Part shown: one piece after another, positions 1-60,519 of the stretch | How positions within the stretch are numbered: the first letter of the stretch is position 1 | How the letters are laid out: each line of letters begins with the position of its first letter | NCBI GenBank assembly: GCA_016928815.1 | Contig: JAFGJZ010000015.1 | Coordinates: 1 to 60,519, forward strand | DNA length: 60,519 nucleotides | Direction of reading: 5' to 3' | DNA from: Spirochaetota bacterium | Lineage (GTDB): Bacteria > Spirochaetota > UBA4802 > JAFGJZ01 | Translations under genes and position numbers: made by a program | Notes under the pieces: generated by a model | Database searches by the model: none | Seen by the model: the letters and a program-made list of their open reading frames with translations, nothing else | Told to the model about the DNA's origin: nothing

Positions 1-385
1 CTATTTCATGATTAGATATAGAAGGATTTATAATTTCAGAAAAAATAGGAGGGGAAAGATAGGTGTCATGCACTGAAATGGAAATATAACTGTAAAATTC
101 TAAATCACTATAATGCACAATTTTTGTCCTCGATTCACATAACCAATTTAAAATCTTATCTTCTTTTAAGGTAGGTCTCCAACATTTTTCATACCAAGAA
201 CTAAATGACTCAATTTCCTTTTTTTGTCCTTGAAGAATAAATGTTACATTTCTTAATTCTTGAATACAGACATTTACATTTATTATAAATTCATCTTTAT
301 CATGATATGAATCTGATGCTTTTTTAATAAAAGAGGAAACTGCGTTTAACCTAGTTATAGCCTTAATGTTTACATTTTCATTCAT
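1..385 (-). CDS. hypothetical protein, N-terminal 128 codons (gene runs off the left edge)
   Basis: Hand translation of the minus strand from ATG 385..383 (AGGAA 4 nt upstream) stays open to position 2: MNENVNIKAITRLNAVSSFIKKASDSYHDKDEF... It is absent from the ORF track because no stop lies inside the window. No recognisable motif. Confidence 0.35.
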   Translation of the reverse strand, partial: MNENVNIKAITRLNAVSSFIKKASDSYHDKDEFIINVNVCIQELRNVTFILQGQKKEIESFSSWYEKCWRPTLKEDKILNWLCESRTKIVHYSDLEFYSYISISVHDTYLSPPIFSEIINPSISNHEI

Positions 386-475
386 ATATTCCTGCTTTTT
401 ATATAGAATGTAATATAAATTCTTGAAAAAATAAACAATAAATTATAATTGCATTATTTCGAGTTTATTTGATTT

Positions 476-973
476 TTATTGTGAGCACATATACCATTCA
501 ACATTATTGGTAATAGTATCATATGCAGGTTCCTTGTACCATCCTGTAACCTCAAGCGGTTCCATTCCGTTTTCTTTACGCCATTTATTTGCTTCCTTAT
601 TGCCTTCATCAATGCTTTTAAGAATTGCATCGGCATCAAGAGAATCCTTATCATCATCTTTTACATAACCTGTTTCATCAAATTCAAAAAGCATGAACCA
701 GTCCTCAGTTACCGGTGCAATATAACCGAGTTCACGGTCGGTAGGCTGATTACCGTAATATTCCATAATTTTTCTTGTATCATCACCTGCTGCAAAGTGA
801 TATCCCTTAGGAACCTGAATTTCAGCAAGTTTTCCGATTTCAGCTTTTTTCGGACCGTTAAGCCAGTTAATAACCAGTTTTTCCTGTTCACCGTTTTCCG
901 CCTCTTCACCGGAAACAAAAACTGGTATGAGAACCAGCAGAATTAAAATAAATGTTTTTAAAATTTTTTGCAT
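476..973 (-). CDS. secreted DUF2167-like protein, apparently C-terminally truncated
   Basis: Signal peptide MQKILKTFILILLVLIPVFVSG. The body (GPKKAEIGKLAEIQVPKGYHF..., GYIAPVTEDWFMLFEFDETGYVKDDD, DADAILKSI, GWYKEPAYD) matches my recollection of the DUF2167 membrane-anchored family. That family normally continues about 100+ aa into TM helices. This ORF stops at 165 aa and non-coding AT-rich DNA follows. Confidence 0.5.
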   Translation of the reverse strand: MQKILKTFILILLVLIPVFVSGEEAENGEQEKLVINWLNGPKKAEIGKLAEIQVPKGYHFAAGDDTRKIMEYYGNQPTDRELGYIAPVTEDWFMLFEFDETGYVKDDDKDSLDADAILKSIDEGNKEANKWRKENGMEPLEVTGWYKEPAYDTITNNVEWYMCSQ

Positions 974-995
974 AACCCTACTCCATATAATTTTT

Positions 996-1661
996 CTATT
1001 TTTTTAAAAAACCGGCTATCTGTCTGTTGAACACAAAATACAGAATAATCGGCAATACTGCGATCAAGAGCAGAAAATAATTTTCACTTACTGCCTGATA
1101 ATCAATCGTGGCAGCGACAGCCGCACCGGTCAGCGCTCCTCCGAGATGCGCGTCATGTGCAATTCCGCCTTTCATTCTATGCATCGCATAAATGGAACCA
1201 TATACAAACAGAACCGCATATGCCCATGTTGGAAGAGGGATAGGCACAGGAAAAACTATAATTTTTCCGCCGGGAATTAAAAATATTGAAGCAAAAACAA
1301 TTCCGCTTACTGCACCTGAAGCTCCCAGCGCCTTATATTCCAATTCCTTTGAATGCATGGCAAGAGAAAGAATCCCGGAACCGAGACCACTGTAAAAATA
1401 AAGATAAGCTGTAACTTTCAGGCCATATTTCAATTCAATAACAGATGCGAATGCATATAAAGTAAACATATTGAAAAACAGATGTCCGATATTTGCATGA
1501 ATAAAAATTGAACTTAAAACCCTGTAATAATCATGCTGTCTGATTATATCTTCTACAGAAAAAAGACATTTCCCGAGAAATGTTTCTTTATTGAACGCAT
1601 AAAAAGTAAATAATGCAGTCACCGCAATGATTGAATATGTGAAAATGTAATTATTTATCAT
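996..1661 (-). CDS. rhomboid family intramembrane serine protease
   Basis: Polytopic membrane protein with rhomboid motifs HANIGHLFFNM, GASGAVSG (GxSG serine) and AHDAHLGGALTG (catalytic His). Confidence 0.85.
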   Translation of the reverse strand: MINNYIFTYSIIAVTALFTFYAFNKETFLGKCLFSVEDIIRQHDYYRVLSSIFIHANIGHLFFNMFTLYAFASVIELKYGLKVTAYLYFYSGLGSGILSLAMHSKELEYKALGASGAVSGIVFASIFLIPGGKIIVFPVPIPLPTWAYAVLFVYGSIYAMHRMKGGIAHDAHLGGALTGAAVAATIDYQAVSENYFLLLIAVLPIILYFVFNRQIAGFLKK

Positions 1662-1731
1662 AAAATAAAAAATATATTCAATATAATTCTGTCAACAATA
1701 TATTCCTAAAATCCATTAATATGTAAATGTA

Positions 1732-3021
1732 CTAAAATTTTGTACTCGGCATGTATCTTAAATGGACATTTTTAATTACTTTGCTGCTTTCATAAATATT
1801 TTTTTTAATAAGATCAATCGTCACGGCAGAAGGAACAGTATCGCCCGTAAGAGTCAGATCAAGCCGGTATCCGTTACTGATTTTTACAGTTTTGAACTGA
1901 ATGATTTCAGTATCAGGTAACTGAGACTCAACGGAAATTCGGACTTTCTCCTGAGATGTTGCAAGCAGATAACCATCATACATATAAATTCCTACAGGTA
2001 TGGAAATTATGATTAAAATAATTACAGAAAAAATAATCTGATATATCGCACGTTTTTTTACTTCATTTGAGTGTGCATGAATTGGATGAATTTTCATTGC
2101 CCAGAAAACAATTGCACCTGCGAGTGAGATGGAAATGAGATTTATAAGAAACAGTACTGCCGCTCCTGTTGCAACAGAATAATTCAGGGTTCCAATCCCG
2201 ATACCGACTGTACAGAGAGGAGGCATTAATGCTACTGCTATTGCAATACCGACAAGACTGCTGCTTATACGTTTGTTCGCATAACCATATGCTCCGACAA
2301 ATCCGGAAGTAAGTGCAACTATGATATCAAACAGTGTCGGTTTTGTTCTTGAAATTATCTCAGGAGTGTAATTGGCAAAAGGAACAAGAAATGAAATAAC
2401 AGATGAAATGAAAACGGCAAGAACAACTCCTTTCAGTAGCGAAGAAAGTGATGTTTTCATCAGTCCTGTATCACCCCAGATTACACCAAGTGAAAATGCA
2501 AGAATCGGCGTCATCAAAGGCGCTACAATCATTGCTCCGATAATAGTAGCACCTGATCCCTGAATCAGTCCTGTCGTTGCAATAATACAAGATAGAACCG
2601 TAAGTATATAATACTCAATTGTAGGGCGGGCACTGTCATACAGTACACTGTAAATATTCAGATCCTGATGTTCCTTCATTTTAAGGTCTACATACAGTTT
2701 TCGCTTTTTTTTCCAGAAAGAAAAGCTGACATAATTTTTTAATGTTTTTTCCTCCGGTTCAATAACATGACTTATCATTTCCCTGACATCTTTTCTGGCA
2801 GACTGAATGACACCACGGGTTTTATCTGAAGATGAAATTTCATTTTCACATTTTTTTCGCTTTTCTTTTTTTTCATACTCATTTATTTCCGTCATAGCAT
2901 TAGCTAAATCCGATTTTTCATCTTTTACCAGCTTGTCTTTAATTCCTGAAAATATTGATTTTTTCATTTTTTCCTCAATGCAATAAATAATAGATTCATA
3001 AAAGCGATTATCTGAATTCAA
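1732..3021 (-). CDS. DUF389 (TIGR00341-like) membrane protein
   Basis: Multi-TM core with GAMIVAPLMTPI and AVALMPPLCTVG segments typical of DUF389, plus a soluble C-terminal extension. Assignment is from motif memory only. Confidence 0.55.
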   Translation of the reverse strand: MNSDNRFYESIIYCIEEKMKKSIFSGIKDKLVKDEKSDLANAMTEINEYEKKEKRKKCENEISSSDKTRGVIQSARKDVREMISHVIEPEEKTLKNYVSFSFWKKKRKLYVDLKMKEHQDLNIYSVLYDSARPTIEYYILTVLSCIIATTGLIQGSGATIIGAMIVAPLMTPILAFSLGVIWGDTGLMKTSLSSLLKGVVLAVFISSVISFLVPFANYTPEIISRTKPTLFDIIVALTSGFVGAYGYANKRISSSLVGIAIAVALMPPLCTVGIGIGTLNYSVATGAAVLFLINLISISLAGAIVFWAMKIHPIHAHSNEVKKRAIYQIIFSVIILIIISIPVGIYMYDGYLLATSQEKVRISVESQLPDTEIIQFKTVKISNGYRLDLTLTGDTVPSAVTIDLIKKNIYESSKVIKNVHLRYMPSTKF

Positions 3022-3273
3022 ATTATTATTAAACTATACTATCTTGTCTGAAAAAAGTCAATATCTGAACAAAATGTTCATATACAGCTAATTATAAAAC
3101 CGGAAAATTATCAGGACACATATTTTTATAATCCGCAGCAGGTCCAATTCAGATTAGATCTGCACTTTGAAAAACAGATTTTGAAAAATATGTCAGTTTA
3201 TTACGAAATTCTTTTAAATTTTTTACTGAACTATACGTTATATGTGTAAGGTCACAGCAGTCAGGAGGATAAT

Positions 3274-3732
3274 ATGCATCATACAAGTATAAATATCAGT
3301 CTTTTAATTATGACAAAACTTAAAGAAACTTCAGAAAAGTACTGCATTAGCAGAAGAAAACTTGTTTCAATGATTTTATATAGTTGTCATGAGAATTTTA
3401 ATTTTGATGTGTTTTCTTCCGGGCTGACTAATTATCAGAAAATCGCTCCCGGAGATGAATGGAAATGCATGAGAATTGACTTTGATGATACACAATGTGA
3501 TATATATTTTTTTTATAGAAACAGATTCCGGATCAGTTTAAGCAAGCTTATTGCTGTTGGTTTTATTCTTTTTTTTGATAAAATACTTAAAATATTAAAT
3601 AAGGACAATGAAGTAAACAAAAAAGATTTTTTGAATTTTTTGAATAGTTATACAAAAGCAAAATGTTTTTTAATAGATTTTGTTAAAGATGCCTTTAAAT
3701 TCTTCATACAACAGACAGAAAACAAAACATGA
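3274..3732 (+). CDS. hypothetical protein
   Basis: 152-aa ORF with AGGAGG 6 nt upstream of the ATG, isolated in a roughly 900-bp very AT-rich interval. No motif recognised. Confidence 0.3.
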   Translation: MHHTSINISLLIMTKLKETSEKYCISRRKLVSMILYSCHENFNFDVFSSGLTNYQKIAPGDEWKCMRIDFDDTQCDIYFFYRNRFRISLSKLIAVGFILFFDKILKILNKDNEVNKKDFLNFLNSYTKAKCFLIDFVKDAFKFFIQQTENKT

Positions 3733-3841
3733 AATTGAAAACATCATCAAAGTTACAAAACATTTTTATTTAAATGAAAATATCTTTTTTAGTAATTTCT
3801 TATCATGCATAAATGCAATACAAAAAACTTAAATAACCTGC

Positions 3842-3869
3842 TTGACACTTGAAAATTCAGCTATATAAT
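3842..3869 (+). promoter_or_regulatory. sigma-70-type promoter for the trehalose gene
   Basis: TTGACA (3842..3847), 16-nt spacer, TATAAT (3864..3869), about 60 nt upstream of the ATG at 3930. Confidence 0.5.
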
Positions 3870-3929
3870 ATATACAAAATAATAAAAATGAATATGATTT
3901 TTTTTATTTTATCAATAAAAGGAGTATAA

Positions 3930-6164
3930 ATGATAAATAAAGATATCATACACAATTTCAAAAGAATCATCATCATCGCAAACAGATTGCCGTTTAATAT
4001 TATCAGTAAAAACGGAAAGAAAGAGATTTTTCAGAATTCCGGGGGGCTGGTTTCGGCAATAATGTCTTTGTCAGAAAAACTTACATCCGAGGATGAAAAA
4101 TCTCCACAGATAATCTGGGTAGGAAACTCCGATCATTCAAAAGCAGAATTCGATGAGCTGATTGAAACAGAAGACTCTTTTGATCTGTACCCTGTAAACA
4201 TACCGGAGGAAATAAATAAAGATTTCTATCATGGTTTCTGTAATGACACCATTTGGCCTCTTTTTCACTATTTTCCGATGTTTACAATATTTAAGGAAAG
4301 TTACTATAAAGCTTATAAAACGGCTAACAATATTTTTTTCGAAGCAATTGAAAACCTCATTCAGCCTGACGATTTCATCTGGGTACATGACTATCAGCTC
4401 CTGTTACTGCCGGAACTTATACGGAAGAAGGTTCCAAAAGCAAATATCGGTTTTTTTCTTCATATACCTTTTCCTTCCTATGAAATTTTCAGACTGCTGA
4501 ATCAGAAATGGCGGGAAGAACTGCTGAAAGGTATTCTCGGTGCTGATCTTGTCGGTTTTCATACCAATGACTATACACAGAATTTTCTAAAAACAGTAAG
4601 AAGAATTTTAGGTTATGACAATACTATACGTACCATTCTGACACCGGAAAGAATTATTAAAGCAGATTCATTTCCTATCAGCATTGATTATAATACTTTT
4701 ACTGATGCACTTGACACCGGAGAAGTTAAAAAGGAAATAAAAATAATTGAGAAACATCTCGGCAAATTCAAACTGGTTTTTTCCGTCGACAGACTTGATT
4801 ACACAAAAGGAATCAAAAACAGACTCATCGGTATCGCCGTATTTCTTGAAAAATATCCTCAGTGGCACAATAAAGTAATTTTCAATATGGTGGTAGTACC
4901 TTCACGTGATACAATACCGCGTTATCAGAAAATGAAAAAGGAAATCGAAGCAACTGTAGGCCGAATTAACGGCAAATACGGCCATCTGGGATGGCGGCCG
5001 ATTGTATATCAATATAAATCCCTGAAATTCGAACAGCTTATTGCCTTATACAGCATCTGCCATGTGGGACTTATAACTCCGCTGCGGGACGGATTAAATC
5101 TGGTAGCAAAGGAATTTGTAGCCTGTCAGGGCAAAAACACAGGCGTTCTTATTCTAAGTGAATTTGCCGGCGCTGTTGCCGAACTTGGCGAAGCGATTAT
5201 CATAAACCCTGCCGATACGAATGAAATGGCCGATTCAATTAAACTGGCGTTGGAACTGAATGAGAATGAAAAAATTGAACGTATAGAAAGAATGAAAAAA
5301 AGAATCAGAAATTATGATATTTTCGCATGGGCTGAAGATTTCATGACTCAGCTTCAATATATCAAAGAGGAGCAGAGCATGCTTGAAATTAAAATCCTGA
5401 ACAGCGGTATTGAAGCAAAAATTAAAGAAAACTACAGAAAAGCATCAAGCAGAATATTCTTTCTGGATTATGACGGAACACTTGTTCCATTTACCAAATA
5501 CCCTGAAAAAGCACTTCCAGATGACAGAGTCATAAAGCAGATAAGTCATCTCGCTGCAGACAAAAAAAACACAGTGGTAATAATCAGCGGACGGAACCGT
5601 GAATTCCTGGATAAATGTTTCAGCAATCCGGAAATTACGATTATTGCCGAACACGGGTATTTCATAAAATATCCGCACGGAGAATGGGACATACTTGCAG
5701 AAAAAAATGATGATCACAGCTGGAAAGAAACAGTAATTCCGCTTCTTGAAAGATACACAGAGCGCTGCAATGGATCATTTGTCGAAGAAAAAGAATCTTC
5801 ACTTGTATGGCATTACAGGAATGTCGAGCCGGATTTTGCTCTTGTCCGCTCACAGGAACTTAAAGAAGAACTGGAAGAGTTTCTTCTTCACAATAAAGAT
5901 CTGCAGATGGTTGAAGGAAATAAAATTGTTGAAATCAATCAGTCAGGGCATGATAAGGGAACCGCAGTGAAGGAAATTTTAAACGGGAAAAAATTCGATT
6001 TCATATTTGCCGCTGGTGACGACCGTACCGACGAAGATATTTTCAAGGCACTGCCGGAAGAAGCCTGCTCCATTAAAGTCGGACTTGTTCAGTCTAACGC
6101 AAAATACAATATCAGCCGTCAATATGAAATCAATGATCTGATTGATATGCTCATCAAAGAATAA
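3930..6164 (+). CDS. bifunctional trehalose-6-phosphate synthase / trehalose-6-phosphate phosphatase (OtsA-OtsB fusion)
   Basis: The N-terminal GT20 domain has IIIANRLPF, FCNDTIWPLFHY, VHDYQLLLLP, FFLHIPFPS and DRLDYTKGI. The C-terminal HAD phosphatase has FLDYDGTL and AAGDDRTDEDIF. RBS AAGGAG. Confidence 0.9.
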   Translation: MINKDIIHNFKRIIIIANRLPFNIISKNGKKEIFQNSGGLVSAIMSLSEKLTSEDEKSPQIIWVGNSDHSKAEFDELIETEDSFDLYPVNIPEEINKDFYHGFCNDTIWPLFHYFPMFTIFKESYYKAYKTANNIFFEAIENLIQPDDFIWVHDYQLLLLPELIRKKVPKANIGFFLHIPFPSYEIFRLLNQKWREELLKGILGADLVGFHTNDYTQNFLKTVRRILGYDNTIRTILTPERIIKADSFPISIDYNTFTDALDTGEVKKEIKIIEKHLGKFKLVFSVDRLDYTKGIKNRLIGIAVFLEKYPQWHNKVIFNMVVVPSRDTIPRYQKMKKEIEATVGRINGKYGHLGWRPIVYQYKSLKFEQLIALYSICHVGLITPLRDGLNLVAKEFVACQGKNTGVLILSEFAGAVAELGEAIIINPADTNEMADSIKLALELNENEKIERIERMKKRIRNYDIFAWAEDFMTQLQYIKEEQSMLEIKILNSGIEAKIKENYRKASSRIFFLDYDGTLVPFTKYPEKALPDDRVIKQISHLAADKKNTVVIISGRNREFLDKCFSNPEITIIAEHGYFIKYPHGEWDILAEKNDDHSWKETVIPLLERYTERCNGSFVEEKESSLVWHYRNVEPDFALVRSQELKEELEEFLLHNKDLQMVEGNKIVEINQSGHDKGTAVKEILNGKKFDFIFAAGDDRTDEDIFKALPEEACSIKVGLVQSNAKYNISRQYEINDLIDMLIKE

Positions 6165-6187
6165 AGCAGGATGATTATCTGCGCATT

Positions 6188-7687
6188 TCAGTCATCTATT
6201 GCAAGTGAATAAATTTTTTCCTTTGTAGCATCTTTCTGAAGCAGCTCAGATTTAATTTTCCCGTCAGACAGAATAAGAATCCTGTCACACATTCCGATAA
6301 TTTCATCAATATCTGAAGACAGTAAAATCACTGAAGCTCCTTTAACGACAAGATTATTCATTGCATTATATACGTCAATCTTGGATGCAATATCTATTCC
6401 ACGCGTCGGTTCATCCATGATATATATGAGACTTCTTTTCATAAACCAGCGTGCAAGAAGAATCTTCTGCTGATTACCTCCGGAAAAATAATGTATGCCG
6501 TTTTCCGGATCAGCAGGTATTATTCCCAGTTTTTTAACATAATCCTTAACTACCTGCTGAAGTATATTTTCGTCCAGAATACTGTTATTAAGAAAACGCT
6601 TAAGATTCGGCAGAGTCATATTTCCGCTCATGTTGAGCGGATTAAAAATTCCATTAATATGCCTTTCTTCCGGTATCAGGGATATACCTGCAAGCATGGC
6701 ATCAAACGGATGCATAAAGTGGCAGATTTTTCCGTTAAGGGTAATTATTCCGCCTTCAGGCTGCCGTATTCCAAAAAGACAGTTTCCGAGACGTGACCTT
6801 CCTGATCCCATAAGTCCGGTTATTCCGAGTATTTCCTGCTTATACAGTTTAAAACTTACATCTTTAAGAATGTGACCGCTTCGCATACCCTTTACATCAA
6901 GCAGACATTCCCTGTTCTGCTTGATTGATATTTTCGGATACTGATGGATTTCATGTTTGCCGGTTATCAGTTTTATGATTTCTTTTTCATTAATATTGCG
7001 GATATCGCTTGTTGAAATAATTCTCCCCTGTTCCATAATAGAGAGCTTATCACCAACTTTTGTTATTTCATCAAGTCTGTGACTGATATAGAAAATTGCT
7101 TCCGTTTTCTTTTTAATAAGTGACAGTATATTAAAAAAAGTGATACGCTCAACTTCGCTCATACCGGCGGTCGGTTCGTCAAATATGATTATTTTTGCAT
7201 CTGAGATAAACGCTTTTGCTGCAAACAGAAGCTGTCTTTCGGCAAATCCGTATAATCCGAGTTTCTTGGTCGGTTCAAGATTTATTCCCAGTTCGGAAAA
7301 AAGATTTTTACATTCAGCCACGTTTTCAAGTTCATTCCATATCCTTAAATGCTTTTTACGTCTTGTCCGGTAATCAAAATAAATGTTTTCAGCTGCGGAA
7401 AGATTTTCAAAAACAGGCAGGTCCTGATGCTGGTAATAAATTCCTTCGCTTAAAGCCTTATGAATGGTAAGATGATTTATTACATTTCCTTTATATATGA
7501 TATTTCCGGAATCCACAGTAAAATAACCTGCAACTATTTTCATGAGAAGTGATTTTCCTGAACCGTTTTCTCCCATTATTACATGAATATCCCCGGTATT
7601 TAATTTCAGATTTACATTACTGAGATTAAACTCACCGTTAAATGACTTATTGACATCCTGCAGTTCTAAAACAGTCTGCTCACTCAT
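6188..7687 (-). CDS. sugar-type ABC transporter ATP-binding protein (duplicated ATPase), no cognate permease on this strand
   Basis: Two ABC domains. The first has GENGSGKS, IIIFDEPTAGM and ISHRLDEI. The second has [28 protein letters not shown] and LLSSDIDEI. Its start overlaps the DeoR stop by 4 nt (7684..7687). Confidence 0.85.
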   Translation of the reverse strand: MSEQTVLELQDVNKSFNGEFNLSNVNLKLNTGDIHVIMGENGSGKSLLMKIVAGYFTVDSGNIIYKGNVINHLTIHKALSEGIYYQHQDLPVFENLSAAENIYFDYRTRRKKHLRIWNELENVAECKNLFSELGINLEPTKKLGLYGFAERQLLFAAKAFISDAKIIIFDEPTAGMSEVERITFFNILSLIKKKTEAIFYISHRLDEITKVGDKLSIMEQGRIISTSDIRNINEKEIIKLITGKHEIHQYPKISIKQNRECLLDVKGMRSGHILKDVSFKLYKQEILGITGLMGSGRSRLGNCLFGIRQPEGGIITLNGKICHFMHPFDAMLAGISLIPEERHINGIFNPLNMSGNMTLPNLKRFLNNSILDENILQQVVKDYVKKLGIIPADPENGIHYFSGGNQQKILLARWFMKRSLIYIMDEPTRGIDIASKIDVYNAMNNLVVKGASVILLSSDIDEIIGMCDRILILSDGKIKSELLQKDATKEKIYSLAIDD

Positions 7688-8466
7688 ACATTACCTTCAA
7701 AGGCATTAATGGAAGTATATAAAATAACATTCTTATTATATATGGCTATTTTATATTCATCAGCAAGCTGGGGATTCGTTATAACACTGTTCATCATTGT
7801 AATCGGTCCAAGACTCAGAAAGGCCCTTTTCCCTATCAATTCATAATTACAGAGAAGAGTTACATGATCGGAACTCTGTACCGCCGATTCAATTAATTCC
7901 GATTTCTGCTGTGAAGAAACCGAAAGATCCAGATTTTCACTGATACCGTCAACTTCAACAAAGACCCTGTTTACATGATATTTCTGCATATTTCTGAGAG
8001 TAATTGAACCGCTGACCGAAAAATTATCCTGCTCAATTTCTCCTCCGAGACAGATCACCCTGTTCATCCCTCCGGCTGAAGCATTCAGAGCAGCTACAAG
8101 ATCATTTGTCAGAATCGTAAGCCCCTGCCTCTCGGAAAGTTTTCTGGCAAGCAGCTGGTTTATATGACCGCCGGTAAGCATGATTATATCTTCATCCTTT
8201 ACCAAAGCTGCAGCTGTTTCAACTATTTCCTGATTATTCTCATCCGCCTCCATATCCTGTTCAGCGTAATAGGTTTTCTCATGCGGATCATGAAGAATAG
8301 CTCCTCCGTGCGTTCTAATCAGAAAACCCTCATGTTCGAGTTTTTCAAAATCCCGTCTTACAGTTACCTCGGATACGTCAAGAATATCACTTATTTTCAC
8401 AACTTCAGCTTTAGAATTTTCAAGAAGATACTTTTTTATAATTCTTTTTCTTTCAGCAGCAAACAT
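7684..8466 (-). CDS. DeoR/GlpR family transcriptional regulator
   Basis: N-terminal HTH (ERKRIIKKYLLENSKAEVVKISDILDVSEVTVRRDFEKLEHEGFLIRTHGGA) plus a DeoR C-terminal sugar-phosphate sensor domain. Confidence 0.85.
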   Translation of the reverse strand: MFAAERKRIIKKYLLENSKAEVVKISDILDVSEVTVRRDFEKLEHEGFLIRTHGGAILHDPHEKTYYAEQDMEADENNQEIVETAAALVKDEDIIMLTGGHINQLLARKLSERQGLTILTNDLVAALNASAGGMNRVICLGGEIEQDNFSVSGSITLRNMQKYHVNRVFVEVDGISENLDLSVSSQQKSELIESAVQSSDHVTLLCNYELIGKRAFLSLGPITMMNSVITNPQLADEYKIAIYNKNVILYTSINAFEGNV

Positions 8467-8671
8467 TTCCCGGTTACCAGTAATATTTATTTAATAAGTC
8501 AATAATGCCCATATTTTATGAAATGTAAACATGAAAAATGTATTCTAATCCAAAATTTTATAAATTCTTATTTTGAAACCGAAATAAAACGAAACAAAAC
8601 GAAAAATTCATCTTTTTTTTATTAAAATTTACTAAAAAATTTAACAAAAACGAAATAAAATGATTTTTAAT

Positions 8672-8700
8672 TTGACAAAAATCCGTCCGGACGTTACGAT
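8672..8700 (+). promoter_or_regulatory. putative promoter with embedded palindromic operator for the sugar ABC operon
   Basis: TTGACA (8672..8677), 17 nt, TACGAT (8695..8700). The spacer contains the perfect 10-bp palindrome CGTCCGGACG (8684..8693). Confidence 0.4.
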
Positions 8701-8807
8701 ATAGTCATAAACGAAACAATACGAAACTTTATTGGCAAAACATGCATTTTCTAGTATTGCAAGTTTAAGAAAATCCGTTAAACGGAAAATAAAACAAAAG
8801 GGGTTTC

Positions 8808-9881
8808 ATGATGAAACGAATTAACAAAGTTTTCGGAGCTCTACTGGCTACAGTTCTGATTCTTTCTGTATCTGCATGTAAGCAGGGCAGCGGGAAAAAA
8901 ATCGTAGGTATTGCTATGCCGACTCAGTCTTCTCAGAGATGGATTCAGGATGGTAATAACATGAAGAAAATTCTTGAAGACCGCGGTTACCAGGTAGACC
9001 TTCAGTATGCTGAAGACAGTATTGATGCACAGGTTGCTCAGCTTGAGAACATGATTACTAAAGGTGCAAACTGTCTGGTTATTGCATCAATCGACGGCGA
9101 ATCGCTTACAAACGTTCTTAAAAAAGCTGCTGATGCAAAAATTCCGGTTATTGCATATGACCGACTTATCAGAAACAGTGAGCATGTAAGCTATTATGCA
9201 ACTTTTGACAACTTTCTTGTAGGTGTTATGCAGGGTGGATACATAGTTGACAAACTGGGACTTGCAGACGGCAAAGGACCTTTCAACATTGAACTTTTCG
9301 CAGGATCTCCTGATGACAACAATGCATATTTCTTCTATAATGGTGCAATGTCAAAACTTCAGCCGTACATCGACAGCAAAAAACTTGTTGTTAAAAGCGG
9401 TCAGATTAAATTCGATAAAGTAGCTACTCTAAGATGGGACGGAGCAACTGCTCAGCAGAGAATGGACAACATCCTTACTGCTAACTATACTTCTGCTAAA
9501 GTTGATGCTGTTCTTTCTCCATATGACGGAATTTCAATCGGTATTCTTTCTTCACTGAAAAGTGTCGGTTATGGTTCTGCTGGAAAACCGCTTCCTATCG
9601 TAACAGGTCAGGATGCTGAGGTTCCTTCAGTAAAATCAATGATTGCCGGCGAGCAGACTTCTACTATTTTTAAAGATACTAGAACTCTTGCAAAAAGAGC
9701 AGCTAACATGGTTGACTCAGTGCTTAAAGGCGAAGAAGCAGAAGTTAATGACACAAAAACTTATGACAATGGCGTAAAAGTTGTTCCTTCGTATCTTGAA
9801 TCTCCAGTATCTGTTGACATCACAAACTACAAAGAAGCCCTCATCGACACAGGATACTATACTGAAGATCAGTTAAAATAA
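8808..9881 (+). CDS. sugar ABC transporter substrate-binding lipoprotein (ChvE / multiple-sugar-binding type)
   Basis: Lipobox LSVSAC. Periplasmic-binding-protein type I fold signatures are present ([33 protein letters not shown]). It is followed by GguA/GguB-like ATPase and permease genes. Confidence 0.85.
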
Positions 9882-9896
9882 GTTAATAATTAAAAA

Positions 9897-9924
9897 GGAA
9901 TCTGAAAATTTCAGATTCCTTTTT
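9897..9924 (+). terminator. intra-operon hairpin / attenuating intrinsic terminator after the binding-protein gene
   Basis: GGAATCTGAAA / TTTCAGATTCC inverted repeat followed by TTTTT. Confidence 0.5.
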
Positions 9925-9941
9925 ATTATAAGGACATTAAA

Positions 9942-11483
9942 ATGGCAAATATACATCTTGAAATGCGCAATATCTCAAAAGCTTTCTACGGAGTGATGGC
10001 GCTGGATTCGGTTGATTTAACTGTAAACAACCACGAAATTCATGCCATTGTCGGCGAAAACGGAGCCGGTAAATCCACTTTGATGAAAGTCCTCAGCGGT
10101 GTACACGCAGACGGATCTTTTGACGGCGAAATATTCTTTAACGGCAATAAATGTACTTTTTCGGGAATTAAGGACAGTGAAAAATACGGTATAGTTATCA
10201 TTCATCAGGAACTTGCTCTTGTACCATATTTATCAATAGCTGAAAATATTTTTCTCGGAAATGAAAGAGCAAAAAACGGAATAATTGACTGGAACAACTC
10301 CATTTCAGAAGCCAATAAACTTCTGGAAAAAGTCGGATTAAATGAAAAATCCACAACACTTGTGGAAAATATCGGGGTAGGAAAACAGCAGCTGGTTGAA
10401 ATAGCAAAAGCACTGTCTAAAGACGTAAAACTGCTTATTCTTGATGAACCGACAGCAGCACTTAATGATGAGGAAAGCAACAAATTATTAAATTTACTTC
10501 TTGAATTAAAAAAACAGGGAATAACTTCAATTCTCATTTCACATAAACTAAATGAAATAGAAAAAGTAGCTGATGCCATTACTGTAATCAGAGACGGAAA
10601 AGTTATTGATAATCTGCACAAATCAACAGATAAAATTGATGAAGACAGAATAATCCGGAGTATGGTCGGAAGAGAGATAACAGATCGTTTTCCTTCCCGT
10701 AAATCTAATATCGGTGAAGAAACTTTCAAAGTTGAAAACTGGACCGTATATGACCCTCAGCACCATGATAAAAAAGCGATAGATAATATTAACTTCAATG
10801 TCAAAAAAGGCGAAGTCGTCGGATTCGCAGGTCTTATGGGTGCAGGAAGAACTGAAATTGCAATGAGCATTTTTGGAAAATCGTGGGGAGTCAGACACTC
10901 AGGAAAAATCTATAAAGATAATAAAGAAATTTTCATTCACAGTGTAAACGACGCAATAAAACAGGGGCTTGCATATGTAACAGAGGACAGAAAAAGCTAC
11001 GGTCTTGTTTTAATTAATAATATTATGCGGAATTTAACTTTATCAAGTTTAAAATCGATAAGTAATTCAGGTGTAATTAACAGCAATGAAGAAGTAATAA
11101 CATCTCAGAATTTCCGTGAAAAACTAAATATTAAATGTTCCGGACTGGAACAGAAAGTTGAGGATTTATCAGGCGGAAATCAGCAGAAAGTAGTTTTAGG
11201 AAAATGGATCATGGCGGAACCTGACATATTAATTCTTGACGAACCGACACGCGGTATTGATGTCGGCGCCAAATATGAGATCTATACAATTATCAACAGT
11301 CTTGTAGCAGAAGGAAAATCGGTTATTATGATTTCCTCGGAAATGCCTGAATTGCTCGGCATGTGCGACAGAATTTATGTAATTACAGAAGGACGTGTCG
11401 CAGGTGAACTGAAAGGTAAAGAGGCAACTCAGGAAAGCATCATGAAATGCATAATAACACATCAGCGTGAGCGGAGTATATAA
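9942..11483 (+). CDS. sugar ABC transporter ATP-binding protein (GguA/MglA-like, duplicated ATPase)
   Basis: [27 protein letters not shown]; second half [36 protein letters not shown]. Confidence 0.9.
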
Positions 11484-11484
11484 A

Positions 11485-12657
11485 ATGACAGGAATAAAAA
11501 ACTATTTTAAAAACAATATTCGTCAGTATGGAATGATAATCGCACTTGTATTCATTATGGTGCTTTTCCAGCTGCTTACACGCGGTATTCTTTTCAAACC
11601 GATGAATATTACGAATCTGGTCTTACAAAACGCATATGTTCTCATTTTGGCGGTAGGAATGCTGCTTGCAATTATTACGGGAAACATTGACCTTTCAGTA
11701 GGATCCGTAGTTGCATTTGTCGGCGCATTGGCTGCAGTTATGATGGTAACATTAAAAGTTCCGGTTGCTTTAGCCGTGATAATCTCACTGCTGATCGGAC
11801 TGTCTGCAGGTTCATTTCAGGGACTTTTTATTGCATATTTTAAAATACCGCCGTTTATCGTTACTCTTGCGGGTATGCTTATCTTCCGCGGTATGACTAT
11901 GGTTATATTAAAAGGTCAGACTCTTGCACCGTTTCCTGTATCGTTTCAGGCGATCGCAGCCGGATATCTTCCTGGAAGAGAACTTACAGTTTTAGGTTTA
12001 AATCTGATTGCTGTAATTTTTGGAATTGTTCTTTCACTTATCTACATTTTCTTTGAATTTAATTCCAGAAGAAACAAACAGAGATACGGATTCGAGCTGC
12101 TTCCACTGAGTTTTGAATTAATCAAATGGACATTGATCATAATATCAATTAATGCACTGACAATCAGTCTGGCTGCATACAACGGTATTCCGATTGTACT
12201 ATTACTTCTTCTTGTAATTATAATAATTTACACTTTCATCACGCAGAAAACAATTGCAGGAAGACATATTTACGCACTTGGAGGAAATGCAAAAGCTGCC
12301 AAACTTTCCGGTGTCAAAACTGAACGGGTTATGTTTTGGGTTTATGCAAACATGGGAATGCTTGCAGCAGTTGCAGGTCTGGTTGTAGCGGGAAGACTTA
12401 ATGCGGCAACACCGAAAGCGGGAAATATGTTTGAATTGGATGCAATTGCAGCCTGCTTCATCGGAGGTGCTTCTGCTTCAGGAGGAATCGGTACCGTAAT
12501 TGGAGCAATTGTCGGAGGTCTTGTAATGGGCGTACTAAACAATGGTATGTCCATCATGGGCGTAAGTGTTGACTGGCAGCAGGCCATAAAGGGTCTTGTT
12601 CTTCTTGGCGCTGTATGCTTTGACGTATATACAAAAAATAAATCCGGCAGCCGATAA
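11485..12657 (+). CDS. sugar ABC transporter permease (GguB/XylH-like)
   Basis: About 10-TM protein with the conserved GGNAKAAKLSGV loop. I prefer ATG 11485 (GGAG 10 nt upstream, immediately after the upstream stop) over the track's GTG at 11467. Confidence 0.85.
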   Translation: MTGIKNYFKNNIRQYGMIIALVFIMVLFQLLTRGILFKPMNITNLVLQNAYVLILAVGMLLAIITGNIDLSVGSVVAFVGALAAVMMVTLKVPVALAVIISLLIGLSAGSFQGLFIAYFKIPPFIVTLAGMLIFRGMTMVILKGQTLAPFPVSFQAIAAGYLPGRELTVLGLNLIAVIFGIVLSLIYIFFEFNSRRNKQRYGFELLPLSFELIKWTLIIISINALTISLAAYNGIPIVLLLLLVIIIIYTFITQKTIAGRHIYALGGNAKAAKLSGVKTERVMFWVYANMGMLAAVAGLVVAGRLNAATPKAGNMFELDAIAACFIGGASASGGIGTVIGAIVGGLVMGVLNNGMSIMGVSVDWQQAIKGLVLLGAVCFDVYTKNKSGSR

Positions 12658-12669
12658 AAAACCATTATT

Positions 12670-12708
12670 AAGCAGGAACTCCCCCTTAAAACTCAGAGTT
12701 CCTGCTTA
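12670..12708 (+). terminator. hairpin after the ABC operon
   Basis: AAGCAGGAACT (12670..12680) pairs with AGTTCCTGCTT (12698..12708). The U-tract is weak. Confidence 0.45.
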
Positions 12709-12854
12709 ATATAAGCTATTCAGTTCCTTCCGAAATAACTTAATATCCATAAATACTTTTTTTTAACAATTCCATTTTAGAATTTATTGACATTTTCCGA
12801 AAATTGTACTTTATACCTGGTAATAATATTTTATTTTATTTGGAGACGACTTAA

Positions 12855-14588
12855 ATGATAAAATTATGGCAAAATCTTTCAATTAAATCCAAAATTATAA
12901 TTATCGGATTTATGATTATTTTTTCATTTTCATTATCTATTTTTCTCTATATTATCCCGAAAACAAAAACCGGTCTTACAAATTTTAAAAAACAGCTGAT
13001 ACGCGATGTGGTGTATACCACAGTAAGCATGATTGAACATAATTACAATCTGCATAAACAGGGACTCATCACCGAAGATGAAGCAAAAGCAAGATCCGTT
13101 AAAGCCATAGAAGATTTTCATTACGGTGAAAATCAGGAAAACTATTTATGGATAAACGACATGGAACCGAGGATGATCATGCATCCCAAGGTAAAAACAC
13201 TCAACGGCCAATCTTTGACTGATTACAGGGACAAAGCAAATGAACTCATGTTTGTAAAAATGGTTGATACGGTCAAAGCAAGTAAAACCAAAGAAGGATA
13301 TACGGAATATTTCTGGCAGCATTTTGAAGATAACACCAAATTTGTATTTAAAACCTCATTTGTTAAGGAATTTGAACCCTGGGGCTGGGTAATCGGTACA
13401 GGTATTTACATTGAAGACCTCAAACAGGAAATGAAAGAAACAACAACCGGTGTAATAATCATTATCACTGTAATAATAATCTTTTCAGTATTTTATCTCA
13501 TTTTATTCTCAAGCGGTATCGCAAGATATATTAATACAATTACCAGAAATATGAAAATAGTAAGCAGCGGAGATCTTACAGTAACAGTAACATCCGGACG
13601 CAGGGATGAAATCGGACTGATGCTTTCCGCTTTTAATGAATTTGCTTTAAAAATTAAATCCGTTATTCTGGAAGTGACTCATTCAATTGATCATTTATCA
13701 TCATCTTCGGAAGAACTTTCAGCTACAGCATTAAATCTTTCACAAAGTACACAAAGCCAGGCTGCCTCTTCAGAAGAAGTTACCGCTACAATAGAACAGG
13801 TTTCAGCCGGAATGAACAACATTTCAGACAGTGCGAAAAATCAGCTGCAGAATACAGCGGATCTGCTGAAACGCATCAGGGAACTTGCAGATAATGTAGA
13901 ACTTCTCAAAACTACCGTTGCTCAAACCAAAACACTTACAAACACCATTGATGAACGGGCAAAATACGGTGAATCAAGTATTAAAAAAATGTCTGAAAGC
14001 ATGAAAGTCATTTCTGAAAGTTCAAAAGAAATGAGTAACATCATTCAGATTATCAGCGACATTTCAGAGCAGACAAACCTTCTTTCACTGAATGCAGCAA
14101 TTGAAGCAGCCAGAGCCGGAGAAGCGGGACGCGGATTCGCGGTTGTTGCCGATGAAATATCCAAACTCGCGGATCAGACCGCATCAAGCACAAAAGAGAT
14201 AAGCAAACTGATACAGGAAAATGAAAATGAAATTTCAACTTTCAGAAATGATGTAAGCGCTACAATTGAAGTTATCAACACCATCATCAAAGGAATTGCT
14301 GACGTTGAAGACATGATGGTTTCACTTGTAGAACAGATGGACACACAGCTGTCAGCAAATCAGAAAGTTCATGATGAGGTTAGACTCGTTACTGAAAAAG
14401 CCGATTCAATTCAAAGTGCAACAGATGAACAGAACATCGCAATCAGCGAGGTTGTAACAGCAATGACAAACATCAGTGAAAGATCTCAGGACACTTCATC
14501 AGCATCAGAGGAAATTGCGGGCAATTCAGAGGAGCTCAGCTCCATGGCTTTGACTCTTAAGGATCAGATTGATTATTTTAAAGTATAG
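12855..14588 (+). CDS. methyl-accepting chemotaxis protein with single-Cache sensor domain
   Basis: N-terminal TM helix, a Cache-like periplasmic domain ([15 protein letters not shown] ... [10 protein letters not shown]), a second TM helix and a HAMP domain. The MCP signalling hairpin is canonical: [38 protein letters not shown]. Confidence 0.9.
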
Positions 14589-14631
14589 GAACATTTTTTT
14601 AAAAATAAATCTATGGAACAATGGAGAATCC

Positions 14632-15234
14632 ATGACAAATAAAATTAAATTTCTGATTACAATAATCATTATCAGCTTACTGGCTTCCTGCGGACAGAAA
14701 AATACTGACAGGCAGATAATCTCGGGATCTTTACCGGTCGATCTTATTAATCCCAATGGAATATATGAATATCTCATTTTCGAAGCTTCGTCAAAAGCTT
14801 TATCCGGATTTGACATTGCAAAGTACAATAATAAACATATTTTACTAACATATTCCATGATTGCGGGAGAATATACCGAAGAAATAATCACAAGCTCAAT
14901 TGAAAATCTGTTATCTGCTAATAATGTTTCAGTTTCAAAAGACAATGCTCAGGAAAAAATTCAATATGATTATAAATTAAATTTCTCAGTTCCAGTGTGC
15001 GGCATCCATGAATATTCAGGCCTAGTCAGAACAAATATATCTGCAAATATCATAATAAACTTAACCGAAATTTCTGCGGAAGGGAATCAGAAATTCCATA
15101 CAAGCGGGCTGATAGTTAAAAAATATGACCATCTTTTATTAAACGAATATTCCATTACTTCATTCTGGATTATCATGCTGTCACTGCTGTTTCTTGCCGC
15201 ATTAAGAATATTACTGCATTATTACAGAAAATGA
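14632..15234 (+). CDS. hypothetical lipoprotein with C-terminal TM helix
   Basis: Start chosen at ATG 14632 (GGAG upstream), giving MTNKIKFLITIIIISLLASCGQK (lipobox). The track's longer ORF overlaps the MCP gene. Confidence 0.45.
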   Translation: MTNKIKFLITIIIISLLASCGQKNTDRQIISGSLPVDLINPNGIYEYLIFEASSKALSGFDIAKYNNKHILLTYSMIAGEYTEEIITSSIENLLSANNVSVSKDNAQEKIQYDYKLNFSVPVCGIHEYSGLVRTNISANIIINLTEISAEGNQKFHTSGLIVKKYDHLLLNEYSITSFWIIMLSLLFLAALRILLHYYRK

Positions 15235-15237
15235 AAA

Positions 15238-16224
15238 TTATTCAAAATATTCAAATGCATCAATTATATCAAGATAGACACCGTCAAAACCCGCATCAAG
15301 AATTTTTTTTAAATATGATGAATCATTGCCGAAAATTATATTTTGCCAGTCCTCAACCCAGTATCTAACCGTGAAATTTCCCGGCCATGAAGGATCCTCT
15401 TCACAGAGCCACGAAGGCGGATTAGTCACCCATGAAGCCTGCCAGTAGTAACGGTAGTCTTCAGCTTCTCCGATAGACATGTAACATATAACCATCCAGC
15501 GTTTCCCATTGGCTTTTTCTTTCAGCTGTGTAATTTCTGATGAAGAAAATTCCGTTCCGTCACTAAAATAAAGATCCATAATCAAAAGATCGTAATCCGT
15601 CGAAGCAACAGCTGCAATAAATGCTGCTCTGGAAACAAAATTTTCAGGATTAATAAGATAAAGAAAATTTCTGACATCAGATAACGAATTTATATCAAAT
15701 GAATTTACATCATATGGCACTGTCGGATATGCAGGAATATTATTCAGATTCCGTTCATCTGCTGCAAAAGAAACATATCCTTCCGCATTATTTAAGGAAT
15801 ATGAATCATCCATTTTTGAATGAGTATAACAGTAATCCGTTACAAGTATTACTTTCCCCTGATTCCTCGAAACGTTCAAAAAAGCGGTAATATATCCGGT
15901 ATCGGAAGATAATGTTGCAATATCATCATTATCATATCCGTAAAAAAGATCTTCCTGCCCATGACCGTCGATTGCGTTCAGATAATCAGTACTTAATTCT
16001 CCGTCATCTTCACCGTTTAATGTAACCAGTTCTATCCCGTTCTGCGGTATTACGGCAAAAGCGGGGTTCTGTGATCTGGCGTACCGGCTTATGTTTATTA
16101 CAAAATTCCTCATTTCGCTGCGAAAATCAGGATCTGAGCCAGATGCATCAGTAAAATCATTAATACCGCATGAAATCAGAATAAACGGCAACCAGTAAAC
16201 AAAGGATAAAACAATCTTTTTCAT
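15238..16224 (-). CDS. GH114 / TM1410-family putative glycoside hydrolase (endo-alpha-1,4-polygalactosaminidase-like), lipoprotein
   Basis: Lipobox ILISCG. WMVICYMSIGEAEDYRYYW and GFDGVYLDIIDAFEYF resemble the GH114 (PelA-hydrolase-like) signature blocks. Confidence 0.6.
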   Translation of the reverse strand: MKKIVLSFVYWLPFILISCGINDFTDASGSDPDFRSEMRNFVINISRYARSQNPAFAVIPQNGIELVTLNGEDDGELSTDYLNAIDGHGQEDLFYGYDNDDIATLSSDTGYITAFLNVSRNQGKVILVTDYCYTHSKMDDSYSLNNAEGYVSFAADERNLNNIPAYPTVPYDVNSFDINSLSDVRNFLYLINPENFVSRAAFIAAVASTDYDLLIMDLYFSDGTEFSSSEITQLKEKANGKRWMVICYMSIGEAEDYRYYWQASWVTNPPSWLCEEDPSWPGNFTVRYWVEDWQNIIFGNDSSYLKKILDAGFDGVYLDIIDAFEYFE

Positions 16225-16523
16225 AACATCCCCTTAACATCTTTTACAGTATTTAACAGTGAAAGAGTTATGAATGAATTTTCTTTCATATATCGAATAC
16301 CGTTACGGAAGATAAGCTCTGAACCGGAAATGACCGGGTTTTAAAAACTTGATTTCCGGTAAAATGCGTCTGCTTGAGGAATCTTATTTAAAATAAACTA
16401 ATCTTTGTCAAGCCGGAAAGATTTTAAAACTTCATGAAAAAATTATGATTGATAAAAAAAGAGCGGTAAAAATAGTCGTTATATGACACTTTTCTGAAAT
16501 AACCGTTTATTAAAGAGGACTCA

Positions 16524-17282
16524 ATGACTGAAAACTCAAATAACCAAAAATTCAATTTATTTGAAATTATTACCGCCATTTTTGTAGGAATACTGATAGT
16601 ATCAAATATTGTTTCACAGAAATTTTTTGATTTCACATTTCTCGGATTTACCATGTCGCTTGACTCAGGAACGCTTCTGCTTTTCCCGGTTCTTTATATT
16701 TTCGGAGATGTAGTACCGGAAGTATACGGCTATCATGCATCGCGCCGTCTGATCTGGTATGGTTTCGGTGCAAATGTACTTGCTGCATTTCTGTTCAAAC
16801 TTTCAATTATGCTTCCGCACAGTGAGTATTTCACCTATCAGGATGCTTTTTCACTTGTACTGGGAAATGTAACCGGCCTTGTACTTGCTTCAATGGGCGG
16901 TTACCTTGTCGGCAGCTTTATTAACTCATTTATCATGGCACACATGAAAACATGGATGATCAGGAAAGACCCGTCACATAAATTTCTGTTTGTAAGAACA
17001 ATTGCATCAACTTTTGCCGGTGAATTCTTTGATACAGCGATTTTCGTAGGGATTGCAACATTTCTTTTTAAAATTTTTCCGCCGGAAATTTACATCAGTC
17101 TTGTTTTAACACAATGGCTTCTCAAATCGCTGATAGAAACATCATTTACGCCGGTAACATTGTACATAATCCGTAAAGTAAAGAAATATGAGAACATGGA
17201 CATTGTAGGAACAGACAGCTATAATCCTTTTGCTGTAAATAAAAGCGGCGGTACTAATTTAAAACAGAATAACAAAAAGTAA
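16524..17282 (+). CDS. yhhQ: queuosine-precursor transporter YhhQ (DUF165/VUT family)
   Basis: PVLYIFGDVVPEVYGYHASRRLIWYGF and the overall roughly 6-TM layout match YhhQ. Confidence 0.8.
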   Translation: MTENSNNQKFNLFEIITAIFVGILIVSNIVSQKFFDFTFLGFTMSLDSGTLLLFPVLYIFGDVVPEVYGYHASRRLIWYGFGANVLAAFLFKLSIMLPHSEYFTYQDAFSLVLGNVTGLVLASMGGYLVGSFINSFIMAHMKTWMIRKDPSHKFLFVRTIASTFAGEFFDTAIFVGIATFLFKIFPPEIYISLVLTQWLLKSLIETSFTPVTLYIIRKVKKYENMDIVGTDSYNPFAVNKSGGTNLKQNNKK

Positions 17283-17308
17283 AATAAAAACACATCAGAT
17301 ATTTCAAG

Positions 17309-17340
17309 ATACCGGTTGTATCAGTTACAGCCGGTATTTT
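17309..17340. terminator. hairpin between convergent yhhQ and the OMP-like gene
   Basis: ATACCGG (17309..17315) / CCGGTAT (17331..17337) followed by TTTT. Confidence 0.45.
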
Positions 17341-17360
17341 ATTAATAAGTCAGTTATGAA

Positions 17361-18311
17361 TTAATCCGGATTGCTACTTCTAACAAAATTTCCATTATAT
17401 GTAAAAGCAAGAATAAGTGATTTCATTTTCAATCCGTCTAAAAATGTTTTGTTATAAAATGAAGTCGATGAAGTCAGCATTCCTCCGGCTGAAAGTGAAA
17501 ATGAAAATCCCGGTGATACAGAATAACCTATATTTATTCCCGGCATTCCGCCTGAATATCTTACCGCATCAAAATTTCTGCTTACTGTTCCAGCAGGAAC
17601 CAGATTAAGTTTTACTTCCGCCCCGGCATTGTTCAGAGCATGCATATAAAGAAAATAAGGTGTAATTGAGAATTTATTTCTCCAGTTATACGAAACGGCA
17701 GCTGCAGCAGTTAATCCGAAAATAAGCGAATCTGAAGTCACCTCTCCGCTATAGGTGTACGGTCCATCCGTAACCTGCGGTGCTGAAAAATCCGCAGCAT
17801 GTTTCTGCAGGGTTATCCCGGCATAAACCGGAAATGACCATCTGTCTGAATCAAAGAAATCATAACCGGCGCCCGTACTTAAACATATCATTGAATAATC
17901 AATATCGATTTTCTGTTCCGACAGGACATCGCCGTAAAAATCGCCCTTGGCTCCTCCGGAAATTTTCAATGCTGAAAAAATTCCATAAAACATTATTTTA
18001 TCAGTAAATGCATAACCTCCTCCGATTCCAGCAGCACCGCCGTATAAATCATCACCTCTTACATCAGGATCAGTAAAAACCGTATCAATTTCAAATACCG
18101 CTGGGACAAATGAAACAGTATAATCCCCCTTATCATATTCAGTCATCGGTACAAACGAATCCGAAATAATTGATTCAACAACATTTGTAAGACCTTTTAT
18201 TGCTTTAGAAGAAACTGCCGTTTCCACAGACTGTGCAGAAATGGCACTTTGCAGAATGATAAATACCGGAATCGAAATAAACAATTTAACAATCAATTTT
18301 AAATTAAACAT
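17361..18311 (-). CDS. secreted, putative outer-membrane beta-barrel protein (hypothetical)
   Basis: It has a signal peptide (…ILQSAISAQS) and G/Y/S/F-rich alternating segments. No named family recognised. Confidence 0.4.
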   Translation of the reverse strand: MFNLKLIVKLFISIPVFIILQSAISAQSVETAVSSKAIKGLTNVVESIISDSFVPMTEYDKGDYTVSFVPAVFEIDTVFTDPDVRGDDLYGGAAGIGGGYAFTDKIMFYGIFSALKISGGAKGDFYGDVLSEQKIDIDYSMICLSTGAGYDFFDSDRWSFPVYAGITLQKHAADFSAPQVTDGPYTYSGEVTSDSLIFGLTAAAAVSYNWRNKFSITPYFLYMHALNNAGAEVKLNLVPAGTVSRNFDAVRYSGGMPGINIGYSVSPGFSFSLSAGGMLTSSTSFYNKTFLDGLKMKSLILAFTYNGNFVRSSNPD

Positions 18312-18390
18312 GCCGTTCTCCTGTAAAATTCCTGTTTTATGATAAGACTAAACCATAAAATTATAAAATCAACTGTTTATTTTATATATT

Positions 18391-18525
18391 GTCTGTCTGG
18401 TACCTGTCATATTGCCTGTATGGTGCCTGTCATGACGCCTGCTTCATCGCCTGTCTAGTGCCTGTCATGACGCCTGCTTCATCGCCTGTCTAGTGCCTGA
18501 CGTGTTGACTGACGATAGTCAGGCA
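18391..18525. repeat. phased GCCTG-core repeat array including a perfect 35-bp tandem duplication and a terminal hairpin
   Basis: 18423..18457 and 18458..18492 are identical (GTGCCTGTCATGACGCCTGCTTCATCGCCTGTCTA). GCCTG/ACCTG cores lie every 11-12 bp from 18402 to 18495. The array ends in the inverted repeat TGCCTGAC (18494..18501) ... GTCAGGCA (18518..18525). Confidence 0.8.
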
Positions 18526-18544
18526 AATATTGTATTTATCACAA

Positions 18545-18569
18545 TAAAAAAAGCCGGGGGTTACCCGGC
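18545..18569 (-). terminator. intrinsic terminator of the htrA operon
   Basis: The minus strand reads GCCGGG-TAACC-CCCGGC followed by TTTTTTTA. Confidence 0.7.
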
Positions 18570-18627
18570 ATTTCACACACATTACTTTAATATCAGATAA
18601 TTTTATATCAGCAGAAAGAAATCAAAT

Positions 18628-19758
18628 TCACTGCTGAATTGATGCCGGCTTTTTTGCAGGACGGAGAATATACTGACGCTCTCTTCCCTGACGCCATACC
18701 TTTACAGTTAAACGCCCGGCCGGGCCTGCTTTTTCAACCTCAGCTATCAGAACATCAACATCTGTAACTTTTTTACCATTAATCTCATAAATGATATCTC
18801 CCCGCATGATACCTGCAACATCCGCAGGACCATTCTGTTCTACGGAATTTACAATTGCGCCGTAATTCCTGTTCCATCCAAGCTGTTTGGCATATTGAGT
18901 CGCCATGGGAATGAGAGAAACACCAATGTAGCCTTTTTCGACAAATTTCTGTTTTTTAAGCTTCTCAAGAATAAGTTTTACATTATTTATCGGAATGGCG
19001 AATCCGATCCCCATATAGCCGCCTGATTTGGAAAAAATCATCCGGTTCACTCCGATAACCTCACCATTTATATTTATCAGCGGACCTCCGGAATTGCCTG
19101 GATTAATCGCCGCATCTGTCTGAATAAAAGTTTCATTTGCATCAACATTGGTTCTGTTAACCGCACTGATGACTCCCGAAGTAAAAGTCTGTTCCAGACC
19201 GAAGGAATTTCCAATCGCTATCGCCCAGTCTCCAACCTGAACTTCATCCGAATTTCCCAAATATACGGGTTTAAAGTTTTTTCCGCCTTCAATTTTCACA
19301 AGAGCGATATCAAGTTTTTCGTCATAACCGCGCACTTCAGCATTATATGATTTTTCACCTATATGAACGGTTATTTTATCAACTATCACTCCAGCAGGAG
19401 CAACCACATGAAAGTTGGTGCAGACAAAACCGTCATCCGACACAATAAATCCCGTGCCCAGCCCCTGCTGTTTCTGAACAGCCGGAGCTCCGTAAAAGAA
19501 AGTATAGAATTCAGGTACTGCTATATTCTGTTCTGTTGAGATTGAAACTACCCGTTCTTTATACAGATCATAAATACTTCTGAATGCTGATTGAACTTCC
19601 CATGCCTTCTGTACGGAAGGATTATTTTTCAGCGGTGATTCCTGCGTCGTGGACCATAGAGATCGTCCGCCGGTGCCGCCGTTGGAACATGAAAAATAAT
19701 TAAATCCCAGAAATAAAATTACAGCGGCAATTAACAAATTTCTATATTTTTTGTTCAT
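18628..19758 (-). CDS. HtrA/DegP-family serine protease with PDZ domain, lipoprotein
   Basis: Lipobox YFSCS. Trypsin-like triad context is present (TNFHVV, DIALVKI, GNSGGPLIN), with a C-terminal PDZ domain (GYIGVSL ... GIMRGDIIYEINGKKV). Confidence 0.9.
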   Translation of the reverse strand: MNKKYRNLLIAAVILFLGFNYFSCSNGGTGGRSLWSTTQESPLKNNPSVQKAWEVQSAFRSIYDLYKERVVSISTEQNIAVPEFYTFFYGAPAVQKQQGLGTGFIVSDDGFVCTNFHVVAPAGVIVDKITVHIGEKSYNAEVRGYDEKLDIALVKIEGGKNFKPVYLGNSDEVQVGDWAIAIGNSFGLEQTFTSGVISAVNRTNVDANETFIQTDAAINPGNSGGPLININGEVIGVNRMIFSKSGGYMGIGFAIPINNVKLILEKLKKQKFVEKGYIGVSLIPMATQYAKQLGWNRNYGAIVNSVEQNGPADVAGIMRGDIIYEINGKKVTDVDVLIAEVEKAGPAGRLTVKVWRQGRERQYILRPAKKPASIQQ

Positions 19759-19769
19759 AGAAACCTCCT

Positions 19770-20411
19770 TTAAAGCCTGATAAACTCCTTGCGCCGCTCT
19801 ACAGCTTTTACAATTTTATCGGAGTTTTCAGTAGAATAGTAATTTTTAAAAGACCGTGAAACATACAGAGAAAAAAGATTATTCATACCTGCTCCGGATG
19901 CGAAATCATTAATACCGTTGGATAAGGCCTGCATTGAATTAGAATAAATTCCTGCCAGAATGTTATCCGTCTTGTTATAATCAATACTTTCAATGTTCAC
20001 AACAGTACCCTGTTTCCTTTCAACCATATCCCCGTAAAGCAGATTTGTAATCCTTATCTGACTTAGCAGCTCAGTACTTAGAGTTTCCTCAATTTCATCA
20101 GCCGTGTACTTGAAAAACAGGTCTTTCTGTCCTATTTCAAGAGAATTTATCAGTACATCAGCATATAGAAATTCTCTTTTAAAAAGGGTTATTATCTTAT
20201 TAATATGTTTTTGATCCAAAAAGTTACATAAATATCCGTAAATTCTGACTTTCATATTTCCGATGTGATGTTCCGTATCCTGAAGTTCTTCACGGACATC
20301 ATGTATGAGAAAAATATTCGCCCGCAGTCTTGCAAACTCCATTGCCAGATCCCGTCCTATACCGCGGCCGCCGCCGACAATCACTACATTCTTGTTAAAA
20401 AAAGCTTCCAT
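19770..20411 (-). CDS. short-chain dehydrogenase-like protein with degenerate active site
   Basis: Rossmann motif VVIVGGGRGIGRDLA. VVNIES aligns to the SDR serine block, but the YxxxK motif reads YSNSM (Lys replaced by Met). Only 213 aa. Confidence 0.55.
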   Translation of the reverse strand: MEAFFNKNVVIVGGGRGIGRDLAMEFARLRANIFLIHDVREELQDTEHHIGNMKVRIYGYLCNFLDQKHINKIITLFKREFLYADVLINSLEIGQKDLFFKYTADEIEETLSTELLSQIRITNLLYGDMVERKQGTVVNIESIDYNKTDNILAGIYSNSMQALSNGINDFASGAGMNNLFSLYVSRSFKNYYSTENSDKIVKAVERRKEFIRL

Positions 20412-20425
20412 ACGATCGAATCTCC

Positions 20426-20653
20426 TTATTTAAATTCTTTTCCTTCGCGTACTTCCTTCTCGTGTTTCTCTTTTTCAATATATTCCCTGAAAATATATTT
20501 ATAGTTAAACGAATTGTCAGGATTCATATTATTTATATTTATTCTATTAACAATTACACTGTGCATCTGGTAATAGAAATAAGAAAAGAACAGCACCATC
20601 AGTATCAGAGCCGTAACAATTAATTTAAAAACCAGTGATTTTTTAACAGCCAT
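20426..20653 (-). CDS. small membrane protein (hypothetical)
   Basis: ATG 20653 is preceded by AGGAG. There is one TM helix (LVFKLIVTALILMVLFFSYFYY). It is the first gene of the SDR-like/htrA string. Confidence 0.4.
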   Translation of the reverse strand: MAVKKSLVFKLIVTALILMVLFFSYFYYQMHSVIVNRININNMNPDNSFNYKYIFREYIEKEKHEKEVREGKEFK

Positions 20654-20765
20654 TTTATCTCCTGAAAACAGCAATATGCTGTGTTATTTTAATAAATCAA
20701 GTAAAAATTACCAGTCATTTTTAAAACAGATTAATTAAAACAATTCTTAACTTTTACATTTAGTA

Positions 20766-20794
20766 TTGACAGCCGGATCTGATTTTGATATATT
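20766..20794 (+). promoter_or_regulatory. sigma-70-type promoter
   Basis: TTGACA (20766..20771), 17 nt, TATATT (20789..20794). A GGGAGGG RBS precedes the ATG at 20823. Confidence 0.55.
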
Positions 20795-20822
20795 ATAATT
20801 ATTCCACGGGAGGGAATAAGTC

Positions 20823-21491
20823 ATGAAAATTACTGCAGATATGCAGCCGCAGATTCAGGGAAAATCCGCGGGTTTACAGAATATTTCCGTTCCATCAGGG
20901 CGGAAAACCGTTCAACAGCGTCCGCAAATAATAAACAACATCCAGGCGAGAAACATACTCCAGAATACGCCGTCTGAACAAAACCTGTCAAATGCACTGG
21001 TAATAATGAACAAAGCCCGCATTATCATTCAGCAGGCACTTTCAGTTTCATCACAGCTCAGATCTGAAGCAACTGTAACACTCACCTCCGGAAATGTAAA
21101 TTCAACCGAAGTAAGAACCCAGATGGCGACTATTAATTCTTCACTGACGGAATTCAATGTAGCTGTTACAGTCCCGAATATTACCGAATATATCCCGCCT
21201 GAAACAACTGATGCAATAAATGAAAATGTTCAGCTTTTACGGAACAACAGCGGAAACAGCCGTTCAGACAGGGAAATCATTCAGGCGGAAACCGCTTTTA
21301 AAACTTTGGACGGACAGCTTGAAAAACAAATAACAGAAACAGCCGGCAGACTTCAGAAGTATGCGGATAATTATTCAGCTCAAAAACCTGATGTTACAGC
21401 TCTGTCTTCTGAAATTAAATCTGATTTTAGAAACGCACTCAATTCACAGGGAAACATTCTGCCTGCAAGCATGGAAACATTACTGGCATAA
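20823..21491 (+). CDS. hypothetical protein (Q/N/S/T-rich, predicted helical)
   Basis: ORF with a good promoter, RBS and downstream hairpin. No family recognised. Confidence 0.45.
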   Translation: MKITADMQPQIQGKSAGLQNISVPSGRKTVQQRPQIINNIQARNILQNTPSEQNLSNALVIMNKARIIIQQALSVSSQLRSEATVTLTSGNVNSTEVRTQMATINSSLTEFNVAVTVPNITEYIPPETTDAINENVQLLRNNSGNSRSDREIIQAETAFKTLDGQLEKQITETAGRLQKYADNYSAQKPDVTALSSEIKSDFRNALNSQGNILPASMETLLA

Positions 21492-21512
21492 TCAGAAGCA
21501 TAAATTTACATT

Positions 21513-21548
21513 GCAGAAAATCAGTCCGGTAACAGACTGATTTTCTGC
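21513..21548 (+). terminator. strong hairpin after 20823..21491
   Basis: GCAGAAAATCAGTC (21513..21526) pairs perfectly with GACTGATTTTCTGC (21535..21548). There is no clear U-tract. Confidence 0.55.
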
Positions 21549-21689
21549 ATTACTGCCGGAAGTGGACATTTTAACGCAAACCGTCCTTTTCTATTTGACT
21601 TTAAAGACAGTCTCTTTTATTATATTGAAATATGATTATAATTTTATAATAATATATTCCATATTTATATCATTTAAGGCGGGAAAATT

Positions 21690-22094
21690 ATGCATGTTTT
21701 TGACGGCTTCATAGCTGCAGTTGCATCGGAGTTCAGATTAAAATTCAACAAAACGGAAGAAGGAGCCTATACAACAAAACTGGAATTTGAAAACAACCGT
21801 TCCCAGGAAGTCCTGATAACTCTTACAAAGGATGAAGCTGAAGACCGGATTATCAGATATTACAGTATTGTAGCGAAACTGAAAGCTGACTTCGGCGAGC
21901 TATATAAATTTGCGCTTCAGACAAACACTACACTTGATTACGGTGCACTTGCACTTCTGAATGACACTCTCATTCTTGTAAACTCAATTCCGCTGGAATC
22001 CTGTGAACCTGTTCAGTTTATTAAATCTCTGACTTACATTGCGGCAAAAGCGGACGAACTGGAAGAAATGCTTGTAAAGAAAAATCTTTATTGA
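21690..22094 (+). CDS. YbjN-like (type III secretion chaperone-fold) hypothetical protein
   Basis: The size and pattern (…LEFENNRSQEVLITL…RIIRYYSIVAKL…DYGALALLNDTLILV…) resemble the YbjN / sensory-transduction-regulator family. This is a weak call. Confidence 0.4.
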   Translation: MHVFDGFIAAVASEFRLKFNKTEEGAYTTKLEFENNRSQEVLITLTKDEAEDRIIRYYSIVAKLKADFGELYKFALQTNTTLDYGALALLNDTLILVNSIPLESCEPVQFIKSLTYIAAKADELEEMLVKKNLY

Positions 22095-22096
22095 AA

Positions 22097-22125
22097 ATAA
22101 AAAGCCGGGTTAACCGGCTTTTTTT
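22097..22125. terminator. bidirectional intrinsic terminator
   Basis: AAAGCCGG (22101..22108) / CCGGCTTT (22114..22121), flanked by an A-run and a T-run, between convergent genes. Confidence 0.7.
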
Positions 22126-22133
22126 AATCCTTA

Positions 22134-22658
22134 TTATTGCTCAAGATCCATTCTTATTTGAATTTTACCTGACAAATCGGCGATTAAATCATAATTGGCG
22201 GTATCATCCGTATGAATAAAAACAGCCAGGTTGTTTTTTGTGAGAAGTATTGCCCTATCAGAATTATATTTAACGTAATCAGTGAGCTTTTTAACTTCAG
22301 TTTTTGCACCATCCGAGGATTTAAACAGGATAAGATAACACACGATATCATCACCATACGGTTCAGCATTACTTGCAAGGATGGTCATATGAATGCTTTT
22401 TATACTCTGAGAATTTCCATCAGGATAGATGTTTTTGGCAAGCCTGTCAATGGCGCTTCTATCCAGAGCCCATGGATTCATTTTAAGCACAGGACGTGCA
22501 AAAACAGGAATTGAGCCGTAGATAAAACCTTCAGGAATATCAGCATCATTTATTTTAATCTTATCAAGAACGTCATCGTTAAAATTCGCTCCATATGACA
22601 TTGCGGAACAGACTGCAGATAGTACAATTATAATTGACAAAATAATTTTTTTGTTCAT
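22134..22658 (-). CDS. secreted hypothetical protein
   Basis: Signal peptide MNKKIILSIIIVLSAVCSAMSYG. No family recognised. Confidence 0.45.
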   Translation of the reverse strand: MNKKIILSIIIVLSAVCSAMSYGANFNDDVLDKIKINDADIPEGFIYGSIPVFARPVLKMNPWALDRSAIDRLAKNIYPDGNSQSIKSIHMTILASNAEPYGDDIVCYLILFKSSDGAKTEVKKLTDYVKYNSDRAILLTKNNLAVFIHTDDTANYDLIADLSGKIQIRMDLEQ

Positions 22659-22949
22659 ATACCCCTCTTTTCGAAAAATTAATTTTTTTTCCTTGCCATT
22701 TATTTACACATAATAAATGTATATTACTCCACGTTATATTTTCGGTATAACTAAAAAAAATTTGAGATATTTTTCTTTTGAGACATAATTTTTTTATTGA
22801 CGTGAAGCCTTAATAAGTTATTGTAAATCCCATACTACTTACAATAATCCACTGGCAAAAGTTACAATCAAAAAATTTCACAGTAAAATGTGTGGATTTT
22901 TTGTCTATTTATTTTATGTTGTATATACCTATTTTAAGGTGACTATTTT

Positions 22950-25016
22950 ATGAAACAGATCGAGAGCAATGTTCAATTTATTCTGAAGCGCGACGGACGT
23001 GTAGTAGAGTTTGATCCGGCAAAAATCACCGAAGCTATCTTTAACGCAGCAAAAGCCGTAGGCGGTTCAGATTTTGACAAAGCTGTCGAGATTACAAAAA
23101 CCACCATAGGCATACTGGAAATAATATATAAAGACGGCAGAATTCCTACGGTTGAAAACGTACAGGATCTCGTTGAGAAAATCCTTATTGAAAAAGGACA
23201 TGCAAAAGTTGCAAAGGCATATATCCTGTACAGGGATCAGCATAGAAAACTTCGCGACAACAATTCTCTTTTTCAGGAAGGCATAAATCTGATTGAGAAC
23301 TATCTTGACCGTTCCGACTGGCGCGTAAATGAAAACAGCAACATGAGCTACTCTCTGCAGGGACTTAATAATCACCTAGCATCGGCATTAACAGCAAAAT
23401 ACTGGCTTGAAAGAATATATCCTCCGGAAATCCGGGATCTTCATCAGAACTGCGACATCCACATACATGATCTGGGGCTTTTATCAGCTTACTGTGTAGG
23501 ATGGGATCTGAAAGACCTTCTTACAACCGGTTTCGGCGGAGTAAAAGGGAAAATCGAAAGCCGTCCGGCAAAACATTTCAGAAGCGCTCTCGGTCAGATA
23601 GTAAATTTCTTCTATACACTTCAAGGTGAATCAGCAGGCGCTCAGGCATTTGCCAATTTTGACACATATCTTGCACCGTTTATCCGTTATGACAATCTTA
23701 AATACAAGGAAGTCAAACAGAGTATTCAGGAATTCCTGTTTAACATGAATGTTCCTACCCGTGTCGGGTTTCAGACTCCTTTTACAAATGTCACACTTGA
23801 CCTGAATGTGCCATCAAACATTGCCGAAGATCATGTAATTATCGGCGGTAAAATCATGACCGAAAAATACGGTGAATTTCAGCCTGAGATGGATATGTTC
23901 AATACGGCTTTCAGTGAATGTCTGCTGGAAGGAGACGCCCTTAACAGGATTTTCACTTTCCCTATTCCGACATACAACATTTCAAAGGATTTCAACTGGG
24001 ACAATCCCAATCTTAATAAATTATGGGAAATGACCGCAAAATACGGAATACCTTATTTTGCCAATTTTATCAACTCGGAAATGGACCCTGAAGACGCGCG
24101 TTCAATGTGCTGCAGACTCCGTCTTGACAACCGGGAACTTCGCAGCCGCGGAGGCGGATTGTTCGGAGCAAATCCTCTTACAGGCAGCATAGGCGTAGTA
24201 ACAATTAATCTTCCAAGACTTGCATATAAGTGTACAAGTGAAGAACAGTTTTTCAGCGAGCTTGCTTCACTTATGAATCATTCCAAACAGAGTCTTGAAA
24301 TTAAGCGAAAAATTCTCGAAAACTTCACGCATAATAACCTGTATCCATATACAAAGCATTATCTTCGTGACATATACACCAGAAACGGTCAGTACTGGCT
24401 GAATCATTTCTCAACGATCGGTCTGGTAGGCATGAACGAAGCCTGTCTTAATCTGCTGTCAAAAAACATAACAACTGAAGAAGGTAAAAATTTCGCTATA
24501 AGAGTTCTTGATTACATGAGGGAAACAATCGCCGGCTTTCAGGAGGAAACAGGCAATCTTTACAATCTCGAAGCAACGCCTGCGGAGGGAGTTACATACA
24601 GATTTGCCCAGCAGGACAAGAAGGATTATCCTGAAATCATTTCTGCCGGCCAGAATGAGCCCTACTATACAAATTCCGTCCATCTCCCGGTCAATCATAC
24701 AGATGATATTTTTGAAATACTGGATCACCAGGATGAACTTCAGATTAAATTCACAGGCGGTACGGTAGTACACTGCTTTCTGGGAGAAAACATTGACGAT
24801 CCTGCAATGGCAAAACAGCTGGTCAGAAAAATTGCGGAAAATTATCATCTCCCGTATTTCTCGCTGACTCCTACATTCAGCATATGTCCCATTCACGGAT
24901 ATATTCCCGGCGCGCACAAGTATTGCCCTTATGATCACAACGATTTCGATCTTGAAGAATTTGGAATTGAAGTTTCTGAGGATGATACCGATAATAAAAG
25001 AGTAGCTTCATATTAA
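22950..25016 (+). CDS. nrdD: anaerobic (class III) ribonucleoside-triphosphate reductase NrdD, core lacking the glycyl-radical C-terminus
   Basis: N-terminal ATP-cone (ILKRDGRVVEFDPAKITEAI). The NrdD core has IHIHDL, CCRLRLD, and NLEATPAEG, then a C-terminal metal-site region CPIHGY..HKYCPYDH. The ORF then ends in an acidic tail without an RVxGY motif. Confidence 0.9.
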   Translation: MKQIESNVQFILKRDGRVVEFDPAKITEAIFNAAKAVGGSDFDKAVEITKTTIGILEIIYKDGRIPTVENVQDLVEKILIEKGHAKVAKAYILYRDQHRKLRDNNSLFQEGINLIENYLDRSDWRVNENSNMSYSLQGLNNHLASALTAKYWLERIYPPEIRDLHQNCDIHIHDLGLLSAYCVGWDLKDLLTTGFGGVKGKIESRPAKHFRSALGQIVNFFYTLQGESAGAQAFANFDTYLAPFIRYDNLKYKEVKQSIQEFLFNMNVPTRVGFQTPFTNVTLDLNVPSNIAEDHVIIGGKIMTEKYGEFQPEMDMFNTAFSECLLEGDALNRIFTFPIPTYNISKDFNWDNPNLNKLWEMTAKYGIPYFANFINSEMDPEDARSMCCRLRLDNRELRSRGGGLFGANPLTGSIGVVTINLPRLAYKCTSEEQFFSELASLMNHSKQSLEIKRKILENFTHNNLYPYTKHYLRDIYTRNGQYWLNHFSTIGLVGMNEACLNLLSKNITTEEGKNFAIRVLDYMRETIAGFQEETGNLYNLEATPAEGVTYRFAQQDKKDYPEIISAGQNEPYYTNSVHLPVNHTDDIFEILDHQDELQIKFTGGTVVHCFLGENIDDPAMAKQLVRKIAENYHLPYFSLTPTFSICPIHGYIPGAHKYCPYDHNDFDLEEFGIEVSEDDTDNKRVASY

Positions 25017-25064
25017 AAAAGGTTTTAGTTTCAATATATTAAAAAATTATTTCTGGAGAATGGC

Positions 25065-25214
25065 ATGTTAAACAAAAAAGTACCTGTAGAAGTTTATTCA
25101 AGAGTAGTAGGATATTACAGACCAGTTAATCAGTGGAACAAAGGAAAACAGGAAGAATTTGCAGAAAGAAAAGAATATGCTATTGAAAACCTTAAAGAGA
25201 GCGTCTGCTGTTAA
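25065..25214 (+). CDS. 49-aa ORF carrying the NrdD glycyl-radical motif
   Basis: GGAG (25055..25058) lies 6 nt before the ATG. The product is MLNKKVPVEVYSRVVGYYRPVNQWNKGKQEEFAERKEYAIENLKESVCC. SRVVGYY..WNKGKQEEF matches the extreme C-terminus of intact NrdD proteins (E. coli RRVCGYLG..FNAGKQEE). Its stop directly abuts the nrdG start. Confidence 0.7.
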   Translation: MLNKKVPVEVYSRVVGYYRPVNQWNKGKQEEFAERKEYAIENLKESVCC

Positions 25215-25910
25215 GTGAAAATTGCCGGTATTCTGAAAACATCGTTAATTGACTTCCCGGGCAACATCAGCACAGTAATTTTTACCGGAGGATGCAATTT
25301 ACGATGCAGATACTGTTACAATATAGATCTTATCGAATCCAATCCGCGGAATGATGTATTATCGGAAAAGGAGCTTTTTGAGTTTCTTGAAAAGAGAAAG
25401 AATCTTCTTGACGGAATAACAGTTTCAGGCGGAGAACCCTGTCTTCAGAAAGACATTACGGAATTCATCGGCAGACTTCGTCCATTTAATCTCAAAATAA
25501 AAATTGATACAAACGGGTTTTTTCCTGAAAAACTCGGAGAGCTTCTTGAAAAACAGCTTATAGATTATGCTGCCGTCGACATTAAAACATCCCCCTCAAA
25601 ATATAATGAACTTACAGCTGTAAACTGCGATATTTCCAAACTGAAAAAGTCACTTGAACTGCTTAAGACATCAGGCATTGAGTTTGAACTTAGAACCACT
25701 GCTGTTCCGGGATTTGTATCGCATGATGATTTCAGGGAAATCGGAAATTTTACGGGAAAAGTTAAAAACTATTACATCCAGCAGTTTGTAAACGAAAATA
25801 CGCTTGATCCGGAATTCGAAAAAAAGTACTCCCTTTCATCTGAAATTCTGAAATCATTCTGCGGAACAATTTCAGAATTTGCAGAAAACGTAGCAATTCG
25901 GGGATTGTAG
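25215..25910 (+). CDS. nrdG: anaerobic ribonucleotide reductase activating protein (radical SAM)
   Basis: GTG start. SLIDFPG is present, with the radical-SAM cluster motif CNLRCRYC and GITVSGGEP. Confidence 0.85.
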   Translation: MKIAGILKTSLIDFPGNISTVIFTGGCNLRCRYCYNIDLIESNPRNDVLSEKELFEFLEKRKNLLDGITVSGGEPCLQKDITEFIGRLRPFNLKIKIDTNGFFPEKLGELLEKQLIDYAAVDIKTSPSKYNELTAVNCDISKLKKSLELLKTSGIEFELRTTAVPGFVSHDDFREIGNFTGKVKNYYIQQFVNENTLDPEFEKKYSLSSEILKSFCGTISEFAENVAIRGL

Positions 25911-25913
25911 ATT

Positions 25914-28900
25914 TTAATTCCTTTTATCCAGTAAAATGCGGTAATTATCCATTTCTCTTACACTTAATGCAAAATTTTTAAATTTTTCAAATTCAGCTGC
26001 AGGAACGACCTGTTTTCTGAATTCAGTTTTTTTTGTAACTTTAATGATATTACTGTTTTTCTCTTTTTCTATGGAGTAAGAAACCGATGAATTACCGTAA
26101 GAAAGAACTTTATTAACGGAAATAACGGTATCCCCGTATCCGCTTTCAAGCTTATAAAAATAGGTTTCTTCCGACAATTCATTCTGGTCTATTACAAGAT
26201 CAAAATTTCTCTCATTATCATAAAGATAATTCAGAAAACCTGTTTTCATAATAAACGGATTAAAGGAAAGTGAATCCGGACTTTGAAGTGAAAAACCTAA
26301 AATACTGCCCTTTGATTCAATTGAAAACGGAACTGAATAATCATTCAGTCTGCTTACCGAAAAGGAGTCTGTAATCAGTCCGGGATTATCCATTGCCGAC
26401 AGCGCCGATACCATTGTACTGTGCATGCGCTCATCCTTAAAATAGTATCTCAGATAATTGCTTACGCCTGAATAAAGCGTTTTAATGCTGAAAAATGTTT
26501 CACCCGGATCAGTCATATCAATATCAGCAGTAATGACGGAAGATGATTCGGCAATTCCGCTGACCTTCACTCTTCTGATTTCTTCCGGTCCGACGACAAG
26601 CGCTGTGTTATTTTCATAGAATTCATCAACATTTCCGGCGGGATAATACTCGGATGAAAAATCAAGCCACATTTTCACTGAAGGTACATAAAGCAGAATT
26701 CCGTTTAAACTGTCCTTAAAATAAATATTTTCCTTCATGAGATTGTCATCTCTGACCAGAGCGGGAAAAGATTCTATTCCCAGCTGATGGAGCATCTGAC
26801 GCGCCAGAAAAACCTTATCTTCAACTGTGCCTTTTTTCAGAAACAGAATATCTTCCGGATCTGCAGGATAAAAATAAAAATTACCGTTAGTAGAGATCTT
26901 TCTGCTTACAAAATTATAAACCGCTTCAATTTTCGAAGAAACATCCGTTTCGGGAGAAATTTTTAATTCACTGCCGAAATCAAGATCTTTAAATTCCGGA
27001 AAATAACCGCTGTACCACCGGATAAGATCATCAGCGGAGGTTATATTTGTAAATCCGAAAGACGGCATGTTCCTTCTGGAATCACCGGTGTAATATTCAT
27101 TCTCAATTTCATGAAGGCCGTTTAATTCAAAAGAATATACATTGAGATTGCCGTCCCTGGCGGTTTTAACCGGAACATTCCGGTTGTTATACAAAACAAG
27201 TTTATCCATTTCAGTAATTACTTTTACTTCAATTTTAGACGCACTTTCACGGAATCCCTGCAGTCTGATATAATTACTCGCAAGAAATGATGATTTATAC
27301 CATGTAAAATCATAATTATTAATTTCATATATCACATGTACGAGAGAATTTTTCCTTATTCCGTTGATTGAAATGAAAAGTCCATCCGCCGTTTTATTTT
27401 TTTTATATGAAGCGGAAACCGAGCCGTCACGATTAATCACTTCAGCCTTGATTATTTCATAATTCGATGTAACCGGAATACGGTACTCACCTTTTGAAGA
27501 TACCTCCGAATCATTTTTGATAAAAAGAAGTTCCTCGTGAAAATAGCGGCATGTATTGTTTTCATACAGTCTCACGATTTCTCCGCGGTAGACGGTTGAT
27601 GACGGATAATAGAATAAATTATTCTGAAATTTCTCAATCTCCGAATCAACATAATCCGCATTTCTGTACTTCTCAAATTCACTTGAAAGCCTGTTTTCTG
27701 CCGAATAGGCCAGATAGTCCTGAGGAAATACAAATTCAGGTTCAAGCGAATACAATTTCCCCCAGTAAAGATCAGCACTTCTTTTTTCACTGACTTCAAT
27801 ATCGCCGAGATAATATAGAATTTCGGGAGTTTCATTCTGCGCCAGCAACGACAGAAAAATCCGTTTAGCTTCGCCATATTTTTTCTGCAGAATAAGGATT
27901 TTTCCGGTTTCCATATTTTTATTGAAATCTGAAAGCACTGCTTTATTAAGACAGTCAAGAGCTTCGTCATATCTGCCGGTTGATTTATACTGAAACAGCA
28001 GATTACGCAGAACCTTGGTGCTTATTATTTTTTTCAATAATTCAGTTCCGGTTTTTTCACTTATTGAGTTGTTCCGGCCGTGATAAAAATCCATTTTATA
28101 AATGTCAGCTGCGTATGAATCAGGAAACAGTTTTCTGATTCTTTCATACTGATTAAAAAACTGCTTTTCATAACCTTTAGTATGATAAAAATTCAATACT
28201 GCATATTCCAGCGGATAGTAGTCCGAACCGCTCCTTATCTCAGCAACAATTTTGAAAGCATCCTGAATGTTTCCGTCTTCAAGTTTCTGCTGAAACTTGT
28301 AAAAAAGCGCAGGCACGGGAGGATGCGGTTTCTGCCATACTGATGTCAGAATTTTCCAGCCGTACGCCGATTTGGCTGAAAAAACCGAATGAAAATCGAC
28401 AAGATCCGATCCATACAGTGTTTTTGCCGCTCCCGAAGAACTGCTCTTCAGATATACATCATAATGATTCTGGAATTCCGAACTGCCGAGAAAATAGAAA
28501 TATTTAGCCAGAGCAAATCCGGAACTGCCTGCGGATACAAGTTTATCATGAGGATACATAAGGTGTTCCGCAATGTCCGCTCCCGTCGCCGGGGATGTTT
28601 CAGTGTATTTAATATCCGCAGAAGTAAAATCATTTTTCAAAACAGATGCCCTGAAACCGGAATCCGGCTCTGCAAAAAACTTAATCAGCACTGTATATTC
28701 ACCGCTGCCTTTAACACTGAAAATTCTTCTATTACGGTATGTATTCTGATAAAAATTCGTTCCGGCTTCCTTCCCGTTTATAAAAATCTTATAATAGTCG
28801 CTGCTTTCGATAACAAGATAAATCTCCCTGTCCGATACAAATGATGATTTAAAGTAATAAATTCCGCTCTGAGGATATACGTTTTCGTTAAGATCCACAT

Positions 28901-29405
28901 AATTATACAGAGATGATGTTATGTTACGGTTTTTAAAATCAGGATTCTTTTCCGGATCAAACTGAACATTGAGATCGGCATAACCGTACTTTACAAATCT
29001 TCCGGAAACTTTCCATTTATCAATATATGTAAAGTGATTGTTCCTTTTCCCCTGATGAACAAACATTTCTCTCAGATTCTGCTGAGTAAAATAAAGACTG
29101 CTCAGTATTTCATTTTTATCAGAACTGCCGCTTTTTTCAACAAGTCCGGCATATTCATCCAGAACATGTACAATTGCATCATATCCTTTAATATTATACA
29201 TGGATGCAATCATCTGGGCATATACAGCTGATTCAGGAGCAACCGGGTTTTTCAGAATGTAACCGGAAAGATAGTCAAATTCCTTAAGCTGGTTTCCCTC
29301 TGCATAGTACCTGTCGTAAAGAGAAAGTTCATTTCCCGCCTCCTGAACTCCTGAACCGGGTGAAATTACGAGAAGAAACAGTATGCCGAACAGTGCTGGT
29401 TTCAT
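25914..29405 (-). CDS. giant secreted DUF3857/transglutaminase-like paralog with substituted catalytic residues
   Basis: Signal peptide. The architecture is collinear with the upstream 1224-aa gene: jelly-roll-like block, helical repeats, DUF3857-like block and transglutaminase-like block. The core reads GTVEDKVFLARQML ... LNGILLY ... WLDFS, so the Cys and His positions are V and G. Confidence 0.6.
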   Translation of the reverse strand: MKPALFGILFLLVISPGSGVQEAGNELSLYDRYYAEGNQLKEFDYLSGYILKNPVAPESAVYAQMIASMYNIKGYDAIVHVLDEYAGLVEKSGSSDKNEILSSLYFTQQNLREMFVHQGKRNNHFTYIDKWKVSGRFVKYGYADLNVQFDPEKNPDFKNRNITSSLYNYVDLNENVYPQSGIYYFKSSFVSDREIYLVIESSDYYKIFINGKEAGTNFYQNTYRNRRIFSVKGSGEYTVLIKFFAEPDSGFRASVLKNDFTSADIKYTETSPATGADIAEHLMYPHDKLVSAGSSGFALAKYFYFLGSSEFQNHYDVYLKSSSSGAAKTLYGSDLVDFHSVFSAKSAYGWKILTSVWQKPHPPVPALFYKFQQKLEDGNIQDAFKIVAEIRSGSDYYPLEYAVLNFYHTKGYEKQFFNQYERIRKLFPDSYAADIYKMDFYHGRNNSISEKTGTELLKKIISTKVLRNLLFQYKSTGRYDEALDCLNKAVLSDFNKNMETGKILILQKKYGEAKRIFLSLLAQNETPEILYYLGDIEVSEKRSADLYWGKLYSLEPEFVFPQDYLAYSAENRLSSEFEKYRNADYVDSEIEKFQNNLFYYPSSTVYRGEIVRLYENNTCRYFHEELLFIKNDSEVSSKGEYRIPVTSNYEIIKAEVINRDGSVSASYKKNKTADGLFISINGIRKNSLVHVIYEINNYDFTWYKSSFLASNYIRLQGFRESASKIEVKVITEMDKLVLYNNRNVPVKTARDGNLNVYSFELNGLHEIENEYYTGDSRRNMPSFGFTNITSADDLIRWYSGYFPEFKDLDFGSELKISPETDVSSKIEAVYNFVSRKISTNGNFYFYPADPEDILFLKKGTVEDKVFLARQMLHQLGIESFPALVRDDNLMKENIYFKDSLNGILLYVPSVKMWLDFSSEYYPAGNVDEFYENNTALVVGPEEIRRVKVSGIAESSSVITADIDMTDPGETFFSIKTLYSGVSNYLRYYFKDERMHSTMVSALSAMDNPGLITDSFSVSRLNDYSVPFSIESKGSILGFSLQSPDSLSFNPFIMKTGFLNYLYDNERNFDLVIDQNELSEETYFYKLESGYGDTVISVNKVLSYGNSSVSYSIEKEKNSNIIKVTKKTEFRKQVVPAAEFEKFKNFALSVREMDNYRILLDKRN

Positions 29406-32400
29406 TATTTAACCGCCTTTTTTTTCAGAGCAATTTTAAGTGTTTCGATTTTTTCAATTTCCAGAATATACTGTCTGAATTTACGGTATTCCGAAGGAGG
29501 TATGACTCCTCTTTCAAAATAAAGATTATAATTAATTATTATTTTACGAGGATCACCTGCATCCGTTTCAAATTTCAGATTCACTCTGTTTCCGCCGAAT
29601 GACAGTTCTTTTGATGACGGAATCCGGCTTATTTCATAGTTTAGTGGAATTGTATAAATGAATGAATTTTCATATTTCTTTGTTTCGGAAATATATATAT
29701 CACCGGCCCGGTCAGGTGCCAGTCCGTAAGACTGAAGAAACCCGTATTTAAATGAAACCACGGGGATAAACATTTCCGAACCGACTATTTCGGAAAAACC
29801 TTTTACATCTACATTATATTTATATTCAACCGGCTTATTAAGGTCAAGTGAAGTAAATGAAAAACCGGAAACCACTGATGCCGGAAAAATGGAATTCCAT
29901 GATCTGGAAATTCTTGTTTCAATGTTTACATTTCCCTCGTTCATTATCCTTAACCGGATTGCCGCATCGTTAGTCTTCAATGCCTTTTTAACGATATGCG
30001 CATTACCGTTTTCATAAATCTCAACGTCATCAACATCCTGTTCAAGCGATTGAAAATAGTAGCTGTTTTCAATTTTAACGAAATTGAAAGACTTTTCATC
30101 AAGAACTAGAGAAACCGTCCCCTTGTCGGAATCAACAAGTTCCTTTGGACCGGCCTTCTTTACGGTTCCGTCAAGAAACACAAGACCTTTTCCCGGAAGG
30201 TTAACCCGGCAGACGGCATGATTAAAATTGGAAATGCTCGCGAATTTTTCATCAGTAAAACCGGAATCCGCGGTAATAACAAGTGCAAGCGCCGCATCCA
30301 TTTTCAGATATCTGAAAACAGCAGTAAGCAGCAGAGCAATATCCTTGCAGTCGCCCATCCGTGTCTGATAAACAATGTCGCTTCTTCTCGGTTTTATTCC
30401 GCCGATTCCTATTTCATAACCTACATACCTTGTCCTGTCGGTTATATACTGATACACTGCCTCAATTTTCTCCTCATCAGTCCGGCTTTTTGAAACAACT
30501 TCATCAATTTCGGTTTTCATCTGCTCAGACATTACAATCTGCTTCTCAAACAGCTGTCTGTACCACTGATGGAAACTCTTCCAGCTGTTAAAAGAGGAAA
30601 AAGAAACGGAAGGATACCTTTCCGAAGCAGGAGTCATTTTCTGTTCCTGCATTGCTGAAATAATATTGTTATTCACATAGCTGTAGATTATTTCATTTCC
30701 CGAAATTTCATGCCTGAAATCGGCACCTGAAGAATTCTTAAGCTGATATGTCAACTTCATGGACAGAGGCACTGCTATTCTGTTAACGGCCCGCAGAATA
30801 CGGTAACGGGTATCAAACCGTTTTGTCGAGCTGTAATAGCCTCTGTATTCAGAATCCGACTTTGAGTGAATCACATAATTGAAATAAATTATCGAATTTT
30901 CCATCAGTTCAGGTATCGTTATTACTGCAGCAGTGGAATCATAATAGAGACGGCTTTCGGGCGAAGACAGCTGCTGATAATTCATATTATTTACATGAAC
31001 AGCTTCACCGTTTGTTTCAACAACACAGGATACTGAAATTATTTTATCATCTGACGGGCTGAATACAAAATTCTGCTGCATCAGGGGCTTGACATTATCC
31101 GGATTGAATATTTTATAGGCCTTCCTGACAGATTTCAAAACAGAACCGTCACTCATGACTTTTTCAACATTTTCATCAAAAAGCATAACCGCAGGTTCGT
31201 TGTCATACACGTCGGCGGACGCGGATAACTCTTTCAGATCTGCATCATCCTTATATTTAAGAAGCGGGTCTTTGTTTTTATTAACGAAATCATAATATTC
31301 ACTGAAATAATTTTCAGAAGGGTTCATTACGGAAGCCTGTTTTAAATGGAACAATGCGAGATCTTTCCTGCCCGTCATCTCATATACTCTTGATAAATAA
31401 AAATCCGTGTATGAGTTATGTGAACATTTTTTAGCAGCAGCTGCAAGATACGTCAATGCCCTGTTGTCAGCACGCTCATTCAATGAAGCCATCGCGGCGG
31501 TATGATTGAACACGGTATTATTGTAAAAAACATATGAAAACAGCGCAGCCTGAGCCGAAATTTCCGCAGGTGACGAAATATTATTCATGCATTCCAGCAA
31601 TGATTCCGCAAAATTACGGCTGTATCTGTTTAATCCGTTCAATTCCCTGTAAATTTCAAGAAGTCTGGAATAATTATAATTTTTCTTTTCGATCATTGCC
31701 TCAAACATTAATTTATCACCGATGGACATTTTCTTTCCAATCTGTTCAAGTTTTTCATAAGCTCTGTCATTCCAGTCCTTTTCTATGTAAAAACTTATTT
31801 CTGCAGACATCGCAAAAATACTGTTTTTATTGTTCTGAAAAATGTCATTCATCACCTTTTCCGCATCATAAACGAAACCGTTATATAACAGCATTGAAAA
31901 CAGCTGGTATCTTGCCGCATCATTCAGCGGGTCCGCCTTAATGGCATTCCGCAGATAGAAATCCTTTTTTTCAGGTGAACTTTCCGCAGCTGAACATAAA
32001 GTCTGTGCAAAGGAATAGAATGGCGATTCTTTCTGAATTCTGTTAAGATAGGTCGAAGCACTGATGCCGTTATTCTGATAATCGATTATCTGAAGAAACA
32101 TTCCCTGATTAATAAGAAATTTTTCATCCTGTGAACCGGTTGACAAATCAAGTCCCAATCCCGGACGAACGGTATATGCAGAGGGATGTTCCGGCTGCTG
32201 CTGCGGCATGTCCAGTGAAGTTTCAACAGGTTCAAAATTACTGTCAGTCATCTGAATGCCGAAAGCAGCTTCATTTTCATTATTTCCGCTGAGTTTTACA
32301 AGAACAGTGTGGACTCCTTTTTTCAGATCAATTTCCGCAACATACTGTCCTGGAAATGATTTATGCTGGGAATAATCATTAAATATTTTTACACCGTCGA

Positions 32401-33079
32401 CAAACAATTCAAACGGACCGGTCTTGCAGATGTACATGTAATATTTTCCGTCATTTTCAGACTTTGCCGCGAATTCAGCAAAATATACATCCTGTTCCTG
32501 ACGCCTGAACAGATAATTAAAATCAACATCTCCGTCCCTCCCGCTTCGGATATCAGTCCAGCCTGTCTGCAGATTACGGCTGTTTAAAAACTGTTTGTTT
32601 TTCAGAAACCCTGTATCCATGTCAATAAAACCGGAAAGATCCGTAAAACTGAAAGGACCGGCAATTTTATAATTTTCAACCCATCCTGAATTCTTTTTCA
32701 TTTTTTCTGCAGCAGGGAAATTTCCCTTCATAAGTTCAATTCCTAGAATGACATTATCAAGCAGATTCCGCGCTTCATGATCTGAAGACAAGTTACTCCC
32801 TGATCTCAGGCGGATCAGCATATTCTCAAGTTCGCTTATTCTGCTCAGATCAGGAAAAGAACTTATCATTGCGGTAATTCCCGAACAGAAAGCCAGTCTG
32901 GAATTTTCGGTCATCAGCTGCTCAAAAAGTGCATCGACGGCATTAAAAAGATTCCCTTTTTTATAGGATTGATAATATTTGACCAGATAGTCACTTTCGT
33001 TCTGGGGCAATACAGATGTAAAGGGAATGATAATCAGCAGTACGGCAGGTAAAACAGTTTTTCTGAAAAAATTTTTCAT
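29405..33079 (-). CDS. giant secreted DUF3857 / transglutaminase-core / DUF3858-like protein
   Basis: Signal peptide. The transglutaminase core is GDCKDIALLLTAVFRYLKMDA ... FNHAVCRV ... VFLDGT (Cys-His-Asp). Its stop overlaps the next gene's start by 1 nt (TAATG at 29403..29407). Confidence 0.7.
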   Translation of the reverse strand: MKNFFRKTVLPAVLLIIIPFTSVLPQNESDYLVKYYQSYKKGNLFNAVDALFEQLMTENSRLAFCSGITAMISSFPDLSRISELENMLIRLRSGSNLSSDHEARNLLDNVILGIELMKGNFPAAEKMKKNSGWVENYKIAGPFSFTDLSGFIDMDTGFLKNKQFLNSRNLQTGWTDIRSGRDGDVDFNYLFRRQEQDVYFAEFAAKSENDGKYYMYICKTGPFELFVDGVKIFNDYSQHKSFPGQYVAEIDLKKGVHTVLVKLSGNNENEAAFGIQMTDSNFEPVETSLDMPQQQPEHPSAYTVRPGLGLDLSTGSQDEKFLINQGMFLQIIDYQNNGISASTYLNRIQKESPFYSFAQTLCSAAESSPEKKDFYLRNAIKADPLNDAARYQLFSMLLYNGFVYDAEKVMNDIFQNNKNSIFAMSAEISFYIEKDWNDRAYEKLEQIGKKMSIGDKLMFEAMIEKKNYNYSRLLEIYRELNGLNRYSRNFAESLLECMNNISSPAEISAQAALFSYVFYNNTVFNHTAAMASLNERADNRALTYLAAAAKKCSHNSYTDFYLSRVYEMTGRKDLALFHLKQASVMNPSENYFSEYYDFVNKNKDPLLKYKDDADLKELSASADVYDNEPAVMLFDENVEKVMSDGSVLKSVRKAYKIFNPDNVKPLMQQNFVFSPSDDKIISVSCVVETNGEAVHVNNMNYQQLSSPESRLYYDSTAAVITIPELMENSIIYFNYVIHSKSDSEYRGYYSSTKRFDTRYRILRAVNRIAVPLSMKLTYQLKNSSGADFRHEISGNEIIYSYVNNNIISAMQEQKMTPASERYPSVSFSSFNSWKSFHQWYRQLFEKQIVMSEQMKTEIDEVVSKSRTDEEKIEAVYQYITDRTRYVGYEIGIGGIKPRRSDIVYQTRMGDCKDIALLLTAVFRYLKMDAALALVITADSGFTDEKFASISNFNHAVCRVNLPGKGLVFLDGTVKKAGPKELVDSDKGTVSLVLDEKSFNFVKIENSYYFQSLEQDVDDVEIYENGNAHIVKKALKTNDAAIRLRIMNEGNVNIETRISRSWNSIFPASVVSGFSFTSLDLNKPVEYKYNVDVKGFSEIVGSEMFIPVVSFKYGFLQSYGLAPDRAGDIYISETKKYENSFIYTIPLNYEISRIPSSKELSFGGNRVNLKFETDAGDPRKIIINYNLYFERGVIPPSEYRKFRQYILEIEKIETLKIALKKKAVK

Positions 33080-33088
33080 GTAATCCTT

Positions 33089-34450
33089 CTATTTTCCGAT
33101 GCAAAACCTGCTGAAAACAGAATCAAGAACATCATCAGGTGAGATATCTCCCGTAATTTCAGAGAGAGTAGAAATCAGCTGCTGCAGTTCAAATGCTGTA
33201 ATTTCCGGCGGTTCACCGTTTTTTATAACTTCCGTTACACTATCGCACAATGAACATGATTTTTCAAGCAGATTTAATACCCTGGCATCAGCTATAAATC
33301 CTGTCTGAAAACCCTCAAATCCCGAATAAATGAGAGACTTTACGGCCTCTTCCAGGTCCCGCAGTCCGGTACCGGTCCTGGCGGAAAAATTTACTACAGG
33401 TTTTCCGGGAACAAATTCAGCGGCTATTTCATTCCGGAATGAATCATTTACTGCATCCGTTTTGTTCAGAAGATATATTACATTTGAAGAAGAAACAAGA
33501 TTCAGAATGTTGACATCCTTATCAGTCATTTTTTCAGAAGCATCAAATACCGCCAGTACAATGAGAGAATTTTTAACTGCATCAAGGGATTTCTCAATTC
33601 CCTTTTTTTCAATGCTGTCCTCAGCGTCATGAATACCTGCGGTATCAATAAGATTTACATGCACTCCGGCTATCTGAATCGTTTCCTTGACTATATCACG
33701 CGTCGTTCCCGGAATTTCAGAAACAATCGCACGTTCAGTATTCAGTAAAAGGTTCAGAATGCTTGATTTCCCGACATTCGGTTTTCCGGCAATCGCAACA
33801 TTAACTCCGTGCGAAATTTTTGATCCTATTCTGCATCTGTCATATAACTGTTCAATTAACTGTTTAAGCCCTTCAATCTGCTTCAGGGCATTTTCCACAG
33901 AAATGAATTCAATATCCTCCGCGAGAAAATCAATTCCGCATTCAACATCAGCTTTGATATGAATTACCTTTTCACGTATAGAATTAACCGCCTGCTTCAA
34001 TGAACCGTGCATCTGGCCGAGAGCTGTAGAAATCTCCCAGTCGCTTCTTGCACAGATAATCTGGTTTACGGCTTCAGCTTCGGTCAGATCCATTTTTCCG
34101 TTCAGAAACGCTTTTTTTGTAAATTCGCCCGGCATGGCCTGACGTATTCCCATATCCTGCAGAAGCTTCAGAACCGACTGTACGATTAAGAAATTACCAT
34201 GACAGGAAATTTCAATTACATCCTCCCCGGTATAGCTTTCAGGCCCCTTAAAATATGTGAGCAGGACATCATCAATAATTTTTTCCCTGTCAATGATTCT
34301 TCCGAAGACAGTCTTTCTGTGTTCAATTTTTTTAAATGAAGAAAAATACTTTTCAGCGGATTCAAGAATATTGTTTCCGCTGACGCGTATTATTGAAATT
34401 GCAGAGTTCAGCGGCGAAGTCGCCGCTGCACATATTGCATCCTGATACAT
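33089..34450 (-). CDS. mnmE: tRNA uridine-5-carboxymethylaminomethyl modification GTPase MnmE
   Basis: GKPNVGKSS and DTAG G-motifs, with the C-terminal FCIGK signature. Confidence 0.95.
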   Translation of the reverse strand: MYQDAICAAATSPLNSAISIIRVSGNNILESAEKYFSSFKKIEHRKTVFGRIIDREKIIDDVLLTYFKGPESYTGEDVIEISCHGNFLIVQSVLKLLQDMGIRQAMPGEFTKKAFLNGKMDLTEAEAVNQIICARSDWEISTALGQMHGSLKQAVNSIREKVIHIKADVECGIDFLAEDIEFISVENALKQIEGLKQLIEQLYDRCRIGSKISHGVNVAIAGKPNVGKSSILNLLLNTERAIVSEIPGTTRDIVKETIQIAGVHVNLIDTAGIHDAEDSIEKKGIEKSLDAVKNSLIVLAVFDASEKMTDKDVNILNLVSSSNVIYLLNKTDAVNDSFRNEIAAEFVPGKPVVNFSARTGTGLRDLEEAVKSLIYSGFEGFQTGFIADARVLNLLEKSCSLCDSVTEVIKNGEPPEITAFELQQLISTLSEITGDISPDDVLDSVFSRFCIGK

Positions 34451-34452
34451 GA

Positions 34453-35106
34453 TTAACCTTTATAGTTTTTAGGTGAAATTCTCACTTTGCGGTAAATTCC
34501 CTGGCCTTCACTTTTCGTATCAACCTGATCATTATTCTGCAGCGTAAGATGTATGAGACGTCTTTCGAAAGGATTCATCGGCTCAAGCGTCCATGGTTTT
34601 CCCGAACGGATAACTTTCTTGGCAATATCATATGATAGACGTTTGAGAGCACGTTCCCTTTTCGCCCTGTATGATTCAATATCCAGAATTATTTTCTTTT
34701 CACTTTTTGTTTTTGTAGCAACCATCAGATTGACAAGAAACTGGATTGCCTCGAGAGTTTTCCCCTTTTTACCGATTATCAGGCCGGAATCGGAGCTCTC
34801 TATTTCAAGATATACCTTTGCGGCACCTTCATGCATTTCTGAAATTTCAGCTTTAATATCCATCAGGCGCATCAGTTCCGTGAAAACGGAGACCACCTCA
34901 CCTGCAATATCGGTAGTGTTCACATTTATTGAAACCCGTATTTTTGCCGCTCTTGAGATTCCGAGACCGAACATTCCGGTTTTACCTTCATCAAGAATCT
35001 CAATATCGGCATCTGCCGAAAGCATTCTGTAGTCTAGACCGAGTTCCTTAGCTGCCTTTTTTTTGGCATCATCAATTGATTTGCCTTCAACTTCTATCAC
35101 TTTCAT
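34453..35106 (-). CDS. jag: RNA-binding protein Jag/KhpB (Jag_N, KH, R3H)
   Basis: IGKKGKTLEAIQFL (KH GXXG) and the R3H block LEPMNPFERRLIHL. It occupies the conserved position between yidC and mnmE. Confidence 0.9.
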   Translation of the reverse strand: MKVIEVEGKSIDDAKKKAAKELGLDYRMLSADADIEILDEGKTGMFGLGISRAAKIRVSINVNTTDIAGEVVSVFTELMRLMDIKAEISEMHEGAAKVYLEIESSDSGLIIGKKGKTLEAIQFLVNLMVATKTKSEKKIILDIESYRAKRERALKRLSYDIAKKVIRSGKPWTLEPMNPFERRLIHLTLQNNDQVDTKSEGQGIYRKVRISPKNYKG

Positions 35107-35117
35107 ATATAACCCCG

Positions 35118-36800
35118 TTATTTCCCTTTCTTATTTACAAGCCACTGATGCCCTATCTGCACGATATTCTGTACAATCCAGTAAAGAATAAGTCCTGACG
35201 GCATAGACCAGAAAATAAAGAGCATCATCAGAGGCATCATCTTCATCATCATCTGCTGCTGTGCATTACCTGAATCCATTGTAGTCATCTTCTGCTGAAA
35301 AAACGTGGTAACCGTCATCAGAAGCGGAAGTATGTTGATATCAAAACCGCCGATACTGAATGCAGCATCAGGAGAAGACAGATCCTTAATCCAGAAAATC
35401 CACGGCGCATCCCACATTCCCAGAGAGTTGGAAAGCGCTGAATACAGTGCAATGAAAAAAGGCATCTGTACAAGAAGCGGCAGACATCCTCCCATTGGAT
35501 TAACCTGGTTTTCCTTATAAAGTTCCATCGTTTTTCGCTGAATAAGCTCAGGTTTGTCCTTATATTTGGTTTTTAATTCATTAATCTGGGGAGCAAGCGC
35601 AGACATTTTCTTCATAGACTGGGTTGATTTATGGGTCAGCGGAAGAAAAATAAGTTTTGTAAATATTGAAAATATTACAATCGTCCATCCGAAGTTTGAT
35701 ATAAATTTATGAAGGAAATTCAGAAACAGAATTACAAATGCTCTGATAGGTTCAATGAAATTATTTACGTCGTTTGCTTCTTTCAAGGTCGGAGCGGCTG
35801 TTGCAAGTTTTTTCTCATCCTTTTCAGTAATGCATATTCTGAAGGAATTTTCTATTTTTGAACCGGCTGAAATTTCCTTTAGGTTTGAGACAATACCGGT
35901 TCTGTATCCTGTATCGTTATCCGCATCCCATATTACTGAATCGGATTTGAAATCCTGAGGAATCATTACTGCAACAAAAAATCTGCTTAATATTCCAGCC
36001 CATTCAACGGCGGCTTTTTCCGATTTAACAGGTTCAGCTTTCTTTGAACCGAAGATTCCGAGAAAACCTCCACCGCCGCCTTTATTCGCTTTTTTAAGTT
36101 TATCTTTAATTGAATAAATACTGTAAAGTCTGCCATAGTAACCTTTGTAGGACTTAAGTCTCGGTCCGAGAAAATCCGAAATTGAATAAATGACTTTTCC
36201 GTCCGGAAGACGTACTAAGTCCTGACCCTGGTTAAGTATTCTGTATGTCAGATTGAAATAATATTCCGATTTGTTGAATTTGAAGATTTTCTGAATAACT
36301 ACATTTTTACCGTCAATTACTGAATTTATGCTGAAGATGTAAGTATCATCACCCTGTTTCTCGGCCGCCCAGACTGAATTTTCAAGACTGCTTCCTTTAA
36401 TGAAATCATCTTCCGTAAAATGAAGTGCAAAATCAAAATTGCCTTTATTACTCAAGTCTTCATTTACAACTGTCAGATCGATGTTTCTTTCACCATAGAC
36501 CAGAGACTTGACAGAAGCACCTTTATTTGTAAGAATTATTTTGTAAAAATCAGTTGCTATTTCAAAATTCTGTTCAGGTATGTTTTCAGGGATTACAGCC
36601 GCAATCTCCGGATTGCTTTCTGGAACGGCAGATACTGCGGATTCCTTTACCGCTTCCGTTGATTTTTTATTTTCCTGAGTCTGTTCTGTTACAGTATTAT
36701 CTGCCGGCTGTTCTACCGGCGGAGGACCTACAATTGCATACCAGCCGATAAGTACGGCTGCTGAAAGGACTACTGCTAATATGGTTCTTTTATTATCCAT
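35118..36800 (-). CDS. yidC: membrane protein insertase YidC
   Basis: N-terminal TM helix, a large periplasmic domain, and the 60-kDa IMP core (WTIVIFSIFTKLIFLPLT, NPMGGCLPLLVQMPFFIALY, PSGLILYW). Confidence 0.95.
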   Translation of the reverse strand: MDNKRTILAVVLSAAVLIGWYAIVGPPPVEQPADNTVTEQTQENKKSTEAVKESAVSAVPESNPEIAAVIPENIPEQNFEIATDFYKIILTNKGASVKSLVYGERNIDLTVVNEDLSNKGNFDFALHFTEDDFIKGSSLENSVWAAEKQGDDTYIFSINSVIDGKNVVIQKIFKFNKSEYYFNLTYRILNQGQDLVRLPDGKVIYSISDFLGPRLKSYKGYYGRLYSIYSIKDKLKKANKGGGGGFLGIFGSKKAEPVKSEKAAVEWAGILSRFFVAVMIPQDFKSDSVIWDADNDTGYRTGIVSNLKEISAGSKIENSFRICITEKDEKKLATAAPTLKEANDVNNFIEPIRAFVILFLNFLHKFISNFGWTIVIFSIFTKLIFLPLTHKSTQSMKKMSALAPQINELKTKYKDKPELIQRKTMELYKENQVNPMGGCLPLLVQMPFFIALYSALSNSLGMWDAPWIFWIKDLSSPDAAFSIGGFDINILPLLMTVTTFFQQKMTTMDSGNAQQQMMMKMMPLMMLFIFWSMPSGLILYWIVQNIVQIGHQWLVNKKGK

Positions 36801-36869
36801 TTTTATATCCTGTCTATTATTTTTTCAAACAACAGCCATGGGACAAAAAGAACCGGAAGAAGTTACAAA

Positions 36870-37109
36870 TCAGGGAACAGGATCGTAACCGCCCTCAAAA
36901 AGGGGATTACATCTTAAAATCCTTTTAACAGCAAGAAACAGCCCTTTAATCAATCCGTATTTACGGAGGGCCTGTGCTGCATATTCCGAACATGTAGGAT
37001 AATACCGGCAGGCTTTCGGTAAAAAGGGCGATATTATCCTTTTATATATTTTTAAAACCATTAATGGTAATAATATTATAATTCTATGTAAGCCGTATTT
37101 AAATTTCAT
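36870..37109 (-). CDS. yidD: membrane protein insertion efficiency factor YidD
   Basis: [19 protein letters not shown]...[17 protein letters not shown]. Confidence 0.9.
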
Positions 37110-37479
37110 CTTTTAATACACCGGTTTTAATCAGCAGTTTCAGCAGTTCCTTTTTCAGTTCATCATGATTAATCTTATTGATTCCGTTATATACATTAAT
37201 GCTCATACAAAAGTTCCCGGTAAATGTAATTTCATTTAATACAGCCCTGACTCTTCTTCTGGCTCTGTTTCTCTCATACGCTTTTCCGAATTTCTTCCCT
37301 GTAATGACCGCCAGTTTGAATTCTGCTTTGCCGTCCGCTTTTCTGCTGCAGAATCCCCCTGCGTCATATCGGCATTTTTTCAAAACTACCGCGCTTAAGC
37401 TGTCTGTTTTATGCCTTTTTCCTTTTTCATATACTTCATTGAAACAATTTTTACCTTTGAGAGAAAATATTTTCTTCAC
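37099..37479 (-). CDS. rnpA: ribonuclease P protein component
   Basis: GTG start 6 nt after rpmH. The basic RnpA motif is present ([16 protein letters not shown]). It overlaps yidD by 11 nt. Confidence 0.85.
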
Positions 37480-37485
37480 AATCTG

Positions 37486-37641
37486 TTATTTTTTATGTGT
37501 CTCATCAGAAACTGTAAGTTTATGTCTTCCTTTACGTCTTCTTCTGCGGATAACATCCTGTCCGCCGACAGTACTCATTCTTTCACGGAATCCGTGAACT
37601 CTTAATCTTTTAATTACACTCGGCTGAAAAGTTCTTTTCAT
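37486..37641 (-). CDS. rpmH: 50S ribosomal protein L34
   Basis: Not in the ORF track because it is under 60 aa. Hand translation gives [51 protein letters not shown], with an AAGAGG RBS. Confidence 0.9.
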
Positions 37642-37697
37642 AGTTACTACCTCTTTATATTTCCAAAATCATTTTTTGCATACAGGTACAGAATATG

Positions 37698-37725
37698 AAT
37701 TTAAAAACAGGGCGTATAATGTCAA
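37698..37725 (-). promoter_or_regulatory. putative promoter of the rpmH cluster
   Basis: Minus strand: TTGACA (37725..37720), 16 nt, TAAATT (37703..37698). Confidence 0.4.
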
Positions 37726-37983
37726 TTCCATTTTAACGATTTAGAGTAAAATTAATTGATATATGAAGAAAATTAGCTGATTTTAGAAGAAAATACCGGA
37801 TTATAAAAAAACTTACGTTCCTCAAATTCAAATTTCATTCGTTATATGCTGATTTCAAGGTTTTATTCCTAATTTGCTGATATTTTTCATAATTTTCTGA
37901 AATAGAAACAACATAAATTCCAATAATAATGCTGCTTCATTGGAAACCATACTGATTATATGAAAAACGGTTTTGTAACTATT

Positions 37984-38005
37984 AAAAAAGGGCGTTGCCG
38001 CCCTT
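37984..38005 (-). terminator. intrinsic terminator after the ferritin gene
   Basis: Minus strand: AAGGGCG-GCAA-CGCCCTT followed by a T-run, starting 5 nt after the stop. Confidence 0.75.
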
Positions 38006-38009
38006 TGAG

Positions 38010-38501
38010 TTACTGCCGTTTGCCGAGATGATGATCCAGCTGGTAAAGACCGCCGACACTTTCCTTAATCATTTTCAGTGTCTCCAGAATGTAGGATGAA
38101 TTTGACTCCTCCTCAACCTGTTCTTTGATGAACCAGTTCAGAATTTCCTCGGAAGCATAATCTTTTTCCTCTTTTGCGGAATCCATCAGCGAATAAATCA
38201 TTTTTGTAACCTTCGTTTCATGCTCATATACTGTTTCAAAAACCTCGAGTGCTGATTTCCAGCTGTTTTCAGGAGCTTCTATCGGCTGAAGAGTGATTTT
38301 TCCTCCTCTTTCAAGTACATATCCGTAAAATTTCATTGCATGTTCAGTCTCCTCTTTTGCCTAAAGTTTCAGCCAGTGGGCAAAACCGTTTAAATTACGT
38401 TCTGCAAAATATGCAGCCATCTGCAGATAAAGATAAGCTGAAAAAAGCTCCCTGTTTACCTGAGTATTGATTGCATCTCCCATTTTTTTGGAAATATTCA
38501 T
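38010..38501 (-). pseudogene. ferritin (Ftn-type) interrupted by one in-frame TAG
   Basis: From ATG 38501 (AAGGAG RBS) the frame reads MNISKKMGDAINTQVNRELFSAYLYLQMAAYFAERNLNGFAHWLKL, then TAG at 38363..38361. The same frame continues AKEETEHAMKFYGYVLERGG...EQVEEE...LGKRQ. Read through, this is a normal-length ferritin with the di-iron ligand blocks. Confidence 0.75.
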
Positions 38502-38930
38502 TCTTTTCTCCTTAATTATAATATATTTCATAAATACCGGACGGATTGCTCCGCACATCAGTAATATTATCTCATCAAACACATTAATCCATAAAATTTA
38601 GCTTCGATAAGTATATTTTTTAACCATCAGCTTTAAATTCCGGATCTCAGTTATTATACAGCAGATAAAAGACATTTAAATCGAATATGTTAGTTAGAAC
38701 CGGAGCCGAAGAACGGAAAAATAATGATTATTCCGCGGTTAAAGCTTCATAAGATATAATTTCAAATGCAGATGAAACATAAGCACAAATCAGTATAATT
38801 CGAAAAAAATTTTTCGAATGTGGACAAACATGAAATCCCGTGAAACAGCAGCAGCTTCTGCCTGAAAAATTCTGCATATAACATATTTTCCAGGGTGAAA
38901 TTATATGTATAATGCACTTTATTTATTCAG

Positions 38931-40727
38931 CTAACTGCAGATAATTTTATTTTTACCTGAATTTTTCGCCTTATACAGATTCTGATCTGCTCTTGTAAAA
39001 ACATACTCAATCGGTTCATTTTTAGCTCTGATTGAAACCCCGCCGCTTACTGTAACCGGGCCCTTTATCATGTAATTTGAAAAATCAAGTTCCGATATTT
39101 TTTTCCTTATACGGTTCCCGATTCTACCGAACTCCTCTTCCTGTCCGCTTAAGAATATAACTGCAAGTTCTTCTCCGCCGAGCCGCACCTGAATATCATC
39201 TCCCCTTGTTTCATCCAGAAGAACCTTTGCAATATTTTTAAGAACAATGTCTCCGGCACTGTGTCCATATGTGTCATTAACACTTTTAAAATTATCAATA
39301 TCAAAATATATCATACCAAGTTTATAATGATCATCCCTGTCCTGCATTCTGCAGAAACGGTCCACCATTTCCTGCATGTAGAATCTTGAATAGAGTCCGG
39401 TAAGAGAATCTTTTATTGACTGCTGGTAAAAATGATTTTTCTGCTTATCAAGATGCATGTTGATCAATTCTCTTTCCAGAGCAGCGCTTAAGGCGGGCAT
39501 CAGCTGCTGCAGAATCGCTTCTGTCTCATCATCGATAAAAATCTCTTTTTCAAAAGAAAAATAAATTAATCCGATTAAAGATTCATCATCCATGTTGAAA
39601 AGAGGCACAAGAAGTACCCTGCTTTTTTTTAAATCATTTCCGAAAGTGTCTTCTCCGTAGCTGCTCAGCTTCACCGGATATTTTCCATATTCAGTGATCC
39701 AGTCCTCACGTTTTCTTCCATATAAATGATGGCAGACTTTACAGGTTTTTTTATAACTGTCCGCTTTATGTTTATCCTTGCCCAGAACAATTATTTCTCC
39801 ATCTTCATCCTGTGATACAAAAAAAATATCTTCAATATTAAGAAGCTCACCTGTCTGTTCAATCAGACTGCTGACAATCTGATTAAAATTTGAACTTAAT
39901 ATTATCGTTTTGGTGACATCTGAAAGCAGCCGGTTAAGCCGTAACAATTTAACAATTTTTGTACTTGTCTGTGCCAGAGTATAAATACCGCATTCTGTCT
40001 CTTTCAACCTGTTGATTACAAATGGGATCAATTGCCGTGGTATAATAGAACCATGCTGAGGAACTATCGCATCAATTTCAACTCCCTCCAGCTTATTAAG
40101 AAAATTAAGTAAAATTTCTCGGCTTGGCATATAATGCTCATGAAAAAACCTGATACCTTCATAACAGTTTTCATTCTGAGCAACAAGCTGAAAATCCGGA
40201 GAAATTGCACCGAATATATCACTTGAAAATAGAATTTTGCGGGATTCAAAATATGTAGTAAATGCACCGGGAAAATGGAGATACGGGCTGAAAATAAACT
40301 TAAGTACAATATCATTCCCGGCATCAAGAACCCAGCCCATTTTTTCAATACATTGAAGCGGCAGTTTCAGTCCGAGATGTTTCAAAAGCACAATCGCGCG
40401 CCAGTGAGTCAAAATTACTGCATCATTTCTGGAAATTAATGAATCTATACTGCCGAGAGCACCGGTAATATCCGGATCCTGATGATGACAGATAAAGTAC
40501 TTTATGTGACCGAACGGGATTATGGTTTCTATTTTTTTTAATGTTTTTTTAAAAGTAAGAACACTTCCCGGATCAATTAGAATACTGTTTTCACCATTTG
40601 CAATAAGATACGGATGACATTGAAAATCATCATTTTCCAGCTTAGATCCGACCCAGTAAACATCCGGTTTTATTTCTATTGCATTTTTATAATCCTCTTC
40701 TGACAGATTATTCAGACTGTATACCAT
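38931..40727 (-). CDS. diguanylate cyclase with N-terminal flavodiiron-like metallo-beta-lactamase-fold domain and central GAF-like domain
   Basis: The N-terminus aligns to the FprA/FDP di-iron domain (CHHQDPDITGAL, SPYLHFPGAF, FSSDIFGA, VPQHGSI). The C-terminal GGDEF domain has DSLTGLYSR, YFDIDNFKSVNDTYGH and RLGGEELAV. Confidence 0.75.
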   Translation of the reverse strand: MVYSLNNLSEEDYKNAIEIKPDVYWVGSKLENDDFQCHPYLIANGENSILIDPGSVLTFKKTLKKIETIIPFGHIKYFICHHQDPDITGALGSIDSLISRNDAVILTHWRAIVLLKHLGLKLPLQCIEKMGWVLDAGNDIVLKFIFSPYLHFPGAFTTYFESRKILFSSDIFGAISPDFQLVAQNENCYEGIRFFHEHYMPSREILLNFLNKLEGVEIDAIVPQHGSIIPRQLIPFVINRLKETECGIYTLAQTSTKIVKLLRLNRLLSDVTKTIILSSNFNQIVSSLIEQTGELLNIEDIFFVSQDEDGEIIVLGKDKHKADSYKKTCKVCHHLYGRKREDWITEYGKYPVKLSSYGEDTFGNDLKKSRVLLVPLFNMDDESLIGLIYFSFEKEIFIDDETEAILQQLMPALSAALERELINMHLDKQKNHFYQQSIKDSLTGLYSRFYMQEMVDRFCRMQDRDDHYKLGMIYFDIDNFKSVNDTYGHSAGDIVLKNIAKVLLDETRGDDIQVRLGGEELAVIFLSGQEEEFGRIGNRIRKKISELDFSNYMIKGPVTVSGGVSIRAKNEPIEYVFTRADQNLYKAKNSGKNKIICS

Positions 40728-40847
40728 AAATTCCCCTACTGATTATTTATTTTATAAAATTAAAGCACGGAAAGCAAGTTTAAATTTTATCTGCCGATAA
40801 AGGTTTATGAGCACAAACAGAATGACGGATGGATGAGACAGCAGCTT

Positions 40848-41807
40848 TTACATATTATTTATCTGAAAATAGGCGAAATACAAAGAAAAAACCGCTATGC
40901 TGATTACGGAATAAACGACTGTAATTCCATTAATAAAAGCAAGCTCTTCAGTGTTTTCCTTTTTAATAAACAGCGGGAGAATAAAAGGCGGCGGAAGAAT
41001 AAAAAAAGTATAGAGGGCGGCCGTAAACATTATATCCGGCTTCATAAATAATCCGAAAACAACTTTATCAATAAACAATGCACATGCTGTAACACTAAAC
41101 AGACGGAACATTATTACAGGAAGGCCTTTAATCAGAATTTTCGTATTTATTCGAAGATTATACCCGACTATAATTAAAATCAGCGGAACTGTCAGTCCGG
41201 CGAGATAGTCCAGAGAACGTGTTACAGCGCCTGTTCCGGGTATATTCTGCAATGATTCTTCAGGCAGAATTACATTAAGTATCAGCCCTGCTGTTATTGC
41301 AATTATTACAGGCGAGCTCATGAATGACTTCATCGTCTGCATCAGACCTGTTTTAACAGTAAGTTTTTTATTAAGCATTGTAACATATACAAACCAGATA
41401 AAAAACTCATGTCCAAGGGCAATTACTGCGATGTATCCGATGTTTTCAAGACCGAAAGCTGCACCGAAAAAAACCGCCCCCATCATTCCGAATTCGAAAC
41501 CGGTTGTAAAATAAGGAATATATTCTCCGGGAAATCTGAAAATTTTTTTACCTGCAATTCCGGTCAGGAACAGAAGAATACATACGGAAAAAATCAGAAC
41601 AATGATTATCAGATAGCTGAATTTTAATTCCATTTTCAGAAACGCCGTAAAAAGAATTGCCGGAAGAGAAACATTTATTATTATTTTTTTAAGATCATTA
41701 ATGGTATCCGGCTTCAGCATGCCGGAGGCTCTGACTGCAGCTCCTGTTCCGATAAGAATGAATATCGGAGCAAGCTTTACAAGAATATCCAAAACAACAT
41801 CATTCAT
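40848..41807 (-). CDS. AEC (auxin efflux carrier) family transporter
   Basis: About 10-TM protein. The N-terminus ILVKLAPIFILIGTGAAVRASGML is typical of PF03547-type permeases. Confidence 0.65.
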   Translation of the reverse strand: MNDVVLDILVKLAPIFILIGTGAAVRASGMLKPDTINDLKKIIINVSLPAILFTAFLKMELKFSYLIIIVLIFSVCILLFLTGIAGKKIFRFPGEYIPYFTTGFEFGMMGAVFFGAAFGLENIGYIAVIALGHEFFIWFVYVTMLNKKLTVKTGLMQTMKSFMSSPVIIAITAGLILNVILPEESLQNIPGTGAVTRSLDYLAGLTVPLILIIVGYNLRINTKILIKGLPVIMFRLFSVTACALFIDKVVFGLFMKPDIMFTAALYTFFILPPPFILPLFIKKENTEELAFINGITVVYSVISIAVFSLYFAYFQINNM

Positions 41808-41944
41808 GACTGATCCCCCCGCACTGTTGGCCTGTTACTTTTGATTCATTATTCTGCAGCATTCTCATAAATCAATAATAATTCATGTTTGACAAAATTA
41901 AATTATTCCAGGAAATTTTATTAATAAAAAAGAGGAGAAAGGAT

Positions 41945-42619
41945 ATGGGATATCATCCGGATATTGAAAAAATCACTATTGATGATTTCAGGGAAATCCT
42001 TAAAAATGCGGATCTGCTTCCCGGGCGCATAATTTTAAAGGAGAATGCCGATTACAGTTTCAGTCTGATTAAAAAACAGAATATAAAAAACCTTGCCGAA
42101 CTGAAGAAGCTGCTTGATAAAAAAGGATCTGTTCCGGAATTTTCCAAAAAAACCGGTCTGGATGAAAACTATCTGAAAATTCTGATCCGGGAAATAAACA
42201 GCATGCTTCCAAAACCGAATGAAATCGGGAAATTTCCCGGCATTTCACCTGACACAGTCAGAAGACTTGAAAAAGCCGGAATTAAAAACACACTACAGCT
42301 TTACAGCAGAATACTGACTCCCGATCTGAGAAATGAACTCTCATCCGCAACAGGAATCGACAGTGACGACATGCTGCTTCTCGCAAAACTTGCCGATTTG
42401 TCAAGAATAAGGTGGGTTAATCATAACTTTGCACACATGCTTCTGCAGACCGGATATGATACGGCGGAAAAAGTCGCCAAAGCCGACCCTTCAGTCCTTC
42501 AGACAAAAATAAACTCACTTACAGGAAAGGAATCATACAAAGTAAATATCGGACTGCATGACATCATACTGTGTGTAAATGCCGCGAAAACGGTTGCTGC
42601 AGACATTAAATTCAGATAA
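41945..42619 (+). CDS. DUF4332 (helix-hairpin-helix repeat) protein
   Basis: ATG 41945 is preceded by AAGAGGAGAAAGG. Repeated HhH-like units are present (ISPDTVRRLEKAGIKNTLQL, FAHMLLQTGYDTAEKVA). Confidence 0.5.
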   Translation: MGYHPDIEKITIDDFREILKNADLLPGRIILKENADYSFSLIKKQNIKNLAELKKLLDKKGSVPEFSKKTGLDENYLKILIREINSMLPKPNEIGKFPGISPDTVRRLEKAGIKNTLQLYSRILTPDLRNELSSATGIDSDDMLLLAKLADLSRIRWVNHNFAHMLLQTGYDTAEKVAKADPSVLQTKINSLTGKESYKVNIGLHDIILCVNAAKTVAADIKFR

Positions 42620-42650
42620 AAAATTTCTGTATGAGATAGACCGAGGAGTC

Positions 42651-43142
42651 ATGATGAAAATAGTCAGAATACACCAGCCGGAAGATTTATCAGAAGCCCT
42701 GAATGTAATACGGAAATCTTTCATGACTGTTGCCGATGATTTCGGCATTACAAAGGAGAATGCTGCAACAAATCCTGCTTTTGCAACTGAAGAACAGTTT
42801 CAGGAATATATGAAAAAAGATCTGACTCTGTACGGAATGATCAAAAACAGTACCGTTATCGGATGCATTGTTGTGGAAAAAGCTGCAGACAGGGATGACT
42901 GCTATTACATTGAAAGGCTCGCTGTTCTTCCTGAAGAAAGACATAAAGGATACGGACAGAGTCTTCTTGATTTTGCTGTCAGGACGGTAGTTCAGTCAGG
43001 CGGCAAAAGAATTGAAATAGGAATAATCAACAGACATGAAGTATTAAAAAAATGGTATCTGGATAATGGTTTCACTATAACCGGAACAAAAAAATATGAT
43101 CACCTTCCATTTGAGGTGTGCTTCATGGCAATGGATCTGTAG
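42651..43142 (+). CDS. GNAT family N-acetyltransferase
   Basis: ATG 42651 is preceded by GAGGAG. The acetyl-CoA motif is YIERLAVLPEERHKGYGQSLLDFAV. Confidence 0.8.
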   Translation: MMKIVRIHQPEDLSEALNVIRKSFMTVADDFGITKENAATNPAFATEEQFQEYMKKDLTLYGMIKNSTVIGCIVVEKAADRDDCYYIERLAVLPEERHKGYGQSLLDFAVRTVVQSGGKRIEIGIINRHEVLKKWYLDNGFTITGTKKYDHLPFEVCFMAMDL

Positions 43143-43146
43143 ATTC

Positions 43147-43986
43147 ATGAAGTTTACAGGACAACCAGTGGATAAACCGGAATTTACAGAAACAGCTCAA
43201 GCGTGTATTTATTTTCATAATGGCTATGTTCTTTTTCTGGGAAAATCAACTGATACTGCGGTTCACAGCCATCACATGTTTCAGATTTTTATCGGTCTGA
43301 AAAAAGAATTCCGGCTATTCATAAACGGAAAATGGATAAAAAGCCGGTTAATTATAGCGGATGCAGATGTATCCCATCAGTTTGACGGCAATAATGAATG
43401 GCACGCTCTTCTGCTGATTGATCCGGAAACTGACACAGCCCGGAAATTAAAACAGAAGATTAAAAATAATGCATATATTGAACCTGATTTTTCATTAATA
43501 GAAAAAACTTCGGATCGTCTTATTGAATGCTGTGAAAAAAAATGTTTTGCCGCCCACGCATCCGGAATTATAAACGAACTGATAACATCAGCAGTTGACG
43601 AAGAGATTATTTCAGCTCCAAAAGATGAAAGAATACTCAGGATAATATCTTATATTAATACCACTCAGGAAATCAGTCCTGAAATAAAGAATCTGGCGGA
43701 AATGATTCATCTCTCAAAAAGCCGTCTGGTACATCTTTTTACGATTGAAACGGGCATACCATTACGCAGATATTTTCTATGGAGAAAACTTATAAACGCA
43801 GTGAATCACATTATCCGGGGCATGGATTTTACTGATGCTGCATTTGCAGCCGGATTTTCCGATTCCGCTCATTTAAGCCGGACTTTTAAAAAGATGTTCG
43901 GAGTCACCCTGCTCAATTTATTTAAAAATTACAGCAATAGCCTTTTCATTCAAGTCATAACCGACAACAGTGATTACATTCAGTAA
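43147..43986 (+). CDS. AraC family transcriptional regulator
   Basis: C-terminal double HTH (…LAEMIHLSKSRLVHLFT…AAGFSDSAHLSRTFKKMFGVT). Start taken at ATG 43147, just after the GNAT stop. Confidence 0.85.
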   Translation: MKFTGQPVDKPEFTETAQACIYFHNGYVLFLGKSTDTAVHSHHMFQIFIGLKKEFRLFINGKWIKSRLIIADADVSHQFDGNNEWHALLLIDPETDTARKLKQKIKNNAYIEPDFSLIEKTSDRLIECCEKKCFAAHASGIINELITSAVDEEIISAPKDERILRIISYINTTQEISPEIKNLAEMIHLSKSRLVHLFTIETGIPLRRYFLWRKLINAVNHIIRGMDFTDAAFAAGFSDSAHLSRTFKKMFGVTLLNLFKNYSNSLFIQVITDNSDYIQ

Positions 43987-44016
43987 TATTCCAATACTTG
44001 AAACAGGAGGATTATT

Positions 44017-44712
44017 GTGAAAAAAATCACTAAACTGGCGGATTATGAAAATAAAACAGTAAAAGATGCTGCAAAAAATATTTTTAAAACCGGAGATTCC
44101 GACCGTAAGAAAATAGAAAAAATATTTTATTTTGTCAGGGATGAAATAAAATTCGGATTACCCGGTAAAGGCGATTTAATGAAAGCATCCGAAACGATTG
44201 AAAGCGGGACCGGGCAATGCAATACAAAATCGACCTTATTTCTTGCGCTATGCAAAACTGCCGGAATTCCCGCAAGAATTCATTTTTCATTGATCAGAAA
44301 AGACATTCAAAAAGGGGTGTTCACAGGTTTTGCATATCAAATGATGCCGGATAAGATATCTCACAGCTGGATAGAGGTGCAGATTGACGGTAACTGGATT
44401 AAAATTGATTCTTTTATCAATGATAAATCCTTTTACGAAGCAGGCAAACAGCTTCTCAGGAAACAAAACTGGGATACCGGCTACTCAATATCTTGCAGTA
44501 ACGGTGAATCCAGTGCAGATTTCAACATAGATAAGGAGAAATTTGTCCAGATGGACGCTGTAACAGACGATCACGGAGTCTGGAATGAGCCGGAAGAATA
44601 CTATTCTTCCTACCTTTATAAAAACAGACCGGGGTTCATGAAACTGCTTCTGTACCGTTTAATCATTCCGCGAATAAACCGGAATGTTGAAAAAATGAGA
44701 AATTCATGCTAA
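44017..44712 (+). CDS. cytoplasmic transglutaminase-like cysteine protease superfamily protein
   Basis: GTG start with an AGGAGG RBS. GTGQCNTKSTLFLALCKTAGIPARI ... HSWIEVQIDGNWIKIDS supplies the Cys-His-Asp core. Confidence 0.75.
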   Translation: MKKITKLADYENKTVKDAAKNIFKTGDSDRKKIEKIFYFVRDEIKFGLPGKGDLMKASETIESGTGQCNTKSTLFLALCKTAGIPARIHFSLIRKDIQKGVFTGFAYQMMPDKISHSWIEVQIDGNWIKIDSFINDKSFYEAGKQLLRKQNWDTGYSISCSNGESSADFNIDKEKFVQMDAVTDDHGVWNEPEEYYSSYLYKNRPGFMKLLLYRLIIPRINRNVEKMRNSC

Positions 44713-44771
44713 GGAAACTTTTACTGAAAAATTTCAGCAGCCTCCGGGCTGCCGCAGAATCAACGGGGCCT

Positions 44772-44785
44772 GGAAAATATTTTCC
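44772..44785. promoter_or_regulatory. perfect 14-bp palindrome upstream of mntH (candidate metalloregulator operator)
   Basis: GGAAAATATTTTCC at 44772..44785, 69 nt upstream of the mntH ATG. Confidence 0.3.
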
Positions 44786-44853
44786 GGAACAGGACCGTGC
44801 AGGTACTGAGAAAAATGATTGCAATAAGAGCATAACGGGAAAGACTGCTCTTT

Positions 44854-46125
44854 ATGAAACTTAATTTAAAAAAACTGAAATTCTTCAAAACAGGCCTGCA
44901 CAATCCTCAGTTCGGAGGACTTGATATTTTCAGATTTATCGGTCCGGGACTTCTTGTTACCGTAGGGTTCATTGACCCCGGAAACTGGGCATCAAATCTT
45001 TCCGCAGGAGCTGATTACGGATATGCACTTTTATGGATGGTAACTCTCTCCACAATAATGCTTATCATACTTCAGCATAATGTTGCGCATCTCGGCATTG
45101 CAACGGGACTTTGTCTGTCGGAAGCGGCTACCATTTACGTTAAACCCACAGTTTCTAAAATTTTACTCGGATCTGCAATGACAGCTTCGGTTTCAACTTC
45201 ACTTGCCGAAATACTCGGCGGTGCAATTGCATTGGAAATGCTTTTTAACATTCCCGTTAAAGCCGGTTCCGTCATGGTGACAATTTTCGTCATGATAATG
45301 CTCTATACCAATTCATACAGATTCATTGAGAAATGGATAATTGCATTTGTTTCCATAATAGGAATCTCGTTTCTGTATGAACTCTCACTGACCGAAGTAG
45401 ACTGGAATGCCGCCGCCGCAGGATGGGTTACTCCTTCTTTCCCCGCCGGCTCAATAGTCATCATCATGAGCGTACTCGGAGCGGTTGTGATGCCGCATAA
45501 TCTTTTCCTGCATTCCGAAATCATTCAAAGCCGGCAGTGGAATCTGGAAGATGATAGAATAATTAAAAAGCAGCTTAAATATGAATTCCTCGACACTCTC
45601 ATGTCAATGATGATCGGATGGGCGATAAACAGCGCAATGATTATTCTTGCGGCTGCGGCGTTTTATAAAACAGCGACAAAAGTATCTGAACTGCAGCAGG
45701 CTGAAAAACTTCTCAGACCTCTGCTCGGAACCCATGCTGCGGTAATCTTTGCCGTCGCCCTTCTTTTTGCAGGTGTTGCTTCCACAATTACTTCAGGTAT
45801 GGCAGCAGGAAGCATCTTTGCCGGAATGTTCAAGGAACCCTATGACATCAAGGACAGTCATTCAAAAACAGGAGTAGCTTTATCACTTCTTGCTGCTCTT
45901 GGAATAATTTTTCTGATCACTAATCCGTTCCAGGGACTCATCATCTCGCAGATGTTTCTGAGTATTCAGCTTCCATTTACTATTTTTCTGCAGGTCTACC
46001 TGACTTCATCTGAAAAAGTAATGGGAAAATATAAAAATAATCCTTTTTCAAAAATCACGCTTGTTTCGCTCGGAGTAATTGTATCAGCATTGAATGTTGC
46101 TTTGTTTATCAGCATGTTCAAATAG
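44854..46125 (+). CDS. mntH: Nramp-family divalent metal (Mn2+/Fe2+) transporter
   Basis: GPGLLVTVGFIDPGNWASNL (the DPGN motif), MPHNLFLHS, 11-TM layout. Confidence 0.9.
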   Translation: MKLNLKKLKFFKTGLHNPQFGGLDIFRFIGPGLLVTVGFIDPGNWASNLSAGADYGYALLWMVTLSTIMLIILQHNVAHLGIATGLCLSEAATIYVKPTVSKILLGSAMTASVSTSLAEILGGAIALEMLFNIPVKAGSVMVTIFVMIMLYTNSYRFIEKWIIAFVSIIGISFLYELSLTEVDWNAAAAGWVTPSFPAGSIVIIMSVLGAVVMPHNLFLHSEIIQSRQWNLEDDRIIKKQLKYEFLDTLMSMMIGWAINSAMIILAAAAFYKTATKVSELQQAEKLLRPLLGTHAAVIFAVALLFAGVASTITSGMAAGSIFAGMFKEPYDIKDSHSKTGVALSLLAALGIIFLITNPFQGLIISQMFLSIQLPFTIFLQVYLTSSEKVMGKYKNNPFSKITLVSLGVIVSALNVALFISMFK

Positions 46126-46227
46126 CTTCAGCATTCCGGAGTATATTCCCGGAAAAGTAGTTTCTTAGAAGAGTAGCGCTAAAAGATAGCGCATCCTTCC
46201 TTATTTTCATTCAGGATGACAGTATTA

Positions 46228-46959
46228 TTATTGAAAATCAGCCTTCAAATATTCTCTGCTGACCATTTCTGTTGCCTGACAGAAAGCATCAGTGAGCAGC
46301 ATTCCATCTGCAAGACCGCAGGCTATTGCTGTTGAAAGCATGCAGCCTGTTCCATGGGAATACTGAAAATTCCGTCTGGGCTTGAAAAAATAATGAATTG
46401 ATCCGTCGACTGCCGCTTCTTTGATCTCCGTTCCTTCAAAGTGTCCGCCTTTTAATATAAAAGAAGTAAGCTGCGGTTTGTTTTTTAAAACATATTCCGC
46501 GGCTTCTTCTATTGAAGAAAACTGTTTTTCGAACAGAATCTCCAGTTCTGTTTTATTCGGAGTAATCACATCAGCATGCGGAAGAACTTCTCTCCGGAAA
46601 AGAGAGATCATTTCCGGAGAATAAAAACTGTTTCCGGCGGTGGGACGGAAAACAGGATCGATTATTACCGGAACAGGACAGTCCCTTATGAAATCAATGA
46701 CATCATATAACTGCCTCACCGAAAACAGAGCTCCGATTTTAACCGCTGCGGGATTAAACATTTCAGATACCTTCAGCTGCTGCCGAAAAACATCATCAGG
46801 TACCGGGAATACCGAAACAGCTTTCTGAAATGACTGGACGGTAATTCCGGTAACCGAACAAACTGCGTGAAATCCAAAACCATGCACTGTACGCACATCC
46901 TGCTGCATTCCCGCACCTCCGCTTGAATCGGAGCCTGAAATTACATGAATAAATTTCAT
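46228..46959 (-). CDS. thiD: hydroxymethylpyrimidine / phosphomethylpyrimidine kinase
   Basis: [16 protein letters not shown] and [12 protein letters not shown] motifs. 4-nt overlap with thiC. Confidence 0.85.
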
Positions 46960-48221
46960 AACTCATGACGCAGGGCGCAGAGATCACCGCACATGCTGCA
47001 GTATTCCTTTTCCGCACTCTCAGACGCTTCCCTTCTGTTTTTCGCAGTCTCAGGATCAATCGCATGCAGAAACATGCCGTCCCAGTCGAGGTTTTTTCTG
47101 CATTCGGACATTCTGATGTTCCTTTCAGCGGCTCCATGAACTTTCTTTGCAATATCTCCGGCATGCGCCGCAATAACGGAAGCTGTCACTCCCTGCCTCA
47201 CATCATTTTCATCCGGCAGACAGAGATGTTCAGCCGGAGTTACATAGCACAGAAAATCTGCACCGAAAGAAGCTGCAACCGCTCCGCCGATTGCCGCAGT
47301 GATATGATCATAGCCCGGAGCTACATCACAGACCAGCGGACCGAGTACATAGAACGGGGCATTATCGCACATTTTTTTCTGAATTTCCATGTTGAACTGT
47401 ATTTCATTTATCGGGACATGTCCCGGTCCTTCCACCATTACCTGGACATCTTTTCCCCTGCATCGTTTTACAAGAGAGCCAAGAGTCTTTAATTCCTTAA
47501 GCTGCAGCCCGTCACCTGCATCAGCAATACCTCCCGGACGCATTCCGTCACCGAGACTCAATGTAACATCATACTCATACGCAATATCAAGCAGCCTGTC
47601 AAAATATTCATAATAGGGGTTCTCATTTCCGGTCTCCGTCATCCAGAGTTTTGTCAGAGAACCTCCCCTGCTGACAATTCCCGCAACACGTTTCAGTGAA
47701 CCGTAACTGCGGAATAAATCCTGATTTACTCCGCAGTGAACGGTAATGAAATCAACTCCATCGCGAACCTGTCTTACCACAGCTGAGAAGAAATCATCCG
47801 GCGTGATATCTTTCAGTTTTCCGCCGCTGCGTATCTTATCTGCAAAAACTTCATACAACGGAACTGTTCCGACCATCACAGGACTTTTTTCAATAACCGT
47901 TTTTCTTATCATAGAGAGATCGCCTCCGGTGGAAAGATCCATTATGCTGTGGGCTCCGCATTTGACAGCCGCTTCAAGCTTAGAAAGTTCTTTCAGATGA
48001 TTACAGGACTCCGCGGATGTACCGATATTCGCGTTTACTTTCGTCCTCAGCCCTTTTCCGATTCCTTCACAGGAAAAAGTTCTCCTGTTATTTTTTGGAA
48101 TTACTATTGTTCCTTTAATCAGGCCCTCCGCAATAAATTCAGGTGAAACATTTTCTTTTTCAGCAACAGTTTTCATTTCCCCTGTAATTATACCTTTTCG
48201 GGCTTTTACTATCTGTGTCAT
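46956..48221 (-). CDS. thiC: phosphomethylpyrimidine synthase (radical SAM)
   Basis: Highly conserved ThiC blocks ([35 protein letters not shown]) and the C-terminal CSMCGDLC cluster motif. Confidence 0.95.
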
Positions 48222-48838
48222 GTTTTCCTCAGTTTATCCGCAAAAAAGCGGATTTCTTCATCGTATTTTTCACTTTTACATACAGCACTTATCATTGCTA
48301 TATTTTTCGCACCCGCCTCTATTACACTGTCAATGTTATGTCTGTTAATTCCACCAATCGCCGTAACCGGAACTTCCGAAAATTCCAGAACCTGTTTCAG
48401 CAGATCAGTACCGGTAACCGGATCGGGCTTCCTTTTTGCAAATGTCGGAAACACGGGACCGAACCCGATGTAATCGGGGTTTTCAGAAAGAGCTTCCTTC
48501 GCCTGTTCGAAATTATGAGTCGAAATTCCAATAAGATGACTGCCGGTTTCGGAAGTTAAGCTTCTCACTTCGGCAGCTTTCAGATCATCCTGCCCTGCAT
48601 GAGTTCCGTCAGCTCCGCACAGAAGAGCAATGTCAGGCCGGTCATTAATTATCAGTTTCGTCTGCGAACCGGCAGTTATACTTTTCAGTCTTTTCGCCAG
48701 GGCGAGAAGATCCCTGTCGCAGAGATTTTTTTCTCGAAGCTGAATCATCTCAACTCCGTGCCTGACGCATGACTCGGCGATTTTTTCGTGCATCACAACC
48801 GGACTGGTTATTATTACGTATAAACCGAAATCTTTCAT
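48218..48838 (-). CDS. thiE: thiamine-phosphate synthase
   Basis: [22 protein letters not shown]-like block (GTHAGQDD), IGISTH, AIGGI. Confidence 0.9.
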
Positions 48839-49608
48839 GCGAGAGATTCCCGGATTATCGAAGCAGCTTTTTTTCCGGACAGAAGCATTCCGCCGAAAAT
48901 CGGTCCCATGCGGTAACCGCCACTGACTCCGTTTGCAGACATTCCGGAAACAAAAATGCCGGGATAGATCTCTTTGGTATTTTCAACAGTTTTGCGCTCG
49001 CCCTCTTCTACTGCAAGAGATGACTCGCCGACAACATCTCCGGTGGAGGTATGCAATTTTATTCCGTTTTTCTGAGCAAGAATTTTTGAAATTTCGCACG
49101 GATGACCGGTCGCATCAAGTACAGCCTTTGCTCTCACAACGAGAGGATCAACATGCATTCCCGTCCGCACGACCGGGTTCCAGTTGATAACAACTCCGTT
49201 TACTTTCCTGGTGGTGCTGTTAAGAACGACATCTTCAACACGCATGCTGTTGAAGATTACAGCGCCTGCTTTCCGTGCGCAGTAAATCAGCGCTGAAGTC
49301 GCTTCGACAGAATCAATCACATAATTATTTTCATCATATTCGGCTGCCGTAATGCCGAACTCGCGGATTATTTCATCCGCTTCTTTCTGAACCATGATCT
49401 GATTAAACAGCATGGCTCCGCCCCACATTCCGCCGCCCGGAGCAAGCTTAGACTCGTAGACAGCAGTCTTAATTCCAGACTTCGCGAGATAGTACGCGGC
49501 AACCAAACCCGAAGGCCCTCCTCCGACAATAGCAGCGTCAATGTCAAGGTATTCATCCAGCTTCGAAAGAAATGAGCGGATAATTCCGCGCGATACAGTT
49601 ACTTCCAT
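48835..49608 (-). CDS. thi4: Thi4-type thiazole synthase (archaeal/eukaryotic-type)
   Basis: FAD/NAD motif DAAIVGGGPSGL, ESKLAPGGGMWGG, DATGHP, and MGPIFGGMLLSG, as in Thi4/THI1 proteins. First gene behind the TPP riboswitch. Confidence 0.85.
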   Translation of the reverse strand: MEVTVSRGIIRSFLSKLDEYLDIDAAIVGGGPSGLVAAYYLAKSGIKTAVYESKLAPGGGMWGGAMLFNQIMVQKEADEIIREFGITAAEYDENNYVIDSVEATSALIYCARKAGAVIFNSMRVEDVVLNSTTRKVNGVVINWNPVVRTGMHVDPLVVRAKAVLDATGHPCEISKILAQKNGIKLHTSTGDVVGESSLAVEEGERKTVENTKEIYPGIFVSGMSANGVSGGYRMGPIFGGMLLSGKKAASIIRESLA

Positions 49609-49614
49609 AAAAAA

Positions 49615-49742
49615 ATCCTCCTAAAATTAATCGGGAGGATAATGCATTTGTCAGAAAAGATTAAAGTTGTCCTTCCCTTCGCTGGCATTATCCAGATCAG
49701 GTTCAACGGGTATGATCTCAGCCCAAAGGGCACCCCGAAACT
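49615..49742 (-). promoter_or_regulatory. TPP (THI-box) riboswitch with SD-sequestering expression platform, leader of thi4-thiE-thiC-thiD
   Basis: The minus strand reads GUUUCGGGGUGCCCUUUGGGCUGAGAUCAUACCCGUUGAACCUGAUCUGGAUAAUGCCAGCGAAGGGAAGG. Downstream, AUCCUCC (49640..49634) is complementary to the SD GGAGGAU (49621..49615), which lies 6 nt before the ATG. A TTGACA -35 box is at 49777..49772. Confidence 0.9.
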
Positions 49743-49908
49743 TAAGTTTATTTTCACGGAACTGTTTTATTTGTCAAGGAATTATTGTTTTTGGAGTTGG
49801 GATGTGGAATATGCTCTTTAATTTTATTAAAAAAATATTTACCAATAAAAAGTCTGCTAACTGTTTAACTTTATCAAACAAACAGCAAGCAGACTTTATT
49901 TAAAAATT

Positions 49909-51189
49909 CTATAACTTACAGAAAACTCCAACCTGTAAGAAAACATTTACAGGTGCATCCTTTTTAAAATCATCTATATTAACTTTAGAATCAATATTGG
50001 CGTATTCAGGAACTATTCCCGAAGAATCGGTTGTCAATTGCTTTATTTTTAATTTCGACATATAATGTCCATACAAAAGATGTGAATAACCTACTGAGAA
50101 CTTAATTCCAAAGATATCATTAAAATTAATTTTAATTCCGGGATTGAACTCAGCATTAAGTACAGATACATTTTCAGTAAAGGAAATATCATATAATTGG
50201 TCATATACATGATATCCATCAACCCAATCCCGAAGGTGAAATTTGCCAATACTTATTTCATCTAATAAAAAATATGAATATGATAGAGACAAATTTAAAA
50301 AAAAGGTTGCCCTACCGATGTGCTTATTTAACGAACCTCCAAGCTTAACACCAGAACCACGGAAATTAAACTTTATGTTCTTATCATCTACATAATAAAT
50401 ATCTATTCTTTCTGAGGTTATTTCATTTTCAGCATAAGCATCCGGATGTGGAGATCTAACATCCTGACTATTGAAATAATTTACTGAAGCAATTACCCCG
50501 AAAACCCTGTTAAAATAATATCCAATGCCAAAATTAAATTCATCATACTCAACATTTTTAAAAAAAGTTTTAGTGTAAACCGGATCTCCGAATACTGTAG
50601 GCATACTTACGGTTGGTATCGGTAATTTATATATCATTCCCCGCCGGTAATCAAATGCAACCTCAAAATTACTATTTTCTACATTTTTCTTATAATCCCT
50701 ATTTGGCAGATTATATTCTTTTCCAGTCAGTTTATTTAAGAGTTTTACCGCAAGGACTTTTGACGCTTTGTCAATATCATCCATTACATAGCAGGTTTCA
50801 GAGTCAGCGACAATAACCGAACCGGTTTTAATATCTATAAATTTCGCATTTATTGAATATTTTTCTCCCAGCTTTGAAATAGAACCAAGAAGAAGGATGT
50901 CAGCAGACAGCATTTCACCGATTAGTATTGAATTATTAACATCTTCTGCAGATTTAATGCTCATATTTTTTTCTTTTAATATACGGTCAATCTGGGACCG
51001 TTCAATGATAGTCAGATCATTATATTTTTTTAATTCAGTTGTTATTACATCACTAACTGCTTTACCGAAAAATGACGGAACACCGTTTGAATTAAAATCA
51101 AGTACTGCCAGGTTATCCTTTGCTGCAAAAAGATTAAACGCTGTAAAAAAAATGATTATTAATGACAATAATTTAATTATGAATTTCAT
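49909..51189 (-). CDS. secreted protein: CsgG/LpoB-like N-terminal domain plus beta-barrel-like C-terminal region
   Basis: Signal peptide. LAVLDFNSNGVPSFFGKAVSDVITTELKKYNDLTIIERSQIDRILKEK and LLLGSISKLGEKYSINAKFIDIKTGSV fit the CsgG/LpoB/FlgO-type periplasmic fold. The C-terminal 270 aa are Y/F/G/N-rich with an alternating pattern. Confidence 0.45.
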   Translation of the reverse strand: MKFIIKLLSLIIIFFTAFNLFAAKDNLAVLDFNSNGVPSFFGKAVSDVITTELKKYNDLTIIERSQIDRILKEKNMSIKSAEDVNNSILIGEMLSADILLLGSISKLGEKYSINAKFIDIKTGSVIVADSETCYVMDDIDKASKVLAVKLLNKLTGKEYNLPNRDYKKNVENSNFEVAFDYRRGMIYKLPIPTVSMPTVFGDPVYTKTFFKNVEYDEFNFGIGYYFNRVFGVIASVNYFNSQDVRSPHPDAYAENEITSERIDIYYVDDKNIKFNFRGSGVKLGGSLNKHIGRATFFLNLSLSYSYFLLDEISIGKFHLRDWVDGYHVYDQLYDISFTENVSVLNAEFNPGIKINFNDIFGIKFSVGYSHLLYGHYMSKLKIKQLTTDSSGIVPEYANIDSKVNIDDFKKDAPVNVFLQVGVFCKL

Positions 51190-51260
51190 AAATTATACTC
51201 CTATAATGTTATTATTAAAAAGTGTATGAATTGGAATAATCGTCACAAAAATTTCTTAAT

Positions 51261-52049
51261 TTATTTTAAAATTTTTCTATTTTTAATCTCTTCAGAAATA
51301 ATCTGTAATTCCATATGTAAATCTTCCATGCGGTTAAAAGTCCTGTTGTTTACGTACTCAAGTTCTGAATTTTCAGCATTATATAATTTCACTGTTAATG
51401 AATACTTCTGATCAAGTCTGATTACTCTGCCTGTAAGAATATATTTTGACTCAGTTCTATTATCACCCAAATTTAAAATTACTGCGCCCTTTTCAGTAAA
51501 AGAGGACAATTCAGAAAACAACATGCCCTCAACATCCGGAATTTCTTCTGAATTAAAAAATTCAAACTTATTTATTTTCAATAAAACAGTATTTTCAGAT
51601 TTTTTCTGTACTTTTAAATTTTTATCGGTTTTCCCGTTTTCAATTGCTTCCGTTTCTTTTTTATCGGTTTTTGCCGGTATATCTCCGGCGCTATCATGAG
51701 TCATGGCAGATATAAATTCTTTTTTATTTTTATCCATATTTACCGAATTAAAATATACTTTATATGTAATTAGCGATGCCGGTACAGCAACCGAAATAAT
51801 TAATGAAGAAAGAAGGATAGTTTTTATCCAGGCAATTGATAGATTAATCCCGGTTTTTTTGAGCAGATAATAAACAGATATTAAAATCCCGAATGAAACC
51901 GAATAATTATCAACATCCTTTAATATAATTTTTAAATTTTTGGATTTATCAGCTGCAACAGATTTTTTAACCTCAGCCGGCAGGTCATTCTGAAACCTGT
52001 ATTTTCGCAGTAAGCTTCTAAAATTATTTTCGATTAATACTGATTTCAT
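51261..52049 (-). CDS. membrane protein in anti-sigma position (no zf-HC2 motif), extracytoplasmic CsgG/LpoB-like domain
   Basis: 4-nt overlap with the sigma gene. There are two TM helices. The C-terminal segment KYILTGRVIRLDQKYSLTVKLYNAENSEL resembles the N-domain of the next gene. Confidence 0.4.
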   Translation of the reverse strand: MKSVLIENNFRSLLRKYRFQNDLPAEVKKSVAADKSKNLKIILKDVDNYSVSFGILISVYYLLKKTGINLSIAWIKTILLSSLIISVAVPASLITYKVYFNSVNMDKNKKEFISAMTHDSAGDIPAKTDKKETEAIENGKTDKNLKVQKKSENTVLLKINKFEFFNSEEIPDVEGMLFSELSSFTEKGAVILNLGDNRTESKYILTGRVIRLDQKYSLTVKLYNAENSELEYVNNRTFNRMEDLHMELQIISEEIKNRKILK

Positions 52050-52651
52050 AATAATTCCTCAAGGCTGTTTATACCCTGTTTTTTCAAAATATCCATAACT
52101 TTTGAAACAATATTCCTGTACCGATATTCCACTTTCCTTTTCGTCAGACCGGTATGAACAGCCGTTTCTTTATAACTGTAATTAAAGAACGCGACCAGCT
52201 CAAAAACCATCTGCTCTTCTTCAGTTAACATACCTTCAAGCTGTTTAAAAGCAGATTCAATAATAATTCTTGACTCTCTCATTCCATTAACAAACGTCAG
52301 AGCAACATCATTAAAAATCTCATCAATGTCTGTTGACTCATTTTTCTTTTTCGAACGGTAATATTCAAAAACAACAAGTTTCAGAGTACCATACAGCCAC
52401 TTTTTATAATCTTCAATTTCATCCATTTTATTATACATACGGATAAAAACTTCCTGAGAAATGTCATTTGCATCTGCTTCATTACTGACTTTTGTATAGA
52501 CAGTGCTGTACACAAGGATGTAATATTTATCGTATATTTCAGTAAATTTCAATGCTTGTTTTCTATTCATTTCCCAGCCGCATATAAGTGATATAATCAG
52601 TACATTTGTAACAATAAATTTATTGTAAAGAAGAAATTTTTTCATATTCAT
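52046..52651 (-). CDS. ECF-type sigma-70 family RNA polymerase sigma factor
   Basis: Region 2 is DISQEVFIRMYNKMDEIEDYKKWLYGTLKLVVFEYYRSKKK. Region 4 is LTEEEQMVFELVAFFNYSYKETAVHTGLTKRKVEYRYRNIVSKV. The first 27 codons look like a spurious hydrophobic extension, so an alternative start is ATG 52570. Confidence 0.8.
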   Translation of the reverse strand: MNMKKFLLYNKFIVTNVLIISLICGWEMNRKQALKFTEIYDKYYILVYSTVYTKVSNEADANDISQEVFIRMYNKMDEIEDYKKWLYGTLKLVVFEYYRSKKKNESTDIDEIFNDVALTFVNGMRESRIIIESAFKQLEGMLTEEEQMVFELVAFFNYSYKETAVHTGLTKRKVEYRYRNIVSKVMDILKKQGINSLEELL

Positions 52652-52690
52652 AGCTGCTGTGTTTTAATCGAATCTGTTAAGTGTGAGTTA

Positions 52691-52805
52691 TAATCGGGAG
52701 GATAATGCATTTGTCAGAAAAGATTATAATCGTCCTTCCCTTCGCTGGCATTATCCAGATCAGGTTCAACGGGTATGATCTCAGCCCAAAGGGCACCCCG
52801 AAACT
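52691..52805 (-). promoter_or_regulatory. second TPP riboswitch aptamer copy, upstream of the ECF sigma operon
   Basis: 112/115 nt identical to 49628..49742. The only differences are at 52727, 52729 and 52731. The same TTGACA block lies at 52839..52834. Confidence 0.85.
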
Positions 52806-52933
52806 GACTTGATATTTATTTATGTGAGGTTTTTGTCAAGGAATTATTGGTTTATGATTTCTATGCATTTATTGTAATTTCTTTGTAGCTTTCTCAAATG
52901 TAGAAAAATAGCAGGGTTTAAAACAATATCCTT

Positions 52934-53158
52934 TCACTCTCCTTCTCTGAATTCCCTGATTATATTTATTATTTCATTTGTTTTTATTTTTGAATTGATG
53001 CCTTGAACATCAAATGGTGATTTCGATTCCGTTTCGATTATTGGTACTATTCTGAATTTGGAACCGTCCTTCCTGGCAATAACTACTTCTTCTTTTAATG
53101 AAGAATTGAGAATAGATGCAAAGTTCTGCCTGGCTTCAGAATAATTATATATTTTCAT
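52934..53158 (-). CDS. Phd/YefM-type antitoxin
   Basis: MKIYNYSEARQNFASILNSSLKEEVVIARKDGSKFRIVP is the typical Phd/YefM N-terminus. 4-nt overlap with the PIN gene. Confidence 0.7.
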   Translation of the reverse strand: MKIYNYSEARQNFASILNSSLKEEVVIARKDGSKFRIVPIIETESKSPFDVQGINSKIKTNEIINIIREFREGE

Positions 53159-53550
53159 TTGACCTCCTGAATTGATAAATTCATTTTTTCAGCAATTTCG
53201 ATCATTTTCTGATCAAGTGTTAAAAGACAAATTTTAAATCTTTTAGCAAGTTCCAGATAATAAGCATCATAGGCATATATGTCATATTTAAGAGCAATTT
53301 CAAGTGCGTCTTTAATATCAACTTCGACTAAACGAACTGGAATAAGTTTATAATTATAATAACATTTGTGAATTTCATCTTTTGAAAGCTTTTTCTGTTT
53401 ATTAATCGCTGAGAGAGCATTTCCGATTTCATAAGGAAGAATAACCGGAGAGATTATTTCAGCATTATGTGTTGTTTCAACAATTTTGACTTTTTCCGGC
53501 TCATTTAAAATAACAGCCATAAAAATGTTTGCATCTGCCAATAACTTCAT
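53155..53550 (-). CDS. vapC: PIN-domain toxin (VapC family)
   Basis: The four PIN acidic positions are present (LLADANIF, PYEIGNAL, AYDAYYLELA, LLTLDQKM). Start taken at ATG 53550. The track's 53565 start is a TTG. Confidence 0.8.
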   Translation of the reverse strand: MKLLADANIFMAVILNEPEKVKIVETTHNAEIISPVILPYEIGNALSAINKQKKLSKDEIHKCYYNYKLIPVRLVEVDIKDALEIALKYDIYAYDAYYLELAKRFKICLLTLDQKMIEIAEKMNLSIQEVK

Positions 53551-53761
53551 AAGTACAATGTACAACGATAAAGATTATTAGTCAATGTTTTTTAGCATAT
53601 TAATCTACAAAATTACTTCAAACTTTATATGCAGCAAAAACTCACCATGTAGTTTCTTTTGAACCTAACATCATACTTTAAATTTTGCGATCAACGATGA
53701 ATCAGCGGGAGACATTTGAACATCGGATTACTAAATAAGATGGAGACGCCTTATAATCTCA

Positions 53762-53884
53762 TTAGCGATGTAATTTTAAATAGTCTTCTACAATCTGCGA
53801 AAGACTTATCTTGCTTTTATTTGCGTGGAGCTTTGCTTTATGAATAATTGTATTATCAATTGACAAAGTTAATTTAGTCTGCAT
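53762..53884 (-). CDS. small ribbon-helix-helix-like antitoxin-type protein (DUF6364-like), orphan
   Basis: AGGAG lies 8 nt before ATG 53884. The product MQTKLTLSIDNTIIHKAKLHANKSKISLSQIVEDYLKLHR is typical of small RHH antitoxins paired with PIN toxins. Confidence 0.5.
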   Translation of the reverse strand: MQTKLTLSIDNTIIHKAKLHANKSKISLSQIVEDYLKLHR

Positions 53885-54056
53885 TTTAAATCTCCTGCGT
53901 ATAATAAAACAAATATTCTTACGTACATCAGGTTTAAATTTCCACATTTTCGTGGTTTTTAATATAACACATATTTATTTCATAAAACTATTGCAAAAAT
54001 TTCTGATAAATGCATAACTGATGATGAGCAATAAATAATCATGAGAGGATCCGGAT

Positions 54057-55511
54057 ATGCATCTATCAAAAACACTGGACTGGATAAAAAAACTGGCGGC
54101 TATGGAGCACAGAAGGGCCGGCTCTAAAAACGGACAGAAAACGGAAGCCTATCTGTATAAGGAATTCTGTAAAATCGCACCGGACAATGTCCACAAACAT
54201 GCAATACCCGTAACCCTGTGGGAAGCTGAAAAGTGGAATGTCGCACTTGTTGATCCGGAAACAGATAAAACTAAAACAGTTCCGTCTCATTACATACCAT
54301 ATACCCAATTTGCTGAGAAAACCAGGGCGTCCCTAATCTATGCAGGTCATGGCAAAAAGAAGGATCTGAAAGGGCTTGATTTCAAAAATAAAATTGTTGT
54401 TGTTGATTTGACATTTCCGATGCTTGAAAGCGCGAAGCTGGCAAAACTGGCGCTTTCAATCCATGATCCTGAAAATAAAATTAAGCCGAAGCTGCATGAG
54501 GCCACCTGGATCAGACCGGCCTGGCATGTTTATGACAAGGCAGTCAGACAGGGAGCTGTCGGATTTATCGGCATACTGTCAAATCAGCCCGGAGGATATA
54601 ACAGTTATTATGCTCCTTACGGATTCAAGGAAGGCGACCGTATTCTGGATAAACCCATTCCTGGATTCTGGATCGGAAAAAATGAAGGTGAACTGATACG
54701 CAAAGCGGCCCGTGCTGGACAAACCGTACAGGTTTCTCTTAAGGGCAGCAGACGGCAGTCGGTGACTCATAACATATACGGAATTCTGCCCGGCGAAAGT
54801 GATGAGGTAATCATACTGGCTTCCCACCACGACTCTCCTTTTCAGGGAGTAACTGAAGATGCTTCGGGAGTTGCCACTGTATTGACCATCGCCTCGGAAC
54901 TTGCTGCCCGCAAAAAACCGCTTAAAAAAACCGTTTTATTTATGGCCACAGCCGGTCATTTCTACGGGTCAATAGGAACACGACGTTTCATAGAAGAACA
55001 TCCTGAAATTATCCGAAAAACTGTTGCGGAGATTCATATTGAACATATTGCAATGGAGGCTAAAGAAAAAGACGGTAAACTGATTCTGACAGGGAATCCC
55101 GAACCTGCCGGAATATTCTGCAACTACAACAGGAAATCGGTTGAACTGGTTTCAGAGATCATTGACCGCCACAACCTGACGCCGTCTTTTGTCCTGCCTG
55201 CAAGCGGTCCTCTGGGCAAATATCCGCCGACAGACGGAGGGGACTTCTACGAGCATGGTGTTCCTGTTTTTAACATGATAAGCAATCCGGTCTATTTACT
55301 GGTAGATGCTGACGGCATGGATAAGTTATGCAAAGAAAGACTTATTCCCACGGCAAAGGCTTTTTGCCGGCTTATTGAACAGTTGGATGACGTACATGTG
55401 GGAGAACTTACCGATAAACATTATCCGTTAAAAAAAGCTGTCGGTTCTTTTGCTTCATGGTTAACAGCCCGGAAGATTGTCAAGCAGTACGGCAAGGGTG
55501 TCAGTGTCTGA
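54057..55511 (+). CDS. M28-family zinc peptidase with PA-like insert
   Basis: ILASHHDSPFQGVTEDASGVATVL and FMATAGHFYGSIG resemble M28 metal-ligand blocks. No signal peptide. Confidence 0.65.
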   Translation: MHLSKTLDWIKKLAAMEHRRAGSKNGQKTEAYLYKEFCKIAPDNVHKHAIPVTLWEAEKWNVALVDPETDKTKTVPSHYIPYTQFAEKTRASLIYAGHGKKKDLKGLDFKNKIVVVDLTFPMLESAKLAKLALSIHDPENKIKPKLHEATWIRPAWHVYDKAVRQGAVGFIGILSNQPGGYNSYYAPYGFKEGDRILDKPIPGFWIGKNEGELIRKAARAGQTVQVSLKGSRRQSVTHNIYGILPGESDEVIILASHHDSPFQGVTEDASGVATVLTIASELAARKKPLKKTVLFMATAGHFYGSIGTRRFIEEHPEIIRKTVAEIHIEHIAMEAKEKDGKLILTGNPEPAGIFCNYNRKSVELVSEIIDRHNLTPSFVLPASGPLGKYPPTDGGDFYEHGVPVFNMISNPVYLLVDADGMDKLCKERLIPTAKAFCRLIEQLDDVHVGELTDKHYPLKKAVGSFASWLTARKIVKQYGKGVSV

Positions 55512-55572
55512 TATTCAGCAATGAAGTCTGATACCGGTTTCTGATTTCACAGAGTTCAGACTTCAATGAATT

Positions 55573-55905
55573 TTATTCGACATGAGCCAGTTCATCAATA
55601 ATTGCTTTCTCGACGAATTTATTCAAGGATACTTTCTTTTTTATTGAGGCAATCGCTATTGCCTTATGAAGTTCCGGAGAAATTCTTAAATTGAATTTTC
55701 CTGAATAAGGTTTTTCAGGATTAACTCCATCTTCTTTACACCATTTCAAATAATCATCAATTGAGTCTTCAAACGCTTTTTCAATTTCTTTTACAGATGT
55801 TCCCTGGAATGTAATTACATCTTTTGTATTTATTACATCTCCATGAAAAATCTTTGCGTCAGAATCGTAAGTTACTGTTCCAATGTATCCTTTATATTCC
55901 ATCAT
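55573..55905 (-). CDS. hicB: HicB antitoxin
   Basis: MMEYKGYIGTVTYDSDAKIFHGDVINTKDVITFQGTSVKEIEKAFEDSIDDYL...SGKFNLRISPELHKA. This combines the HicB N-domain with an RHH domain. Confidence 0.85.
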   Translation of the reverse strand: MMEYKGYIGTVTYDSDAKIFHGDVINTKDVITFQGTSVKEIEKAFEDSIDDYLKWCKEDGVNPEKPYSGKFNLRISPELHKAIAIASIKKKVSLNKFVEKAIIDELAHVE

Positions 55906-56156
55906 GGTTTTATCCCCGCGTTTTCTAAAAATCGTTTCATTGACACTACTGCACCTTTATCTGTTTCTTTTTTAGGATGCGGCCTGTGAAAAACAGCTCT
56001 TACATCATTAAGCCTGATACGGATTCTTGAACCATCGCCTTCACTTATTTCTGCTCCTATTGACAGCAGAAATGCTTCAATGTCTTTCCATTGAATAGAT
56101 GACATTGCCGGCTTTTTGAAGATATCTTTCAATGTTTTTCTATTTCTGGCATTCAT
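55902..56156 (-). CDS. hicA: HicA toxin
   Basis: An 84-aa protein with the GSRIRIRL...VFHRPHP block. It lies upstream of and overlaps hicB by 4 nt, which is the canonical hicAB order. Confidence 0.85.
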   Translation of the reverse strand: MNARNRKTLKDIFKKPAMSSIQWKDIEAFLLSIGAEISEGDGSRIRIRLNDVRAVFHRPHPKKETDKGAVVSMKRFLENAGIKP

Positions 56157-56240
56157 TCTGATATTACAGTACTAATAATTGGTACCACTGTCAAGCTTTT
56201 TTCAAACAAATTTATATTCTAATTCCATCGACTTCCACAA

Positions 56241-56771
56241 TCACCTACTGCCAGCGCGCATCTCTGATTCATATGATTTCTTTATTTTTTTATACCGGAC
56301 TGTCATTTTTTCAATTTCTTTCATCTTCTTCAAAGAATCGGAATACCACGGACTGGTTTCGTGTTCGGCAGCCACGATTGAGAATTTGAGATACGCCTGC
56401 GCCATCCCGGTTATTAGTGATTTTATTACAGCTAGAGCTTCCGGATGAGTTTCAATCGCACCGGCATTGAAAAGTCCTTCAATGGAATAACTTTTCCATT
56501 TTGACGGGTGAATATTTTGAAAGAGTGAGATTCCTTCTTTATAGACAGCATAGGCTTCATCCTTAACTTCTGATTTTTTACCGGCATCTCCGGTTTTCAC
56601 AAGGTTAAGAAGATTTGAATATGCCTGATTAAGTCTTATCATTGCGAGATGACTTTGCATACTGTCATTATTTTTATCCGGATGAAACTGTTTGCATTTC
56701 CGCCGGAAAGCTTTTTTCAATTCATCGCAGGTGAAGGATTCATTTATTTCAAGAACCTCATAGTCTGTCAT
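56241..56771 (-). CDS. J-domain protein (DnaJ-like co-chaperone, no G/F or zinc-finger regions)
   Basis: DYEVLEINESFTCDELKKAFRRKCKQFHPDKN contains the HPD motif. The C-terminal 110 aa are unassigned. Confidence 0.8.
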   Translation of the reverse strand: MTDYEVLEINESFTCDELKKAFRRKCKQFHPDKNNDSMQSHLAMIRLNQAYSNLLNLVKTGDAGKKSEVKDEAYAVYKEGISLFQNIHPSKWKSYSIEGLFNAGAIETHPEALAVIKSLITGMAQAYLKFSIVAAEHETSPWYSDSLKKMKEIEKMTVRYKKIKKSYESEMRAGSR

Positions 56772-56914
56772 ATCTGTTGCATACCAGCCTTTCTGTTTAT
56801 AACTTTAAATCCTGATTTTTCTGCCGGTTCTGCAGATATATCATTACTCTCATCTTCTTCAGTTAACCGGAATACCATGCTGACTTTTCCGGTTGGCAAT
56901 TATATAATCCGGGA

Positions 56915-58108
56915 TTATCTGTCATTCCTCATACTTAGAGAGCCTTTTTTTGGAGAATCATCATCGCTGAGAGCTCCGTTCAGATCATTGACTTCTTTCA
57001 GAGACAGACCTCCTTTCTCATCACCCAGAAGCCGGAAACGGATTTTTCTGACAGTTTCCCGAATTTCATTTTTCAGGGCGGAGTCATTAATGATATGAAT
57101 AATCTCCTGAAAATATTTCAAGGTGCCTGTACTGCTGCAGGCAATGAGTGTTTCCGCAATATCGTCCTGCAGATGGTCTTTACTGCGGATTGAATCTATT
57201 AAAATTTCAAAAAGAAATTCAATCTGATCATCAGATTTAAGAATTCCGAAATATTCAAGTATCATTTTCTTCAACTGATAATCATCTGTTTTGGAATAGA
57301 CTTCCATGATGACATTCATGTCGGATTCGGATTTTGATTTAATAAAACTGCTTATTATCTCCTTCTGATAATCGCAGGGTTCCATGTCTTCAAAAAAACC
57401 TGTATCAGACAAAGTCTTTTCGCCGTTTTGAATAATCTGCGCAGCTAAAAGTTCTGTTGAATGGTCTGCTGTTCTGAACATTTTATTCAGAATCTTTTTA
57501 TGATGTCTGTTCAGAGACTCGGATCCATTATAGAAATTAAATATATTTTTTATTTCATTTCTGGTTAAAAATTGCTGCAGTTTTGATATGATCAGCAGCC
57601 TCCGTTTTACATACAGCCGCATGAAATACACAAAATCAACCAGTTCATACAGGTTTTTCTCCATGTCCTTTGTAAATTCAACAGGTGCATATAAAACGGC
57701 CTGAACACCGTCAAGTCCATGATCTGCATGGTAACTGCCATACACCAGCTCCGAAAAACGGGTTTTGATATTCTGATCAAAAATAAAATGAACAATATAA
57801 GCAGGAGGCAGGCTGATATCCTTTAATTCATTAAGTCCGAAGGATGCGGAAATTACAAGTTTTTTCCTGGCTCGTTTTATATCAACATTAAGTCTGAAGA
57901 ATAAATCTTTTTGTTTCAATTTTTTAAAAAAGCTTTCAATCTTTTCAGCTTCAAATTTTTTATCTTTTTCGGATCCGTAAATGACGCTGATTAATGATTT
58001 ATCTTTCACAGGCAATGAAGATTTATTTTTTGAAAAAATCCATTTGATGGAACCTGCAATCACGAAGGCAATCACACCGCCGCCGACACATGTGACAAAT
58101 AAATCCAT
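56915..58108 (-). CDS. membrane-anchored hypothetical protein (helical-repeat-like cytoplasmic region)
   Basis: N-terminal TM helix (LFVTCVGGGVIAFVIAGSI). The rest is predicted helical and the C-terminus reads GGLSLKEV..GALS. No family recognised. Confidence 0.45.
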   Translation of the reverse strand: MDLFVTCVGGGVIAFVIAGSIKWIFSKNKSSLPVKDKSLISVIYGSEKDKKFEAEKIESFFKKLKQKDLFFRLNVDIKRARKKLVISASFGLNELKDISLPPAYIVHFIFDQNIKTRFSELVYGSYHADHGLDGVQAVLYAPVEFTKDMEKNLYELVDFVYFMRLYVKRRLLIISKLQQFLTRNEIKNIFNFYNGSESLNRHHKKILNKMFRTADHSTELLAAQIIQNGEKTLSDTGFFEDMEPCDYQKEIISSFIKSKSESDMNVIMEVYSKTDDYQLKKMILEYFGILKSDDQIEFLFEILIDSIRSKDHLQDDIAETLIACSSTGTLKYFQEIIHIINDSALKNEIRETVRKIRFRLLGDEKGGLSLKEVNDLNGALSDDDSPKKGSLSMRNDR

Positions 58109-58249
58109 CTGCCCCTCCCTTAAAACATCCGCAGCTGCTTTTGTCCATGTCTTTAACTTTTAATTTTACCGGCACTTAAGACAGCTTAACATTAATTTAA
58201 TTCGGATTTCCTTATCTGTCAACACTGTTTATACTGTTCGTCTATTTCC

Positions 58250-58269
58250 TGCCTGACGATAGTCAGGCA
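58250..58269. repeat. perfect hairpin copy of the GCCTGAC repeat family
   Basis: TGCCTGAC-GATA-GTCAGGCA. The 17-mer CTGACGATAGTCAGGCA (58253..58269) is identical to 18509..18525. Confidence 0.7.
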
Positions 58270-58373
58270 CACAGCGCAAAAGCGGATGAGCTTAAAATAA
58301 AAGAACAATAAGAAAAGTTATCGGGCTTCGCGGATATTTTTTCATAAATTCTCCGGACATCATTTTTCGAGAT

Positions 58374-58637
58374 TCATACTGCTGGAGGCTGTTTTTTAGA
58401 AACCCTGCCTGCAATAAAATAGATTACCAGGCCGATTTCAATTACTGCAGCAACTATAAACCGCTACATTAAGAATATGCCTGATTTGAAATATATTGAT
58501 GTCGGTCCGTCTGCTCCGCCGATTATACTGATTGCTTCTGATTCTGCGGGCAAATTTGATATAAGTACTGTTAATAAACACAAAAATAATGAATTAATTA
58601 TCAAGAAAATTATAAGTATCTTTTTTGTTAAAGTCAT
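58374..58637 (-). pseudogene. small two-TM membrane protein (IIGGADGPT motif) interrupted by one in-frame TAG
   Basis: GGAG RBS, ATG 58637. The frame reads MTLTKKILIIFLIINSLFLCLLTVLISNLPAESEAISIIGGADGPTSIYFKSGIFLM, then TAG at 58466..58464. The same frame continues RFIVAAVIEIGLVIYFIAGRVSKKQPPAV and ends at TGA 58376..58374. IIGGADGPT also occurs in the OadB decarboxylase beta subunit and in small OadB-like membrane proteins. Confidence 0.45.
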
Positions 58638-58657
58638 TTATTTCTCCATATAAGAAT

Positions 58658-58993
58658 TTAGTTTTTCCTTAACAATCTGTTTAATAAAACATCTTCGATG
58701 TTTCTTCTGCCTTCAATTACTGTCATTACATATACATTATCATTTTCAATTCTATATATCAATTTCCAGACGGAATAAATAATCTCCCTGTAATTTGTAA
58801 TATTATGTAACTTTAATTCCGGAACAATACGGCCTCTCTCCGGAAAACTACATAACTTATCTGTTTTTTCTTTTATTTCTGTAAGAATATTTAAGGCGCT
58901 TTCAACACTATCATTTGAAATATATTCAATAATTTCTTCCAGATCATTTGCGGCCGACTTTGTCCATGCAACGTCAAATTTATTGATTTTCAT
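58658..58993 (-). CDS. RelE/ParE-family toxin
   Basis: …AANDLEEIIEYI…FPERGRIVPEL…YREIIYSVWKLIYRIENDNVYVMTVIEGRR fits ParE/RelE. 4-nt overlap with the upstream antitoxin gene. Confidence 0.85.
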   Translation of the reverse strand: MKINKFDVAWTKSAANDLEEIIEYISNDSVESALNILTEIKEKTDKLCSFPERGRIVPELKLHNITNYREIIYSVWKLIYRIENDNVYVMTVIEGRRNIEDVLLNRLLRKN

Positions 58994-59268
58994 TTTTTAT
59001 TCTTCAGTTTTTCTTTTAATACTGAAAATACAATTTTATGATCAGTAATCTCACCTTTTTTTATTTCATCTTCACTTTGAGATAAAATTTTCATCAAGCC
59101 CAGGGCGTTTTTCATCTGTTCATAACTTTCGGAATCAACCACAACAGCCCGTGCTTCTCCATTTTGAGTTACATAAGTCGGACGACGAGTATCATTTACC
59201 TGATTTAACACATCAGCGGTATGGGATTTCACATAAGAAACAGGTCTGATATCTTCTTTAATTTTCAT
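58990..59268 (-). CDS. Phd/YefM-family antitoxin
   Basis: PVSYVKSHTADVLNQVNDTRRPTYVTQNGEARAVVVDSESYEQM. Confidence 0.85.
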   Translation of the reverse strand: MKIKEDIRPVSYVKSHTADVLNQVNDTRRPTYVTQNGEARAVVVDSESYEQMKNALGLMKILSQSEDEIKKGEITDHKIVFSVLKEKLKNKK

Positions 59269-59373
59269 AATGCAACCTCATATTCAGTTCATATAAGGTA
59301 CCAAATATAGACCTATTGTCAAGATTATAATTGGAAAAAATGCAAAGATGTTTTATTTGGCAGGAGTAAGATA

Positions 59374-59432
59374 CCCGCCTGACTGTCTACAGACATGGTG
59401 CCTGTCACAATGCCTGTCGATTATCAGGCGGG
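59374..59432. repeat. third locus of the GCCTG repeat family, bounded by a 9-bp inverted repeat
   Basis: CCCGCCTGA (59374..59382) ... TCAGGCGGG (59424..59432) enclose GCCTGTC cores at 59400 and 59412. The 13-mer ATGGTGCCTGTCA (59395..59407) is identical to 18420..18432. Confidence 0.7.
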
Positions 59433-59474
59433 ACTACATGTTCCGGAAATAATTTTATCCTGAATGGCAAGTAC

Positions 59475-59503
59475 TTGACAGAATTTTTCTGTGCTATTAA
59501 TCT
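59475..59503 (+). promoter_or_regulatory. putative promoter of the deacetylase gene
   Basis: TTGACA (59475..59480), 17 nt, TAATCT (59498..59503). Confidence 0.4.
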
Positions 59504-59553
59504 TTGTATGACTTTCAGATTCAAAAAATAATCGACCGAAAGGAATTATTAAA

Positions 59554-60384
59554 ATGAAAAAGAATTATGTTTTGACAATTTTACTGCTTTTGCTGTTTTC
59601 ATGCATTGAAAAGAAAACTCAGAAATTACTGATTTTAAATGTGGATGATGTTGGAACTTCTCCTGATACAATAGAAGGTGTTATTGAACTTTATAAAAAT
59701 AATTCCATTTCTTCAGTAAGTTTCATGGCTTTCGGCGAAGACTTTGAAAACTCTGCTGCCAAATTAAAGGAATACAAAATTCCGACCGGAGTTCATCTGG
59801 CGCTTAATCATGGGAGCGGTGTTCTGCCGGTTAAGGATGTTCCCAGTCTGCATAGACCGGATGGAATGCTGTGGAATACTGTTGATGAGACAATGAGTCA
59901 TCTGGTTCTGGAAGAAGTTAGAATGGAATTTGAAGCTCAAATTAAAAAACTTTCAGATTCAGGAGTGAGACTAACCCATCTTGATTCTCACATGGGACTT
60001 GTATTTAATAATCAGGAGTTACTTCAGATATACATTGATCTGGCCCGGAAATATAATCTGGCGGTTGCACTGCCTGCATCAACATATTTTGACAAAACCC
60101 GAAAAGTTCTGGAAGAATCAAATCTGCAGGCAAGCAGTTCATATGATGGAATTTATGATCTTCACGAAGAAAATATTAAAAACCGGACAGATGCTTACAG
60201 AAAAAAAATCAGGAGGCTGTCAGCCGGTGTTAATTACATGTATTCGCACCCCATGCCGGACAGGGAATCGGTGCGGAAAAAATATGATGACTACAACATC
60301 CGGATAAATGATTTCAGCTTATTTATGTCGAAAGAATGGAAAAAGATGCTTAAAGAAAATAATGTGGAGCTGGTCAGCTTTTGA
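59554..60384 (+). CDS. ChbG/YdjC-family carbohydrate deacetylase, lipoprotein
   Basis: Lipobox LLLFSC. LILNVDDVGTS and THLDSHMG match YdjC-like metal-binding blocks. Confidence 0.7.
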   Translation: MKKNYVLTILLLLLFSCIEKKTQKLLILNVDDVGTSPDTIEGVIELYKNNSISSVSFMAFGEDFENSAAKLKEYKIPTGVHLALNHGSGVLPVKDVPSLHRPDGMLWNTVDETMSHLVLEEVRMEFEAQIKKLSDSGVRLTHLDSHMGLVFNNQELLQIYIDLARKYNLAVALPASTYFDKTRKVLEESNLQASSSYDGIYDLHEENIKNRTDAYRKKIRRLSAGVNYMYSHPMPDRESVRKKYDDYNIRINDFSLFMSKEWKKMLKENNVELVSF

Positions 60385-60519
60385 CGGTTTGAACAATGAC
60401 GGGATCAATCATCTTAATATGAGTTCAACATTCTCGAGAGTGTCAGATTTTTTGTGTAAATAGCCATTCTATTAAATTTTTACTCTCTCACCAAAATGAA
60501 TTGCAAACTGATTAATAGC

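Follow-up and report, generated by a model that had tools for sequence, protein, structure and literature searches.

Can a TPP riboswitch be wired to a sigma factor? The TPP-regulated genes that have been catalogued function in thiamin biosynthesis, salvage, and transport (PMC3766115; PMC11477304). In the DNA studied here, a metagenomic contig of 60,519 nucleotides (nt) that was analyzed as a whole and is referred to as the window, one TPP aptamer (copy 1) precedes thi4, and a second one (copy 2) precedes the gene of an ECF sigma factor. It was originally predicted that copy 2 couples a whole regulon, or an envelope module, to the TPP pool. The prediction also stated that no TPP riboswitch upstream of a sigma factor was known, and our literature search for such a case indeed found none.

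The location of copy 2 upstream of the sigma operon is real and is more than chance. Copy 2 is likely to be a duplicate of the thi4 leader that is specific to this lineage, truncated, and devoid of an output module, and the downstream sigma operon probably has promoters of its own. The arrangement is a cautionary and evolutionary example and not a demonstrated new regulatory link.

Two TPP aptamers and their shared promoter box

The whole window was scanned with Rfam cmscan at the gathering threshold, which is 54.3 bits for RF00059. Two matches were obtained in total. Both were to RF00059, on the minus strand, and full-length (model positions 1 to 105; Table 1). Both leaders passed the threshold, confirming the second aptamer that had been claimed at 52.7 kb. 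The aptamer core of copy 2 is identical to that of copy 1 (0 substitutions), and its score is comparably high. In the cmscan alignment of copy 2, the CUGAGA, ACCUGAUCUGGAUAAUGCCAGCG, and GGGA core is present and the helices P1 to P5 are able to form. The TPP fold could be enforced on copy 2 at −18.1 kcal/mol, with a P1 of 8 bp. Copy 2 probably binds TPP if it is transcribed.

The aptamers are parts of a 115-nt direct repeat (49628-49742 and 52691-52805; starts 3063 nt apart), and the predicted identity of 112/115 (97%) was reproduced. In addition to the aptamer, the repeat contains the anti-aptamer/anti-SD segment (UCUUUUCU...GCAUUAUCCUCCCGAUUA), with the anti-SD ATCCTCC of copy 2 at 52703-52697. 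Within the repeat, copy 2 differs from copy 1 by three substitutions. They are confined to 5 nt on the 3' side of P1, facing the diverged 5' flank, and make this helix longer (AGUC/GAUU). This extension could reflect maintenance of the aptamer.

The same substitutions create a perfect TATAAT (52728-52723), 17 nt after ATGCCA (52723-52751, minus strand). This combination resembles a sigma-70 promoter and lies inside the 3' half of the copy-2 aptamer.

The two aptamers are preceded by one and the same 18-mer (plus strand, TTTGTCAAGGAATTATTG; minus strand, CAATAATTCCTTGACAAA), which includes the shared TTGACA-containing 17-mer noticed originally; in shuffled sequences, 0 such matches were expected. 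About 27 nt separate the 18-mer from the repeat, and they are unrelated in copy 1 and copy 2. The identity between the two leaders is therefore mosaic, with 18 identical nt, the unrelated stretch, and then 115 nt at 97%. A consensus promoter scan called the copy-1 promoter, and none was called from the copy-2 box. The shared −35 box suggests that copy 2 is transcribable.

Table 1. Features of the window that bear on the two TPP aptamers and the sigma operon
Feature	Position	Strand	Details
thi4-thiE-thiC-thiD operon	46228-49608	−	Pfam Thi4, TMP-TENI, ThiC_Rad_SAM, Phos_pyr_kin
TPP riboswitch copy 1, complete platform	49628-49747	−	Anti-SD ATCCTCC 49640-49634, predicted to pair with SD GGAGGAT 49621-49615; thi4 ATG 49608
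TPP aptamer copy 1	49656-49747	−	RF00059, 75.2 bits
18-mer promoter box copy 1	49770-49787	−	−35 TTGACA 49777-49772, 16-nt spacer, GAAAAT
Intrinsic terminator of the sigma operon	49843-49896	−	Long hairpin, then UUUUUAUU; MFE −23.4 kcal/mol, z = −4.67, 0/200 shuffles as good
Secreted CsgG-like protein, 426 aa, beta-barrel-like C-terminus	49909-51189	−	Pfam CsgG 7e-10 (N-terminus), weak OMP_b-brl match
Second predicted ECF-type promoter, upstream of the CsgG-like gene	51215-51252	−	TTGTGAC 51248-51242, 17-nt spacer, CACTTT 51224-51219; top PWM match, 19.7
Membrane protein, 262 aa, putative anti-sigma factor	51261-52049	−	Start overlaps the sigma stop by 4 nt
ECF sigma-70 family factor, 174 aa	52046-52570	−	Pfam Sigma70_r2 and Sigma70_r4_2
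Predicted ECF-type sigma promoter, family-typical, probably autoregulatory	52581-52618	−	TTGTTAC 52614-52608, 17-nt spacer, CACTTA 52590-52585
Direct repeat copy 2 (aptamer and anti-aptamer/anti-SD segment)	52691-52805	−	97% identity to 49628-49742
TPP aptamer copy 2, upstream of the sigma operon	52719-52810	−	RF00059, 74.6 bits, full model, E = 7e-13
18-mer promoter box copy 2	52832-52849	−	−35 TTGACA 52839-52834; −10 AAATAT weakly recognizable
Phd antitoxin	53158-52934	−	Between the PIN toxin and the copy-2 box
PIN toxin	53565-53155	−	Upstream of copy 2
Toxin-antitoxin segments	52934-53565, 53762-53947, 55573-56156, 58658-59268		

The output element in the thi4 and sigma leaders

For comparison, we used the leaders of three related Spirochaetota thi4 loci (L092, L094, and L096), the Thi4 proteins of which are 74 to 77% identical to that of the window. 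Each locus has a single TPP riboswitch, located directly upstream of thi4-thiE-thiC-thiD. The three leaders and copy 1 have kept TTGAC (−35), the aptamer, GCATTATCCTCC, AGGAGGA (SD), and ATG. Since this layout including the SD is conserved in the three relatives, the SD is an integral output element of the thi4 switch. In the unconstrained fold, the platform pairs with the aptamer (GGAUAAUGC/GCAUUAUCC, GGGG/CCUCCC, and GGGAAGGA/UCUUUUCU) and the SD is free. When the aptamer of copy 1 was enforced, AUCCUCC paired with GGAGGAU and the SD was sequestered. According to these folds, copy 1 is a thiM-like translational OFF switch, complete with the expression platform that belongs to an RF00059 riboswitch.

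The last letters of the repeat in copy 2 are ...CCTCCCGATTA, and the AGGAGG SD of copy 1 is located 11 nt beyond this point. Past this end, copy 1 continues with ATTTTAGGAGGATTTTTTTATG into thi4, whereas copy 2 continues with approximately 120 nt of unrelated sequence. No terminator-like site was found between the copy-2 aptamer and the sigma gene. Neither the expression platform nor the conserved association with a thiamin gene, two hallmarks of RF00059, was found at copy 2: the SD partner and the terminator are missing, the sigma start hardly changes in accessibility (see below), and the gene downstream encodes an ECF sigma factor.

The leading alternative is that the aptamer was captured without its original SD and was recruited to modulate the module of ECF sigma factor, anti-sigma factor, and CsgG-like protein by read-through and long-range pairing. 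Transcription from the upstream sigma-70-type promoter would produce a long, aptamer-bearing leader that reads through into the sigma gene. TPP would free the platform strand, which would either pair with the sigma start (CAUU.UCC/GGA.AAUG and UUUUCUG/UAGAAAA) or alter Rho access or RNA stability, and abundant TPP would lower the basal expression of the sigma and anti-sigma factors. The intact, high-scoring aptamer of copy 2, its retained −35 box, and the substitutions that extend P1 favor this alternative. Given the pristine aptamer and the lack of a terminator ahead of the sigma gene, read-through control of sigma keeps a small probability.

Folding gave this alternative further support at first sight. 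With the aptamer enforced on copy 2, the released strand paired in the MFE structure with GGAAAUG and UAGAAAA at the sigma start (7 + 7 bp), and the energy of the platform-to-start duplex (−12.8 kcal/mol) was close to that of thi4 (−13.0 kcal/mol). In the ensemble, however, the accessibility of the sigma start barely moved, from 0.38 to 0.34, upon enforcing the aptamer. Moreover, the copy-2 duplex energy was matched or beaten by 22% of the other start regions of the window and by 11% of shuffles, and was thus no better than background. We rejected duplex energy as a test of platform-start pairing, since it is non-discriminating: GGAGG is common among genes, and even the genuine thi4 pairing is at the 22nd percentile. 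The measure weighs heavily in neither direction. Other constraints also account for both partners of the sigma pairing: the thi4 leaders conserve UCUUUUCU as their anti-aptamer strand, and AUGAAUAGAAAA encodes the conserved MNRK N-terminus of the sigma factor. Together with the missing native SD and with the family-typical promoter and the TPP-free homologous loci described below, these results make recruitment of the aptamer by the sigma module unlikely.

The sigma operon, its predicted promoters, and its homologous loci

On the minus strand, the order is PIN, Phd, box and TPP copy 2, sigma gene, 262-aa protein gene, 426-aa protein gene, terminator, box and TPP copy 1, and thi4-thiE-thiC-thiD. 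The original description of the trio downstream of copy 2 as an ECF sigma factor, a translationally coupled membrane protein, and a beta-barrel-like protein agrees with the Pfam matches, the 4-nt overlap, and the CsgG and weak OMP matches listed in Table 1. The sigma factor contains regions 2 and 4 only and has the size of an ECF sigma factor (about 170 to 200 aa expected). Its best homolog in the protein database is 60% identical. Of the two start codons originally considered, 52651 and 52570, the latter holds: the N-termini of 15 homologs (170 to 176 aa) aligned from the methionine at 52570. Start codon 52651 was rejected on the basis of this alignment and because the predicted promoter falls inside the putative extension. 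Neither the sigma gene nor its homologs have an SD.

A two-block motif, T-rich-TGTCA/TGTTA ... (A)CGCTTA/CACTTA, recurs 9 to 25 nt before the ATG in the upstream regions of 65 homologous sigma genes. A promoter PWM was built from 18 homolog sites, none of them from the window, and both strands of the window were scanned (121k positions). The site before the sigma gene ranked 2nd of the 121k positions and 5th when the most similar training site was left out; 0.43 matches are expected per simulated window at its score. Its CACTTA ends 14 nt before the sigma ATG, and the whole PWM site ends 11 nt before it. The best match in the window is located upstream of the CsgG-like gene (Table 1). The TTGTTnn-N17-CACTnn geometry is shared by both window sites, by L018, and by the two closest sigma homologs (L098 and L099, 59 to 60% identical), the latter two being outside the training set. 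Further untrained PWM matches are located 3.1 to 3.5 kb downstream of sigma at five loci (L011, L016, L020, L022, and L005), as expected of a regulon promoter. The third-best match in the window (57956-57994, plus strand, score 16.4) is antisense inside an unannotated 397-aa ORF (56915-58108).

TTGTnnn-N17-C[AG]CTnn, often after a T-run, is probably the recognition motif of this ECF sigma family itself. As sequence evidence for promoters of its own, which are typical of an ECF module, the sigma operon has this conserved motif at 52614-52585 and 51248-51219. Since the aptamer and the sigma ATG have the family-conserved motif between them, the predicted start of the family-typical sigma transcript is near 52578, past the end of the aptamer and its platform at 52691. 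The very short leader predicted in this way is consistent with the missing SD in the sigma gene and its homologs. In silico, this argues against the aptamer-bearing sigma transcript on which the original prediction depended.

No Pfam family, including anti-sigma domains, matched the 262-aa protein. Homologs that share its N-terminal approximately 90 aa come directly after sigma in about 35 loci and are in turn followed by a CsgG-like protein in about 17. An exact-protein look-up of the 426-aa CsgG-like protein found nothing, and among 5.8 billion proteins it has no homolog above 33% identity. Since all its homologs are distant (≤33%), they are unusable for tracing the trio. The N-terminal approximately 150 aa of this protein alone are recognizably common to the trio partners elsewhere. 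We also considered the CsgG-like/beta-barrel protein as a thiamine-related outer-membrane transporter and rejected this idea, since neither TPP elements nor thi genes are linked to any of the homologous trios.

Members of the sigma family occur only in uncultured Spirochaetota/Leptospirales-like MAGs, often as several paralogs per genome. The module of sigma factor, membrane protein, and CsgG-like protein is likewise multi-copy per genome (L012 to L075), for example in the JAZDKB01 contigs L018, L021, L034, L046, and L067. Within 6 to 10 kb of about 75 distinct sigma-family loci, all from uncultured Spirochaetota, no TPP element was found. Specifically, 0 TPP elements were detected by Rfam on 11 of the sigma-family loci, by a core-motif regex over 994 kb, by a covariance model over 964 kb, and by the same model at the two closest homologs with filters off. 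The covariance model was built from the two window copies; as a positive control, it recovered the thi4 riboswitches of the relatives with 67 to 82 bits, and these were confirmed by Rfam. The model also produced weak matches in L084, L017, and L028 and at two places in the window (39317-39391 and 51902-52002, E>1), all of which we dismissed as noise. When metagenome contigs were scanned with a DNA pattern describing the aptamer plus platform, 0 matches were obtained, and a close relative at the DNA level was thus not found.

The original prediction had proposed that trios without a TPP element in other genomes would speak for a recent non-functional duplication. Such TPP-free loci are what we found (0 of about 75 sigma loci, many of them with the same trio). 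Taken together, the missing SD, the intervening promoter motif, and these homologous loci argue against the proposed coupling of a regulon or envelope module to the TPP pool.

Copy 2 could instead be a stand-alone RNA, either a short non-coding RNA acting in trans (as TPP buffer or sRNA) or an insulator against read-through from the toxin-antitoxin genes. A −35 box and an intact aptamer without a cis output would suit such a role, and other riboswitch classes have given rise to RNAs that act in trans, such as the SreA SAM riboswitch of Listeria. However, there is no terminator to define a short transcript, and one extra aptamer per cell would provide negligible TPP buffering. We regard a stand-alone RNA as very unlikely.

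Proposed origin of copy 2 and comparison with known systems

The region between 49.8 and 54.0 kb (trio, PIN/Phd, and DUF6364) has a GC content of 27 to 33%, compared to 42 to 49% in the thi operon and approximately 45% in the next gene, which encodes an M28 peptidase. Toxin-antitoxin modules (PIN/Phd, DUF6364, HicA/HicB, and ParE/Phd) are dense upstream of the thi operon. The thi4-thiE-thiC-thiD operon also occurs in the relatives, where carA directly abuts the thi leader; in the window, the toxin-antitoxin-rich stretch is found there instead. Only copy 1 of the two copies is a complete orthologous leader. An imperfect 22-nt inverted repeat (52862-52883 / 53995-54016, 77% complementary) brackets the PIN/Phd/DUF6364 block and may be due to chance in AT-rich DNA. 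The thiazole synthase of the window is of the Thi4 type and is named sulfide-dependent ADP-thiazole synthase in source annotations. The thi operon of the related Spirochaetota (L092, L094, and L096) is followed by a small NrdD-like ORF and leuS, and that of the window by an Nramp transporter.

These data fit best with copy 2 being an incomplete paralog of the thi4 leader found in the same organism. It has retained the −35 box, the intact TPP aptamer, and the anti-aptamer/anti-SD strand and lacks the SD/start-codon element. A lineage-specific rearrangement would have put the AT-rich island with the trio beside the thi operon, leaving the trio flanked by direct repeats. Such a repeat-trio-repeat structure is as Campbell-type integration or unequal recombination would leave it. 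The sigma operon would be expressed mainly from its own ECF-type promoters, in the riboswitch-ATG interval and before the CsgG-like gene. With its own promoter downstream of the riboswitch, the main sigma transcript would therefore lack the aptamer, and we infer that copy 2 has no recognizable route from TPP binding to control of sigma.

Some observations count against a truncated duplicate. These are (i) the copy-2 aptamer without decay, (ii) the shared −35 box and the lack of a terminator against read-through into sigma, (iii) the mosaic identity and the P1-lengthening substitutions, and (iv) the pairing of the platform with the sigma start at a thi4-like energy. The mosaic identity indicates that a single simple recent duplication is insufficient; gene conversion, selection, or a small replacement event may have been involved.

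Least probable of all is an assembly artefact, in which the aptamer-sigma junction would result from misjoining at the repeat or from the collapse of a strain mixture at the approximately 75-nt identical core: the window is a single metagenomic contig seen once, the identical core between the copy-specific flanks is shorter than a typical read, and GC shifts sharply around the island, but three internal positions and both flanks distinguish the copies, which were thus resolved rather than collapsed, a path running twice through the repeat would need reads for all four junctions, and the operon structure around both copies is coherent, with a terminator followed by a promoter.

If copy 2 is a truncated duplicate, the window contains an ordinary TPP riboswitch and a truncated local copy of it, and the case would be of value chiefly as a caution and for the study of evolution. 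Assigning a gene to a riboswitch regulon takes more than a high-scoring aptamer in front of it; the expression platform and intervening promoters need checking. The locus would also cleanly illustrate how an aptamer can be copied in nature while its output module is left behind, which provides raw material from which new riboswitch targets could evolve. Newly defined here are an undescribed promoter motif and a conserved module of ECF sigma factor, membrane protein, and CsgG-like protein. If the coupling were true after all, an envelope regulon would follow the thiamine cofactor pool, and a riboswitch would have been caught acquiring a new target.

The aptamers of the window resemble the E. 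coli thiM-type switch in their architecture (P1 to P5, no P3a) and near-identical core. Copy 1 and the thi4 leaders of the relatives also share with it the use of an anti-SD, AUCCUCC, for which the aptamer and the SD GGAGGAU are alternative pairing partners. In contrast, copy 2 has no SD or start codon and is located approximately 150 nt upstream of a non-thiamine gene that lacks an SD. Similarly, copy 1 controls thi4-thiE-thiC-thiD as in the relatives and conforms to canonical TPP regulons, whereas the ECF sigma factor after copy 2 belongs to a category outside the functions catalogued in PMC3766115 and PMC11477304.

The precedent for a sigma factor in a riboswitch-controlled operon is the c-di-GMP-I riboswitch upstream of the Clostridioides difficile flgB operon, which contains sigD (PMC11477304). 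There, the regulon follows the ligand, which is a second messenger, and the riboswitch, which has been validated by experiment, possesses a functional terminator platform. Copy 2 differs from this system by its cofactor ligand, the absent output element, and the predicted own promoter of the sigma gene. Finally, the trio resembles known modules of ECF sigma and anti-sigma factors in having sigma regions 2 and 4, an overlapping membrane-protein gene, and a two-block promoter motif before both the sigma gene and a downstream target. It differs from them in that the membrane partner in the window lacks a recognized anti-sigma Pfam domain and in that the family is found in uncultured Spirochaetota only, where it is paired with CsgG-like lipoproteins.
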